DNA of 64,000 bases from Armatimonadota bacterium (GTDB taxonomy: Bacteria; Armatimonadota; Hebobacteria; CAIYQO01), in the NCBI GenBank assembly GCA_038248345.1, contig JBBRXO010000003.1, positions 13,546 through 77,545 of the forward strand, given 5' to 3'. A program made the position numbers and the translations under genes. The notes under the pieces were generated by a model. It worked only from the letters and a program-made list of their open reading frames with translations, had not been told where the DNA came from and did not search any database. Shown here piece after piece: positions 1 through 64,000 of this stretch (position 1 is the first letter of the stretch; each line of letters opens with the position of its first letter).

Positions 1-2463
1 GAGCCGATCCTGGAACGTCAGATACATCACCTCATCAACGGTGCCGAAGGCATCTGGCATATGGGACAACGCGACATCATCTGGATGCGCATCAGCAAAG
101 CCGCCAAGGAAAAAGGCTTCAGCATCAAACATTTCGGTGAGATCATTCACGCGAAGTTGCTCAATGAGTACCCGGCCATCGTGGACAAAGTGCAGGTAAC
201 GCTGGTTACCGATAAGGACGAAGTAGAGCGACGGTTGGACATTGCGCGGCGCAGCTATCGCGAACGCAACCTGCGCGTAGAGTCGATGACTGACGAGAGC
301 GTTGACACCTTCTATTCATGTCTGCTCTGCCAGAGTTTCGCCCCCAACCATGTCTGCGTCATCACGCCGGAGCGACTGGGTCTCTGCGGCGCTTACAACT
401 GGTTAGACGGCAAGGCCGCCTATGAGATTGACCCCACCGGCCCCAATCAGCCGCTCATCAAAGGTGAATGTATCGATCCGGTGCGCGGGCAGTGGAAAGA
501 TATCAACGAGTACGTCTACTCTAACTCTAAGCAGACCATTGAGCGTTTTAACGCTTATTCAATGCTGGAAGACCCGATGACCAGTTGTGGCTGTTTTGAG
601 GCTATCGTCGCCATGCTGCCGGAGTGCAATGGGGTGATGATCGTCAACCGTGAGTTCCCCGGCGATACTCCGGCGGGAATGCGATTCTCTACACTGGCGG
701 GGAGTACGGGGGGCGGGCAGCAGACTCCCGGTTTCATCGGCGTCGGCAAAGCCTATATTGTCAGTAAGAAATTCATCTCGGCGGAAGGCGGGCATAAGCG
801 CATCGTCTGGATGCCGCGTGAGCTGAAAGAAGCGCTGAAAGAAGACCTGGAGTTGATCGGCAAACGTCTCGGTATTGAGAACTATTGTGATCTTATCGCA
901 GATGAGACCGTCGGGTCAGATACCGCCTCTGTCAACGCCTATATGCAGAAGGTCAATCACCCGGCGCTGACCATGTGGGATGTAACCACCCCTTCACCGG
1001 AATGCGCTGCCATTGACGCTGCGCGCGGCGTTGTAGCTGCTACCGCTCCAATTGAGGCGGATGCTCCGGTGGTAACAGCAAATGTAGAAAAAGCAGCAGC
1101 GCCAGTCGTTGCCGTGGCACCGACAGCAGTTGCTGTGGCCGCCCCGGCGCCAGTGGTAGCTGCAAATCAAGTAGATGGTCTGTCCTATGTCATATCAGTA
1201 CTTGATAAAGTGCGTGCCACGGGCGTTGCACCGGTTGCTGGTACCAATATGGATCAGCAGATGGCCGCCTTGCAGATGTCCACCGCGGTGAATCTGCTGA
1301 CAGCTGGCGCCAATATGCTGCTAATGTACAGTGGCGCACTCGGCCAGGTACCGGTGGCTCCTGTTGCGTTGCCTATTGCTCACACGGCAGTAACGGAAGT
1401 AGATGTGGCAGTGGCTCCGACGGTTCACCCGATAGCTGCCACATGGGATACCCCGATACTGGTTAAAGAGAAACTGGTTACCTCGGCGAAAATTGCCGTC
1501 CCCGCTACCTTTAAGATACCGGGCGAAAGCGCTAGCTTGTCAGTTCGTGAGGTCACCCTTGGTGGTAGTGGTACGCGCACCTCGTCGCTCACCCTCGGTG
1601 GAGCCAGCGTATTGCCCTTCCGCCATTACGAGGGTAACATTGGGCGCACTCCGGCAATTGCTATGGAGGTATTTGACCGTCTGCCACGCAACTACCCACA
1701 GTCATTGCGGGACGCCTACGGAGATATGCTCACCGATGCGCCGAAGATGGCGAAGTACTGCGTCGAGGAGCTAGGCGCGCAGGCAATCAGCATTCGTTTG
1801 GACAGCACCCACCCGGACAATGAGGACACCTCTCCGGCGGCCGCGTGCGACTTTGTACAGGGCGTGCTTAGTGCCGTCGGTGTGCCGATTATTGTCACCG
1901 GCCCCAGCCATTACGAGAAGAACAATGCCGTGATGAAACAGGTAGCAAGCACCTTCACTGGCGAGAACTTGCTGCTGAACTGGGTGGAGACGGATAACTA
2001 CAAAACCATCGCCGCCGCCGCCATGGCATATAACCATTGTATTGTGACGCAGACCCCGATTGACGTGAATATGGCTAAACAGTTGAATATTCTCGTCACT
2101 AATATGGGGCTAGCTCCCGAAAAAATCATCATCGACGCGCTGACCGGCGCGCTGGGGTACGGTCTGGAGTACACTTACTCGGTGATGGAGCGTATCCGTA
2201 GCTCGGTCTTCACCGGAGACAGTATGCTGGCATTGCCGATGTTAGGCACGCCCGGCTACGAGATCGCCAAAACAAAAGAAAGCAAAGCGCCGCAAAGCTC
2301 CTTCAAAAATTGGGGCCCAGAGAGCGAGCGGGGCGCATTACTGGAGATCGCAACTGCGATGAGTTTGCTCAATGCTGGCGCTGATCTGCTGGTGATGTAT
2401 CACCCCATCGCGGCAACAACCGTGAAGAAAAAAATTGCCGAGATGACTCGGTTAGAGGACTAA
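1..2463 (+). CDS. acsB-acsD: Acetyl-CoA synthase (AcsB/CdhC, C-terminal part; gene starts before the window) fused in frame to corrinoid Fe-S protein small subunit (AcsD/CdhD)
   Basis: Frame is open from base 1 (EPILERQIHHLINGAEGIWH). A-cluster motifs SCLLCQSFAPNHVC..GLCGA and DPMTSCGCFE are present, and the AcsB end HPALTM lies at ~960-980. An Ala/Val/Pro linker follows, then AcsD motifs VREVTLGG, PIDVNMAKQLN, LGYGLEYTYSVMERIR and AGADLLVMYHP. Confidence 0.93.
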   Translation, partial: EPILERQIHHLINGAEGIWHMGQRDIIWMRISKAAKEKGFSIKHFGEIIHAKLLNEYPAIVDKVQVTLVTDKDEVERRLDIARRSYRERNLRVESMTDESVDTFYSCLLCQSFAPNHVCVITPERLGLCGAYNWLDGKAAYEIDPTGPNQPLIKGECIDPVRGQWKDINEYVYSNSKQTIERFNAYSMLEDPMTSCGCFEAIVAMLPECNGVMIVNREFPGDTPAGMRFSTLAGSTGGGQQTPGFIGVGKAYIVSKKFISAEGGHKRIVWMPRELKEALKEDLELIGKRLGIENYCDLIADETVGSDTASVNAYMQKVNHPALTMWDVTTPSPECAAIDAARGVVAATAPIEADAPVVTANVEKAAAPVVAVAPTAVAVAAPAPVVAANQVDGLSYVISVLDKVRATGVAPVAGTNMDQQMAALQMSTAVNLLTAGANMLLMYSGALGQVPVAPVALPIAHTAVTEVDVAVAPTVHPIAATWDTPILVKEKLVTSAKIAVPATFKIPGESASLSVREVTLGGSGTRTSSLTLGGASVLPFRHYEGNIGRTPAIAMEVFDRLPRNYPQSLRDAYGDMLTDAPKMAKYCVEELGAQAISIRLDSTHPDNEDTSPAAACDFVQGVLSAVGVPIIVTGPSHYEKNNAVMKQVASTFTGENLLLNWVETDNYKTIAAAAMAYNHCIVTQTPIDVNMAKQLNILVTNMGLAPEKIIIDALTGALGYGLEYTYSVMERIRSSVFTGDSMLALPMLGTPGYEIAKTKESKAPQSSFKNWGPESERGALLEIATAMSLLNAGADLLVMYHPIAATTVKKKIAEMTRLED

Positions 2464-2476
2464 AGGGAGCACGAAG

Positions 2477-3820
2477 ATGGCATTAACTGGTCTGGATATC
2501 TTTAAAATATTGCCCAAAACCAACTGTACTGAATGTGGCGTGCCCACTTGTATGGCATTTGCCATGAAGTTGGCCGCCAAAAGTGTCGAGCTCTCCGCTT
2601 GTCCGTATGCCTCGGAAGAGGCAAAGACAAAGATCGGCGCGGCGAGTAAGCCCCCGATCAGGTTGGTCAAACTCGGGCCAACTGATCGTGAGGTGTTACT
2701 GGGGAACGAAACCGTGATGTTTCGTCACGAGAAGACCTTCGTTCATCCCCCAGCCTTCGCAGTAGCCTTCTCCGATGAGCAATCAGCGGGCGACCTGGCG
2801 CATCTCACCGCTACTGTGCGTGAATATTGCCTGGAGCGCGTGGGTGAGGAGCTTACTCTCGATCTGGTACTGATTGAAAACACCAGCGAAGAGGTAGAGC
2901 CGTTCATAGCCGCTATCCGCGCAGTGGCGGCCAGCGCCGGACGCGGGGTGATCCTGAAGAGTAGCAACGTGGCGGCTCTGGAAGCTGGTGCGCAATTGCT
3001 GGAAGGTCAGCGTCCCTTATTACATGCGGCGACCACCGAAAATGTGGATGCCGTGGCAGCTATTGCGCTGAAATACAAATGCGCGGTGGTAGCGCAGGCC
3101 GCGACGCTGGATGAACTGGCGGCGCTGACAAAGAAGCTGGCCGCGCTGGGTGTGCAAGATATCGTGCTCGATATCCCGGCGGATAATATCGCGGCTACGC
3201 TGCAGAATAATACCCTTGCGCGTAAGGCGGCATTGAAGACCGCTTTTGAACCGATGGGCTACCCGGTCATCAACTTCGTTGTAGAGGAAGACCTGCCCAG
3301 TCTGGTGGCAGATGCTTCGACTTTGATCTGTAAATACGCGTCGATCCTGGTGATAGATACACTTTCCTATCAGGCGCTATTGCCGTTGATGATGTTACGG
3401 CAGAATATCTATACCGACCCGCAGAAACCGATCCAAGTAGAGCCGAAGATCTACCCCATCGGGGAGCCGGATGATAATTCACCGGTACTGGTTACTACCA
3501 ACTTCTCGCTGACATACTTCATCGTTTCGGGAGAGATTGAGAACTCAGGTATATCCGCGCACCTCGTTATTGTCGAATGCGAAGGGATGAGCGTGCTTAC
3601 CGCCTGGGCAGCCGGGAAGTTCTCCGGCGAGAAGATCGCGCAGTTCATCAAATCCTCCGGCCTGGAACAGCAGGTTAAAACCCGCCGCCTCATCATCCCC
3701 GGCTATGTCGCGCAGATCAGCGGCGACCTGGAAGAGGGGCTGAAAGGCTGGGAGATAGTCGTCGGACCGCAAGAAGCATCCGACCTGGGGCCGTTTATGA
3801 AGCTACAGGTGGGTAAGTAA
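2477..3820 (+). CDS. acsC: Corrinoid Fe-S protein large subunit (AcsC/CdhE)
   Basis: MALTGLDIFKILPKTNCTECGVPTCMAFA 4Fe-4S N-terminus, plus RQNIYTDPQKP, TTNFSLTYF and SVLTAWAAGKF. Confidence 0.97.
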   Translation: MALTGLDIFKILPKTNCTECGVPTCMAFAMKLAAKSVELSACPYASEEAKTKIGAASKPPIRLVKLGPTDREVLLGNETVMFRHEKTFVHPPAFAVAFSDEQSAGDLAHLTATVREYCLERVGEELTLDLVLIENTSEEVEPFIAAIRAVAASAGRGVILKSSNVAALEAGAQLLEGQRPLLHAATTENVDAVAAIALKYKCAVVAQAATLDELAALTKKLAALGVQDIVLDIPADNIAATLQNNTLARKAALKTAFEPMGYPVINFVVEEDLPSLVADASTLICKYASILVIDTLSYQALLPLMMLRQNIYTDPQKPIQVEPKIYPIGEPDDNSPVLVTTNFSLTYFIVSGEIENSGISAHLVIVECEGMSVLTAWAAGKFSGEKIAQFIKSSGLEQQVKTRRLIIPGYVAQISGDLEEGLKGWEIVVGPQEASDLGPFMKLQVGK

Positions 3821-3869
3821 ACCCAGCGGCCACCTCCAGGCCTTTGAGCTAGAAACTAGGAGCAAAAAT

Positions 3870-5792
3870 ATGCCTATAGTTCGCTTTCTACCCGGCAATA
3901 CCACTGTAGAAGTCCCCGTTGGCACTCTCATTCATGAGGCGGCTATCAAGGCGGGGATAGAAGAGTTACATCTTCCATGTGGTGGTAAAGGTACATGCGG
4001 GCGGTGCCTGGTGGAGATCGTTGAGGGCACGACAGATGGGGTGGGACACTCGCATTTGGCCGATGCTTTGGCTGGCGGGCGGCTAGTGATGGCGTGCCAG
4101 ACGAAGGTGCGCGAGGATATAACCGTTGGCATACGCCCCAAGCATGATGACACTATGCGGGTGGTGGGTGACAGTCATTTGCTCATCGGCGATGACCTGT
4201 TGCCGGATATTGATGATCTCTCACCGCTCTACCGCTTTGTGCAATTGACGGTACCCGAGGCATCAATTGAAGAGCATTATAGTGACTGGCAACGCATCGT
4301 ACGGCTGTTAGGCGACTGGGATCGCACATTGCCAACTTGCCCCCTGAACGTTACAACCGATATTACAGTATTACGTCAGCTAGCCGAGGTATTGCGAGCA
4401 CAGGATGGCCGTGTGACAGTGACTATCCGCGAGGAAGATGCCGGTATACACGTTCTAGCGGTGGAAGCCGGGCATGTGGAAAAGAAAGCCTATGGGCTGG
4501 CAATCGACATCGGCACAACCACCGTGGCAGTGCAACTGGTTGACCTGGTTGCGGGCCGTGTAATAGCGAGTCGTACTTCTTATAACGCACAGATTCGCCG
4601 TGGTGGTGATATCATCAGTCGTATCGACTACGCTCGCACACCAGAGCGGCAAGAGGAATTACGTGGGCTGGTGCTGGAGACATTGCGTGAATTGATCGCA
4701 GATACTCTCGCCTGTACGCGTACTGATTCGCAAGCGGTGTATGCAGCTTTCATCGCTGGCAACACTACCATGATCCACCTGCTACTCGCCCTGCCTCCGC
4801 GATACATTCGCGAGTCACCATACGTACCCACCGTCAACACCGTGCCAACGCTTACCGCCGCCGAAGTGGGACTACCGATCAACCCTACCGCAATAGTATC
4901 CTGCGCGCCGGGGGTGGGTAGTTATGTGGGCGGCGATATTACTGCTGGATTGCTCTGCACCGAGTTGACGACTAACAGCGAAGAGGTGTTTCTCTTTTTG
5001 GATATCGGCACCAATGGTGAGATTGTGCTGGGTAATGCCGATTGGTTGGTCACCTGCGCCTGCTCTGCCGGGCCAGCTTTTGAAGGTTCTGGTATCAAGT
5101 GCGGTATGCGCGCAACTGACGGCGCTATTGAATACTTCGCTATAGCACCTGGAATGCAGGAGATTAGCTACGATGTTATCGGTAATGGTAAACCAGCGGG
5201 TATCTGCGGTTCTGGCCTGATTTCGCTACTGGGCGAGTTACTATTGCGCGGTGTGGTTGACCAAATGGGGCGTTTCAATATGGAGCTGCCCACCGACAGG
5301 CTTATAAAAACACCTAACGGTAATGCCTTCGTGCTGGAGTTTGCCGCTGAGACGCAAGCTGGTGCTGACCTTTTCATTACCGAGGCAGATATTGAAAACC
5401 TGATGCGCACGAAAGCGGCGATTTATGCTGCTTGCGCGCTCATACTCGATAATGTCGGATTGGCTTGGAGCGCAATATCGCATGTCTATATCGCAGGTGG
5501 TTTTGGGCGCTATATCCAGATAGATGACGCTATCATGATCGGGCTGTTGCCTGACTTGGAGGCCGAACGCTTCCATTATATCGGCAACTCCGCCCTCACT
5601 GGCGCTTATATCGCTTTGTTGACCGCCAAGGGCCGGCAGCAACTAGCCACCACCGCTGCGCGCATGACCTACATCGATTTAAGTAGCGATCATCGCTACA
5701 TGGACAGCTACCTAGGCGCACTCTTCCTGCCACATACAGATATGACGCAATTCCCCACCGTGGCGGAGAAGATGATGGCGGCGCGGGCATAA
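3870..5792 (+). CDS. acsV: ASKHA-family reductive activator of corrinoid proteins (RACo/AcsV, DUF4445) with N-terminal 2Fe-2S domain
   Basis: CGGKGTCGRC..C ferredoxin, DIGTTT, DIGTNGE, SAGPAFEG, GICGSG and IAGGFG motifs; adjacent to acsC. Confidence 0.92.
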   Translation: MPIVRFLPGNTTVEVPVGTLIHEAAIKAGIEELHLPCGGKGTCGRCLVEIVEGTTDGVGHSHLADALAGGRLVMACQTKVREDITVGIRPKHDDTMRVVGDSHLLIGDDLLPDIDDLSPLYRFVQLTVPEASIEEHYSDWQRIVRLLGDWDRTLPTCPLNVTTDITVLRQLAEVLRAQDGRVTVTIREEDAGIHVLAVEAGHVEKKAYGLAIDIGTTTVAVQLVDLVAGRVIASRTSYNAQIRRGGDIISRIDYARTPERQEELRGLVLETLRELIADTLACTRTDSQAVYAAFIAGNTTMIHLLLALPPRYIRESPYVPTVNTVPTLTAAEVGLPINPTAIVSCAPGVGSYVGGDITAGLLCTELTTNSEEVFLFLDIGTNGEIVLGNADWLVTCACSAGPAFEGSGIKCGMRATDGAIEYFAIAPGMQEISYDVIGNGKPAGICGSGLISLLGELLLRGVVDQMGRFNMELPTDRLIKTPNGNAFVLEFAAETQAGADLFITEADIENLMRTKAAIYAACALILDNVGLAWSAISHVYIAGGFGRYIQIDDAIMIGLLPDLEAERFHYIGNSALTGAYIALLTAKGRQQLATTAARMTYIDLSSDHRYMDSYLGALFLPHTDMTQFPTVAEKMMAARA

Positions 5793-5814
5793 TATTTTGA
5801 TTGTCGAGATGACT

Positions 5815-5903
5815 GTAGGGGCACAAGGCTTGTGCCCAAGTCTTAACCATACGATTTGTATAATAGAAAACTCGGAAAGAGGGCACATGCCATGTGCCCC
5901 TAC
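5815..5903. repeat. REP-like inverted doublet (GTAG-headed palindromes), copy 1
   Basis: GTAGGGGCACAAGGCTTGTGCCC ... GGGCACATGCCATGTGCCCCTAC; the left arm is identical to 53646-53668. Confidence 0.85.
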
Positions 5904-5932
5904 AATATTTAACGGATACAGGAGGACTAATT

Positions 5933-6829
5933 ATGAAATCACTTCTCGAACGCCTTGCCGCCGGTGAGATCCTTATCTCAGACGGGGCCATGGGCACTTT
6001 CCTTCAGGCGAAGGGCCTGCAACCCGGCGAATCTCCTGAGGCGTGGTGTTGCTCGCATCCGGACGCTGTGAAGAGTATTGCCGAGGCTTACATTGCTGCT
6101 GGCTCGGATATTGTTGAGACCGATTCCTTCGGCGGCACTACTTTCAAGCAGCGCGAATTCGGTCTGGCAGATAAGGTTGATGAGTTCAACACTGCCTCTG
6201 CCAAGCTAGCCAAAGAAGCCATGGGCGACAAAGGCTATGTGGCGGCATCGGTAGGCCCCACCGGGCAAATTGTCGAGGATGAGGGCGGCGATGTCACCGA
6301 AGAAGAGCTTTATGAAGCCTTCAAACAGCAAGTAATCGCGCTGGCCGCTGGCGGTGCCGATGCGGTCTGTATTGAAACCATGTCATCCGTTACTGAGGCA
6401 GTGCAAGCCATCAAAGCCAGCAAAGATAACACTGACCTGCTGGTGATTGCTACCTTCACCTTCGAGCCAGGTGCGCACGGCTTCCGCACAATGATGGGCG
6501 TCACCCCTTCGCGCGCCGCCGGGGAATCGGTGGCCGCCGGCGCCGACATCATTGGCGCTAATTGTGGCAATGGCATCGCTAATATGATTGAGATCACCCG
6601 CGAATTGCGCGCCGCCGCCCCTAATACCCCGATCCTTATCCACGCGAACGCTGGTATGCCGGTATTTGAAGACGGCAATACCGTATTCAAAGAGACTCCT
6701 GCCGACATGGCAGCCCGCGTAAAGGAATTGGTCGAAGCTGGAGCCAATATAATTGGTGGTTGCTGTGGCACCACGCCTGCGCATATAGCAGCGATGGCAG
6801 AAGTGGCACGGGGATGTGGAAAAAGCTAA
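5933..6829 (+). CDS. Stand-alone homocysteine S-methyltransferase domain protein (MetH N-terminal/BHMT family)
   Basis: SDGAMGT, AGSDIVETDSFGG, ASVGPTG, IETMS and Zn ligands GANC and GGCCGTTP; GGAGG RBS before ATG 5933. Confidence 0.9.
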   Translation: MKSLLERLAAGEILISDGAMGTFLQAKGLQPGESPEAWCCSHPDAVKSIAEAYIAAGSDIVETDSFGGTTFKQREFGLADKVDEFNTASAKLAKEAMGDKGYVAASVGPTGQIVEDEGGDVTEEELYEAFKQQVIALAAGGADAVCIETMSSVTEAVQAIKASKDNTDLLVIATFTFEPGAHGFRTMMGVTPSRAAGESVAAGADIIGANCGNGIANMIEITRELRAAAPNTPILIHANAGMPVFEDGNTVFKETPADMAARVKELVEAGANIIGGCCGTTPAHIAAMAEVARGCGKS

Positions 6830-6864
6830 TCCAGTAAATACCGCCATAGCGTTTTAGCTACGAG

Positions 6865-6900
6865 AATGCCCGGCGAAGAGGCTTCGCCGGGCATTGTTTT
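6865..6900. terminator. Intrinsic terminator between convergent genes
   Basis: AATGCCCGGCGAA-GAGGC-TTCGCCGGGCATT followed by GTTTTT. Confidence 0.8.
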
Positions 6901-6909
6901 TGCTTGAAA

Positions 6910-7506
6910 TTAAGCAACCGTTTCTTCAGGAGCTGCTTCCGCAACCACGCGCAGTGGCTGACGGATATGTGCTACGCACTCGGTGGGGTTGTCGAGTAAC
7001 TCACAACCTTTAGGAAGTTCGATAGCACCGGCTTCCAGGATATCGCCGATCATCATCGCGGAGATGTCGTGCTTCACATTGTCAGGCACGGTGCCGGCGG
7101 CACTGCGTATATGCAACGTGTGCATGCTAATATCCAGCATGCCGCCCATTGCGACGCCGGCGGCTTCGCCTTCCAGCACCACAGTTACAGTCACTTGCAG
7201 TTTTTCTTTCAAGGAGATGCGTTGCAAGTCGAGGTGCAGGGGAATCTGTTTGATCGCTTCGCGCTGCACGGATTTAACCAGTGCCAGTCCGCTGTCTTTA
7301 CCGTCAATCAACAGATTAACCAGCTGTGAGCCGGAACTGCTTTCATGCAGCATGACGCTCAACTGTCGCAGTTCCAGCACCAGTGATACCGGATCGCCAT
7401 GTCCGTAAACTGATGCGGGTATGAGACCCTGATGGCGCAATTGGCGCGACGAGTTTGTGCCAGTGCCTGTGCGAGATGAACAGGTTAGCGTAGGATACAT
7501 AGTCAT
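6910..7506 (-). CDS. rplY: 50S ribosomal protein L25/general stress protein Ctc
   Basis: R..GT..SRQLRHQGLIPASVYGHG, VKSVQ, HLDLQR and GEAAGVAMGGML; long Ctc-type form. Confidence 0.93.
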   Translation of the reverse strand: MTMYPTLTCSSRTGTGTNSSRQLRHQGLIPASVYGHGDPVSLVLELRQLSVMLHESSSGSQLVNLLIDGKDSGLALVKSVQREAIKQIPLHLDLQRISLKEKLQVTVTVVLEGEAAGVAMGGMLDISMHTLHIRSAAGTVPDNVKHDISAMMIGDILEAGAIELPKGCELLDNPTECVAHIRQPLRVVAEAAPEETVA

Positions 7507-7697
7507 TTTAAGCTTCCTCTCTGATACACAGATGGTTGGAGGCTACCAAGGAGACTGTTTAGTGACTCGCGAGTCATCCAACAGCTCTACGGGAAGTCAT
7601 TACCAAAAATGGTCAATATAATGATAACAGTATTCGTGATTACTGTCCAATTTTGGCGTAACACCGCCCGGAGATTAGTATTAATGCTGCTAGACGA

Positions 7698-7781
7698 CTA
7701 GGCAGTTCCGCTGTTTGGAGCCTTGGAAACCTTCACTTTTTTAGGTTTCTTGGTATCTTTTTTCGGAGATTTATCTCCCAT
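7698..7781 (-). CDS. Small Lys-rich protein, 27 aa (MGDKSPKKDTKKPKKVKVSKAPNSGTA)
   Basis: Hand-translated ATG..TAG with AAGGA RBS upstream; below the ORF-track cut-off. Confidence 0.6.
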   Translation of the reverse strand: MGDKSPKKDTKKPKKVKVSKAPNSGTA

Positions 7782-8171
7782 AGCGTACATCCTTTCCGAT
7801 ATCGAATATCCGATCTCTAAGATTACTCACACTAACAGGAATACCGGCCAGTGTCAAATAGTAGTAGGTATAATTTTTCCCATTGTTTGTCTGATTATCA
7901 TGACACAACGAAAAAATGTATCGATTTTAGAAAGCCGACGATAAAACTCGCCTGCTACTGGTTGGCTTTTCTGATATAAAAGCCTGGTAAAGTGGATAAC
8001 CAGGATATCGCTGACAATGCAACAATGCTTTAAAAAACAGTACCAGTAGGTTGATACTAGCAGGATACAGCTCCGGTACGATTTCACTCCCGTGAAATAT
8101 CTCACAATGTGGCGAAAGCGATGATTTAAGTAAATAATAGTAGGTTGTTTGCTTACTAATAATTGCTACTT

Positions 8172-10786
8172 CTACGACCACTCAATGACGAAATAGCAGT
8201 TATCGGCGGCATTGTGGCGATACCAGGTGTTCTGGGTTTCTTCATCAGGATAACTGATATGGGCGTAGGTTTCGGTGCTTTCGACAGCAGCAGTCAGATT
8301 ATTCCAGGTAACCGGCGCGCCATTGATCCATTGCCAGTGTTCATCACGATAGAAGAGTCCCAGATGATAATTACTTATTAAACTGGAATCACATACACTG
8401 GAGAGATAACGAAACAACGCCTGGGTGGATCGCTGCGAAGTTGGACATGCGAGATGGCCACCCTGGCTTTGGCAGAAGGCTTCCGCGTCGTGCCAGGTCA
8501 TCTGGTGCGGGATGGCGATAAATCGGAAACCATCACATTCAGTTACCCAGCGAGTGAGGTCTACAGTAGAGGTAGACGCTGATTGAGAAGGCATCCAAGC
8601 GCGTAACGCCTGATGGATGGGATCAAGCACGGAGAGAACATAACCGACACGATGACTATTAATCTGGCGTAACGTAGGGATATCAGTGAGATCAGGTAGT
8701 GCCTATTGATGTATGATATTGAACTCCAATTGGCGTAAGGGTAATTGGCGCAGTACCGTGGCATTCGATGCTGTGAGCTGAACACCATCCAGTAAAAGTA
8801 CCGCCAGCGGTTTACCAGCTAATGGAGTAATATCCTCAATGAGAGTCTGGCGGCAGTCCAGAATAGTGAGGGGACTACTGGCGAGCGGGGATAGATCACG
8901 TATCGGATTCTTTCCGCACTCCAACCGGTGCAGTGGTAAACCCTGAAGCGGAGTTAGATCGGTAACATAATTCACCGTGAGCATAAGCTGCAATAATGAA
9001 GATCCGCTAAGTGGAGTCAGGTCGGTGATCTTGTTAAAGCGACAATCCAGCAATCTCAAGTGTATCCCTTGTAAAGGTGATAAGGTAGTGATGCCATTTG
9101 AATGGCATTGCAGACTCTCCAGAGGTGTGCCGACCAATGGGGAGAGGTCAGTTATCTGATTATTATTAAACTCGCATTCCGTTAATGGCATCCCTCGTAG
9201 CGGAGATATATCAGTAATCAGGTTGGATCCGCAATCTAGAGTTCGTAATGGCATGCCCATTAAAGGTGAGAGGTCATTGATGCTATTACCTTGGCAGTTC
9301 AATAAGGTTAAAGACATGCCAGCGAGTGGTGTGAGCGATGTAATGCCAGTTTTACGAATATTCAGACGCTGTAACGACATACTGGCTATAGCGTTCAATA
9401 TCGTTTGCTTCTCCTTGGCTGTCGAATTGATAAATAGCTGTCGGAGGCGATCCACGACTAAATGTGGAGTTTCGTCTGTACGATTCAAGGCCAATAGTTG
9501 TGTCAACGTCGTCATTACTCCGGCGATATCATGTCGCGTCAGACGAAAAAGCGCTAGCTCGCGCAATGCCTGCTGAGCAAAGGGATGATCGACGCTAATC
9601 CCGATCGTTTCCAGGGCTGCATCTTTAGCGTCGCCATGATGATCTGGCATGGCCAGGGCGGCGAGATACGCTGCCTCATTGCGCAAGGCAGGGTCAGTGA
9701 TCTCCTTACCAGTACGTACAAACCACTTCCAGGCGAGTTCAGCTGCGCCCTGCGACATCAGCACGCGCCCGGGTTCCAATATCGATACATACATGGGGGA
9801 ACGACGTGAATGAATGCGTAGCTGGCGGATATCCGCGCTACCCTCATTAAAATGGCGTCCTAGCGCCACGTAGCGACAGGTATCGCCGGTGAGGGAGAAA
9901 GGGGCATGGTATTCCATGATGCGTTGGCCATCTATTTCAGCATAAAAGGTATCCCGTTCACGCCAGAGTGACACACTGAATTGCGATGCTTCATGGTTTA
10001 GCATGATGTTGCACACAGACAACACTTCCCAAGTACCATGTTGCACTGTTTCAAAGGTGATATGGTCATAATTCTGCAGGTGTAAGCGATAGCCAGTAAG
10101 GAGATCACCAGAGACGGCGAGGTAGATATTTATACCATCGTGCAGGCGATTATCAATAACAACATCCAGGCAGGCCTCTTCTGATAGGTCACCTTCCCAA
10201 CGCAGATGAGTCCACCAGAAGGCCGGGAGCAGGCGGAGCATCCCGTCTTCCAGCACGATACGCTCAGGAGCAAGGTGTTGTGGCGCCTCCAATTCACTCG
10301 CGAAGTCCTGATACCAGTAGACGTTTAAGCGTGCATCGAGTTCTTGAGTCTGCGAAAAATCAGCCTCGAGTACAGTATTCCAGTGTACCTGAAAAAGCTC
10401 GCTTTGCTGCACAGTACCCATCCCAATATTCGCAGAATCAGGCGCTGGTGGTAGTTCCTTCCGCTTTTGCGAGGGAGTTACCCCGAAGTATTTGTGGAAG
10501 AGGCGAGAAAAATAGAAACTGTCGGCATAGCCAACTGCTTCGGCGACAGCAACTATCGTCAATTCATGATTTAGCAGCAGTGTGGCGGCTTTTTCCATGC
10601 GAAGTGAAAGCAGATAGTGAATGGGACTCATGCCGAAAAATCGCTTGAACCTTTTGCAAAAGTAATTAGGGGTGATGCAAAGAGAAGGGCGAGATCATCT
10701 AATGATATCGCCTCGACGTAGTGTTCTTCCATGTAGGATTTTACACCGATGTATGTATATGGAATCTGAGCCTGATCATTTTGCAT
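8172..10786 (-). pseudogene. Disrupted AraC-HTH / ConA-like / helical / LRR / C-type lectin fusion gene
   Basis: Start ~10786 (MQNDQAQ..YMEEHYVEAISLDDLA). A frameshift at ~10680 leads into CITPNYFCKRFKRFFGMSPIHY..GYADSFYFSRLF. About 10 internalin-like LRRs (ITDLSPL.G..L) follow, then an in-frame TAG at 8703-8705, then ALPDLTDIPTLRQIN and a C-lectin domain (MTWHDAEAFCQSQGGHLA..WQWING..FVIEW). Confidence 0.8.
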
Positions 10787-11143
10787 ATTATAGTCCGGGT
10801 GATACCTGACAAATTAAAGCCGAATGAGGGAAATGCATATTCAATTATGCCGGGAAATTGCGTAGTAAGTAGACCATTACCCCAACGCCAATGATTATGT
10901 TGAATTAGAATACTGTGAGTATAACGCAAAAAGACTATTTTATCCAGATATTGGCCTTTCTAGTCCATGTTATCTTTGCCAATGACGATATACAATGAAT
11001 TATTAGAGTTGTACACAAGCTGTTTTATAGCTAAAGTGCCCACCTTTCCTATCTTCTCCGTGTCCTCTCTGCCTCTGTGTTGAAAAAAGAATGGAATAAC
11101 GGTGAGTTAAAGATTAATATCGCATTAAAATTCGTTTTTGCTA

Positions 11144-11171
11144 TTGACAACCAGAAAAAAGCTGGTATAAT
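11144..11171 (+). promoter_or_regulatory. Consensus sigma70 promoter
   Basis: TTGACA-N16-TATAAT with extended -10 TG. Confidence 0.8.
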
Positions 11172-11253
11172 TAAAAGTACAACTTATACGGTTTATCGGA
11201 TGTTTAAGCTGGTCTGCCGGAAAATTTAATAAGTTGAAAAAAAGGAGAAGATT

Positions 11254-12420
11254 ATGTATTCATAACTACGTCGAGGGTTTACCCTCATCGAACTGCTGGT
11301 GGTTATCGCGATCATCGCGATTTTAGCCGCCATTCTCTTTCCCGTGTTCTCTAAGGCTCGTGAAAAAGCCCGGCAGACACAGTGCCAGAACAACCAACGC
11401 CAGCTGGCCATCGCCATCAGCATGTACACGCAGGAGCACGAAGAGACCCTGCCCTTAAATGCTACCGTTTGGCAGTCACTGAAATTGACCTCGGCACTCT
11501 CCTCCAACCAAGCCGCTTTAGCAGTAAGCAGTAGCGTAACCAAATGCCCGAACAAACCACAGGCTAATGGCTATGTCTACAATGGTATGCTCTCCGGCGT
11601 CTCCCTGGGCGATGCCAGCAAGGGCGACCCCACCGGCGTGTGGATGATTGCTGATGGAAATTCAGCTGATCCAGCTATGCCCAACGTAGCTTCTGGAATA
11701 GGTGATGTAGACGGCATTCGCCACGCCAACAGCTTCATTGCCGCCGCCCTGGATGGCCATGTGGAAATGAACAAAACTGCCGACAAGGTCGCCTGGAATG
11801 GCCGTGCTGGCAACTACGGTTTGCTGTTGTATAATAACCCGAATCTTTTTGCTGGTATGACATCAGGCTTAGTTACAACAAGTGGTTCGTTAACAGTTTC
11901 CCCACAAGCGCAAGCTGCTGGTACAGGAGAACCTTACAACTCTACTATCGTCTGGTTTGATTCACCAAACAATAAACTGACGTTAAATGCAGCAGCTCAC
12001 GGACATTCCTCTGCTTCTATTGACTTTGCTTCATCTGTTGCCGGCGCTAACTATTTTGAAGTAACAGGAAGTATTAATTTCAGCAAATCTTGTTGGAGCG
12101 GCGATTCTGGCGGTGGTGCTGACCCAGGCGTATTAACCTTTGCTTCTGGTAATACTCCTATGGTAGTCATCAAAGGAGTGGGGAATACATCTATTACCGT
12201 AAATGATACAACTGTACCTGGTATTAGCCCGACTGCAATCAATCTCTTCAAAGTAATAATCCGTAGTGACAACACCGTCACTGTCACTATTGGTGGAATA
12301 TCAGTCAATACCACCGGTGGCCCAATCAACAAGATAACATTAGATTTACCGATTACTACTAGAGATACGCAAAGTCAATGCATCGCCGAATTATCCAATC
12401 TCGGTATTTTGGCAAAATAG
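11254..12420 (+). pseudogene. Prepilin-type N-terminal cleavage/methylation (DUF1559/H-X9-DG) protein with a nonsense codon at position 4
   Basis: AAGGAG RBS, then ATG TAT TCA TAA CTA CGT CGA GGG TTT ACC CTC ATC GAA = MYS*LRRG^[48 protein letters not shown] motif. Confidence 0.85.
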
Positions 12421-12637
12421 TTCGACCGATAATTAGAAACAAGCGACAACCCCGCCGGCCTCATCTACAACCGGGTACTGTCCGCCGCAGAGATCAGCGC
12501 ACTGGCAGCTGGGAAGCAATAAGCCGGTAGTTTTACTCTGCGGCAAACGACGATGGCGCTGCTGATCTATCAAATCAGTAGCGCCATCGTTGTTCTGCAA
12601 TTTCCTCACCCTCACCGATTTCAGCTATAATAATCCC

Positions 12638-13786
12638 ATGGACAATCTGCCGCCTTTATACTTGGATTACGCCGCTACTACGCCGCTGGATGAGCACGTG
12701 CTTGCCACTATGCGCCCTTATCAGGAGAATGTTTTTGGCAACCCTTCCAGCCAGCATTCTTTTGGCCGCACTGCCCGGACCGCGGTGGATGCTGCGCGTG
12801 ACATGGTGGCAGATCTACTGGGCGCGCGCTCTTCCGAGATTATCTTTACCAGCGGCGGCACTGAGGCTAACAATATTGCTCTCAAGGGTGTGGCTCATGC
12901 CGCTGTTGTACGTGGCGGAAATCATCTGATCACCACCGCCTTCGAGCACCATGCCGTTCTGGCTCCCTGCAAAACTCTGGCGCGTGAGGGTTTTCTGGTT
13001 ACCTATTTGCAAACAGATACTAACGGCTACATATCCGCAGCGCAGGTGGCAAATAGCATTACCCCTGCTACCACGCTGGTCTCGGTGATGCTGGCGAATA
13101 ACGAGATCGGTACTATCCAACCCGTGCGTGAGATCGCCGATATCTGCCATACTCAGGGCGTCTATCTGCATACCGACGCTGTGCAAGCTGCCGGAGAATT
13201 TGTGCTCAAAGTCGATGAATTAGGCGTTGACCTGCTCTCGTTGAGCGGCCATAAAATATATGGTCCTAAAGGGGTGGGGGTGCTTTACGTTCGTTCTGGT
13301 GTGCGTCTGCAACCGCAAATGGACGGCGGCGGCCAGGAGATGGAGCGCCGTGCTGGTACCGAGTCTGTCGCCGCCATCGTCGGCTTCGCCGAAGCCCTCC
13401 GTCTCGCGCACGACCCCGGCGAGATTACCCGTCAACAAATTCTTCGCGACCTGCTCATTGATGGCCTGTTGGCGCTCCCTGGAACTACGCTCAACGGCGG
13501 CCGCGCACCGCGTCTGTCCAACAACGTTAATGTCAGTTTCGCTGGTATCCCCGGGGAGACGATGCTCGTCGCCCTTGATCTCTCCGGCATTGCTATCAGC
13601 ACCGGTGCCGCCTGCTCCGCGGGTGCGGTGGAGGCCAGTCATGTATTGTTGGCATTGGGCCGTTCCCCGGCCGTCGCCGCTGAAGCAATCCGCTTCTCGC
13701 TCGGCCGTGCGACGACTGAAAGCGATATCATCCGTACCCTATCCACCGCCCAGGAGATAGCAGGCAGATTAAGGAACATAGCGTAG
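12638..13786 (+). CDS. iscS: Cysteine desulfurase (IscS/NifS family)
   Basis: YLDYAATTP, GNPSS, FTSGGTEANN, HTDAVQ, SGHKIYGPKG and STGAACSAG. Confidence 0.93.
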   Translation: MDNLPPLYLDYAATTPLDEHVLATMRPYQENVFGNPSSQHSFGRTARTAVDAARDMVADLLGARSSEIIFTSGGTEANNIALKGVAHAAVVRGGNHLITTAFEHHAVLAPCKTLAREGFLVTYLQTDTNGYISAAQVANSITPATTLVSVMLANNEIGTIQPVREIADICHTQGVYLHTDAVQAAGEFVLKVDELGVDLLSLSGHKIYGPKGVGVLYVRSGVRLQPQMDGGGQEMERRAGTESVAAIVGFAEALRLAHDPGEITRQQILRDLLIDGLLALPGTTLNGGRAPRLSNNVNVSFAGIPGETMLVALDLSGIAISTGAACSAGAVEASHVLLALGRSPAVAAEAIRFSLGRATTESDIIRTLSTAQEIAGRLRNIA

Positions 13787-13848
13787 ATTATTGACGCCCG
13801 CTCGCTATCGGGGTACGATTAATGCAAATGTTTATTCGGGGGTGGGTG

Positions 13849-14829
13849 ATGAATAGTTGGCGGCGTTGGCTGGCGCTCATATGTGCTATAGCGGTAATGG
13901 GGTTTGCCATGGGGGCGGGGTGCGTCGGCGGGTCATCTGTTGCAGCCCCTGTCATTACGCCCAAGTTTGACTTTGACCGTGCTTTTGCTGATCTGGATAA
14001 ACAACTCACCTTCGGTTTCCGGGTGCCCGGAACACCTGCGCATCAGAAGGTACAGGAGTGGATTGTGGAACAGATAAAGCCGTCTTGCGCCACGGTTACC
14101 TTGCAACCGTTCAAAGACACGCTGGGCGGCAAAGAGGTGCAGATGAATAACATCATCGGCAGCATCCCCGGCAACGGTAAGGCTCCCCGCGAGGTGGTAA
14201 TCGTGGCCGCCCATTGGGATAGTCGCCCTACCGCCGATTACGATCCCGATGTAAAGAAGCGTCTCACTCCTATTCCCGGCGCCAACGACGGTGCCTCCGG
14301 GGTGGCAGTATTAATTGAGATTGGCCGTCAACTAAAGGCCAACCCCATTACACGCGACGTGCTCCTGGTTTTCTTTGACGGCGAAGATTTTGGCACCTAC
14401 CCGGATCAGGATCAAGACCGCAACATCAGTAAGATGCTCCTTGGCTCCAAATTCTACGCGAAGAATCTGCCTACGCCGAAACCATCATGGGGTATATTGC
14501 TAGACATGATCGGCGACAAAGACCTGGCTGTCTACCGTGAGCCAAACTCGGATAAGTATGCCAAGGAAGTGAACGACCGTGTCTTCGCTGCCGCTAAAGA
14601 GATGGGTTATATGCGTACTGGCAAAACCTCCGGTTTCATCGACAAGCCCAACGCCTTTGCTATAGTTGACGACCACATCGCCATCAATGAAGCTGGGGTG
14701 CCGATGATTGACCTGATCGACTTCAATTACAAGCCGTGGCATACTACATTAGATGATATCACCCAGGTAAGCCCGGATAGCCTGAAGATCGTCGGCAATA
14801 CCGTGCTGTATGCGCTGCAGATGCCGTAG
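13849..14829 (+). CDS. M28 family peptidase / glutaminyl cyclase-like lipoprotein
   Basis: Signal peptide ending GAG-C; AHWDSR, GANDGASG, FFDGED, LDMIG, DDH and WHT motifs. Confidence 0.85.
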   Translation: MNSWRRWLALICAIAVMGFAMGAGCVGGSSVAAPVITPKFDFDRAFADLDKQLTFGFRVPGTPAHQKVQEWIVEQIKPSCATVTLQPFKDTLGGKEVQMNNIIGSIPGNGKAPREVVIVAAHWDSRPTADYDPDVKKRLTPIPGANDGASGVAVLIEIGRQLKANPITRDVLLVFFDGEDFGTYPDQDQDRNISKMLLGSKFYAKNLPTPKPSWGILLDMIGDKDLAVYREPNSDKYAKEVNDRVFAAAKEMGYMRTGKTSGFIDKPNAFAIVDDHIAINEAGVPMIDLIDFNYKPWHTTLDDITQVSPDSLKIVGNTVLYALQMP

Positions 14830-14840
14830 AGAAAAACCGG

Positions 14841-14979
14841 ATCCACCCCGTAAACGAGGTGGCTAGCAAGGGCAAGCACGCTAAAGCGCGCTGTTTTCAA
14901 TTCGTAAATTACGTGGTCAATGTTCTTAGCGCCCTTTAGGGTGCTTTCAGTTGTTAGCCACCTCCTTCAGGGGGTGGAT
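14841..14979. repeat. Inverted-repeat element with ~52-bp arms, each made of two short hairpins (REP/IS200-IS605-type)
   Basis: ATCCACCCCGTAAACGAGGTGGCTAGCAAGGGCAAGCACGCTAAAGCGCGCT versus the reverse complement of 14928-14979, ATCCACCCCCTGAAGGAGGTGGCTAACAACTGAAAGCACCCTAAAGGGCGCT. Confidence 0.8.
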
Positions 14980-14996
14980 TAAGGTAAAAAACCAAA

Positions 14997-16022
14997 ATGG
15001 ATGAACGGATAATTTCAGGCAAAGAAGCCATTGAAGACGTGGTGAGCTCCTCGGCGTTGCGCCCGTTGACTTTGGCGGAGTACATCGGGCAGACGCAGAT
15101 CAAGGAGAACCTGTCCACCTGTATTCAGGCGGCGAAGGGGCGCGAGGAGACGCTGGACCACGTGCTGCTCTACGGCCCGCCGGGGCTGGGCAAGACCACG
15201 CTGGCGCAGATAATCGCGCATGAGATGGGCGCGGAGATAGTCTGCAGCAGCGGCCCGGCGATGGAGCGCGCCGGCGACCTGGTGGGCATCCTTACTAACC
15301 TGCCGAAAAACTCGGTCTTCTTCATAGATGAGATTCACCGCTTGCCGCGCGTGGTAGAGGAGTACCTCTACTCGGCGATGGAGGACTTCTCCGTCGACTT
15401 CATGATCGACAAGGGCGCCTTCGCCAAGAGCATCAAGATGCCGGTGCAACGCTTCACGCTGGTGGGGGCCACCACGCGAGCGGGCAAGTTGACGGCCCCA
15501 CTGCGTGAGCGTTTCGGCATATTTTACCATCTGGAATTCTACCCGGTGGAGGAGCTGGTGAAGATCGTCAACCGCTCGGCGCGCCTATTGAAGGTAGAGA
15601 TTGACGCCCCCGGTGCCGAGGAGATCGCCCGCCGCAGCCGTGGCACCCCGCGCATCGCCAACCGCCTGCTGCGCCGCGTGCGCGACTACGCCCAGGTGAA
15701 GGCTGACGGCATCATCACCTGCGAGATAGCCGATACGGCACTGCTGGCGTTGGGGGTAGACCGGCTGGGACTGGATGAGCTGGACCGTAAGCTGCTGCGC
15801 ACCATCATCGACTTCTACCAGGGCGGCCCGGTAGGCGTGGAGGCGATAGCCGCCACCATCAATGAGGAGAGCGAGACGCTGGTGGACATGGTAGAGCCAT
15901 TCCTGCTGAAGATCGGCTACCTCAGCCGCACCCCCAGTGGTCGCAAAGCCACCCACCTGGCCTACCAGCACTTCGGCCTGTCGCAGGGCGATGTTACGGC
16001 GGGGACGTTGTTTGGGGAGTGA
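14997..16022 (+). CDS. ruvB: Holliday junction branch migration helicase RuvB
   Basis: [34 protein letters not shown] and [16 protein letters not shown]. Confidence 0.98.
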
Positions 16023-16138
16023 AGGCGGTTGGTGGTTTAGGTTTAATTCACAGGATATCAGGATTAGAGGGATGTGGGTGAATTGAAAGCTTCACGCTGG
16101 CTATGCTTTGGACATTTTTTGTTAGTTTCAACTGAATA

Positions 16139-16304
16139 GGCGCATTAATCGGGGACTGTCCCCCTCCTGCCGAAGGATCAGCTGTTTCGACAGGGTGGGG
16201 ACAGTCCCAACCGGAGACTGAATACGAAAGAGAGGCTAACTATGGTAGGTATAAATCTCGATTATGCCGGCTACTGTGCGCGAGGACAGTCCCCGGTTAG
16301 CGCC
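16139..16304. repeat. GGGGACTGTCCCC-type palindromic element with imperfect terminal inverted repeats
   Basis: GGCGCATTAATCGGGGACTGTCCCC ... GGGGACAGTCCC ... GGACAGTCCCCGGTTAGCGCC. Confidence 0.7.
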
Positions 16305-16385
16305 GGTTTTTTGTGCTAGTCGTCCGGTAAAAACTGCTGGTAACGTTATTGCAGATAGCCAGGCAAATATTTGAGGACGCACACG

Positions 16386-17174
16386 ATGGCAACTAATAAA
16401 TGTCCGAAGTGTGGTGAATAATTGGCGGAAGATGGCATTAGCTGCGACCACTGTGATGCGAGTACTTCCGACATTCCATCAAAACAGATTCCGATGCCTC
16501 CGCCTCCTATCATTGCGGGCAGTAAGATGGACGATAAAGAACCGGTCATGAATCCGCTGGCCGGCTGGTCGCTTTTTCTGGGGATCGCATCCATTTATCT
16601 GTCAATCATTACCGGGATTGTCGGGCTGGTACTGAGGATACTGGCGATTATGCAGATTCGAGCTAGCCAAGGACGCCAGAGAGGAATTGGATTAGCTGTC
16701 GCCGGCATAATCACCTCTATCATCCTCTCCATATTTATCGCAAGTACATACTATGGAATGCTAAAATCGGTGCGTTCGAAAGCTCGCCAGACGGTGTGTA
16801 TGGATAATCAGCGACAAATGGCCACAGCAATTGCGGTTTATATACAGGATCATGATGGCAACTATCCTACCGGTGATTTCTTTGCATTGATAAATAGCCC
16901 ACAGAGCAGCCCTTCAAATACAACCATATTGCGGTGCCCAGAAAGCAAACTCGCCAACGGATATGGTTACAATAATAACTTGCGTGGTAATAACGTAAAG
17001 ATGGTAGCAGATCCTGCTACCACGATACTTACAGCCGATGGCACGGGATTGCCCTTCTACACTTCAGCTGATATTGCCCCCAAACGGCACAAATACTTCT
17101 TCATCGCTTCCTTTGTCGATGGGCATGTAAAAGCGAAAAGCGCAGAAGATAAGATATCGTTGGAGATTAATTGA
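16386..17174 (+). pseudogene. Zinc-ribbon + DUF4190-like TM + DUF1559/H-X9-DG protein with an in-frame TAA at codon 12
   Basis: GAGGA RBS; MATNKCPKCGE*LAEDGISCDHC, with the stop at 16419-16421 splitting a CxxC..CxxC ribbon; GIGLAVAGII, KARQTVCMDNQRQ and RHKYFFIASFVDGHV. Confidence 0.75.
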
Positions 17175-17331
17175 CGAAAGTTTTTCTGTAGCCATGTAAT
17201 ACATTGAGGCACATCAGCTTTAATCCCGATAAATGTCGGTAAATTTCTAGTGAATTATGCTTGCGCCAACCCCGATCCTCTGATATATTACGCATAGAGG
17301 CAAACAACGAAGGCATTACGGTATATACATC

Positions 17332-18930
17332 ATGACGCAAATCTCTCCTATAAAATCAATCCCCGGTCTTTGGCGTACTGAAGCAGATACTTGTGGTTAT
17401 CTGCTGGTACGCAATGGACGAAGTCTGCTTATCGACTGTCCAGTGCAGGAGCTATCGAATGAGCTGACCGCAAATGGCTTGCCATTTCCAGAGATTGTCC
17501 TGCATACCCAAGTACAGGAAGAGCATACTCGCGAATGGGCGGCTTTCCCTGCAGCAACGGTGTATGTGGCGGATAATTGCTTTGATATCGCTACACTTAA
17601 CAATGAATACCGTGCGGCCAGCAACACTCGCTGGCCGTTGTCGCGCGAATGGGATTCTCGCGGCGAAGAAATATACGGTATCGCTGGCTGCGTCACAGAG
17701 CGTCCGCCGTTGCAGCCGCTCAATGTAGCCGGGCTTCTTGTACCAGGAGATTCTTTTACCTGGGAGGGCATCATCCTGGAGATACTCGCGTTGCCAGGTT
17801 CGGGCAAACGCGCTATCGGTATTTATTGGCGTGAAGTAGGCGCTCTCTTCTCCGGTGATCTCATTAGCGCGGGTGGCTATCTCGTTAATTTCTACGACCT
17901 GGAGCGCGGCTATGGCCTAACCAGTGGCTATCAGCAATTACATGACTCGCTGGGGTTGGTATTAAATCTCAACCCAATCCTGTTACTGCCCAGCACCGGG
18001 CCTGTTATTGAGCAACCTGTTGCAGATATTGCGGTACTTACCGAGCGGCTAAGCTGGATGAAAAACTCGCCAAACCGATCAGGTATTGCCCCCGCTACTG
18101 TAGTACGTGAATTCGGACGTTATAAAGAGATAATGCCGGGTATCTACCAGAACAACAACATGGGCAATATCATTCTTTATGTCACACCAGCGGGCCAGGG
18201 ATTGATAATTGATCCTGATCCTTGTGTCTGGCTTGATTGGGATGCAACGGTGACAGAGGTGCATGCTGACTTCGATCTACTCGAGCGCGAGACCGGCCTG
18301 AAGTGCATTGAGTTGGCGTTCATCACCCACTATCATGGGGATCATTGTGAGTTCAGCGATTTACTTCGCCAACGCTATGGTACGCAAATATGCGCCACTC
18401 CTGACGTTGCGGCGGTTTTGGAAGATCCTTACAGCTATCCCTATCCCTGCACTTTTGAATGGTATGACCTATCATTTGATCATGTTGCTGTCGACAGGAA
18501 GTTACCTTATGAGGAATCTTTCGACTGGCACGGTATTTCAATCATGCCAATTCACTCGCCAGGTCACTGCTATGCACACTCCGGTTTTCTGATCCCCTGG
18601 AATGGCATTCTCACCGCTTGTACGGGTGACACAGTACAATATAGCGGTGGAGATATATTTAGTGATCTCCCCATCAGCTATAACGATACCGCCTGGCCAG
18701 ACTTTGGTTTTGCTATCACTTTTCAACGCTTGCTACAAGCGAAACCTACCCTTATTCTCGGCGGGCACAGCAACTTTTTCTTTGATCCTGATCAAGCTGT
18801 ACTTCGTAAGATGCTAACCGTGTATGAGGAAACAGAAAGCCTTGTCGCACAACTGGTTCCTGATGGTGACCTCCGCAAATATATGACACCTCCTGGCTTC
18901 GATGCCCTACGACCTGCGCAGACAGTTTAA
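17332..18930 (+). CDS. Double MBL-fold metallo-hydrolase
   Basis: C-terminal domain has THYHGDH..PGH..TGD..GGH; N-terminal MBL domain is degenerate (HTQVQEEH..LPGS..SGD). Confidence 0.8.
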   Translation: MTQISPIKSIPGLWRTEADTCGYLLVRNGRSLLIDCPVQELSNELTANGLPFPEIVLHTQVQEEHTREWAAFPAATVYVADNCFDIATLNNEYRAASNTRWPLSREWDSRGEEIYGIAGCVTERPPLQPLNVAGLLVPGDSFTWEGIILEILALPGSGKRAIGIYWREVGALFSGDLISAGGYLVNFYDLERGYGLTSGYQQLHDSLGLVLNLNPILLLPSTGPVIEQPVADIAVLTERLSWMKNSPNRSGIAPATVVREFGRYKEIMPGIYQNNNMGNIILYVTPAGQGLIIDPDPCVWLDWDATVTEVHADFDLLERETGLKCIELAFITHYHGDHCEFSDLLRQRYGTQICATPDVAAVLEDPYSYPYPCTFEWYDLSFDHVAVDRKLPYEESFDWHGISIMPIHSPGHCYAHSGFLIPWNGILTACTGDTVQYSGGDIFSDLPISYNDTAWPDFGFAITFQRLLQAKPTLILGGHSNFFFDPDQAVLRKMLTVYEETESLVAQLVPDGDLRKYMTPPGFDALRPAQTV

Positions 18931-18939
18931 GGAGAAAAT

Positions 18940-19287
18940 ATGTGTAAAGCTCATGCAATAGTCCATGCCGGCATTTGTGGATTTGTCACCGAGGTGACGG
19001 CCAGTGGAAATGATGACCAGGAAGTGACGTTCACTATTACCAGCCCCTGTGCCAATATTCAGCGGTTAGCGGCTGCATTGCCTGCTGATATTGACGCTTA
19101 TTCCGAGATCGGCACTGGATATGCGGGGATAATATGGACGGCGGCGCACAGTATTGTACGCGGAAATTGTAGCGGTTGCATTGTAGCTCCCGCTATCTTC
19201 AAAGCAATGCAGGTTGCTGCTGGACTTGCTTTGCCAGCCGAATCGGTGATAAATATCGAACGGGTGGGGGAGGATACCACTTCGTAG
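18940..19287 (+). CDS. Small Cys-rich conserved hypothetical protein (DUF6951-like)
   Basis: AGICGF..SPC..CSGCIVAPAIFKAMQVAAGLALP; AGGAG RBS. Confidence 0.7.
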   Translation: MCKAHAIVHAGICGFVTEVTASGNDDQEVTFTITSPCANIQRLAAALPADIDAYSEIGTGYAGIIWTAAHSIVRGNCSGCIVAPAIFKAMQVAAGLALPAESVINIERVGEDTTS

Positions 19288-19305
19288 CTAAGCTACGAAG
19301 TGGTA
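19275..19305. terminator. Near-perfect 31-bp palindrome between convergent genes
   Basis: TACCACTTCGTAGCT-A-AGCTACGAAGTGGTA. Confidence 0.6.
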
Positions 19306-19323
19306 AAGGCAGGCACAACTTGA

Positions 19324-22300
19324 TCAATCCAAGAAAACGCCAGCTATATTGGCACGATTGTTCTGGTCAGAGTTGATAGCATTCTGTGTGACAGTCAAGG
19401 TACAGGAACCGATGAAACGGTACTGCAGTACTACGTGCCCTTGCGTGCCATCAAATTCGGCAAGCGTCCAGGTTACACCATTGACCGCATCACCGATAGA
19501 GTAAGTCGCGGGGGGCGCTGCGGCACCGCTACGAACAGTAGTTACTACCGTAATGGTATGGACAGCGTTATCGGTAGCCTTAATTGATACTGCTCCACTG
19601 CTGCCCGCAGTATTTTGCTGTACCTTGCCAGTGTGGTAGGGCCCCGTATTCACTCCATCAACTTTGATGTTTAATGAATTCCATCCGTCACAGAATCCAA
19701 AGGTATCAGTCGTGAAAGTATCAATGAAGGGAGCCGATATTGTGCGTTTTGTCTCCATTCGAGCCCCCCAGCGGAAGAATGCGAATCCGTGGCGTCCCAC
19801 GGAGCGCGTGGCGATCTCTCCCTGCCCGCCCCAGTTCAGGACAGCAGCTGGCTGGCCGGCAGCGCCATCCGCGGGCTTTTTAGAGTCTATCTCCAAAATG
19901 CGTCCGGTGGAATTCGTGAGCGTGGTAGCCATTACTCCATAGGAGTTGACAGGCACATTGGTGATTCTGACATTGATAGTATATTCTGTGGTAATTACAC
20001 CTGAAGTGACGGTGAGTATCAGGGGAACAGTTGACCCAACAGCGAGGTTCGTCGCCGGGGTTACTGCTATAGCCCACAACTTCCCAGTGCGCCTGGTGGC
20101 TTTTACCGTCAGGCCAATGACTGGTTTCGCGGTGATATTGTCAGCAGATACCAGTGCATTTACCTGCCGGATATCGCCCGGAAACGCATACAGCGTGGTG
20201 AGTTTATCAAGTTGTTGTGCGGGTATTTGCTGATGGGCGGCAAAGCGTACTACGCCTTCTACGGCGTGGACGGGCCCATACGATTCTCCTTCGCCAGTGG
20301 TATCAATACCCGCCAGCCAGTAATAGAAGTCACCAACTCCTGGGACATCAGTGATAGTCGTTTCGATGACGTCACGCTTGATTGCCGCCGCATTTATTGG
20401 GTCAGGTGTATTGCCTCGGTAGATGGTGTACGCTTGCGCCCCGTCTATCTCACTCCATGTTACCTGCACTTGCGTATTCGCCATTCCCCAGGCCGATGGA
20501 TTCATAGCGAGGGGGTTTGCCGTTTCCTTATCTGCTATCCATGAGTAGCGTTGCATCACCCCGTCCTTATCATTTTGATAGAGCGCGACGTTAAAGCGCA
20601 AAGGCGCTGCCATATCTAATCGCTCTTCGCTGATGTTGACATCACCCTGTCGTTTTATGGTGACTGGCGCAGTTTTAGCTAACTCCGGTAGATAGGAAAG
20701 CGGTATCTCGGCTTCCAGCGTATAGCCCCGTCCATCCAGGCGTTCTTTTACAGCTATCTGCACACCGGGCATCGCAGCGTAGCCGGTGAGGTAACTGGGA
20801 ATTGCAGTGGGGGTGTCACCGTAATACTTACCTTTATTATCCAGCGGGCGCATAGTAGATGACGGCTCCAGCGGGGCTGAGAGGGGGCGGCAGGCGTTGG
20901 CTATTCCGACCAGATTGCCATTCTGGCGCACTGCACTTAGCAGGATGCGAGTATCACCATTGATAGCTTTTGTACGATCCTGCGGCGTTGCTGGCCCCAG
21001 CAGCAACTCTATCCCTTCCAGTTGATCAAGCTTACTGGTTGTGGCATTCCCCGCTAGCGGGGTGGAGTCTATTATATCGGCAAAAATACACAGCTTGCCT
21101 GCATCGCGGCGCAGGCGCACATCAGCCTGTAATTTATCCCCATTAAGTAAAGAGATTGCTGGCACATCTGGCGCCCATTCCCAGTCATATCCATCGACCC
21201 CCATATAGCGCCCACCGCTGGTGAAAGGCCAGGTGGAATAAGGGATAGTCCATTGACCGGCTGGTGGTGTGGCAAGCTGTATGCGTGGGGGGGCTGATGG
21301 TAGTTTAACGTTACCGTCGAGACGTGTTATTTGATCACCAAAGACACCATCGATCTCCAGCACACGTGCGTCTTCAGTACTTACGGCGAAAAGCAGATGC
21401 TTGCCGGTTTTGGGGTCCTTCAGGAAAAGGCCCGGCTGTACATTCTCCACATACATCGCGGTTGGTCCAACATCTGTCCATTTTCCCCGGTTATCAACGC
21501 CGCACACCCATCCCAGGGTCAGGCCATCGCTGGTGTAGGCAGTGAAGTTAGAATTTACTTCAGCAGCAACTATCACACCGTCTGATTCGCCAGTGAGATT
21601 CATTAGCAAAATATTGTCGCCATTGCGGTAGAAGCGTCCATCATGATGACCGATGATCCACTTCACTTTCCCATCTTCGACTTTTATCAGTCGAGTTTCT
21701 AATGCGCGATCCCATGCATTTAGTCCCCGATCTGGACCTACATTCCCAACTATGTAGCGGATGTTACCTGGCGCTGGTGGTGCTGCGAATCGGAAATAAT
21801 TTATCTGTTCGAATATCGGCGTTAGATCCTGGTCAACATGCGAAGTGTAACTACCGTTGGAATAGTAGGGAACACCGCGGGCATCAATGCGTGCGGGCTT
21901 CATCACACCTGTGCCGGTGTACAGATTCAGGTTGCGGTCTATCCAGACGAAAGCATCCTCGCTGGGCGTTTTGGGATCCATCTCATCCGGTTGTATCAGG
22001 CCATCACCGTTGGCATCAGCCCATATACGATTCTCTGACTTTATCCAGGGGGTGGTGTGGACGGCAGCGACCGGTTTCCAATTTCCATCTTCCCATAGCC
22101 ATATGCCAGACCATTCACCACCTGGCAGCCAGAAGTAGCGTTTGCCGTTCTCGCCAGTGAAGGCCAGCGCCCGATTGTAACTGATAGCGGAAGCTTTGGA
22201 CATCAGATCAGGCTTGGCCGTTTGATCGATGCCGTTCTGTGTTAAATTGTAGATTGCTTCCACACTCCAGGCGCCTGCCGGATTTCCTGGATCGCGTTTA

Positions 22301-24340
22301 TAGGCAGCATAGTCAATTTTTGCCTTGATATAATAGGTGGAGCCTTGATGTGCCTGATAGTAAACTATCGACATATCGTCGAGGTCAGTGCCCACCACGA
22401 CGTAGCCCGTCGGGCCGTAGAAATCTTCTAACCATTTGCCGTCGGTTGTCATGCGGGCATAGCGGCGCGGTGCGTCCGCCTGTTCTACTAACCACAGGTT
22501 GCCATCTGGGCCGATGGCAACCTGTCACATTGCGGAATTGCAGTGGATCATACTTAGTTACTGTTGCCGGGCGACCGCCTTTGGTGCCGAAGGTGGCAAG
22601 TAGCTTTCCGACGGCGGAGAATTTTTTTATCTGCTCACTGGCACCCAGGTCGGATACGTAGATTTGTCCGGCCGCGTCCACCGCTACGGCACGCGCTGCT
22701 TCAAGGTCGGTTATTATCGGCTGTGTTTGGCGAGTAGCAGGATCGATACTTACTACCTGGGTCCCGCTACATGCGAGAAGTTTTTTGTCTGATGTACGGA
22801 AGAGGCCGCCAGGCTTTACCAATGATATATCAGCCTCAATAATACCAGTATCCAGATTTATCACTATTATCCGATTATCATCATAGCTGGAGATATATGC
22901 CATATTTCCAATTACCGCCATTCCCATGACAGTGGCTTTGCCCAGTGGAATGGGAGAATTTTTCGTGCCGATATTTATCGGACGTCCAGTCTGTGCATCA
23001 AGGCGCACTAACAAAGGTGCAGCGTTTGAGCCGTACACCATATATGCATATTTGTCATCAGCGGCCATCGCCAGACCGGCCCCAAATACTCCCGTACTGG
23101 CAAACCATTTCGCTTTCCCATCTACTCCAATTTTTCGCAGGCAGCGTTGCCCCTCTTCCACTGAGTTGAGCATATAAATGCCATTGGCATCGGCAGAAAT
23201 GGCAGATGGGCCACCATGAGTACCTCCAATAGACCCCATGCCATCTTCCGTGCGATAAACAGGGCGGCCAGAATTGCCCACACTACCATAGAAGCTGGTC
23301 TTAATTCCGTCAAAATAGCCAACACGATATTTATAGTCGCCGGGGGGCATTGGGTGACCGCTACGGTCGCGGCCATTCCAATAGATAGTATGCTTGCCTT
23401 TTTTTAGCATAACTGCGCGTAGCAGTTCACTCACGACCCAGCCTTTATCATCCGTTACAATTACGCTAGTGGTGACGTTTCGGGGTAAATCAAATACTAT
23501 CGGGGTGCCGGGGCCAGTAAATACGCCTTCCTCATCCTGGTTGGCACGGGGCTGCGGACGTGGTCCGGGATCGGTGGCGTAGAGTTTCATCTTACCCCAC
23601 GCACCCGGGTACAGGCGTGCCTCGGTCGACATATCCATGGTGGCGTTTGGCCCGTTGCCCGTGCTGTGCCACCAGGCAGTAGCCAGGTTCAACGTGCCAG
23701 CCGGATCGCTGAAGATCACCTGCAGATCGAAAGGCACCTGCATACCGTCAGTAGGGACGTAGCCGAGAGTGGTCCAGGGGATAGCTAGCTCCGCCAGATA
23801 TCCGTCCACTTTTTGACGCAATATGCACTTTACCTCCAGTACTGGAGCGACAAAGTCAAATGCTACTTTGCCCGCGGCCTCGGTGAAATATGAATACGGG
23901 CGTTTCTCCGGCCATTGTGGACGCATCGCTATGACCATTGGTTTACGATCAATCATTGCAACCATCAATCGCTGGTTGGCGCCTTTCCCGCCCGCTGGCC
24001 CGAAGCACAAGCTAAGGGCATCACCGCCCTTCAGCAGCTCTTGCGGAATTGCCGAAGCATTCTTCAGGGGGCTATCATCAATCACTTCAATTAAGGCATA
24101 GAGGGCGGTAGCATCATAGGCTAGTTTGAAGTTGACTACCGCACCATCCGCACCGAGCACGACCTGAATGGATTTCTGTGCTGCCCAATCGGCGGCATTT
24201 CCATCAATAACGCGAGGGACTGCAGTCTTGACCGCGGCAGCTGAAGGGGCTACTTGCCCCCATCCTGGGCTGACCAGGCAGATAAGCAACAGTATCGCAA
24301 TAAGCGAAACTGGCAGAGCAGAACGGCGCTCGCTGTTCAT
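19324..24340 (-). pseudogene. ~1670-aa secreted protein (CBM9-like, FlgD-Ig, beta-propeller/NHL, second CBM9-like, Fn3-like) split by one frameshift
   Basis: ORFs 22385-24340 and 19324-22452 join at ~22520, restoring the NHL repeat VTG(L)AIGPDGNLWLVEQ..RYARMTTDGKWLEDFYGP; signal peptide; WNGRDRSG FlgD motif. Confidence 0.85.
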
Positions 24341-24666
24341 TATAGACCCCCCTAGAGCTGATGTGGTTTCACTTCATTATCAAACCGGTTAACTTGTAAT
24401 TATACAGTATTTTCGACAAATTTACAAGGTATAGACAAAAAATCTCTGTCTACTAGTTCATTTTTTTGCTTACAGAAGCACTCAATCCGTGGTATTCTGT
24501 ACCAATATTGATGGAGAATTGCTAACAGAATAAGTTTTTGAGAAAAGATATAGGTGTGATAGTTTAAAATCCGGTTCCACATAAGATTCACTGATGCCCT
24601 TGGTCATTTGAGGTGAATCAACATCGTTCGAAATGCGTATTACTGGTTATCAAGTAGGAGATAGGC

Positions 24667-27600
24667 ATGCAGATCAGACAATTATTGTTACTAGTCACCT
24701 GTTTATCGATGATTATCATCGGTTTACTTCCAGCTTCCGGGCAGCAGGAACTCTTTCGTTCAGTGCTGACGGATGCCAATCTGGATCTCGACAACACAAC
24801 AGAATTCCCCAAGAATATTGACGGCAAAGGTGGATTCGGCAATGCGAACTCGCGGAATGATGGATTGCTGGGTGCGTTGCACGTACGAGGTGTTCTTGCA
24901 CCTCACGCTAGCTGGCAAACCGGCGAGACCGACCAGCGCCAGCGCTATCTCCGTATTAGCTTTAAAGAATTGGTACCAATCGGTACGTTGATTGGCGGCG
25001 GTGGGGAAGTAAGTTATTTAAAGATGGACGCCATGGCCCCCGGCGATGTGATGGATGACACGCAATGGGTAAAGGTACTTGCTCCAGACGGACAGGCTGG
25101 CCTGACAGTTACACCTTTTCCGCCGGGTGTTTTAACACGTGCGCTACGTTTTAGTTTCAATGACAAACTTCCGAATGGCGGCGCTTCGCGTTCCGGGTTT
25201 GGCGGACTGGTAGTGCTTAAAGCTCGTTTGGACAACTTAACTCCGGAAGCGTTGGCGTTTGCCTCTAGCCAGGTCACCGGTAGCGCTAACGTTGTTGAAC
25301 AAACTCGTGTGCAAAATCTGGTAAGCGGAGGCAATTGGAGAGGCGCACCCAAGCAGGATATATCCCCTGATCATCCTGAGTGGGTTATTCTATCGTGGCC
25401 CAAAGCGAAGGCATTCAGCGGTATCGGCTTCGTAAATGCTTTTGCAAAGCGGCTGGAAGTTGATATGCTAAAGCCGGAAGAGACTGCGCATCCTGCTGTA
25501 GCTCCGGAGACGTCCTGGGTTCATATTGCAGGACTTAATTGGCCTATCTGGTGGCGACCTGCGTATACTGACGCTTACCTTCCCTTTAACGATCTGGTGA
25601 CGACGCGTGCGTTGCGTGTCCGCATAACTGAACCACTAACCAAAGAAAATGCAGATATAGCAGGTTCATCGGGAGGTGGTAAACGAACAGTATCACTTTC
25701 TGGAATAATGACATTTACCGACCTGGGCGTTCTACCAACACCTTCGCGTCTGAAAGTGGTCGCTGAGTTGCCACCGATCAAAATCCCATTAACAATGCCA
25801 TACAACGGCAACCTGACAATTGCTATTGACGACACCAACGGCAAACGTGTACGTAACCTGGTAGGTGACGAGGAGCGGAAATTCGGGCCATTGCAAGAAG
25901 CGTGGGATGGACGTGATGATGCTGGCAATTTATTACCAGCCGGGAGATATACCTGGAAGGCAATCACCCACCAACCACTGCACTACACTTATCAATCGAC
26001 AGTGAATAATTCAGGTAATCCACCCTGGTGGAAGTCAGGGAGTTGGGGTGATCAATCGGGGCCGGGCAGTTGGCTATCGGATCACGCTGCTCCTAACGAT
26101 GTCACTGTCATTGGAGATAAAGTATTTATCGGCGCCGTGATCGCCGAATCCGGCCATACCATACTGGCCTGTGATCTGGACGGGAAGAAGCTATGGGGCA
26201 CTAAGTGGCTGGAGACGGCAGGCGCCGGTTTCCTCACTAACGACGGCCAGAAAGTCTATTCAGTGGGTGAAGGTGGATGGATTGGTGAGCGGTTGATGAT
26301 TCACGAAATTGATCCAATAACTTTCAAATGGCGCCGGGCGACGCAACTAGTATTTGATACTGGTAATACTCCTACGGGGGGAGTATCCGGCCTTGCCGCA
26401 CGTGACGGTAAGCTCTATATTGCCTTTAACCATGCTCCACTCTCCTGGACGCGCTCTGCTATTGCGACGCAGAATATTGATACTGTTAACACCACCGCAT
26501 TTGGCAACAATTTGACCGGGATGCTACGCACCAAAAATGATGTCCCATCCGGTTGGGCATGGAGCACGACTAAATCGGCTGATCCGGTTCAGTATTTACG
26601 TCTCGCCTTTTTAACGCCGCAACCGATAGGTTCATTCATCTCCCCTAAAGAAATGGAGATGAGTGTACTCAAGCCAGAAGCAGCATATCCAGGTGACCTG
26701 ACGAATGATGATCAATGGATTGCTATGCAAGCCGGGCAACAACAGGGGTTGCGGGTTTATACTGCGCCGGAAAGTACCATTTCGCGTGCTATTCGATTTA
26801 CATTCCGCAAGCCCAAAGTTGACGGGCAACCGTGGAACGCTGACCTGTCAGGTGGGCTGTTATTGGCACATAGATTCCAGAATGCCCTGGCTGGCGCGAA
26901 GATAACGGCGTCTTCCGGTGTAGTCAAAGCGGATGGTAGCTGGTCAACAGTACAGCAAACGCCAATTACTATTGAAAATCCTGCCACGCTAACAATTACC
27001 TGGCCGGAAGCACGCACATTCCGCGGATTAGGCTTTTTGAATTTCTTCGCTAAACGGGCGGAGATATCAATGCTGAAAAAGGCAGATGCTGATCCAGCTA
27101 CTGCACTTGAAACTGATTGGACGGTATTGGGAGATATCTCCCCGGCTGTGCGCTGGCGTCCGGCGTATTCCGATGATTATTTCGATGCTGGGAAAGACAT
27201 TACTACCCGCGCTATTCGTTTACGCGTGTTAGAACCATTGGTGTCAGAAAATACAGATATCGCAAATGATACCAAGGGCAAGCTAATGACGGCTGGTATT
27301 GGTGGCCTGATTGTATTGAAAGCTCTCGGCAATGATCCACAAACGGCTGAGTTACCACCGCAGCGTATCAGCGTCGTTAATATTGCTAATGGAAAATGGG
27401 AGCAAAATATTTCGGTGCCGGAACCGCGTTTCCCGCATTTCGATGCAGACGGCAATTTAGTTGTTGTTTCTGGCAAACAAGTCGTTCGTGTTAGTTTGCC
27501 CGACGGGAAGATTACCCCGGTAATCGCGACCGGACTTGATGATCCACGTGGTATTACTTTTGATGCGGCGAAGAATATCTACGTTGCCGACGGAAAAACT

Positions 27601-29667
27601 GAGCAAGTGAAAGTCTTCTCTCCCGATGGGAAATTGCTGCGCACGATTGCTTCCCCCGGCGGGCGTATGCTAGGCGCTTATGATAAGACGCATATTGAGA
27701 ATCCACAAGGTATAGCTATAGATCCGCGCGGGAAATTGTGGGTTACAGAGAGTGATCATCAACCCAAACGAACTTCGTTGTGGAGTGCAGACGGTAAGTT
27801 CCTGAACGAGTTTATCGGACCCGCACAGTATGGCGCGGGTGGATTCCTGGATCCACAGGATAAATCGCGCTTCTATTACAATGGAATGGAGTTCGCGATC
27901 GACTGGGCTACTGGTGGTTGGAAGATTAAGAATATCCTTACTCGCAATCAACCAGCATTAAGTGAAGGTAATACCGATCATCCTGTGTACATAGACAACA
28001 AACAGTATATGGTAAATGATCCTTCAGGGATGGGATCGAAATTACTATTGGTCGGCGAAATCCGCAAAGACCGAGTTGCGCCAATGGTAGTACTGGGGAA
28101 CGCAGAGATGTGGAAACCGTTTAGCGATGTTCCAGCGTTACGCAAACTAGTATCTGGGAAGCCGCTATCAGCTTATAGTTTCATTTGGACTGATGCTAAT
28201 GGTGACGGGATACCTCAAGCTGATGAAGTCACGTTAAGCCCGGAAGGGGTGCGCTTGAATTCAACTTACTGGCCGACCATCGTCAACAAAAAGCTGGAGG
28301 TGCAAATGGGTAATCGATTGCTAAAACCGACTGCCTATACCGCTGCCGGAGTACCGATCTATAAACCGTTTGGTGTTAAACCGATACCAGCATTCCCTGT
28401 CGAGAATATCTACTCAACAGCAGTAGACAGTATGGGAAGGGTGCTGATCAACGGACGTCCAGTAACGGCGTACCATGAGGATGGTACCGTCGATTGGACG
28501 TATCCGCAGAAATGGGTTGGGGTTCACGATTCACAAGTGGCGCCACTGCATAAGCCAGGCCAAATGATAGGTGCACTAGGCTTTATCGGGCAGGAAGATG
28601 TCCCGGGCATCGGAGAGACCTTCATGCTGAACGGGAACAAAGGTGAGTGGTATCTGTTCACTGATGATGGATTGCTGGCCGCGACTATCTGGCAGGATTA
28701 CCGAAACCCAGGGGCGATATCCTGGAATTTCCCCGAAGCTAAACGCGGCCTGTCGTTGGATGGTTTAACTATTGGGGAAGAGCATTTCGGTGGTGGTTTT
28801 GTACGGACGAAGGATGGTAAATTCTACCTGATAGCTGGTCACAACCACAACAGTATTGTTGAATTACTGGGACTGGAAAGCATGAAGCGGCAACAAGGAT
28901 CCATGGCAGTGACCCCACAAGATATGATTGCGGCGGAACAATGGAATATGCGGCAAGCGATACGCAATGCACAGGTTGAAGCGCCTAAATTCATTCGTGC
29001 CAGCACAATAGCGACGCCGATAAAACCAGACGGCGATCTGACGGAATGGAAAGATGATTCGTTTAACCCGATCGGTACCCGTGGCACAGCTGCAATATCC
29101 TCTGATGCAAAGAACCTGTATCTGGCATATCGTGTCGATAGCAATTTGGCACTGCGCAATAACGGCGATGATTGGAAAATGCTTTTCAAAACCGGTGATT
29201 CTGTTGATTTACAGATCGCGGTGAATCCGAAAGCTAATCCCGTGCGCACAACTCCTGTACCGGGTGACCAACGCTTGCTGATTACGCTTTTCGAAGGCAA
29301 GCCAATCGGTGTGCTCTATCAGCATCGTGTCCTGAATACACCGCAGGCGGAAAAGAACCCATTTGCTTCCCCCATTCGTACCGAATATGTCGATAAGATT
29401 CTCAAACTAGATGTGGCAAATATCGGTATCGCCCGCACTGCTAAAGGCTATGCAGTAGAAGCCATTGTGCCGTTGGCATTACTCGGCCTGACTCCGCAAA
29501 AAGGTACTACCTATAAAATCGACTTCGGCATACTCAGTGCTGACAACTCAGGTAACGGCACCCTAGTACGCACTTACTGGGCTAACCAGGCAACGGGCAT
29601 CGTCAGCGATGTCCCGAGTGAGATCATGCTTACTCCAGGATTATGGGGTGACATCACTTTCGAATAA
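24667..29667 (+). CDS. 1666-aa secreted multidomain protein (duplicated discoidin-like module, FlgD-Ig, PQQ/NHL propeller, C-terminal CBM9-like sugar-binding domain)
   Basis: Signal peptide; WDGRDDAG..GRYTW, PRGITFDAAKNIYVAD, PQGIAIDPRGKLWVTE and DGDLTEW..LFKTGDSVDLQ..YAVEAIVPL..P.LWG. Confidence 0.85.
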   Translation: MQIRQLLLLVTCLSMIIIGLLPASGQQELFRSVLTDANLDLDNTTEFPKNIDGKGGFGNANSRNDGLLGALHVRGVLAPHASWQTGETDQRQRYLRISFKELVPIGTLIGGGGEVSYLKMDAMAPGDVMDDTQWVKVLAPDGQAGLTVTPFPPGVLTRALRFSFNDKLPNGGASRSGFGGLVVLKARLDNLTPEALAFASSQVTGSANVVEQTRVQNLVSGGNWRGAPKQDISPDHPEWVILSWPKAKAFSGIGFVNAFAKRLEVDMLKPEETAHPAVAPETSWVHIAGLNWPIWWRPAYTDAYLPFNDLVTTRALRVRITEPLTKENADIAGSSGGGKRTVSLSGIMTFTDLGVLPTPSRLKVVAELPPIKIPLTMPYNGNLTIAIDDTNGKRVRNLVGDEERKFGPLQEAWDGRDDAGNLLPAGRYTWKAITHQPLHYTYQSTVNNSGNPPWWKSGSWGDQSGPGSWLSDHAAPNDVTVIGDKVFIGAVIAESGHTILACDLDGKKLWGTKWLETAGAGFLTNDGQKVYSVGEGGWIGERLMIHEIDPITFKWRRATQLVFDTGNTPTGGVSGLAARDGKLYIAFNHAPLSWTRSAIATQNIDTVNTTAFGNNLTGMLRTKNDVPSGWAWSTTKSADPVQYLRLAFLTPQPIGSFISPKEMEMSVLKPEAAYPGDLTNDDQWIAMQAGQQQGLRVYTAPESTISRAIRFTFRKPKVDGQPWNADLSGGLLLAHRFQNALAGAKITASSGVVKADGSWSTVQQTPITIENPATLTITWPEARTFRGLGFLNFFAKRAEISMLKKADADPATALETDWTVLGDISPAVRWRPAYSDDYFDAGKDITTRAIRLRVLEPLVSENTDIANDTKGKLMTAGIGGLIVLKALGNDPQTAELPPQRISVVNIANGKWEQNISVPEPRFPHFDADGNLVVVSGKQVVRVSLPDGKITPVIATGLDDPRGITFDAAKNIYVADGKTEQVKVFSPDGKLLRTIASPGGRMLGAYDKTHIENPQGIAIDPRGKLWVTESDHQPKRTSLWSADGKFLNEFIGPAQYGAGGFLDPQDKSRFYYNGMEFAIDWATGGWKIKNILTRNQPALSEGNTDHPVYIDNKQYMVNDPSGMGSKLLLVGEIRKDRVAPMVVLGNAEMWKPFSDVPALRKLVSGKPLSAYSFIWTDANGDGIPQADEVTLSPEGVRLNSTYWPTIVNKKLEVQMGNRLLKPTAYTAAGVPIYKPFGVKPIPAFPVENIYSTAVDSMGRVLINGRPVTAYHEDGTVDWTYPQKWVGVHDSQVAPLHKPGQMIGALGFIGQEDVPGIGETFMLNGNKGEWYLFTDDGLLAATIWQDYRNPGAISWNFPEAKRGLSLDGLTIGEEHFGGGFVRTKDGKFYLIAGHNHNSIVELLGLESMKRQQGSMAVTPQDMIAAEQWNMRQAIRNAQVEAPKFIRASTIATPIKPDGDLTEWKDDSFNPIGTRGTAAISSDAKNLYLAYRVDSNLALRNNGDDWKMLFKTGDSVDLQIAVNPKANPVRTTPVPGDQRLLITLFEGKPIGVLYQHRVLNTPQAEKNPFASPIRTEYVDKILKLDVANIGIARTAKGYAVEAIVPLALLGLTPQKGTTYKIDFGILSADNSGNGTLVRTYWANQATGIVSDVPSEIMLTPGLWGDITFE

Positions 29668-29681
29668 AGAAAGACCAGACC

Positions 29682-29709
29682 CCCCCCGTCAAAATACATC
29701 GACGGGGGG
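29682..29709 (+). terminator. GC-rich hairpin after the large secreted gene
   Basis: CCCCCCGTC-N10-GACGGGGGG; no clear U-tract. Confidence 0.45.
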
Positions 29710-29766
29710 AGTACCTGGATGAATAGAAACCGCTGGAGGCAACTCCGGCAGTAGTGAACAACGATT

Positions 29767-30687
29767 TTGATAGAGCAACAATTGATCGAAGGTAGTGTTT
29801 TTGATATTCAAAGGTTCTCGCTTCATGATGGTCCGGGGATTCGCACTACTGTTTTTCTCAAAGGATGTCCGCTACGCTGCAATTGGTGTCACAATCCAGA
29901 AGGGTGGGAGCGTGCACCGCAACTACGATTGGCAGTAAATAGCTGCACACGCTGTGGGCGCTGTACCGAGATGTGCCTCCATGACGCCCATCTGGTGACA
30001 TCGGCAGAGCATCGCTTTTACCCGGATCGCTGCATAAGATGTGGTCGCTGTATTGATGCTTGTCCAGTACTGGCATTAGAGTGGGTGGGCAAGCAGATGG
30101 ATGTGGAAGCTGTTATGGCAGTCGTACGCCGCGACCAGCCGTTCTATCAAACATCAGGCGGAGGTATGACACTTTCCGGGGGCGAGCCCTTGGTACAACC
30201 ACACTTCGCATTGGCGCTTTTACAATCGGCACGTACCGAGGGCATCTCAACCGCTATCGAAACCACGGCTCGCGCATCATGGGATATTCTTACATCGATT
30301 CAGCCTTATGTCGACCTTTTCCTCGTCGATCTTAAACATACAGACCTGGTGCGGCATCGCGAACTTACTGGCATAGATAATGTGTTGATCCTCGATAATA
30401 TCACCCATATGATCGAGGAAGGTTGGCCGGTTATCCTACGTATCCCCTGGGTTCCTTCGCAGAATGCTGAACAGGGATTCCTTGACGGTCTCATCACCTT
30501 TCTATCAGCTTTTGCGACACTACCAAAAGTAATTTTTTTGCTCTATCATCGCCTTGACCGAAGCAAATGGCAGGGGCTGGGCGGCGACTCACCTATGCCT
30601 GATGTCGCCGCCGCTCTGGAAGAGGAGGTAGCGCCCTGGATCAGCCGCCTGGCAGAGATCGGCGTTGACGCTACCGTATCGAAGTAG
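29767..30687 (+). CDS. Glycyl-radical enzyme activating enzyme (radical SAM with ferredoxin insert)
   Basis: IQRFSLHDGPGIRTTVFLKGCPLRCNWCHNPE, two CxxCxxCxxxC motifs and GGMTLSGGEP. Confidence 0.93.
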   Translation: MIEQQLIEGSVFDIQRFSLHDGPGIRTTVFLKGCPLRCNWCHNPEGWERAPQLRLAVNSCTRCGRCTEMCLHDAHLVTSAEHRFYPDRCIRCGRCIDACPVLALEWVGKQMDVEAVMAVVRRDQPFYQTSGGGMTLSGGEPLVQPHFALALLQSARTEGISTAIETTARASWDILTSIQPYVDLFLVDLKHTDLVRHRELTGIDNVLILDNITHMIEEGWPVILRIPWVPSQNAEQGFLDGLITFLSAFATLPKVIFLLYHRLDRSKWQGLGGDSPMPDVAAALEEEVAPWISRLAEIGVDATVSK

Positions 30688-30689
30688 AT

Positions 30690-31718
30690 TTACAGATATA
30701 CTACCTGTCCAGTTTGTTCTGCTACTGACATGGCCTGCATTACTGTAATAGCAGCCACAATTTGTGCTGGTGTTGTGATATCTTCGCTGACTTCACCACG
30801 TACCCGTTGGGCGAAAAACTCCCAGTCGTATTCTCCGGCACGATAATGGATAATCTCTTCAGTCACTCCGTCATCTGTGGAGAGGGTGATGTGGCTTACT
30901 GGATGATCATCTTGTGATTTAGGGCCGGTATGATAATAGATTACGCCTTTTGTTCCTCCGATGGTCAAGGCGTTCTTATACATATCCGGACCTCCTACAA
31001 CAAACGACGCCATAATATTGATAATTCCACCGTCAGCAAAGCCTATCGTCACGCTAGCATTGTCTGGAGTTGGGCGGTGCGTTTCAATGCGTGCATGGGT
31101 TACCTGTACAGATTTGGGGGTATCAAAGATGGTCAACAATCCATTCAAAGGGTAAATACCGAGACGAAATATCGGGGCGACCGGGCACCGGGCTGGGTCA
31201 TCGTACCATGTGCCATCGGCGGGTGTCGGCCCATAGTATGCCCATACATTACTCTGCGCCAGCACCGGACGCCCGATAGCTCCGCTATCTATCCAGCGCT
31301 TAATAATTGCCATCTCACCAAATGGACGCATATTGGGCGAATTGAGATGCACCACCCGCCCAAGTGATTTTGCTTCCTCAAGCACAGCCAGCCCCGCTTG
31401 TGGATCAATTTCAAACGGTTTCGTCGTCATTACATCTTTACCGGCATTAATGATTTGTCGGATAAGTCCGGCGCGCCCACTAGGGCCGGTATATAACCCG
31501 ATGGCATCAATTGCTGGATCGGTAAGCATGTCGTCCAGACTATTCGCCACTATTAGGCCGTAATCTGCCGCACATTTTTCCGCTTTCTCGCGATCCAGAT
31601 CACAGACATGCGTTAATTTCACCGGCAAATCCTTGTCGGCCATGAGCATATCGACAACATGATGGCCGAAATTAAGCCCCACAAGTCCTAATCGGATCGG
31701 ATTATCGTTAGATTTCAT
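30690..31718 (-). CDS. Gfo/Idh/MocA family oxidoreductase
   Basis: IRLGLVGLNFG Rossmann fold; AGKDVMTTKPF. Confidence 0.88.
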   Translation of the reverse strand: MKSNDNPIRLGLVGLNFGHHVVDMLMADKDLPVKLTHVCDLDREKAEKCAADYGLIVANSLDDMLTDPAIDAIGLYTGPSGRAGLIRQIINAGKDVMTTKPFEIDPQAGLAVLEEAKSLGRVVHLNSPNMRPFGEMAIIKRWIDSGAIGRPVLAQSNVWAYYGPTPADGTWYDDPARCPVAPIFRLGIYPLNGLLTIFDTPKSVQVTHARIETHRPTPDNASVTIGFADGGIINIMASFVVGGPDMYKNALTIGGTKGVIYYHTGPKSQDDHPVSHITLSTDDGVTEEIIHYRAGEYDWEFFAQRVRGEVSEDITTPAQIVAAITVMQAMSVAEQTGQVVYL

Positions 31719-31916
31719 AGTAAACTCCTTCGAGGTTATTAGCCAGTAAAGATATTTCGCCGTCGTAACTTGTATACCTGCTAGATATCAACTGTCAGTA
31801 CAAATAAGGAATAACCGTGATTTCATCCAGTAGCAACGTATGTCGACATTGCGGTATAAACTATTATGGTATAGTTGAGCCAGGAAGAATGTGAAGATAT
31901 GAGGTGAATTACACTA

Positions 31917-32185
31917 ATGCAAATCAAACACAAATATCGCACTGTATGTTCCATGCTACTAGTTATGGTGTGCGCAATCGCAGGTAGGGTGCAGGATGTG
32001 GATTGGCGAATACATGACGCCGGGTGCAATCGCTGATTGTAAATGCTTCTTTCGCTGATGCACGTGTGGGTTGGGCCACTGGTCTTTGCAATATCATTTC
32101 CACCAGTGACGGCGGGCAGACGTTGAGTACACAGTGGTCGAAGGGCGGGCTTACTGACGACCATGGGAGGTGTGGGAATGAGTAG
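31917..32185 (+). pseudogene. Remnant of a secreted YCF48/BNR-repeat protein
   Basis: GAGGTG RBS and a signal-peptide-like start, stops at ~32035-32042, then a shifted frame reading SFADARVGWATG..IISTSDGGQT. Confidence 0.55.
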
Positions 32186-32215
32186 AGTTTGACTATATGG
32201 ATGATGACCACGTTA

Positions 32216-33316
32216 TCATCCATATATATCTACCGCTCGTTGTTTGAACTCCTGATAACAGTTTCCGCCATCACCTGGGAATCCGGCATGTTGCACGAGG
32301 AATATGGTTATTAGCCCAAGTTTTTTATTGACTTCCATATTTGTCGAGACCGCGCCACTATGACCAAAGGTGTTCTCACCGATGTCCCAGCCATATCCGT
32401 AGCTTTCCTGCCATGTTGGGTCGGTATGGCGGGTGGTCATTTTGGTAACGGCTGCTTCTGAAAGATAGCGGTTCCCGGCATATATCCCACCATTTAATAT
32501 CATCTGGCAGAAGACAGCGCAGTCGCTGGCTGTGGAGAAAAGACCACCGCCCGGCATCGCAAAACGGCTTCGATCATTAAAGGGGTAGCGCAACTGAACA
32601 AGCAGATGTTCTTCAATGCCTTTTCCATCAGTGGTGGGACGATAGCATTTCGCTAGTCGTCCTATCTGTTCGTCACTGGGCCAGAAAGTTGTGTCCTTCA
32701 TTCCAAGTGGGTGAAAGATGCGCTCATCCAGGAAGGTCTCATAGGGGATACCACAGACCACTTCCACAATGCGTGCCGCAGTATTAATGCCCGCATTCGA
32801 GTATTGGTATTTGCTACCAGGAGCAGATTGTAATGGGGTAGCCGCATAGCTGCGCACGGTAACGTGCAACGGCAGCATATCCCGCGTCGGACCTTCTATT
32901 GACGTGCTGAAGGGTAGTCCGCTGGTGTGGGCCAGTAGGTGGTGAACCGCGATGGCAGGGGAGGGTCGAACAAGCAGCTGATGCTTATTGTCCTGCTCGG
33001 CGACCTGCCACGCATCATTGTACTCCGGCAGGTACTCCGCGACCGGAGCTTCTACATCTACTTTACCTTCATCGACTAGCATCATCAACGCAGTAGCTGC
33101 TATTGGTTTCGACTGTGAGGCGATCCAAAACAACGAATCGGACTGCATGGGAGCCTGCGCTTTGACATCTGCATATCCAACAACTTCCAGGTCAAGCACG
33201 GTGTCAATATCAGCCACCAGTAGTACTGCCCCGGCTAATTCGTGTCGATCTACGTAAGGCTGCATGAGAGCTGCCAACATGTTGTCGGATCCAGTTGAAT
33301 GAGGACTATAAGCCAT
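32216..33316 (-). CDS. Serine hydrolase, beta-lactamase class C-like
   Basis: FWIASQSK (SxxK), LLAHTSGL, YQYSN, GGGLFST and FGHSG. Confidence 0.9.
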   Translation of the reverse strand: MAYSPHSTGSDNMLAALMQPYVDRHELAGAVLLVADIDTVLDLEVVGYADVKAQAPMQSDSLFWIASQSKPIAATALMMLVDEGKVDVEAPVAEYLPEYNDAWQVAEQDNKHQLLVRPSPAIAVHHLLAHTSGLPFSTSIEGPTRDMLPLHVTVRSYAATPLQSAPGSKYQYSNAGINTAARIVEVVCGIPYETFLDERIFHPLGMKDTTFWPSDEQIGRLAKCYRPTTDGKGIEEHLLVQLRYPFNDRSRFAMPGGGLFSTASDCAVFCQMILNGGIYAGNRYLSEAAVTKMTTRHTDPTWQESYGYGWDIGENTFGHSGAVSTNMEVNKKLGLITIFLVQHAGFPGDGGNCYQEFKQRAVDIYG

Positions 33317-33351
33317 AGAATTATCTCTGCTGTGGGATTCGTCTAAATACT

Positions 33352-33386
33352 ATTATCTGCAGGGATAAATAATCCCTGCAGATAAT
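33352..33386. terminator. Perfect 15-bp stem hairpin
   Basis: ATTATCTGCAGGGAT-AAATA-ATCCCTGCAGATAAT. Confidence 0.6.
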
Positions 33387-33425
33387 CAATGTCTTTGTTT
33401 ATAGTTGCTGCTCTCGTCGTAACAG

Positions 33426-34856
33426 CTATTTGGTAAGTTGGCTGAAAGCATCTGCCGGTATCTTCTGGTTTACAACGTTTGGCCCGCTGTAATAAACGTC
33501 CAACGCGTATCCGCCACCCCCCTGGTGGAATACTACTGATATTGGATGTTTCCCCGCTTTCAAAGCGATAGTGCCTTGTTGCACTACTGGCCCGTGCATA
33601 CCTTCATTATTCACCACCAGCTTTTCTCCAATGAAAAGTTTGCTTCCGTCATCAGAGTTCGTGCTGAAGGTATACATTCCATTAGTAGCTACCTCGATAT
33701 ACCCAGAATATTTCACGGCGAAATTCACTTCGCGTTTGCGCATAGCCAGATCGATAGTTTTAGTTGTACCACTGGCGGTTGCGGTCAACGCGGGGAAGTC
33801 AGGAAGCCCTTGCCAGTCCCCTTCATAATAATCGTAGTTAAGACCGGGAGTAGTAGTAACTATCACTGGCTCACGTGGGATTTCTTTGGTGAATGTAACC
33901 GTGATGACACGACTGTCAGGTTGTCCGTCCATGGCGGCGTAAGCTTTGACGGTGGTAGTAGCATCAATAGTTACCGGTTTGGTGTAAAGCGCTGATTTTG
34001 TATTTGGTTCCGTGCCATCGAGCGTATAGTAGATATTGGCGCCTTTGGCGCCATTTTGCATACGGACGTTGATGATGAGCGTTGTTGCGTCTAGGAAACT
34101 TCCGCCCTTGATGCCTACAGAGAGCGGAGCGCTTTTCATCGCAATCAGTAAACTTTTTGCCGCTTCTTGCGCTACCAGCGCATTGCCTTCGCCACTGAGG
34201 TGTACGCCGTCGGCAGTTAACGCCGGATGCTTTTCGCCACCGGCAGTAATTGTATCAGCAAAGGCGAGCCGAAGATCGCAGAGCTCCACATTCATATCAT
34301 TGGCAACTTTGCGACTGATATCAGCATACTGATCCAATTGCTTGTCGTTTGGGTTTGTTCCCATCGGTTTTTCGCCGATGACCGTTGGTGTGGCCAATAC
34401 GACTTGGATTCCCTGTGCTTGGAATTTGGTGATAAGATCGCGTAAGCCAGCTTCAAATGCATCAGGCTTGGTACCATTTGCGCCGTGCCATACATCATTG
34501 ATGCCGATATAGATGAAGACCACGGTCGGATCCTTTGACAGCACATCACGATCAATACGTGCCTGCAAATCAGGAACCTTATGACCGGAGATACCTGCAT
34601 TAATAACTGTTACTGCAGGATGACCAGCGGCCAGAAAAGCTCCGCGGAGTAAACCTAGATATCCATTGGGGCCATCACCACCTGCTGTAATGGAGTCGCC
34701 AAAGCAAACAATTCGATCACCATCAATAAAAGGGGTGCCGGGCTGGGTGAGGGCAGCCAACGGGGCCGGAAGTACAGCTTGTGCCTGGGCTACCACGGTG
34801 ATAAAGCCGAGGGCAAGGGCACAGCAGAACAGAGGGAACCATGATTTTAGTCGCAT
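33426..34856 (-). CDS. Secreted SGNH/GDSL esterase with FN3-associated and PA14 domains
   Basis: FGDSIT, NAGISG, GINDVW and DGVH; IYYTLDGTEP; SDDGSKL (PA14). Confidence 0.9.
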   Translation of the reverse strand: MRLKSWFPLFCCALALGFITVVAQAQAVLPAPLAALTQPGTPFIDGDRIVCFGDSITAGGDGPNGYLGLLRGAFLAAGHPAVTVINAGISGHKVPDLQARIDRDVLSKDPTVVFIYIGINDVWHGANGTKPDAFEAGLRDLITKFQAQGIQVVLATPTVIGEKPMGTNPNDKQLDQYADISRKVANDMNVELCDLRLAFADTITAGGEKHPALTADGVHLSGEGNALVAQEAAKSLLIAMKSAPLSVGIKGGSFLDATTLIINVRMQNGAKGANIYYTLDGTEPNTKSALYTKPVTIDATTTVKAYAAMDGQPDSRVITVTFTKEIPREPVIVTTTPGLNYDYYEGDWQGLPDFPALTATASGTTKTIDLAMRKREVNFAVKYSGYIEVATNGMYTFSTNSDDGSKLFIGEKLVVNNEGMHGPVVQQGTIALKAGKHPISVVFHQGGGGYALDVYYSGPNVVNQKIPADAFSQLTK

Positions 34857-35051
34857 ACGAACTCCTTATTTTTTGTTAGATACAGCATTAGACACCGGAT
34901 CTGCGATACATTACTGGCATATTGTCGCATTATTCAAAAGTATATGCAATATTTACGATTTGCTCTATAAGCCAGAATTTGTCTGTTTACATTGAAGATT
35001 GCTCTATGGTACCATGAAATACATTCGATACTTGTACAGAAAGGAGAAATT

Positions 35052-35699
35052 ATGAAGCAGTTATTTTTGCCACGCGTGACGGATTTTACCGTAACCGGCG
35101 ATGGGTCAAATCCGGCATGGGACTCCACAGCCTGGGAGACGATAACTCGTGTTGGTGGAGAAAGAGCTTACGCTACCCGCGCCAAGTCGGTCTACTCTAC
35201 CACCGGGATATACTTTCTGGTAGATTGTGAAGATTTACAACTCACCTGCTCATTGACAGAGGATTTTGCTGACCTGTACGTTGAAGACGTAGTGGAGGTG
35301 TTCCTCTGGCCAGATGAGAAAACCCCCAACTATTTTGAGTATGAGATATCACCGCTTAATGTGGAGTTGCCTATTATCGTTACAAATAATGAGGGCGTTT
35401 TCCATGGCTGGTTACCCTGGCATTTTACCGGTGAGCGCAAAACTCGCAAAGCAGCAACTGTCACTGGCGGTGAGCAGGCATCAATGGCCTCCGTCACGGG
35501 GTGGTGTGTTGAGTTCTTTATCCCCTTCGCGCTACTCACCGGATTAGGCAATGTACCCCCGACACCTGGCATGACTTGGCGTGGTAACATCTATCGTATT
35601 GACTACGACGCCAGCCCAACACACTGGGCTTGGGACCCGGACACAAAAACGAATTTCCATGACTACGAGCACTTTGGTGAACTGGTCTTTGGCGAATAG
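35052..35699 (+). CDS. Carbohydrate-binding family 9-like protein
   Basis: AAGGAG RBS; DVVEVFL..YFEYEISP..VEFFIPF..WRGNIYRID..FH. Confidence 0.85.
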   Translation: MKQLFLPRVTDFTVTGDGSNPAWDSTAWETITRVGGERAYATRAKSVYSTTGIYFLVDCEDLQLTCSLTEDFADLYVEDVVEVFLWPDEKTPNYFEYEISPLNVELPIIVTNNEGVFHGWLPWHFTGERKTRKAATVTGGEQASMASVTGWCVEFFIPFALLTGLGNVPPTPGMTWRGNIYRIDYDASPTHWAWDPDTKTNFHDYEHFGELVFGE

Positions 35700-35714
35700 G
35701 CGAGAGGTATAGTA

Positions 35715-36890
35715 ATGACTAAACGTGAACGTTTTTTAGCAGCTATGACAAACAAGGTGCCTGATAGAGTACCGGTGGCGCCTGATTTCTCCAATTATAT
35801 CCCGGCCCGTCGTACCGGGCTACCATTCTGGGATATCTATTTTAATGGTACCATCCCACTCTGGCAGGCGTACCTGGATACAGCCGATTATTTCGGAGCG
35901 GAAGCCTGGATCGCGTCGTGTTTCGGGGTGCCATTATTAATGGAGCCGACTGCAACGGAGTATCACCATGAAGATATTTTCGATGCGAGTAATGACGCCA
36001 TGATACGCAGGTGGACCATGCGGACGGCACTGGGAGAACTGGATGGGCGCGATCAATGTTATCGCTACGATCCGCCCTCACCAGTGGTAAAGCCCATTAA
36101 AGAGTTGGAACGCGACTTCCCGATCTGGAAATCTGCGCAATCATTACCACGTGCGCTAGATATGGCTGTTTGGGACGAAGTACGTGCTGCGTGTGAACAA
36201 CGAGAGCAAGCATTCGGTGCTACCATAGGGTATCCTGGCTTTCAGGGATGGATGGGTGTGGTAGAAGATGGCATCATGCAATTGTCAGTAGCAGACATGG
36301 AGACACCAGAGCTACTTGAAGAGTGGCTGGAATGGGATATGGCCGTGGGTACACGTGCGATGGAGCTTCTTATCGCCGCCAAGCCGGACTATATCCTATT
36401 GGGTGGCTCCGGTACCATAACCTTATCTTCACCCAGATTAGCCCGCAAGTACGCTTTGCCCGGGTTAAAGAAGTTCTCCCAGATGGCCAAAGAAGCGGGT
36501 ATCCCCACCATGGTACACAGCTGCGGCAAGTCAATGGCGCTAGTAGAGATGCTGGCCGAAGAAACGGATGTAAATTGCCTCAACCCATTGGAGATTCCGC
36601 CAATGGGCGATGCCGATCTGGCCAAGGTAAAACGTAAGTATGGACAGCAAATAAGCCTGATGGGTAACCTGCATACCACTGAAGTTATACTCCATAGTAC
36701 TCCCCAACAGGTGCAACAAGCAGCAATCCAAGCAATGAAAGATGCCGGGCAGGGTGGGGGATTCATCCTCTCCACTGGCGACCAATGTCCACGTGACACC
36801 CCCGATGAAAATATCTTCGCTTTAGTAGAAGCAGCACATACCTTCGGTGTTTATAATCAAGCCACAGGAACGTTGACGGAGTTATCGTAA
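35715..36890 (+). CDS. Uroporphyrinogen decarboxylase-family (MtaA/CmuA-like) protein
   Basis: MTKRERFLAAM..PDRVPVAP, HSCG, LMGNL and GGGFILSTGDQCPRDTPDENI. Confidence 0.88.
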   Translation: MTKRERFLAAMTNKVPDRVPVAPDFSNYIPARRTGLPFWDIYFNGTIPLWQAYLDTADYFGAEAWIASCFGVPLLMEPTATEYHHEDIFDASNDAMIRRWTMRTALGELDGRDQCYRYDPPSPVVKPIKELERDFPIWKSAQSLPRALDMAVWDEVRAACEQREQAFGATIGYPGFQGWMGVVEDGIMQLSVADMETPELLEEWLEWDMAVGTRAMELLIAAKPDYILLGGSGTITLSSPRLARKYALPGLKKFSQMAKEAGIPTMVHSCGKSMALVEMLAEETDVNCLNPLEIPPMGDADLAKVKRKYGQQISLMGNLHTTEVILHSTPQQVQQAAIQAMKDAGQGGGFILSTGDQCPRDTPDENIFALVEAAHTFGVYNQATGTLTELS

Positions 36891-36934
36891 AGTTGAAGTA
36901 AGGTTGAGCAATAGCAGGACTGGCGATGAACCTG

Positions 36935-38251
36935 TTAAACATCATACCGTTTCCGCAGCCCGTTCTGTGGATCACCTATCGGCGTTCGTTGCGCTGACCC
37001 CAGCAGGGCCGCCCGCGATATCGTCAATTCCCCATAGCGGTCGTTGATGGTATCCAGCGCTCGCTGCAGCGATCTTTTGCTCACCAGGTCTTCCGTCAGC
37101 GACAACTGCATCGGATGCTTGCCCAGTTCGCTCACGCTGACGTGCAGTTGGATCACCGGATGCGGCAACTGCCCCACCGGCAGGAAGCGCTGCGCCGCCT
37201 GGTAGAGCACCTGGCTGTCATCGCTGGCCTCCGGCAACCGGTAGCGCCCGCCGCGCCCGCGCTCCTCCTCCGGCCCCAGCTCCCCCGCGTAGGCCACCCA
37301 GCAGTGGAAGACGCGCCCGCGGTAGCCCCCCCGGCGCAGCCGCCGTCCTACCCGCTCGCACAGTCGCAGCAGCACGCTGTCCACCTCCTCGCGCCGTGTG
37401 GCGGACACCGGCAGGGTTATTGAATGCCCCATCGACTTCTCCGCTGCCTGCCCGTGATACGGGTTGACGGGGGAAAGGTCTATCCCCTGCCCCCACAGCC
37501 AGTACAGGTGGCCCAGCACCCCAAACTCACGCACTAGCCCGGCGCGTGGGAAGCGCCCCAGTTGCGATACCGTGTAGATGCCCAGCTTCGCCAGCCGCTT
37601 CGCCACCCGTGATCCAATGCCGCATATATCCATCAGCGCAATCTGCGGCAGCAGCGCGGGCACCTGCGCTGCCGTGACGTGGGTGATGCCATCCGGTTTG
37701 TGGAAGTGCGACACCAGCTTGGCGATCATCTTGTTCGGCCCGATGCCGATGGAGGTGGTGACAGTCTCCCCCAGCGCCTCACGCAGCGCCCGCTTGATGG
37801 CCTGCGCCAGCATATGCACATCGCCGAACTTCCCCACGATCTCCGTGACATCCATGAAGGACTCATCGATAGAGAACGGCTCCACTTTGTCGGTGAAGCT
37901 CGTCAGCACCTTCAGCGCACGCGTACACAGCTCCACATACATGTCCATATCGGGGCTAACCAGGATGATATCGGGACAGAGGCGCAGCGCGTCGCTGACA
38001 AAGGTACCTGTTTTGATGCCGCGTTTCTTCGCCTCCGGCGAGGCGGCGATGAGCATCGTCCCCCGCGCCGGCCCGCGTATCCCCACCGGCCGATCGCGCA
38101 ACGGCGGGTACGCCTGCTGCATACAGCGCGCGAAATAGGAATCGAAGTCCAGCAGAAAGATGACCCGCTCCTCCACCGCCTCCGGGCAAAATGCCGCCTG
38201 CGCCTGTGCCTGCAAACTACTCTTCATCGCCGCGCGAAATCCGGTAACCAT
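36935..38251 (-). CDS. dinB: Y-family DNA polymerase IV (DinB-like)
   Basis: LDFDSYFA, ASPEAKKRGIKTG, SIDESFMD, GIGPNKMIAKL..KPDG, GIG and KSMGHSIT. Confidence 0.92.
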   Translation of the reverse strand: MVTGFRAAMKSSLQAQAQAAFCPEAVEERVIFLLDFDSYFARCMQQAYPPLRDRPVGIRGPARGTMLIAASPEAKKRGIKTGTFVSDALRLCPDIILVSPDMDMYVELCTRALKVLTSFTDKVEPFSIDESFMDVTEIVGKFGDVHMLAQAIKRALREALGETVTTSIGIGPNKMIAKLVSHFHKPDGITHVTAAQVPALLPQIALMDICGIGSRVAKRLAKLGIYTVSQLGRFPRAGLVREFGVLGHLYWLWGQGIDLSPVNPYHGQAAEKSMGHSITLPVSATRREEVDSVLLRLCERVGRRLRRGGYRGRVFHCWVAYAGELGPEEERGRGGRYRLPEASDDSQVLYQAAQRFLPVGQLPHPVIQLHVSVSELGKHPMQLSLTEDLVSKRSLQRALDTINDRYGELTISRAALLGSAQRTPIGDPQNGLRKRYDV

Positions 38252-38257
38252 GCAGTT

Positions 38258-38286
38258 ATTCTACTGCAAACATCTGTGTGTGTAAA
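38258..38286 (-). promoter_or_regulatory. Leaderless sigma70 promoter of dinB with a possible degenerate LexA box in the spacer
   Basis: Minus strand reads TTTACA-N17-TAGAAT-N6-ATG; the spacer contains ACAC-AGAT-GTTT (compare GAAC-N4-GTTC). Confidence 0.55.
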
Positions 38287-38397
38287 GTGGTGATGCGGGG
38301 ACATTGGGCGGTAATTTGTATTTTTCTTCACAATGCATGCAGGAGTATCGCTTGCAAATGTCGTAATTGTAAATATCCAAAGTTAAGGAAGTGTAAT

Positions 38398-40536
38398 ATG
38401 CCAATTTCGTACCATTCTCATCATAGTCCTATCGGCGCGAATGCGTCGTTTACTGTAGGTAAGTTCTTCGGTGGTGGAGGCTTTGCTATTGATACTGGCA
38501 AGCCAGCGAAAGAGGATGTCTACGTAGGTATCCGCCGTGGTAATGGCCCGGCAGTGAGCCTGCCGTTTTTTAAAAGTACCGATGCTGCCAATTTGGATAT
38601 TTTCCTGGTAGAAGGCGCTGCCGAGCAGCCGAATGATGGCATCCAGATACTCGCCTTCCCGGAAGAGCAGATATCGCGTCAACTGGGGTGGGGGACGGAC
38701 ACCTGGACAGCCCCGGGGGTGACATTCCGCCTCATCACCGCTTTTGATTCTATTCCAGACCCGACAAGTGCCCCGGCAGATGATGTTAAGCTTGCATTCG
38801 TCCCGGCTATCATTGCCGAGGTAACCTTTGACAATTCTACGACCACAGAACCAGCTACCGGATTCTTCTCCATCGGGGGCGCGTCCAAATCATTGCGTAC
38901 CGTCGATGATGCCACCGGCGGCGCAGGTCTCACTGGCGTTGCTTTTCAGCGCGAATGGGGGATGGCTGCTTCCCCTGCTAGTGGGGCACTATCCTTCGTA
39001 CACTTTTCCCTCGCTGAAGTGCTGGGGCAAGCGGAACCGGAGACTTTCCGCCTGGGTGCCACCGGCGGTTTGCTGGTCAATCTGGCAGCCGGTGAGGTGA
39101 AGACACTCACCGTAGCACTCGGTTTCTACGAAGGTGACTATGCTACCACTGGCATTGATACACACTATTTTTACACCAAATATTTTACTTCCCTGGAGGA
39201 AGTGCTTAATTTTGCGTTGGATAATGCCCCGAAGCTCATTGCCAGGTCCGAGCAGCGCGATGCTGAACTGAAAGCAACGAAGCTGAACGACGATCAGAAG
39301 TTCATGATTGCGCAGGCCACGCGTAGCTATTACGGCAACACCGAGTTATTGGAGAATGGCGGCAAACCGCTATGGGTGGTGAATGAAGGTGAGTATCAAA
39401 TGATGAATACCTTCGACCTGACGGTGGACATGCTTTTCTATGAGTTACGCTTCAACCCGTGGACAGTAAAGAATGTGCTCGACCAGTTCGCTGAGCGGTA
39501 CAGCTACTATGACAAGGTGAAGCACCCGGACGAACCGGGTGTATGGTATCCGGGCGGCATCGCCTTCACTCATGACATGGGCTCACTTAACCAGTTTACC
39601 AAGGCGAAGCATTCCAGCTATGAACGTACTGGGTTAGACGGTTGTTTCTCCCATATGACGCATGAGCAGTTGAATAATTGGGTGCTTTGTGCCGCACTCT
39701 ATGTAAATCAAACCGATGATGAGCACTGGCTAGTGCGTCGGCGTTGTATCCTGAAGGAATGTTTCCAGAGCCTGCTTAATCGTGATGGGCGTACGCCAGA
39801 GGAATATGATGGCGTGATGAACCTGGACAGTTCGCGCTGCGGTGTTAACGGGCAGGAGATTACCACCTATGATTCAATTGATGCCAGTCTCGGGCAGTCT
39901 CGTAATAATCTGCACGTGGCGGTAAAAACCTGGGCAGCTTATCTCGCCTTGAAAGCGATGTTCACACGCCTTGGTTTGCTTGATGACGCGCAATCATGCG
40001 AAGAAGCTGCACAACGGACAGCTGCCACCGTGGTCAGTAAATATCTGCCGGAAGAAGGTTTCATTCCGGCGGTATTCGAGAATGACAATCGCTCCGCCAT
40101 TATCCCGGCTATCGAAGGTTTGGTCTTCCCCTATCTGCTGGGCGATTTTGATTCAGTGGCCGTAGATGGACGTTTCACTGAGCTTATCCAGACATTGGTG
40201 AAACACCTGCAGACCGTCCTCGTTCCGGGTGTCTGTCTTGATGCCGAGGGACACTGGTGGAAGATGAGTTCTGCCTCGAATAACACCTGGTTCAGCAAAG
40301 TGGCTATTAGCCAGTTCATCGCCCGGCAAATATTGGGGTTTGATTTCGGGGCTGAAGGCCTGGTTCACGATCGTGCTCATGCTGATTGGCAACGAATCGG
40401 CTCCACAGAGTGGGCTATGTGTGATCAGATTGTAAATGGCATCGGGTTGGGGAGTAGATATTACCCGCGCGGCGTTTCCGATATCCTTTGGTTGGAGGAG
40501 TCAGTGGAGACAGCGGTACTGACGCCAAAGAAGTAA
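38398..40536 (+). CDS. Glycoside hydrolase family 52 beta-xylosidase
   Basis: HHSPIGA..FTVG, WVVNEGEYQMMNTFDLTVD, FTHDMG, CFSHMTHEQL, EITTYDS and GSRYYPRGV. Confidence 0.93.
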   Translation: MPISYHSHHSPIGANASFTVGKFFGGGGFAIDTGKPAKEDVYVGIRRGNGPAVSLPFFKSTDAANLDIFLVEGAAEQPNDGIQILAFPEEQISRQLGWGTDTWTAPGVTFRLITAFDSIPDPTSAPADDVKLAFVPAIIAEVTFDNSTTTEPATGFFSIGGASKSLRTVDDATGGAGLTGVAFQREWGMAASPASGALSFVHFSLAEVLGQAEPETFRLGATGGLLVNLAAGEVKTLTVALGFYEGDYATTGIDTHYFYTKYFTSLEEVLNFALDNAPKLIARSEQRDAELKATKLNDDQKFMIAQATRSYYGNTELLENGGKPLWVVNEGEYQMMNTFDLTVDMLFYELRFNPWTVKNVLDQFAERYSYYDKVKHPDEPGVWYPGGIAFTHDMGSLNQFTKAKHSSYERTGLDGCFSHMTHEQLNNWVLCAALYVNQTDDEHWLVRRRCILKECFQSLLNRDGRTPEEYDGVMNLDSSRCGVNGQEITTYDSIDASLGQSRNNLHVAVKTWAAYLALKAMFTRLGLLDDAQSCEEAAQRTAATVVSKYLPEEGFIPAVFENDNRSAIIPAIEGLVFPYLLGDFDSVAVDGRFTELIQTLVKHLQTVLVPGVCLDAEGHWWKMSSASNNTWFSKVAISQFIARQILGFDFGAEGLVHDRAHADWQRIGSTEWAMCDQIVNGIGLGSRYYPRGVSDILWLEESVETAVLTPKK

Positions 40537-40609
40537 GTGAAGCTCATTTCGTTGTAATTCGCTAAAACCTATGCTAGGATGTGTCTGGTAAATATATGGG
40601 GGGATATAG

Positions 40610-42028
40610 ATGTCACGTTTAACAACTATCTTGCTACTACTACTGGTGTTACCTTGTGCGCTATTGGCGGCGCCAGCAGTATCTCCGATGATGCCGGGTG
40701 CCTTCTACGATGGTTCCTGCACGATGGCGCCGCTCTTTGTCGTGAGTGTTTGGATGGGTGCCTATGCTGATTATAATATCGACACCGGGGCAATAACGCT
40801 CTATTCCCCTGAGCACAAGGTGAGCATGAAAATTGGCAGCGCTAACGCTATCTGTGATGGAAAGGCGCAGGTGTTCCCGTCGGCAGTCATGCTAAAAGAC
40901 AACATTATATTCGCCCCGGCGGAGGCTATCGCTTCCGCCTTGGGGGGCGAACTGGTATTGCCCGGTTCTCCCAATTCGCTGACAATTAGCAATCCGAAAA
41001 CAAAAGAAAAGTTGCGCCTGTTCCTCGCCGGGCGTGCTGCCCAGGCACAAACATTGTTCGCCGCAGTAATGGCCGACCGTGCCCTTGATGTACAAATTAC
41101 CTTGAATGTAAATCCAGAACTGGCACTGGCGACTGACATCGAGAATAACACGTTGCTCCATGTTGCGGCCGTCAATAACAACCGGAATTTACCCGATCCA
41201 CTATTGAAGAGTGATTGTACCAGCAAACTGCCCGAGGTAATGACGAATTCTCTTACAATCGCTAAATTGTTGCTGGAGAAGGGAGTGAGCCCTAATGCGC
41301 ATAATCGTGCTGGGGTCACCCCTTTTGCAGCTGCAGCGGGTAAAGGATTGACGCCATTCCATCTATTATTGGCGGAGAATGGCGCAGATGTAAATACTAC
41401 CTTTGCCGGCGGTTTCACTCAGTTGATGTATGCCGTCATGCAGGATAACCTGCCTATAGTGCAGTACTTGCTGGCACATGGCGCAGCCCCTGATCTAAAA
41501 AACAAAGATGATTTCTATGCGTTGCATTATGCGTTATCTCCTGATAGCACAGATATGAAGATTGTTAACGCGCTGCTTGATGCGGCGGCTGATCCCAATA
41601 TTGTTGACGGGAATGGCTGGACAGCTCTCGATCGCGCCGCCTGGTTTGGTCTGGAGGATGTAGTGGTGGTATTGCTGGCGCATAAGGCAGACCCCAACTC
41701 CTCCATGCGTCTGGAAAAATTGACCCCCCTTCATTCCGCCATAATTGTCCGCGGCGATACTAGCAGGACACTGAAAGGTGATGGCCTGACGATGGCGCGT
41801 GAACTGGTGGCTAAGGACGCGAAAGTGAATGTAAAAAATTACCAGGGTGACACACCGTTACACTTCGCGACACGACAGGGATGGTCGGCAGCAGTAGATT
41901 TTCTGCTCGCTAGCGGAGCCGATGTCAACGCCCGCAATGAGAATAATGAAACCCCATTGCGGATTGCTGTGGAATGGAATTACCTGGCTATTGCGGATGT
42001 GCTGGCTAAAAATGGCGCAAAACAGTAA
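40610..42028 (+). CDS. Secreted copper-amine-oxidase N-terminal (stalk) domain + ankyrin-repeat protein
   Basis: Signal peptide; MAPL..SMKIGS..A..DG..FAPAEAIASALG; multiple GxTPLHxA repeats. Confidence 0.85.
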   Translation: MSRLTTILLLLLVLPCALLAAPAVSPMMPGAFYDGSCTMAPLFVVSVWMGAYADYNIDTGAITLYSPEHKVSMKIGSANAICDGKAQVFPSAVMLKDNIIFAPAEAIASALGGELVLPGSPNSLTISNPKTKEKLRLFLAGRAAQAQTLFAAVMADRALDVQITLNVNPELALATDIENNTLLHVAAVNNNRNLPDPLLKSDCTSKLPEVMTNSLTIAKLLLEKGVSPNAHNRAGVTPFAAAAGKGLTPFHLLLAENGADVNTTFAGGFTQLMYAVMQDNLPIVQYLLAHGAAPDLKNKDDFYALHYALSPDSTDMKIVNALLDAAADPNIVDGNGWTALDRAAWFGLEDVVVVLLAHKADPNSSMRLEKLTPLHSAIIVRGDTSRTLKGDGLTMARELVAKDAKVNVKNYQGDTPLHFATRQGWSAAVDFLLASGADVNARNENNETPLRIAVEWNYLAIADVLAKNGAKQ

Positions 42029-42037
42029 GGTGGGACG

Positions 42038-42844
42038 GTGGCCGCTATTCAATCAACACCAGTGACAGCGATTCTCATTCGTGGTCACGATTATGGAGAA
42101 GGCCACCGCCTGCTAACCTTGCTGACACGGGAAGCGGGCAAGATTACTGCTGTTGCGCGTGGTATTCGTAAACCCAAAGCTAAATTGGCCTCCATCTTGC
42201 AGCATTTCACCAAAGCGACGCTTGACCTCACCACTGGTCGCCAATTCGCCATTATCACCGGTGCGCAAATGCTGGACTCATATTACGGTTTGCGCGCTGA
42301 TTTACGCTCCTTCGCCAACGCCTCCTACCTATGTGAGCTTTTTGATGAAACATTGGAGGATAACCAGGGGGCTCCGGAGTTGTTTGATTTACTCGCCGCG
42401 GCTTTGTCGCAAAACGATAAGGGAACTGCAACCGAAATGAGTAACCGATATGTTGAGATCCATTTAATCTCCGCATTGGGGTATTTGCCGCGCCTGACCC
42501 ATTGTGCTCATTGTAATGCCCCGCTGGCAGTTGCTGATGAAGCGGGGAAGACGATATGGCCGGTCTGGCTGGGTTTTACCGCAGCGCATGGCGGGGCCTT
42601 GTGCATCAATTGCTTGCCGCTGGTACCTGGTGCCCGCCGGATCGCTGCGGGCACTATACAGGTTTCCCTATTGATGCTTAACATGGAAATGGAGACGCTT
42701 AGCGCACTCAATTTATCGACTCAGCTCAAAAAAGAGATTGAAATTACCTACCGAGATTACCTGGAATATCAATTAGGACGTGAATTGCGCAGTTCTCGGT
42801 ACATAAATGCATTCACCAATGACGAAATATCACGTATAATATAG
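42038..42844 (+). CDS. recO: DNA repair protein RecO
   Basis: DYGEGHRLLTLLTREAGKITAVARGIRKPK and GYLPRLTHCAHC..GGALCINC. Confidence 0.95.
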   Translation: MAAIQSTPVTAILIRGHDYGEGHRLLTLLTREAGKITAVARGIRKPKAKLASILQHFTKATLDLTTGRQFAIITGAQMLDSYYGLRADLRSFANASYLCELFDETLEDNQGAPELFDLLAAALSQNDKGTATEMSNRYVEIHLISALGYLPRLTHCAHCNAPLAVADEAGKTIWPVWLGFTAAHGGALCINCLPLVPGARRIAAGTIQVSLLMLNMEMETLSALNLSTQLKKEIEITYRDYLEYQLGRELRSSRYINAFTNDEISRII

Positions 42845-42918
42845 TCGACTACTGGGAATACTATATTAGTAAATAGGTAAAATTCAGGAAAGTAGCAGTA
42901 GCACAGGTCACAGCAACT

Positions 42919-44346
42919 ATGATAGAACAGACAAAGACATCGGTACTCATCAAAGCAAAAGCGGGTAACAACGTTCGCCCCCTGCTGATCACCGGAATTA
43001 TTATCCTCGGCATCGCGCTTATCTTCAGTGCGCTCCTGGTAATTGCTCAACCACGCGATGGTAAAATTGCCAGTGGTGTTTTCGCGCTGGGAGTAGATTT
43101 AAGCGATTTGACTCCTGAATCGGCTACCGCCAAAGTAGCTGCTGTTATTCCCGAGGTTATCGGCCAGCCGATAACTATGCGTGCGGGTGATGTAGACAAG
43201 AAGACTACGTTAAAAGAGATAGGTGTAGCGTTGGATGCCACTGCGGTGGTGAAGCAGGCAGTAGCTATCGGGCGTACGGTCTCCCCCTTTAAAAATTTGC
43301 TGCATATGGTGAAGCTGAGCGAACAGCAGGCGTTGGCATCGTTGCCTTTTACATTACAGGATGATAAGGCCAAAGAGATCGTCACAGCAATGGCGAAGGA
43401 TGTTGATGTACCAGCAAAGGATGCTACCGGTAAATGGGACAGCACCGCTGCGAAGATGAAGGTAACCCCGGAGCAGACCGGGAAGAAGCTTGATATTGAA
43501 GGCAGTATCGGCAAAATTAAGAGCGACCTGATGCCTGTATTACAAGATTGTCGAGATTACCCTCCGACACTGGAGTTACCTTTTGCGGAACAGGCACCCA
43601 AAGTAACTGCATCGATACTCGGACAAATAGATAGTCCCATTGGCGATTTCACCACCGCCTACGCCACCAGTACTAATAACCGCGCCAGTAACGTAGAGAC
43701 GGCCGCGAAGACGATAAATAATACCCTATTGATGCCGGGTGAGGAATTCTCTTTCAATAAGGTAGTTGGCCCGCGTACCGTGGATGCAGGTTTTGTTACC
43801 GCCCCGGTGATTATGGATGGTCAGTTGCAGCCGGGCATGGGTGGGGGCATCTGCCAAGTATCTACCACACTCTATAACGCTGCGCTGCTGGCAAATTTGA
43901 AGATAACCAAGCGTAGTCACCACTCGCTGCCAATTCACTACGCCCCTCCAGGTCGCGACGCAACTGTGGCATATGATTCTTTGGATCTACGCTTCGAGAA
44001 CAGCACCAATGCCCCTATTCTTATCAATACCTATGCTAGTGACCGCAAGCTGACTGTGAGCATTTACGGCAAAGGGCCGGCCCCGAAAGTGAACATTGTA
44101 TTGAGCAATCAATACAATATGCCGATTAAGAACATCAATAAGGTTGATCCCAACTTGCCCAAAGGCTACACCAAAGTCGAATCCCCCGGTAAAGCCGGCA
44201 AAGCTGTCACAGTGACGCGAGTAGTAGGCGAAGGTGCTGACGCCAAACGCGAACAGCTTTCCAGTGACAAATATAATGGCTCGCCAAGTATCACTATAGT
44301 GGGCACCGGGCCAGAGACGTTGCCAGTACCAGTACCAGTAGAGTAG
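42919..44346 (+). CDS. VanW-family protein with PG-binding and G5-like domains
   Basis: N-terminal TM; PGEEFSFN.VVGPR, GGGICQVSTTLYNA, HHS and GRDATV..DLRFEN. Confidence 0.9.
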   Translation: MIEQTKTSVLIKAKAGNNVRPLLITGIIILGIALIFSALLVIAQPRDGKIASGVFALGVDLSDLTPESATAKVAAVIPEVIGQPITMRAGDVDKKTTLKEIGVALDATAVVKQAVAIGRTVSPFKNLLHMVKLSEQQALASLPFTLQDDKAKEIVTAMAKDVDVPAKDATGKWDSTAAKMKVTPEQTGKKLDIEGSIGKIKSDLMPVLQDCRDYPPTLELPFAEQAPKVTASILGQIDSPIGDFTTAYATSTNNRASNVETAAKTINNTLLMPGEEFSFNKVVGPRTVDAGFVTAPVIMDGQLQPGMGGGICQVSTTLYNAALLANLKITKRSHHSLPIHYAPPGRDATVAYDSLDLRFENSTNAPILINTYASDRKLTVSIYGKGPAPKVNIVLSNQYNMPIKNINKVDPNLPKGYTKVESPGKAGKAVTVTRVVGEGADAKREQLSSDKYNGSPSITIVGTGPETLPVPVPVE

Positions 44347-44495
44347 AGTAGTAAAGCCACTCACTGGCATACCTGAAACGCATTTAGTATCAAAAATACT
44401 ACACTTCAATGCAGACTTGACGCCAGTGTACCCCCGGATATTATTTATGCAAAAAATCCAGTATGCTAGTTGGCAGGTTACTGCTTAAGGGGATA

Positions 44496-45308
44496 ATGAT
44501 GGCAATAGCGGCGAAAAAGATATTCCAAGTGATGGCACGTATAGTCGAGATGCGGGGGCTGAGTACTGGGTACTACCTGTTGAAGGTGGTGGCGCCGGAG
44601 ATTGCTAGTGCGGCGTTGCCGGGACAGTTTGCCCAGTTGCGGGTGCGCACGGGAGCGGTAGTTGATCCGCTGCTGGCGCGGCCCATCAGCATTTATCGTG
44701 TCGATAGAGAACGCGGAGAAGTGGAGTTCATCTTCAAAGTGCTGGGGCGTGGCACTGGGCTACTGGCAGAGAATGTGCCGGACACTGAGATCAGTATCCT
44801 TGGGCCGATAGGCAACGGCTTTTCCGTCCCGGATACAGCGCAACATATTGCACTGGTGGGCGGTGGGGTGGGGATGCCGCCGCTTTATTTCCTAGCAGAG
44901 GAGCTGAAGCGGACGCGCCCGGAGCTGCAAGTAACATTCTTCTATGGCGGGCGCGGCTGTGACGATCTGCTGGAGCTGGACCGCTGGGAGAAGCTGGGAG
45001 CCATAGTAGTATCCGCCACCGAGGATGGTTCCGCCTGCCACTTCGGACTGGTAACAGTGCCGCTGTTGGCAGCCTGCCAAACTCAGCAATTCGATTACCT
45101 GGCGGCGTGTGGGCCGAAGCCGATGTTACGCGCGGTACAGCAGTTGGCACTGGCGGCGGGCGTCGCCGGACAACTATCGCTGGAGGAGCGCATGGCCTGC
45201 GGGGTGGGAGCGTGCCTCGGATGTGTGTGCTCCACTACCGGCGGGCGGCAACGCGTCTGCGTAGACGGGCCGGTGTTTGCGCTGGATGAGGTGAAATTCG
45301 ATGGCTGA
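44496..45308 (+). CDS. pyrK: Dihydroorotate dehydrogenase electron-transfer subunit
   Basis: PGQF, RPISI, GPIGNGF, GGGVG, CGPKPM and EERMACGVGACLGC..C.DGPVF. Confidence 0.95.
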   Translation: MMAIAAKKIFQVMARIVEMRGLSTGYYLLKVVAPEIASAALPGQFAQLRVRTGAVVDPLLARPISIYRVDRERGEVEFIFKVLGRGTGLLAENVPDTEISILGPIGNGFSVPDTAQHIALVGGGVGMPPLYFLAEELKRTRPELQVTFFYGGRGCDDLLELDRWEKLGAIVVSATEDGSACHFGLVTVPLLAACQTQQFDYLAACGPKPMLRAVQQLALAAGVAGQLSLEERMACGVGACLGCVCSTTGGRQRVCVDGPVFALDEVKFDG

Positions 45309-46212
45309 CATGACGGTGAAGATTGGGACGCTGACGCTGAAGAATCCGGTAGTGCCGGCCAGCGGCACCTACGGCTACGGGCGCGAGTATAGCAGTCTGT
45401 ACACCCCGGAGGTTTGGGGGGCGGTGGTGACCAAGGGAGTCTCACCGGTTGCCTGGCCCGGCAACGATACCCCGCGGCTCTGCGAGACGCCGGCCGGGAT
45501 GCTCAACGCCATTGGGTTGCAGAATCCGGGGGTGGAGAGCTTCATCAGCGAGGCGCTGCCGTGGCTAGCGCAGTATGACGTGCCGGTGATCGTTAATATT
45601 GTAGGCAAATCCATTGAGGAATATGCGGTGGTGGCGGCACGGCTGCAAGAGTGTGCCGGGGTTGACGCCTTCGAGCTGAACATCAGTTGCCCGAATGTGA
45701 AAGAGGGCGGCATCGCCTTCGGCACTGATCCGGCGGCGGCGGCGGCGGTGACGGCGGCAGTACGGCGGGTGACGAACAAGCCACTGATCGTGAAGCTCTC
45801 GCCCAATGTCACCGACATCACCGTTATCGCCCGTGCGGTGGAGGCGGAGGGGGCGGATGCGCTGAGCATCACCAACACACTGCTGGGGATGGCGATAGAT
45901 GTGAAGATGCGCCGTCCGGTGCTGGCCAATGTGGTGGGCGGCCTCTCCGGCCCCGCCATCAAGCCGGTGGCGTTGCGCATGGTGTGGCAGACCTACCAGC
46001 GGGTGAAGATCCCCATCATCGGCATGGGGGGCATCACCTCGGTTACTGATGCGCTGGAGTTCCTCATGGCTGGCGCTAGCGCCGTGGCCATCGGCACCGG
46101 ATTATATGTCGATCCCTATACTCCGCAGAAGGTGCTGGCGGGGATAGCAGAGTATATGGCGACAGCGGGATTCACTTCTATAGCCGAAATAACCGGATTA
46201 GCACAAAAATAG
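45301..46212 (+). CDS. pyrD: Dihydroorotate dehydrogenase family 1B catalytic subunit
   Basis: KNPV..ASGT, GMLNAIGLQNPG, ELNISCPNV, VKLSPNVTDI and GGLSGPAIKP. Confidence 0.97.
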   Translation: MADMTVKIGTLTLKNPVVPASGTYGYGREYSSLYTPEVWGAVVTKGVSPVAWPGNDTPRLCETPAGMLNAIGLQNPGVESFISEALPWLAQYDVPVIVNIVGKSIEEYAVVAARLQECAGVDAFELNISCPNVKEGGIAFGTDPAAAAAVTAAVRRVTNKPLIVKLSPNVTDITVIARAVEAEGADALSITNTLLGMAIDVKMRRPVLANVVGGLSGPAIKPVALRMVWQTYQRVKIPIIGMGGITSVTDALEFLMAGASAVAIGTGLYVDPYTPQKVLAGIAEYMATAGFTSIAEITGLAQK

Positions 46213-46225
46213 TCGTATTCAGATA

Positions 46226-46269
46226 TTGACATGATGGCGCTAAGAAGGATATTGTTACATTTAGTACAA
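46226..46269 (+). promoter_or_regulatory. Promoter of the hydrogenase operon overlapped by a Rex-like operator
   Basis: TTGACA (46226)-N18-TATTGT (46250); 18-bp TTGTTACATTTAGTACAA at 46252-46269 resembles Rex TTGTGAA-N4-TTCACAA. Confidence 0.55.
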
Positions 46270-46586
46270 GGGAAGATCAATTATTGGAGAGATATCACAA
46301 TAAGATAAGGTTTTATTGGTAGAATGCCAGGTAATGGCCAGGTATTAATCAGGAAGCGCACACTGTAGCTCAATGTTTTTCGTCACAATTTCAGGAGGCG
46401 GGATGATGAGTATTTTGCAGGAAGCATTCCCAACCATCATCACACCTCCTGTGGTAGTGATGGTGAATTATTTCATTTGTTGGATAGTCCTCGCTGATTC
46501 CCCATCAGCTGGGCGAGAAATTGTGCGGCGTGTGCAATCAGTAAGTATTTATCCACTCACTATCCCTGATTTGAAGGGACTACTAC

Positions 46587-46627
46587 GCCTGAGTTTGCTC
46601 TTTAGCTAAGCGAATTCGGGCTTTTTT
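46587..46627 (+). terminator. Intrinsic terminator inside the 5' leader of hydC
   Basis: GCCTGAGTTTGCT/AGCGAATTCGGGC 13-bp stem (with G-U pairs) plus TTTTTT, ~35 nt before the hydC ATG. Confidence 0.7.
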
Positions 46628-46661
46628 GCGTCTGCATATCATAGACGAACGAGGAATCAAA

Positions 46662-47162
46662 ATGGAGAAAATCGAAACAACCTGTACCTGCGGCGAAGAG
46701 ACTGATGAAGCGAAGCGCGCGCGGATCATCGAGATCATCGATGAATTTAAGGGACGTGATGGCAGCCTGATCCAGATACTGCATCTGGTGCAGGGGGTGT
46801 ATGGATACCTGCCGTTGGAGATTCAGCAGTTGATCGCCGAGAGGATGGATATCCCCCTTTCGGAGGTCTACGGCGTAACGACTTTCTACTCATTCTTTTC
46901 CACGCAACCACGGGGGAAGAACACCATAAGCGTTTGTATGGGCACCGCCTGCTATGTGCGGGGGAGCGCCAAACTGCTGAAAAGACTGTCAGAAATGCTG
47001 GGGGTTGAGGTAGGTTCTACCACCGAAGACCGCAAGTATACGTTGGAGGTCATGCGCTGTATGGGTGCCTGTGGGTTGGCCCCGGCGGTGATGGTGAACG
47101 GCGAAGTTATTCCACAAGTTAATCCAGAAAAATTGAATCGTATCCTTGATAAGTGCGATTAG
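46662..47162 (+). CDS. hydC: NuoE/HydC-like 2Fe-2S subunit
   Basis: LIQILH..Q..YGYLP, VYGVTTFYSFF, CMGTAC and CMGACGLAP. Confidence 0.95.
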   Translation: MEKIETTCTCGEETDEAKRARIIEIIDEFKGRDGSLIQILHLVQGVYGYLPLEIQQLIAERMDIPLSEVYGVTTFYSFFSTQPRGKNTISVCMGTACYVRGSAKLLKRLSEMLGVEVGSTTEDRKYTLEVMRCMGACGLAPAVMVNGEVIPQVNPEKLNRILDKCD

Positions 47163-47173
47163 GAGAAAAGGTA

Positions 47174-50100
47174 ATGGCAAATATCCCTGAAAAAGTTATC
47201 TCCAGAGCTGATCTGGAGTCAATTAAAACACAATACGATGCGCAGCAAAAAGATATCCGCTTCCATCTGCTGGTATGTGCTGGCGCTGGCTGCGTCTCTT
47301 CCGGCTGTTATGCCGTGCGTGATGCGCTGGTTGCCGCGCTGAAAGATGCGGGGCTCACCGAGCAGGTATCGCTACAGGAGACTGGCTGCATCGGCACCTG
47401 CGACCTGGGGCCATCGCTGGTGATACAGCCGGACGATGTCTTCTACACGAAGCTAAAACCGGAAGATATGGCACGGATTGTACAACAGCACCTGCAGGAT
47501 GGACAGGTTATCGAACGCCTCTGCTACTGGGACAAGGACAAAGAGAAGCACGTCACCCAGTTGTCGGAGATTGAATTCTTCAAACGGCAACTGCGGTTAG
47601 TGACCGGGCGTTGCGGCAATCTGCCGTATCAGTCGGTCGAGGCGTATATCTCCTCGGATGGCTACCTGGCGCTGGCGAAAGCCCTCACCGATATGTCGCG
47701 CATGGACGTCATCGACGAGATGAAACGCTCTGGCCTGCGGGGCCGCGGCGGCGGCGGTTTCCCCGCCGGCATCAAGTGGCTGGCGGGCTATAACGCGCCG
47801 GGCAGCGAGAAGTACATCGTCTGCAATGGCGACGAGGGCGACCCTGGCGCATTCATGGATCGCTCGCTGATGGAGGGTGATCCTCACGCCGTCATCGAGG
47901 GGATGTTAATCGCCGGTTATGCTATCGGCGCTAATCATGGCTTTATCTATGTACGAGCCGAGTACCCGCTGGCTATTAACCGCATGGAAGTCGCGCTGCG
48001 CCAGGCACGGGAATTAGGTCTCCTCGGTGACCACGTGATGGGCACCGACTTCGCCTTTGATATTGAGATTCGCATCGGAGCAGGAGCCTTTGTCTGCGGT
48101 GAAGAGACCGCGCTGATGGATTCCATCGAGGGCAAACGCGGCGAGCCACGACAGAAGCCGCCATTCCCCTTCGAGGCGGGTGTTTTCGGCAAGCCGACGA
48201 TTATCAATAATGTGGAGACGCTGGCCAATGTTCCGCTGATCATCTACCGGGGTGCGGACTGGTTCACGCAATACGGCACTGAAGGCAGCAAGGGGACGAA
48301 AGTCTTCGCGCTGGCCGGTGATGTGCAGAACACCGGCATCGTCGAAGTACCGCTGGGCATTCCGTTGGGAGAGATCATCTTCGATATCGGCGGCGGCATC
48401 CAGAAGGGCAAGCTCTTCAAAGCCGCGCAGACCGGCGGCCCCTCGGGCGGTTGTCTCACGCGCAAGCATCTGAATACTCCGGTGGATTACGATTCGCTGG
48501 TGAAGCTGGGCACTATCATGGGCTCCGGCGGTCTCATCGTCATGGATGAGGACACCTGTATGGTGGATGTCGCCCGGTTCTTCCTCGATTTCGTGCAGGA
48601 TGAATCCTGCGGTAAGTGTGTCCCCTGCCGTATCGGCACCAAGCGTATGCTGGAGATTCTGGAGCGTATCACTAAAGGCGAGGGCAAGGAAGGCGATATC
48701 GAGTTGCTGGAAGAGCTGGCAATGACTTGCAAAGAGACGGCCACCTGTGGGTTAGGACAGACGGCAGGTAACCCGGTGTTAAGTACCATCCGCCACTTCC
48801 GCGAGGAATATGAAGAGCATATCAAGTATCATTATTGTCGCGCTGGTGTCTGCGCTGACTTGATGCAGTCGCCATGTCAGAATGCTTGTCCGGCTGGAGT
48901 TAACATCCCCGGCTATGTGGCGCTTATCGCCGCTGGCAGGCCGCGGGATGCCTACAATCTAGTACGCAAGGAGAATCCATTCCCCGCGATTTGTGGGCGC
49001 GTTTGTACTCACCCTTGCGAGAGCAAATGCCGTCGCTCGCAACTGGATGAACCGCTGGCCATCTGCGACCTGAAGCGCTATGCGGCGGATTATGTCTTTT
49101 ACAACGAAGAGCCGTATATGGATCTCGTCTTCCCACAAAAACCGGAGTCGGTGGGGATAATTGGTGCTGGCCCCAGCGGTTTAACCTGCGCCTACTACCT
49201 GGCGCGGTTGGGCTATAATGTCACTGTTTATGAAGCTGAGAGTATCGCTGGTGGTATGCTGGCGTATGGAATCCCGGAATATCGCCTGCCCAATGCGATC
49301 CTCGCAAAAGAGATAAAATTATTGGAGCAAGTTGGTGTAAATATTAAAACTGGGGTTGAAGTGGGCAAAGATATACTGTTTGCTGAATTGAAAGAGAAGC
49401 ACAATGCAATTTATATCGCTATCGGCACGCAGTTCCCCAATAAGATTAACATCCCGGGCGAGGAGCTGCCGGGCGTCTATCATGGCCTGAATTTCCTGCG
49501 TGATGTTGCGCTGGGACGCCCGACCACCGTGGGCAAAAACGTGATAGTAATCGGAGGTGGTAGTACCGCCTTTGATACCGCGCGCACGGCGCTACGCATG
49601 GGAGCGGAGAAAGTCACTATTATCTATCGGCGGCAAATCGAAGATATGCCGGCGGATGTTCGGGAAATTGATGAAGCTATTGAAGAAGGTATCGAGATCG
49701 TTCCGCTCACTGCGCCGCTCGAGTTCGTCGGTCATGAGAGGGTCGAAGGTGTCCGATGTGCGCAGATGGAATTGCGTGGTTATGATGATGCCGGACGCCG
49801 CAAGCCGGTGCAAGTGAAGGGCAATGAATTCGTCCTCTCGGCGGACATGGTGATCCCGGCAGTCAGCCAACATTCGGACTTACCTTTCATCGACAAGGAT
49901 GAAGTGGAACTGACACAATGGGGCACGTTGATAACAGATCCGGAGACGATGATGACCTCCATGCGTGGTGTCTTCGCTGGTGGCGATGCGGTGCGCGGCC
50001 CCGATGTGGTAATCCAGGCGATTGCCGACGGTAAAAAGACGGCGATCAACATCGACCTTTTCCTCGGTGGCGCCGGGGTACTCAATACCGGCGAGGCTAT

Positions 50101-50272
50101 TGAAATCCCAGCGGCAACTGAAGAGAAAGAGGTCGTGGAGCATGAGCGTTTCGCGCTTCGCTACCGTGACGCGGAGGGAAGAAAGCAGGACTTCCAAGAG
50201 TGTGTCGTCGGATTTCATAAATTGAATGCTATAGCCGAAGCCATGCGTTGTTTGCGTTGCGACAAGCGCTAA
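47174..50272 (+). CDS. hydB: NuoF/HydB-like FMN/NADH subunit fused to a GltD/SfrB-like FAD/NADP(H) oxidoreductase
   Basis: Trx-like 2Fe-2S (CAGAGC..CIGTC), GLRGRGGGGFP, DEGDPGAFMDR, CGEETAL, GGPSG, ESCGKCVPC and HIKYHYCRAGVC; then PCQNACPAG, CGRVCTHPCE..C, GAGPSG, GIPEYRLP, GGGSTA..YRR, GVFAGGD and EAMRCLRC. Confidence 0.93.
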   Translation: MANIPEKVISRADLESIKTQYDAQQKDIRFHLLVCAGAGCVSSGCYAVRDALVAALKDAGLTEQVSLQETGCIGTCDLGPSLVIQPDDVFYTKLKPEDMARIVQQHLQDGQVIERLCYWDKDKEKHVTQLSEIEFFKRQLRLVTGRCGNLPYQSVEAYISSDGYLALAKALTDMSRMDVIDEMKRSGLRGRGGGGFPAGIKWLAGYNAPGSEKYIVCNGDEGDPGAFMDRSLMEGDPHAVIEGMLIAGYAIGANHGFIYVRAEYPLAINRMEVALRQARELGLLGDHVMGTDFAFDIEIRIGAGAFVCGEETALMDSIEGKRGEPRQKPPFPFEAGVFGKPTIINNVETLANVPLIIYRGADWFTQYGTEGSKGTKVFALAGDVQNTGIVEVPLGIPLGEIIFDIGGGIQKGKLFKAAQTGGPSGGCLTRKHLNTPVDYDSLVKLGTIMGSGGLIVMDEDTCMVDVARFFLDFVQDESCGKCVPCRIGTKRMLEILERITKGEGKEGDIELLEELAMTCKETATCGLGQTAGNPVLSTIRHFREEYEEHIKYHYCRAGVCADLMQSPCQNACPAGVNIPGYVALIAAGRPRDAYNLVRKENPFPAICGRVCTHPCESKCRRSQLDEPLAICDLKRYAADYVFYNEEPYMDLVFPQKPESVGIIGAGPSGLTCAYYLARLGYNVTVYEAESIAGGMLAYGIPEYRLPNAILAKEIKLLEQVGVNIKTGVEVGKDILFAELKEKHNAIYIAIGTQFPNKINIPGEELPGVYHGLNFLRDVALGRPTTVGKNVIVIGGGSTAFDTARTALRMGAEKVTIIYRRQIEDMPADVREIDEAIEEGIEIVPLTAPLEFVGHERVEGVRCAQMELRGYDDAGRRKPVQVKGNEFVLSADMVIPAVSQHSDLPFIDKDEVELTQWGTLITDPETMMTSMRGVFAGGDAVRGPDVVIQAIADGKKTAINIDLFLGGAGVLNTGEAIEIPAATEEKEVVEHERFALRYRDAEGRKQDFQECVVGFHKLNAIAEAMRCLRCDKR

Positions 50273-50290
50273 TCTGAAGGTGAGGAAAGA

Positions 50291-52102
50291 ATGTCAACTG
50301 TAAATCTAATTATTAATGGAAAACAACTGGCCGTAGAAGAAGGCATTTCTGTGCTGGAAGCGGCCAAGCACAATAATATTCTGATCCCCCACTTGTGTTA
50401 CTTAGAGGGGGTTCATCAGATCGGCGCCTGTCGTGTATGTGTTGTGGAGATTGAAGGTGCGCGTACTTTGCAGGCCTCATGTTTGGTGCCAGTACGTGAG
50501 GGTATGGTGGTGAAGACCAACACCGACAAAGTGCGTAAAGCGCGCAAGGTGCTCTATGAACTGATGCTCTCCGACCATCCACGCGACTGCCTGAGCTGCT
50601 CGCGTAATCAAAACTGCGAGTTCCAGAAGCTGGGTGAGTTGATCCAGGTCACCGAATATCGCTTTGAAGGTGAGAAGTCGCGCGCCTTCCTGGATAGCTC
50701 CAGCCCATCCATTACGCGCGATACCTCCAAGTGTATTCTCTGCCGCAGGTGCATCACCGTCTGCAATGATATTCAAGGGGTGGGGGTGCTGAATGTGCAG
50801 AAACGTGGCTTTAAGACGGTCGTCGGCCCCGCTGATGAGTTGCCCTTGAATTCTGTGAACTGTGCCAATTGCGGGCAATGCACCGTTGTATGTCCGGTGG
50901 GGGCGCTCGTCGAGAAAGATGCCACGCAGCCGGTCTGGCAGGCACTGCTCGATCCAACGAAACGCGTTGTGGTGCAGACGGCTCCCGCTATCCGCGCCGC
51001 CCTGGGCGAGGAGTTCGGTTACCCGGCGGGCACGCTGGTGACGGGCAAAATGGCCACTGCGCTGCGCGAGATGGGCTTCGATGATGTCTTCGATACCAAC
51101 TTCACCGCTGACCTGACTATCCTGGAAGAAGGGCATGAACTGCTGCAGCGGGTAACGGCAGCATTAACCGGCGGACAAGCCTCGCTGCCGATGATCACCT
51201 CGTGCTCACCAGGCTGGATCAAGTATATCGAGCATGAATTCCCGCAACTGGTATCGCACCTGTCTACCTGCAAGTCGCCGCATATGATGCTGGGCGCGCT
51301 GGCAAAGTCCTACTACGCTGATAAAATAGGAGTGCCGGCGAAGGATATGTACGTGGTATCGGTAATGCCGTGTACGGCGAAGAAATATGAGATCAGCCGA
51401 CCGGAGATGTTCCTCGATGGTATGCCCACCGTGGACGCCGTCCTCACCACCCGAGAGCTGGCGCGCATGATCAAGGATGCGGGCATCTCCTTCGATACAC
51501 TGGAGGACTCGGAATTCGATAGCCCGCTGGGGTATTCCACCGGGGCTGCCGATATCTTCGGCACCACTGGCGGAGTGATGGAAGCCGCGCTACGCACTGT
51601 CTATGAAGTAGTGACTGGCCGTGAAGTGCCGTTCGCACATCTGGATATCACCCCGGTACGCGGGCTGTTCCAGGTGAAGGAAGCCTTCATTACTATCGAA
51701 GATGCCAAGCCGGAATTCGCCTTCCTCAATGGGGTAAGGGTAGGTATCGCTGTCACCAGCGGACTCTCCGGCGCGAAGAAGCTGATGCGGCAGATCGCCG
51801 ATGGTACCTCACCGTACCACTTCATTGAAGTGATGGGGTGCCCTAACGGTTGCATCAGCGGTGGTGGACAGCCACGACCGACGACCAATGCGATACGCAA
51901 AGCGCGTATGGAAGCCATCTACGCCGAAGACGCTGGCAAAGCCATGCGCAAATCGCACGAGAACCCCTTCGTCATCAATCTGTACGAGGAGTTCCTCGGT
52001 GAGCCGCTGGGACATAAATCCCACGAGCTACTGCATACGCACTATGTGAAACGTGGACGTTACAATGAATTGTGCAACTGTGATGAGGAAGAGCAGGAAT
52101 AG
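50291..52102 (+). CDS. hydA: [FeFe]-hydrogenase group A catalytic subunit (M3 type)
   Basis: H-cluster motifs TSCSPGW, MPCTAKKYE and EVMGCPNGCISGGGQP; N-terminal 2Fe-2S, His-ligated 4Fe-4S and 2x4Fe-4S. Confidence 0.97.
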   Translation: MSTVNLIINGKQLAVEEGISVLEAAKHNNILIPHLCYLEGVHQIGACRVCVVEIEGARTLQASCLVPVREGMVVKTNTDKVRKARKVLYELMLSDHPRDCLSCSRNQNCEFQKLGELIQVTEYRFEGEKSRAFLDSSSPSITRDTSKCILCRRCITVCNDIQGVGVLNVQKRGFKTVVGPADELPLNSVNCANCGQCTVVCPVGALVEKDATQPVWQALLDPTKRVVVQTAPAIRAALGEEFGYPAGTLVTGKMATALREMGFDDVFDTNFTADLTILEEGHELLQRVTAALTGGQASLPMITSCSPGWIKYIEHEFPQLVSHLSTCKSPHMMLGALAKSYYADKIGVPAKDMYVVSVMPCTAKKYEISRPEMFLDGMPTVDAVLTTRELARMIKDAGISFDTLEDSEFDSPLGYSTGAADIFGTTGGVMEAALRTVYEVVTGREVPFAHLDITPVRGLFQVKEAFITIEDAKPEFAFLNGVRVGIAVTSGLSGAKKLMRQIADGTSPYHFIEVMGCPNGCISGGGQPRPTTNAIRKARMEAIYAEDAGKAMRKSHENPFVINLYEEFLGEPLGHKSHELLHTHYVKRGRYNELCNCDEEEQE

Positions 52103-52116
52103 GATGATCAGGTATC

Positions 52117-52256
52117 CCTGGGAGTGCAGGCGTCCCGCCTGCCCGTGGTGTTCCGATTAAATTAATGGATTAAGAGATTCTACGTATATCATAATATGAA
52201 ATGCGTAGAATCTCTTAGTTCGTTTTCGGGGCAGGCGTCCCGCCTGCGCTCCCAGG
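52117..52256. repeat. REP-like inverted doublet (GGAG-headed) enclosing a long AT-rich hairpin
   Basis: CCTGGGAGTGCAGGCGTCCCGCCTGCCC ... GGGCAGGCGTCCCGCCTGCGCTCCCAGG; inner TAAGAGATTCTACG..CGTAGAATCTCTTA at 52171-52217. Confidence 0.8.
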
Positions 52257-52260
52257 TTAA

Positions 52261-53601
52261 TTATTTCGCTCCTGCTTTACGGAGCATAGCGGCGATATCC
52301 TGTTGTTTCGTTTCGTTGGCTAATTGTAGTGGTGTTTTATTGTCGGTAGTTTTGCTGTTGACGTCGGCTTTGCGGGCGATTAGCACTTCTAGCAGATCGC
52401 TTGCCCCCACCGTTACCGCCTTGTAGAGCAACGTCTGGCCGTCATTCCCTTTGGCGTTGATATCAGCGCCTTTTCCAACAAGGTAGTCGATAATATCTGT
52501 GCTGACTCCACCGAGTGGTATTTGTAGTAATGCAGTAGCGCCTTCATTATCAACAGAATTTACATTAGCACCCTTTGCGACCATATGTTTGATGATCTCG
52601 ATGGTGCCCATACCGGCGGCCAGTTGCAGTGGCGTGGTACCATATTTTGCTGGGGTATTCACGTCCTGCCCTTTGCCCAGCAGATAGTCAATTATCTCAA
52701 TATTCCCCGTGATTACTGCCTTATGTAGCGCAGAGTAGCCGAAGTCATTTTTTAGATCGAGCTTCGCCCCGTTTGCGATGAGTAACTCCAGGATATCTTT
52801 GCTACTGCCACAAGCTTCCATAAGGGGAGTATCGCCAGTTTCGGTGCGGCTATTGATATCAACTCCGCTGGCGTGTAATAGCTTAATTGATTCGATCGCC
52901 CCCGATTGTGCGGCGATATGCAGGGGATTCGCCCCTTCTTTGTTCACCTGTTGCGGGTTGGCGCCTTTTGCAAGTAATGCTTTCTCGATATCAATCGCGT
53001 TTTCTGCTGCTGCCATATGTAGTGGTGTGGCACCATTATGGTTTATGATATTCGGGTTGATAGTGGCCTTACTCAACAGATATTTCACCATTTCCAGTGA
53101 GTTGCGCTGCACGGCAAGGAGAAGCGGGGTGTTGCCGTCATCATCCTGCAGATTGATAAGCGCCTGATGCCCGAGTAGTATCTTCGCAGTTTCAATAGTA
53201 TTGTCGCCCTGTGCCGCGTAGTGCAACGGTGTCTGCCCCCGGTCATCCAATGGATCATTGGCTGCTCCGCGCGCCAGCAATAAATCCACGATTTCGCGTT
53301 TACCCGTCATGGCGGCGACATGTAGCGGGGTCTCGCCATTATAGCCACGGGCGTTAACACTGGCACCCTGGTCGATAAGGTACCCAACAATCTCTTTACT
53401 ACCAAAAAATGCCGCCCAGTGTATCGCCTGCTCTCCATTATTATCTTTTTCGAGCAGCAAGGCTGAAGTGGCTTTAAGGATTGTGGTAGTTCTCGCCAGG
53501 TCACCTGCCATGATGGCATCCTGCAAGTCATTCGCCCGGCACAGCGGCACCGCGCAGATGGTTACCACACAGAGTAACAACATCGAGATGCGTTTCAACA
53601 T
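52261..53601 (-). CDS. Secreted ankyrin-repeat protein (~12 repeats)
   Basis: AAGGAGG RBS before ATG 53601; signal peptide; repeated GxTPLHxAA. Confidence 0.92.
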   Translation of the reverse strand: MLKRISMLLLCVVTICAVPLCRANDLQDAIMAGDLARTTTILKATSALLLEKDNNGEQAIHWAAFFGSKEIVGYLIDQGASVNARGYNGETPLHVAAMTGKREIVDLLLARGAANDPLDDRGQTPLHYAAQGDNTIETAKILLGHQALINLQDDDGNTPLLLAVQRNSLEMVKYLLSKATINPNIINHNGATPLHMAAAENAIDIEKALLAKGANPQQVNKEGANPLHIAAQSGAIESIKLLHASGVDINSRTETGDTPLMEACGSSKDILELLIANGAKLDLKNDFGYSALHKAVITGNIEIIDYLLGKGQDVNTPAKYGTTPLQLAAGMGTIEIIKHMVAKGANVNSVDNEGATALLQIPLGGVSTDIIDYLVGKGADINAKGNDGQTLLYKAVTVGASDLLEVLIARKADVNSKTTDNKTPLQLANETKQQDIAAMLRKAGAK

Positions 53602-53645
53602 GATAGTCTCCTCCTTATTAACGTGGGCTATGCACACAACCAATT

Positions 53646-53741
53646 GTAGGGGCACAAGGCTTGTGCCCACGTCGTAACCACACCTTCAATCGGTCATATC
53701 TCCCATACCCCGTATAAAGGGCAAGTGCCATGTGCCCCTAC
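53646..53741. repeat. REP-like inverted doublet (GTAG-headed), copy 2
   Basis: GTAGGGGCACAAGGCTTGTGCCC ... GGGCAAGTGCCATGTGCCCCTAC; same arms as 5815-5903 with a different spacer. Confidence 0.85.
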
Positions 53742-53744
53742 AAA

Positions 53745-55193
53745 TTATTCCTCGTCCTGCATCTTGCGCGAGTGGCGGTTGCGGGGTTTGTTGTCGCCGC
53801 CGTCTTTGCCGCTACTCTCGCGGATGATAAAACGTACAGGTGTGCCCTCCAGCGAGAACTGCTTGCGGATCTGGTTCTCCAGGTAGCGTTCGGTGGAGAA
53901 GTGCAATAACGCCGGGTCATTGACGAAGAGCGCGAAAGTAGGTGGCTTGGTACTCACTTGTGTGCCGTAGTAAATCTTCAACATACGCCCGCGGCGTGAA
54001 GTTGGCTTCTCGAAAGTCGCCGCGGCCAGTAAGCGATTCAGCTCGCCGGTCTGGATACGCATGGAGTGCTGCTCAGCTACTTCCGTCACCGTGGTCAGCA
54101 GCTCATTCAGCCCTTTGCGCTTGGTAGTAGAGAGAAACACGATTGGGGCATAATTGGCGAAAATAAGCTCATGCCGAACATCGGTGGTGAACTCCTCCAA
54201 CAATTTTTTGCGCTCGCTGGTGCCCAATTGCTGCGTATCATCCAATCCTTCGGTACCGCGTGCCTTATTCAACACCAGATCCCACTTGTTCACCGCTATC
54301 ACCAGACCGCGCCCGTTCTCGTTGGCATATCCGGCGATGCGCTTGTCCTGGTCAGTCACGCCCTCGGTGGCGTCAATCATCATCACCACGATGTCGGAGC
54401 GGTCAATCGCGCTGAAAGCGCGGATAACGCTGTAGTATTCCACATCTGCGTTCACCTTACTTTTGCGGCGGATGCCGGCGGTATCAGTTATGACGAAGGG
54501 GATGTCATTCCAAGTATAGTCGGTATCCAGCGAGTCGCGCGTGGTGCCCGCTGTCGGGCTGACGATGGCGCGTTCCTCGTTGATCAAAGCATTCAGCAGC
54601 GAGGACTTGCCCACGTTGGGACGCCCCACTATGGTCATGCGCAGCCGCTCGTCCTCGTCGTCATCGGAGATGATCTCCGGCGGAGGAGGGAGCAGATCGC
54701 AGATGGTATCCAGCATGGTGTCGACATCCATACCGTGTAGCGCGGATATAGTGATAGGTTCACCAAAACCCAGCGAGTAGAATTCCAGCGCCTCATCCTT
54801 GCGCTGTTTGCTCTCTACTTTGTTTACCGTCAGCACTACCTTTTTACCGGTGCGCCGCAGCATCTCGGATATCTCCCGATCCTGGTGTGTCAGGCCATCG
54901 CGACCATCCACCAGGAAGACGATTACGTCCGCTTCCTCAATGGCGAAGGTCGCTTGACGGCGGATGTGGTCAGTAAATTCATCGTGACCGGTGTCGATGC
55001 CCCCGGTGTCGATAAGTACGAAAGGATGGCCGTACCACTCGCATTCAGCATACAGTCGGTCGCGCGTAACCCCCGGCTCCTCTTGAATTATAGCAATACG
55101 CCGCCCTGAGAGACGGTTAAACAATGTGGACTTCCCCACGTTAGGCCGCCCCACTATGGCGACAATCGGTCTAGCTTGTGCATATATCGGCAT
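53745..55193 (-). CDS. der: Ribosome biogenesis GTPase Der (EngA)
   Basis: Two GRPNVGKS domains, DTGG and DTAG, NKVE and NKWD, plus KH-like C-terminus. Confidence 0.98.
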   Translation of the reverse strand: MPIYAQARPIVAIVGRPNVGKSTLFNRLSGRRIAIIQEEPGVTRDRLYAECEWYGHPFVLIDTGGIDTGHDEFTDHIRRQATFAIEEADVIVFLVDGRDGLTHQDREISEMLRRTGKKVVLTVNKVESKQRKDEALEFYSLGFGEPITISALHGMDVDTMLDTICDLLPPPPEIISDDDEDERLRMTIVGRPNVGKSSLLNALINEERAIVSPTAGTTRDSLDTDYTWNDIPFVITDTAGIRRKSKVNADVEYYSVIRAFSAIDRSDIVVMMIDATEGVTDQDKRIAGYANENGRGLVIAVNKWDLVLNKARGTEGLDDTQQLGTSERKKLLEEFTTDVRHELIFANYAPIVFLSTTKRKGLNELLTTVTEVAEQHSMRIQTGELNRLLAAATFEKPTSRRGRMLKIYYGTQVSTKPPTFALFVNDPALLHFSTERYLENQIRKQFSLEGTPVRFIIRESSGKDGGDNKPRNRHSRKMQDEE

Positions 55194-55256
55194 ACATATA
55201 TTGTACCAGAGAATAGGGATGGGGGGAAATTGACGAATGGCACAATGTTGTTACCG

Positions 55257-55283
55257 CTGGGAGCGCACGCTTCCAGCGTACCC
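55257..55283. repeat. Single GGAG-headed REP-like palindrome
   Basis: CTGGGAGCGCACGCTTCCAGCGTACCC, same architecture as the 52117 arms. Confidence 0.55.
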
Positions 55284-55360
55284 GTAGCATGTGCGTTTCA
55301 ATATCATGAGGTCCTCGAATGATGCCCATGAGAATGGTCATTGGTAAGTCATATTTTTAC

Positions 55361-56326
55361 CTACTCTTTATTCTTCTCACCCTCAATAATCTTCGGCATC
55401 CCTTTGTCCCCGAAGAGTTGTCCCAGATTGGTGGCGGCTTCTACCCATTCTACCGGGAAGAGGACTACCGTGTTGCTGCTGTTGGGCCCGAGGCCATCTA
55501 TCGTCTGTAGGTAGCGCAGTTGCATGGCACCGGGGCTTTTGATCATCGTTTCTGCTGCTTGCGAGAGGTTGACGGCGGCGAGCATGTCGCCTTCCGCCTT
55601 GGTGATGGTGGCGCGCTTCTCGCGTTCGGCGCTGGCCTGGCGCGACATCATGCGCTTCAGGTCCTCGGGCAGTTCAATATCGAGCAGACGAATTGATTCC
55701 ACGTGCATGCCCCAGTCGCGAATATGCTTCTCCACGATGACGCCGATGCGTTCCTGTATCTGCTCGCGCTCTACCAGCAGATCATCGAGAGACAGACCAC
55801 CCACCACGTCGCGCAACGCCCCCTGCGCGTACTGGCTGATGGCGAACTGGTAGTCCTGCACCTTGGTCACCGCGCGTTCGGCATCGGTGATTGTGTAGAA
55901 TAGTGCAGCATCTATCTGCGCAGGCACGTTGTCCTTGGTGATGACCTTCTGCCGGGGGATGTTGAGCACCAGCGTGCGGGTATCAACGAAACGGATGTAG
56001 TCAAAGAAGGGTACCACGTAGATAATGCCCGGACCACGAATGCCGACGAAGTTACCCAACCGCAGCAAGACACCGCGCTCCCATTGCGCCGCTACGCGCA
56101 TGCCAGAGATGATTATCCAGGCGACGATTGCAGTGATAATGGTGATTATAATCGGCACGCTTTTATCCTCACCAACGGAACTGGTGAAAGCGATAATTGC
56201 CGTCAGGCCGACAACGATAACCCAGATGGCACCGCGCAGTGTTGTCCCCAGCGACATATGTGTTCCGGCCGGTTGAGCGAACTGGCGCATAGGCATGTTA
56301 AAAGAGAGCTGTGGCATTTCTGACAT
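55361..56326 (-). CDS. SPFH/band 7 (slipin/stomatin) protein
   Basis: QWERGVLLRLG..GPG, ITKDNV, LRDVVG and QASAEREKRA..AMQLRYLQT. Confidence 0.93.
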   Translation of the reverse strand: MSEMPQLSFNMPMRQFAQPAGTHMSLGTTLRGAIWVIVVGLTAIIAFTSSVGEDKSVPIIITIITAIVAWIIISGMRVAAQWERGVLLRLGNFVGIRGPGIIYVVPFFDYIRFVDTRTLVLNIPRQKVITKDNVPAQIDAALFYTITDAERAVTKVQDYQFAISQYAQGALRDVVGGLSLDDLLVEREQIQERIGVIVEKHIRDWGMHVESIRLLDIELPEDLKRMMSRQASAEREKRATITKAEGDMLAAVNLSQAAETMIKSPGAMQLRYLQTIDGLGPNSSNTVVLFPVEWVEAATNLGQLFGDKGMPKIIEGEKNKE

Positions 56327-56516
56327 TTTAGTTACACTCCTGTATGTAGAATGGCTAATCTAACAACATAAACTGATAATTGTCAAATTTATCCAGAATC
56401 TATTGTTGATTAATCGCTCATACCGCTCAAATGTTGACCGATTGAAGCAGTCTTATGGTATGCTTTTCCCAATATTATTCTGATTTCAATGCCCGTAATT
56501 GTTGGAGGATATGTCT

Positions 56517-57532
56517 ATGATTCCCAATCAGTGGTATATCGTCATGGATTCCAGCCAGATAAAGGTGCTCCCGGTGGGAGTCACTCGCATGGGGGAGAAG
56601 CTGGTCTGCTGGCGCAATATCAATGGAGCCGTGGTCTGCCTGCGCGACCAGTGTGTGCATCGCGGCGCGCAGCTATCCATTGGCGCCATCGTTAATCAGC
56701 GCCTGCAGTGTCCGTTCCATGGTCTGGAATATGACTCTTCGGGCAGAGTTACTATCATCCCGGCGAATGGTAAAAATGCTCCTGTGCCTGAGCAGTTCAA
56801 GGTTCACTGCTACACAACCTTTGAAGCGCACAACTTCATCTGGATATGGTGGGGTGAGAATCCGCCTGCCAAATTGGAACCCCCACGTTTCTTTGACGAT
56901 ATCGATGATGGATTCCCCTACAGTCAGTTCTGTGATCCCTGGGTGATCCATTATTCCCGCGCGATAGAGAACCAGCTCGATGTGGCGCATCTACCCTTTG
57001 TTCATTACGATACCATCGGACGGGGAGGACAAACACTGGTAGAGGGCCCGGGGTTGCAATGGACAGAGGACAACATGATGTTTCTGTATGTCTTTAACAA
57101 GCGAGATGACGGGATTAAACCGCGTAAGCCCAGCGAGGTGCCAGTGCCTGACCCGGATAAAGAGTTCAAGCTGGAGTTCATTTTTCCCAATCTATGGCAG
57201 AATTAATCAGCAAGCAGATGCGCATAGTGCTGGCTTTTGTGCCGGTGGATGATGAGCACACTAGTTTCTACCTTCGCTCCTGCTAGGATGTTACCCGGGT
57301 GCCGGTGTTTAGTCATATTCTCGCCTGGATCACCCAACAATATAGCCGAAAGATCGCCCACCAGGATCGTCGAGTGGCCAGCACGCAGGAGCCACGCATC
57401 TCTGGTCTGCACATTGGTGAATCCCTCTTTCATGCCGATTGGCCGATCATCGAATATCGACGAAGACGGCAGGAATTGCAGGAGGAAACCCTGCTCGGAG
57501 GATTGAAGAAGTCTGATATCTTGCATTATTAG
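56517..57532 (+). pseudogene. Rieske non-heme iron oxygenase (VanA-like alpha subunit) with a frameshift and a nonsense codon
   Basis: CVHRG..CPFHG Rieske and ENQLDVAHLPFVH; 1-nt deletion at ~57204, frame resumes ISKQMRIVLAFVPVDDEHT, TAG at 57284-57286, then ..HQDRRV..ADWPIIEYRRRR. Confidence 0.85.
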
Positions 57533-57574
57533 CGATTTGTGATAATATATAGCTGTGAGTCAGTGATTCACTGA

Positions 57575-58510
57575 ATGAATATGATGTTTATGTACAGAAA
57601 AATTGCAGTTTTACTGGCGGTAATGACGTTGGCGATTATATGTCATGCGTCTGATCTGGTGCAGTCGGTGCCATTTGATGCGCCCGCTTATAAGCAGATG
57701 CGAACGTTGGCCCATGCGGGGATGCTAGCGGACGCGGATAGCGTGCGCCTGCTCGTCAATAGCGACAATCCGTTACGCAAATTAACCAGATATGATTTCG
57801 CGCTAGCATTGCTAGAGCCGATGGAACAGTTGACGGCGCTGGTGGAATGCCAAGATACGTTGCAACCTGCACCAGAATTGCGACGTCGACGTGACCAGGC
57901 GTTAGATGTGGCGAAACGCCTGAATGGGGATGAATTCAATGCATTGCTGTTGTCGATCACACAACTGAGTAAAGAATTCAACGATACTATCGCGGAGATA
58001 TCCCCTGCCTTACCGGCGCGGGCTGATTCCGCATTAACGAAATTAGCAGGGACGAAGTACCGCACGTGGCTTAACCCCGTCACCCCACCTGTTGTAGAAG
58101 GTGCATTACCGGTAATCCATTTACGGGTAACGCCGACGACTATCGGTGGTGATCCGAGTATGACATCATTGCTTATCAGTCCCAGCCGTGCTGATGATGC
58201 TGCGCGTCTGATGTTCGCGCCCACTCCAGGATTGAGCAATGGAGTGACATCACGCACCCCAATGAATAGCTTTGAGGCGGCGGTGGATGCTACTCTAGGA
58301 CAATTCAGACTCTATGGTATGCTGGGTAGTGCGGCGGGCAATAATATGGCCGTCCCATCAAAAGCGGGTGTCGGTATGGAAATTGGCCTGGGGCGAATCT
58401 ACGCGTTGGGCATCACCGGTATCCTGGAGTACCATATCTCTCGGGGCACTGCACCAGGTATGCAGGATATCAACGCAGGTGCAGTGGGCGGTATCGGGGT
58501 TAAGTGGTAG
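57575..58510 (+). CDS. Secreted protein with a divergent SLH-like N-terminus and C-terminal amphipathic beta-strands
   Basis: Signal peptide; VPFDAPAY..L..AGML..LTRYDFALAL (SLH-like), LSKEFNDTI, and ends GGIGVKW. Confidence 0.6.
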   Translation: MNMMFMYRKIAVLLAVMTLAIICHASDLVQSVPFDAPAYKQMRTLAHAGMLADADSVRLLVNSDNPLRKLTRYDFALALLEPMEQLTALVECQDTLQPAPELRRRRDQALDVAKRLNGDEFNALLLSITQLSKEFNDTIAEISPALPARADSALTKLAGTKYRTWLNPVTPPVVEGALPVIHLRVTPTTIGGDPSMTSLLISPSRADDAARLMFAPTPGLSNGVTSRTPMNSFEAAVDATLGQFRLYGMLGSAAGNNMAVPSKAGVGMEIGLGRIYALGITGILEYHISRGTAPGMQDINAGAVGGIGVKW

Positions 58511-58514
58511 CAGC

Positions 58515-59114
58515 TTATTTGCGAATGCCGCGGTAGACTCGGAATCCGCTCCCTTGTCCTACCTGGGTTACTTCACTCAAATTCCTTGCCATCTCGGCGG
58601 CAAATGTTTTGGCGCCTTGTTTGGTACGCGCCACCAGGTAGAATCTTCCTCCCGGCACCAGATGCGCGGTTGATTCAGCGATAAGTGTAAAGACTAGCGC
58701 GTTGCCGGTGCGGATAGGTGGGTTTGTCAGTATGACATCGAAGAGTTCCCCCGCTACCGGAGTCAGATTTTCCCCTTGCCGGATCTCGCAATTGTGAACG
58801 CCATTTGATTCCAGATTTCGTCGTGCGAGGGTTATCGCTCGTTCGTTAGGATCGGTGAGGATAATGTGCGCAGTAGGATTTAGTTTGGCAGCGAGAATGC
58901 CGATAACTCCGTAGCCGCACCCTAGATCGAGCACCTTCTCCGCACCAGCAACATCCATTGCCAGGATCATCTCCCGTGAACCCTTATCGGTATGCCCACG
59001 CGAAAAGACACCGTGGTCGGTCCACATCTTAAATTCAATCCCGCGCAACTCATCGTGGTATATTTCTGGTCTGCTTAACGAGATTGGCGTCTCACTAAAG
59101 TAATGATCTGTCAT
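58515..59114 (-). CDS. Class I SAM methyltransferase (RsmC/MTS-like)
   Basis: MTDHYFS, GVFS..DKGS, LDLGCGYG, TNPPIRTG and KQGA. Confidence 0.9.
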   Translation of the reverse strand: MTDHYFSETPISLSRPEIYHDELRGIEFKMWTDHGVFSRGHTDKGSREMILAMDVAGAEKVLDLGCGYGVIGILAAKLNPTAHIILTDPNERAITLARRNLESNGVHNCEIRQGENLTPVAGELFDVILTNPPIRTGNALVFTLIAESTAHLVPGGRFYLVARTKQGAKTFAAEMARNLSEVTQVGQGSGFRVYRGIRK

Positions 59115-59165
59115 TAGTTTATTATACGGTATCAGGGTGATAGTTCCAAGAGCGCAGATGGCATT

Positions 59166-59912
59166 TTATCCAAGCTGGGATAAGGCAAGGTAAATGCCGC
59201 GCAATACCAGGTGTTCGTCCACCAACGCCACTCCTTCCAAGTGTGGCGCCAGCAGGTGCGCCCATCCACCATGCAACGCCAGCGGGGCAGAAACCCCCAA
59301 CTCGTCGCGGATAGCTCGCACCATCGCATTTAGCCCGCCTACGCTCTGATAGAATAAACCGTTCGATAGCGCTTCCGCGGTGTTACGTGCAATGGCGCGG
59401 GTTGGTGGTGCCCAGTGCCCTGCGGGCAAAGCACTGGCGATATGATGCAATGCATTAGTCGAAGCGGCGATGCCCGGGGCAATGATACCACCCAGATATG
59501 CGCCTGAAGTGGAGACGGCGTCGACGACTATTGCAGTTCCCAGGCTGATTGAAATAACGGGTAGACCGACATAATGTGCTGCAGCCACTGCTGCCATGAA
59601 GCGATCTGCTCCCAGTGTGTCGGGAGAGAGATACTCATTGCGTAGCGGCGCCGGTGTGAGGCCGTTGATTATGGTGATGGAATAACCCGATTCCACGGCC
59701 ATTCGACGCCAGGCAGGAAGTAGTTCTGCAGTAACCGTGGATAATCCCAAAGCTAGTGGGGATGATACATCATTAGCCATGAGCTGCATTGCCAGCACCT
59801 CCGCCGTCGCCCCTTTATCAGTGGGTACTATCCAGGTGCGTTGCAGCTCTCCGGCACGAAAGTAGCCGAATTTGGTGGTAGTATTTCCCTGATCAATAGC
59901 CAGTAATTCCAT
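59166..59912 (-). CDS. coaX: Type III pantothenate kinase
   Basis: LAIDQGNTTTKFG, LGADR, SLGTA..D and GGIIAPG. Confidence 0.92.
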   Translation of the reverse strand: MELLAIDQGNTTTKFGYFRAGELQRTWIVPTDKGATAEVLAMQLMANDVSSPLALGLSTVTAELLPAWRRMAVESGYSITIINGLTPAPLRNEYLSPDTLGADRFMAAVAAAHYVGLPVISISLGTAIVVDAVSTSGAYLGGIIAPGIAASTNALHHIASALPAGHWAPPTRAIARNTAEALSNGLFYQSVGGLNAMVRAIRDELGVSAPLALHGGWAHLLAPHLEGVALVDEHLVLRGIYLALSQLG

Positions 59913-59920
59913 GATCTCTT

Positions 59921-60676
59921 CTATATCCCCAGCAACTGTACTAATGGGTCGCCAATTTTCAACGGAGTGCGGCAGATAAATGGCTCGCCATAATCTGCTT
60001 GGATCATGCTGCCGTAATATACACCACGTGCTTCCATCATGCGGATATAATCATGCGTGCCGATGAATTTGTAATCAGCAGGCATATCACTGAGGAATTG
60101 CGAGCGATACGCACGCACCGCGGCCATTTTGCGAATATGCACTGCTGATACATCCACTACTATAGTGGGGAGCTCCATTTCGTGCATGGGGAAGACCAGT
60201 GATAGATCTGGTGCGTGTGACTTTAATTCAACACCAGTTTCCCTGTCCACTATGATTCTATTCTTCATTCGAGCGTAGAAGATCGCTGCCTGGATCATGC
60301 GTCCGGCCGCGTCATGATCGGGATGGCGATCTCCTGCGTAAGGAATGAGTATTAGTTTAGGGCTGAAGCGACGAATCTCTGTCGCAATTATATCGCGGTT
60401 CTCCGGCGTGTCCATCAAACGGCCATCACCGAGGTTCAGGTTGCGCCGGGCCGTTACGCCTAGTATTATCGCTGCTTCCGCAGATTCATCACCGCGCTCC
60501 TCCGCTGTGCCGCGTGAGGCCATTTCGCCACGTGTGCAGTCAACAATGGCAGTGCGGGCACCGCGCGATTGTGCCAAGGCGAGCAAGCCTCCGCAGCCCA
60601 TTTCCACATCATCAGGATGAGCGCCGAAAGCGAGAATATCTACCGGGATATATGGCTTAGTCATAGTTGTATCCAT
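59921..60676 (-). CDS. bshB1: Bacillithiol biosynthesis deacetylase BshB1-like (PIG-L family)
   Basis: DILAFGAHPDDVEMGCGG, TRGEMASRGT, DRHPDH and AYRSQF..YGEPF. Confidence 0.85.
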   Translation of the reverse strand: MDTTMTKPYIPVDILAFGAHPDDVEMGCGGLLALAQSRGARTAIVDCTRGEMASRGTAEERGDESAEAAIILGVTARRNLNLGDGRLMDTPENRDIIATEIRRFSPKLILIPYAGDRHPDHDAAGRMIQAAIFYARMKNRIIVDRETGVELKSHAPDLSLVFPMHEMELPTIVVDVSAVHIRKMAAVRAYRSQFLSDMPADYKFIGTHDYIRMMEARGVYYGSMIQADYGEPFICRTPLKIGDPLVQLLGI

Positions 60677-60817
60677 TATTTGTTGAATTCGCCCTGCTAC
60701 ATAGAATCACCTGCCAATTTGCGTATTAAGAAATGGAGATTGAACTCACATGGTATTGTGATGCAAATGTGATGTTTCTATATTGCGCTCAACAATAGCC
60801 GGTCTTATACTTGTGGT

Positions 60818-61312
60818 ATGAAACAATTAGATGAGGAAAGTAAAAATCAGGTTACGATTGAAGAGTGCTCAATACTGGTGATGGAAACTTTGCCGTTATT
60901 GATGCGCACTATTCATTGTGAGATGAAGAATCGCCACACGGTTGATTTATCTACATCACAATTCCGTACCTTGCGTTTCCTCAAGCATCATCCTGGGACA
61001 TCACTCTCGCAATTGTCGGAGAGTGTGGAACTCTCGATGCCTTCGATGTCAAAAGCTATCGATTCACTGGTATTGCAGGGCTTGGTTAATCGTGAGAGCG
61101 CGCAGGATGATCGCCGCCGTGTACTATTGTCACTAACCGAAGCAGGTGAGCAAATGTTGCATAAGCTGCGTGCCGCCATGAGGGCATGCCTGTCTGAACG
61201 GCTGAATGGTTTGAATGCTTCTGATCTAACACAAATAATCGAGGGAATGCAAATTTTGCGTTCCCTCGTATTGAAAGAAGATAACTGCATTACACAGGAG
61301 GAAGAACGATAA
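60818..61312 (+). CDS. MarR family transcriptional regulator
   Basis: LSTSQFRTL..SLSQLSE..SMSKAIDSL..GLV.R...DDRR..LSLTEAG. Confidence 0.93.
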   Translation: MKQLDEESKNQVTIEECSILVMETLPLLMRTIHCEMKNRHTVDLSTSQFRTLRFLKHHPGTSLSQLSESVELSMPSMSKAIDSLVLQGLVNRESAQDDRRRVLLSLTEAGEQMLHKLRAAMRACLSERLNGLNASDLTQIIEGMQILRSLVLKEDNCITQEEER

Positions 61313-62616
61313 TGCGAAATTCACTTAAATTGGCCACCATTGCGTTGGCATGTTTTACGGCCATCGGAGTTCATGCTCAGACCGCCACTGTTGCAACTCC
61401 GGTATTGGCAACAGCCACTGTTGCCTCACCGGTAGCTGAGTTAACGCTGGCGGATTGTCTGGCACTGGCGGCCACACACCAGCCGGATTACCAGGCGGCG
61501 TTGTATAACCTGCAAGGCTCCGGGTCCCGGATGACTGAGTCAAGGGCTTCATACCTGCCGACGGTAACGGTACAGAATAACGATCTGCATATCGATGACC
61601 CCTCGAACAAAGCCGGCCATGGTACGTCCTTGCAGGTTACGCACACATTCTACGATAGTGGCTTGCGTGATGTGCGGTATGATCAGGCAAAAGCGAGCTT
61701 TAGCAGTGACCAAGCCGGGTTAGAGCGCACTAAACAGGCACTGGACTTTAATGTGACCAGTGCATACTTGAGTCTACTACGCACACAGAAATTGTTGAAC
61801 GTATCAGTGAAGCAGCTGGAATATGTACAGAAGCAATATGACGTATTGGCCAAGCGAGTAGCGGTGGGTGATGCCGCGCGAGTGGACTTATATCCGTTGG
61901 AGGCGCAATTAGCCAGCTCACGCGTTGATAAATTGAATGCCGAAAATAATATCCGCAAAGCTACTGTCGCTTTGCAAACTGTGATCGGATTACCATTTAC
62001 GCAGGAATTAAGGATCAAGGATGTGAATAGTAAAATTGTAGCCAGTGCGAGTGTCGATGAGTACCTGGTGAAAGCGCAAGCACAGCGCCCGGAATTGCGC
62101 CAGGCAAAACTGAATGAGACAACTGCCGATTTAAGTTTGAAGGCAGCGAAAATAAATCGTGGCCCACGTTTGCAAGTGAATGGCCAGTATGGGATGGATA
62201 TCGACAACGATATGGCGCATAACTGGAGCATTGCCGGCGTGATAAGCTATAGCCTCTTTGATGGCGACCTGTTGAAAGCTAAAGAAGACGAAGCGAAGAG
62301 CAGCAAGGAGGCGACACTGCAGAAATCGGCATCGACGTTGAACAATGTACGCAGTGATGTCGTTAATGCATATCTGAATCTGCAGAATGCGCAGGAACGG
62401 CTGGATGTGACAAAACTAAGCCTGCTTGCAGCACAGAAAAATAACGATGCACAGGCTGCGCGCCAGTTGAACGGATTAGGGACAAACCTGGACGTAATCA
62501 ATGCAGCCGCGCAGTTAGCCTCCGCAGAGAGTGCGGCAATCACCGCCCAGTATGACTACATTCTCGCGCTCGCACAAATCAATTACGCAATAGGGTTGGA
62601 AGGAATTAAACTATGA
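61312..62616 (+). CDS. TolC family outer-membrane efflux protein
   Basis: Signal peptide; LTLADCL..A, YLPTV, V..AY..L repeats and G..T.LDV..A. Confidence 0.9.
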   Translation: MRNSLKLATIALACFTAIGVHAQTATVATPVLATATVASPVAELTLADCLALAATHQPDYQAALYNLQGSGSRMTESRASYLPTVTVQNNDLHIDDPSNKAGHGTSLQVTHTFYDSGLRDVRYDQAKASFSSDQAGLERTKQALDFNVTSAYLSLLRTQKLLNVSVKQLEYVQKQYDVLAKRVAVGDAARVDLYPLEAQLASSRVDKLNAENNIRKATVALQTVIGLPFTQELRIKDVNSKIVASASVDEYLVKAQAQRPELRQAKLNETTADLSLKAAKINRGPRLQVNGQYGMDIDNDMAHNWSIAGVISYSLFDGDLLKAKEDEAKSSKEATLQKSASTLNNVRSDVVNAYLNLQNAQERLDVTKLSLLAAQKNNDAQAARQLNGLGTNLDVINAAAQLASAESAAITAQYDYILALAQINYAIGLEGIKL

Positions 62617-64000
62617 GTACAAAAATGAAGATATTTCTGGGGATTGTACTACTTGTTGTTGTAGCCGGTGGATACATAACTTACACCATGATCAAAGCGG
62701 GGAAGAGTACAAAACCTGTCATTAAGACCGCAACAATAAGACGTGGCACGGTGTCAGTGGGTGTTACAGCGACTGGTACCCTGCAACCACTGACCACAGT
62801 GAGTGTGAAGTCCAATGTGGGCGGGCAGGTGTTAAAACTCAACGTTGATGAAGGGATGAAAGTCAAAGAGGGAGACATCATCGCATTGATTGATCCTTCA
62901 GACTCCCAAAACGCTTACAGCCAGGCAGCAGCGGATATGGAATCGGCAAATGCCAAAATCAGGCAGGCACAATTACAGGCAAATGCGCAGCCGGTTCTTA
63001 CCAATGTAAACAAAGAGCAGGCACAGCATAATCTGGAATCTGCGCAAGCGGCCCTCGATCAATTACTGAATGCAAACGTTCCACAACGACGGGCGACAGC
63101 AAAGCAGTCACTCGAGCAAGCACAATCGAACCTTCGTGTTGCAGAGGCCGAATTTAATCGCCAGAGCGACCTGTTGAGCAATGGGTACACTGCACAGAAA
63201 ACAGTTGACGTGGCGAGAGAGCAGGCAAAACAGGCGCAGGGACAAGTAAATAATGCCCAGAAGAAACAGGATACGCTTAACCAGGAGATCGATGGCGATG
63301 TTGAGGCGGCACAGAATCGAGTGCGACAAGCGGAGGATTCGCTGAATCAGGCGAATGCTAATGGATATCAGGATCAATCCAGCAAGGATAATGTAGTCAC
63401 GGCAAAAGCTTCGGCAACACGGTCGAAAGCTGCATTAGACAATGCGAAGACAAATCTGGCCTATTGTACTGTTATCGCCCCGCGCGATGGTGTCGTGATT
63501 AAGAAATATGTCGAAGAGGGCGGTATGGTAGCAGCCGGACGTACTTCTGGCGGTGCCAGTGGGGCGGGTATCTCTATAGTAGATATCGCTGATATTTCGC
63601 ATATGTATGCCACTGTGAATGTGGATGAGACGGATATCGCGAAGATCAAAATGGGGCAACAAGTTGACGTAAGTGTCGACGCCTACCCAGCTGACAGCTT
63701 CTTCGGTACAGTAACCAAAATTGCACCGCAGACGGTAGTGAATCAAAACGTCACCACCGTGCCGGTTACGGTGCAGGTGGACTCGGCAGATAATCGTCTG
63801 CTGACGGGCATGAATGCCACGTGTAACTTCATCATTGAGCAAAAGAAGAATGTCATAGCTGTACCCAATGAATCATTGAAGTCAAGTGGTGGCGACATGA
63901 CGGTGCAGATTCAGGATGGCGCTAATCTGGTGACAAAAAAGGTTGAAGTAGGTCTTACCGGGGACAGCACCACCGAAATTATAAGTGGTGTGAATGAAGG
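62613..64000 (+). CDS. Efflux periplasmic adaptor (HlyD/MacA-like), truncated by the window end
   Basis: ATG overlaps the tolC stop; TM anchor, ATGTLQP..VSVKSNVGGQVLKLNVDEG, coiled coil, IAPRDGVV and VDETDI.KIK.GQ. Confidence 0.9.
   Translation, partial: MSTKMKIFLGIVLLVVVAGGYITYTMIKAGKSTKPVIKTATIRRGTVSVGVTATGTLQPLTTVSVKSNVGGQVLKLNVDEGMKVKEGDIIALIDPSDSQNAYSQAAADMESANAKIRQAQLQANAQPVLTNVNKEQAQHNLESAQAALDQLLNANVPQRRATAKQSLEQAQSNLRVAEAEFNRQSDLLSNGYTAQKTVDVAREQAKQAQGQVNNAQKKQDTLNQEIDGDVEAAQNRVRQAEDSLNQANANGYQDQSSKDNVVTAKASATRSKAALDNAKTNLAYCTVIAPRDGVVIKKYVEEGGMVAAGRTSGGASGAGISIVDIADISHMYATVNVDETDIAKIKMGQQVDVSVDAYPADSFFGTVTKIAPQTVVNQNVTTVPVTVQVDSADNRLLTGMNATCNFIIEQKKNVIAVPNESLKSSGGDMTVQIQDGANLVTKKVEVGLTGDSTTEIISGVNE

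Follow-up and report, generated by a model that had tools for sequence, protein, structure and literature searches.

The bacterial CODH/ACS systems of Moorella thermoacetica, Carboxydothermus hydrogenoformans and Clostridium autoethanogenum (PDB 9FZY, 4DJD, 2H9A) all have a separate corrinoid iron-sulfur protein (CFeSP). In the archaeal ACDS of Methanosarcina acetivorans, the hexa- to octameric hub is built from a helix of CdhD that is flanked by disordered sequence (PMC13370988, a 2026 preprint). The same text contrasts bacterial CODH/ACS and its free CFeSP with the hub-and-spoke architecture of ACDS and asks why they differ; its authors know of no oligomerising bacterial CFeSP and report no such disordered region for it. 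The window analysed in the current study, a stretch of 64,000 nucleotides from a contig (C3) of an Armatimonadota bacterium, opens with a reading frame in which acetyl-CoA synthase (AcsB) and the small CFeSP subunit (AcsD) are joined. It raises the questions of whether this fusion is real, what its linker does, and in which direction the tethered system transfers methyl groups.

Architecture and distribution of the AcsB-AcsD fusion

Positions 1-2463 of the window represent a single open frame of 820 codons with an open 5' end. The whole gene (C3:12355-16008) starts 1190 bases upstream of the window and encodes 1217 amino acids. AcsB comprises residues 1-724 (NF040764, 1073 bits vs. a cut-off of 800; PF18537, PF03598, PF19436), carries all three domains A1, A2 and A3 over the curated cut-off of this family and ends near window position 975-981. 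AcsD comprises residues ~900-1217 (NF003376, 357 bits vs. a cut-off of 280; PF03599) and exhibits the full TIM barrel of the CdhD family (Foldseek match to 4djd_D with E 6e-32, rmsd 2.0 and TMt 0.92). The AlphaFold2 model of the part located in the window resembles solved chains of ACS and of the small CFeSP subunit. Six cysteines, C504, C507, C516, C526, C593 and C595, are invariant in all 92 aligned fusions and are taken, as in Moorella ACS, to be the ligands of the A-cluster. The sequence-only reading of this DNA had proposed an uninterrupted AcsB-AcsD frame with intact A-cluster cysteines, followed by acsC; the 1217-aa frame with both parts over their curated cut-offs, the six invariant cysteines and a complete acsC directly downstream are in full agreement with it. 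A promoter scan retrieved seven sites vs. 13.3 expected. The features of the locus are as follows.

1..981, + strand: 3' part of AcsB (residues 398-724); domain matches and structure matches 3git, 1ru3 and 8cmw
319..594, + strand: presumed A-cluster cysteines C504 to C595; 92/92 fusions
982-1506, + strand: whole linker of 175 aa between AcsB and AcsD
982..1173, + strand: linker arm 1, Ala/Val/Pro-rich and variable; predicted to be disordered beyond a short helix (pLDDT <50 over window-aa 347-391)
1174..1335, + strand: two-helix module (residues 789-842) with helices at ~1177-1218 and 1249-1329; 115/120 relatives
1336..1506, + strand: linker arm 2, Ala/Val/Pro-rich and variable; predicted to be disordered
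1507..2463, + strand: AcsD, TIM barrel of the small CFeSP subunit, complete with stop codon; NF003376, Foldseek 4djd_D
2164..2400, + strand: AcsD helices that the module resembles (window-aa 722-737 and 774-791; strand at 796-799)
2477..3820, + strand: acsC, large CFeSP subunit with Fe-S and corrinoid domains; NF003195, 562 bits vs. a cut-off of 306; PF04060
3870..5792, + strand: acsV, RACo-type corrinoid reductive activator; RACo Pfam domains, NF040756 with 607 bits, under the cut-off of 800
5933..6829, + strand: stand-alone homocysteine S-methyltransferase domain of the split MetH type; PF02574, E 1.5e-69
C3:8489-9547, upstream of the fusion: mesB-like gene, 352 aa; H223, C225, D244, C321

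The genome assembly consists of 185 contigs, and the frame could accordingly be a product of misassembly or faulty gene calling, or else a read-through of recent origin without function. A contig from run X1, possibly the source sample (record 5), covers positions 795-3820 with 0 differences. A second one from run X4 of another study (record 25) spans positions 1-3820 with 377 substitutions and 0 gaps. Support across the linker, which had been proposed as a check, is thereby provided by a gap-free independent contig, i.e. at the level of contigs and not of raw reads. When proteins of 669-2130 aa were searched with the AcsD part, 7997 candidates were scored and 1130 of them matched. The C-terminal domain of ACS (PF19436) is also present in all of the best 120 of these 1130 homologues, and Armatimonadota and Acidobacteriota are among their source names. 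A tree was calculated for 58 AcsD parts, 45 of which come from fusions (33 of the 120 proteins and 12 loci, with other linker types left out). These 45 rows form one clade with a support of 100/99, and its sister group consists of three unfused rows. Independent assemblies that span the fusion and the presence of both parts in 120 of 120 listed homologues led us to reject the artefact, whose remaining probability is negligible. The AcsB-AcsD fusion is real.

The sequence-only reading, which knew of no characterised example, had missed that the fusion is widespread, as documented by the best 120 long homologues and by CdhC+CdhD clusters of 66, 143 and 106 members in the ESM Atlas. The 18 GTDB loci comprise 14 with the fusion in one frame, one with frameshifted pieces and three with separate genes. 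The window genome shares its family with a record named Armatimonadota. Within this family, five of the 11 relatives harbor the fusion in one frame (G002, G005, G006, G008, G011), G010 has a fused frame of 1200 aa that is ended by the contig edge, and two members possess a different, canonical cluster instead. The closest unfused relatives that were found show 55-57% identity in AcsD, and the gene order acsB-cooC-acsD-acsC is present in two unfused loci. Close relatives with separate acsB and acsD genes at identical boundaries, which the sequence-only reading had named as a refuting case, were not seen among the loci compared.

A description of an AcsB-AcsD fusion was not found in the main texts that were covered, mostly those of papers available without subscription; the accessible parts of PMC13370988, 10.1101/2024.08.05.606187, PMC9782325, PMC5736913, PMC12296737 and PMC7005905 contain no mention of it that we could find. 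The fusion is real and conserved, and this form of a well-known enzyme system has apparently not been studied so far.

Conservation, origin and predicted self-association of the linker module

The linker had been described as Ala/Val/Pro-rich. This holds true for its two arms, but it is not featureless, because residues 789-842 form a strongly conserved two-helix module. Among the best 120 relatives the linker length ranges from 58 to 298 aa with a median of 183.5, and the arms vary freely in length and sequence, unlike the module, whose residues L821, T825, A826, L829, L830 and A832 recur in 115 of the 120 linkers. The five relatives that lack the module have short linkers of 58-86 aa and are located at two separate places inside the fused clade, thus indicating that the fusion works without it. 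AlphaFold2 predicts two helices (790-803 and 814-840) with a pLDDT of 64-70, and the flanking arms reach about 33.

Profile comparison aligns the module with the two near-C-terminal helices of its own AcsD (hhalign probability 83.5, E 8.4e-6). For this internal repeat hhalign controls were used in place of a shuffle test, and they revealed no likeness to AcsB, AcsC or CooC. The only PDB match of the module is again the small CFeSP subunit, albeit a weak one (E 0.98). A profile search of 1.84 billion representatives yielded 21 matches; judged by eye, 20 of them are pieces of the fusion and one is the C-terminus of an AcsD. As the module aligns with helices of AcsD and with none of the three controls, it likely goes back to a duplication of part of acsD during the gene fusion. 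Three other origins were rejected, namely a remnant of cooC, which separates acsB from acsD in unfused relatives (no likeness to CooC2), a copy of AcsB or AcsC (negative controls), and a widespread mobile domain (no matches beyond the fusion pieces and the single AcsD C-terminus).

The module lacks the strand and the loop between its source helices, and its hydrophobic residues are conserved on several faces. A structural clue to the source helices comes from DHPS, a barrel related to AcsD according to a structure match, in which helices 6-9 represent the dimer interface (PMC3098144). By analogy with this dimer face we infer that the copied AcsD helices would face AcsC.

The module was also subjected to complex prediction with four copies of residues 783-850 and a custom alignment. 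The predicted self-association score was 0.49 vs. 0.00 for the best control. In the calibration, which used two copies, 20 of 30 solved pairs and one of 23 single chains attained the score mark; for single chains the proportion may be as high as 19 in 100. At least 65% of the contacts are shared between the runs, the pLDDT is 61 or more, and one of three runs scored 0.29. In the predicted packing, helix 2 lies antiparallel on helix 2, and a second face is formed at residues 825, 829, 832 and 836. These models make it reasonably probable that the module is a self-associating hub, which would hold several chains together.

Two other roles have to be weighed against the hub. The fusion might be a plain swinging-arm tether that raises the local concentration of CFeSP, with the module as a folded remnant or spacer that forms no oligomer. 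The five fusions without the module, the linkers of other fusion lineages, which are devoid of it, and the modest monomer pLDDT of its helices are compatible with such a tether, but a hydrophobic helix that is near-invariant in 115 of 120 relatives between freely varying arms is difficult to understand as a spacer, and the prediction of self-association with all controls at 0.00 points in the same direction. Alternatively, the module may bind another partner, either capping or chaperoning AcsC or AcsD or recruiting MesB, RACo or the homocysteine methyltransferase domain. This possibility is in accordance with the conserved partner genes beside the fusion and with source helices that correspond to the dimer face of the DHPS barrel; it is at odds with a self-association prediction that passes its mark, with a module that no longer has the intervening strand and loop and in which hydrophobic positions are conserved on several faces. 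We consider either role improbable and prefer the self-associating hub.

The cassette and the probable direction of methyl transfer

The fusion is embedded in a cassette with the gene order cooC, mesB-like (metE-like), cooC, acsA, acsB-D, acsC, acsV and homocysteine methyltransferase domain. The latter follows acsV in 12 of 15 fusion loci, and the mesB-like gene is located upstream in all 11 fusion loci that reach far enough. The positions His223, Cys225, Asp244 and Cys321 of the encoded protein match the spacing of the zinc ligands 214/216/235/311 of MesB, the protein stays within the size of less than ~390 aa that PMC7857596 gives for MesB, and its gene shows the linkage to acsCD reported there. 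Its neighbours in the Atlas are named methionine synthases, which are automatic names, and searches of Pfam and NCBIfam retrieved no family match. Based on ligand spacing, size and linkage it is a candidate MesB-like protein. In Dehalococcoides, where acetyl-CoA is cleaved, MesB has been proposed to take the methyl group from CFeSP (PMC7005905). An acsE gene was not found in or beside the cassette of the window. The absence of acsE from a cassette that harbors a mesB-like gene suggests that classical acetogenesis is probably not its role, and the cleavage of acetyl-CoA for the methyl groups of methionine appears likelier. To judge from its gene content, the cassette probably supplies methyl groups from acetyl-CoA independently of folate, and CODH would remove the CO.

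The competing explanation is that the tethered complex operates in ordinary Wood-Ljungdahl acetogenesis or in methylotrophy, with acsE and the folate genes elsewhere in the genome and MesB merely tapping the pool of methyl-CFeSP. The CODH gene acsA is indeed intact (TIGR01702 over its cut-off, TIGR00314 far under), and the window genome contains Fhs, FolD, four [FeFe]-hydrogenase matches and an AcsE-like gene, so that the system may be linked to the folate pool. The AcsE-like gene, which exceeds the cut-off of NF005719 and is the sole pterin-binding match of the genome, is located on C32, and the carriers of the window phylum have an AcsE-like match on another contig in ten of ten cases, two of which (G004, G031) were inferred as carriers from genes that run into contig ends. 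Of the 20 carriers 15 have MetF and five do not, vs. none without it among 17 genomes with separate genes, and a general rule that carriers lack MetF was accordingly rejected.

The location of the AcsE-like matches on other contigs and several further observations speak against acetogenesis. MetF, MetV, MetE and MttB gave no match in the window genome (G000, 95.7% complete), and nine of the ten Acidobacteriota carriers have no AcsE over the cut-off. In a quick tree the AcsE-like copy of the window genome groups with stand-alone copies and not with the cluster-linked ones (SH-aLRT 97), several of these stand-alone copies adjoin corrinoid, RACo or homocysteine methyltransferase genes, and in the canonical clusters of relatives acsE adjoins acsD or acsC. 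We therefore regard acetogenesis or methylotrophy as quite unlikely and retain the supply of methionine methyl groups as the preferred role.

The candidate assembly and its counterparts

The proposed machine would combine both readings. By analogy with solved bacterial complexes, AcsA would bind domain A1 of AcsB, and AcsC would bind the fused AcsD; in one of these complexes the small CFeSP subunit docks on the ACS domains A1 and A3 (10.1101/2024.08.05.606187). The arms, which are predicted to be disordered, would allow the CFeSP head to move back and forth between the A-cluster and other partners such as MesB and RACo, and the module is predicted to self-associate as an antiparallel dimer or a dimer of dimers. 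As a tetramer, the machine would have a mass of ~1 MDa, as estimated from the chain lengths, and a hub-and-spoke form like the archaeal ACDS. The flux would likely run from acetyl-CoA to methyl-CFeSP and CO, which CODH would oxidise, and MesB, perhaps together with the MetH-type domain, would methylate homocysteine without folate. That the module clamps the fused chains into one flexible CODH-ACS-CFeSP assembly, from which the acetyl-CoA methyl group would likely reach homocysteine, is a reading towards which we lean slightly; we go no further than this, because the hub and the direction of the flux are not fully independent.

The sequence-only reading had proposed a swinging-arm ACS-CFeSP module and a bacterial analogue of ACDS. 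The swinging arm fits the adjacent complete acsC and the arms predicted to be disordered, but the conserved helical module had been missed, as had the lack of acsE and the mesB-like gene in the cassette; the analogy is stronger than first proposed, because this AcsD-derived module is predicted to self-associate. In both the window system and the ACDS of M. acetivorans a helix precedes the CdhD/AcsD barrel within an Ala/Pro-rich disordered stretch, which is predicted in the present case. The helix pair of the fusion is likewise a predicted self-associating element, whereas the archaeal CdhD helix has been shown to be oligomeric. The bacterial-type AcsA and AcsB with domain A1 differ from the CdhA/CdhB CODH and the A1-lacking ACS of the ACDS type, ACS is joined covalently and not via disordered tails, and the helix resembles those of the AcsD barrel.

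The three-domain AcsB including A1, the A-cluster cysteines, AcsA, AcsC, the AcsD fold, RACo and CooC are shared with the bacterial CODH/ACS systems. Distinctive are the covalent attachment of AcsD to AcsB, the conserved helical module in the linker, and a cassette that lacks acsE and harbors a mesB-like gene. The MesB or core-MetE route of Dehalococcoides mccartyi (PMC7005905, PMC7857596) also has AcsB, AcsC and AcsD alongside a core methionine synthase-like protein with HCDC zinc ligands, and, in line with this route, no MetF was found in the window genome, unlike in most other fusion carriers. CODH is present in the cassette of the window, whereas Dehalococcoides reportedly has none; the fusion of AcsB and AcsD and the MetH-type homocysteine domain in the same cassette also set the window system apart from D. 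mccartyi.

Long proteins were moreover searched with two distant unfused AcsD queries, and the best 120 of 829 and of 130 matches, respectively, were listed. These listed matches include fusions of AcsD with CODH, with MetF and with AcsB of other lineages. One example is the AcsD-CODH fusion of Desulfomonile tiedjei (P0256), and other examples are the MetF-AcsD fusions of Thermosulfuriphilus ammonigenes (P0170) and Desulfurivibrio alkaliphilus (P0359). The AcsD fusions that were inspected resemble the window protein in having Ala/Pro-rich arms around a central helix-like stretch; they differ in the partner or in an unrelated central sequence, and the module was present in none of those tested. 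Two further linker types of AcsB-AcsD were found. The AcsD of the Chloroflexota type is 42% identical to that of the window, which lies below the 55-57% of the unfused sister group and suggests a separate origin. The second type shows 53% AcsD identity to the window protein and 59% to an unfused AcsD, and its origin is ambiguous. A single origin is supported only for the 45 rows near the window protein and not for all AcsB-AcsD fusions. A broader scenario, which we offer tentatively and with more doubt than confidence, is that bacteria have repeatedly built ACDS-like supercomplexes by fusing AcsD to ACS, CODH or MetF via disordered arms that surround an oligomerising helix. In the present case the copied dimer-face helices of AcsD would provide the hub of a folate-free methyl-supply machine of ~1 MDa in Armatimonadota and Acidobacteriota of sediment and soil.

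The fusions represent natural intermediates in which a bacterial ACS with A1 is combined with a covalently attached CFeSP subunit and a candidate hub, and the natural short-linker forms without the hub are built-in controls. They could ease the trapping of the transient methyl-transfer state and could also serve as a ready-made single-chain ACS-AcsD. The NCBI names of the full-length fusions, as far as shown, mention only subunit alpha/beta, and AcsD can hence be missed by annotators. Carriers may also be miscounted as acetogens where the cassette likely supplies the methyl groups of methionine.

Fusion partners and linkers of AcsD

The searches of long proteins with two distant, unfused AcsD queries (best 120 of 829 and of 130 matches; P-numbers) document that AcsD has been joined to several partners. 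MetF-AcsD fusions, some of them with TPR repeats, make up most of the matches listed from one search (e.g. P0170 and P0173) and recur in the second (P0359); their sources include Desulfobulbaceae, Desulfurivibrio alkaliphilus and Thermosulfuriphilus ammonigenes. Among the matches listed, AcsD is also located N-terminal to the CODH (AcsA) in one chain (P0142-P0146, P0171, P0178, P0194, P0198, P0233, P0234, P0236 and P0256), with Ala/Pro-rich arms flanking a central helix-like stretch; one carrier is Desulfomonile tiedjei (1099 aa). Single listed proteins combine AcsD with a CooC-type (P0262) or a pterin-binding domain (P0292).

Besides the linker type of the window, the matches listed contain AcsB-AcsD fusions with two more, each exhibiting its own, differing conserved amphipathic stretch:

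P0263, P0271, P0279, P0296, P0305: source names Planctomycetes, Oscillospiraceae, Eubacteriales or Spirochaetota
P0267, P0270, P0286: source names Chloroflexota or Anaerolineales

Cluster organization in related loci

The nearest unfused relatives (L028 5022-8969, L030 3399-7588) share the gene order mesB-like, acsA, acsB, cooC, acsD, acsC, and L031 retains cooC-acsD-acsC with other genes ahead of cooC. In the fused clade, this cooC gene is located upstream of acsA. Two genomes of the window's family, G007 (locus L043) and G009, harbor a different, canonical cluster instead, so that the cluster type is variable within this family:

L043 (G007) and G009: acsB, acsC, acsV, cooC, acsD, acsE; about 55% identity

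In the Acidobacteriota loci (flanks of L023-L027 and L029) the cassette is preceded by a GntR/FCD regulator (tested in L023 and L026) and followed by the cobamide salvage genes cbiZ and cobD (tested in L026). The cassette of one Acidobacteriaceae assembly (L029 3632-12565) is broken into many frameshifted pieces (acsA, acsB-D, acsV), reflecting either assembly error or decay.

Other genes of the window and its genome

Three further genes of the window were recorded, the latter two judged by eye:

window about 50960-51865 (C3:64505-65410): [FeFe]-hydrogenase large-subunit match, one of four in the window genome (G000)
window 8703-10631: 642-aa ORF, candidate AraC-type HTH followed by leucine-rich repeats
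window 11299-12420: protein with prepilin-like N-terminus

Three contigs of G000 carry scattered pieces resembling a MetH split into three parts, with a pterin-binding, a corrinoid and a homocysteine domain:

C32:9759-10550: split-MetH-like piece
C20 about 749-1477: split-MetH-like piece
window 5933-6829: split-MetH-like piece
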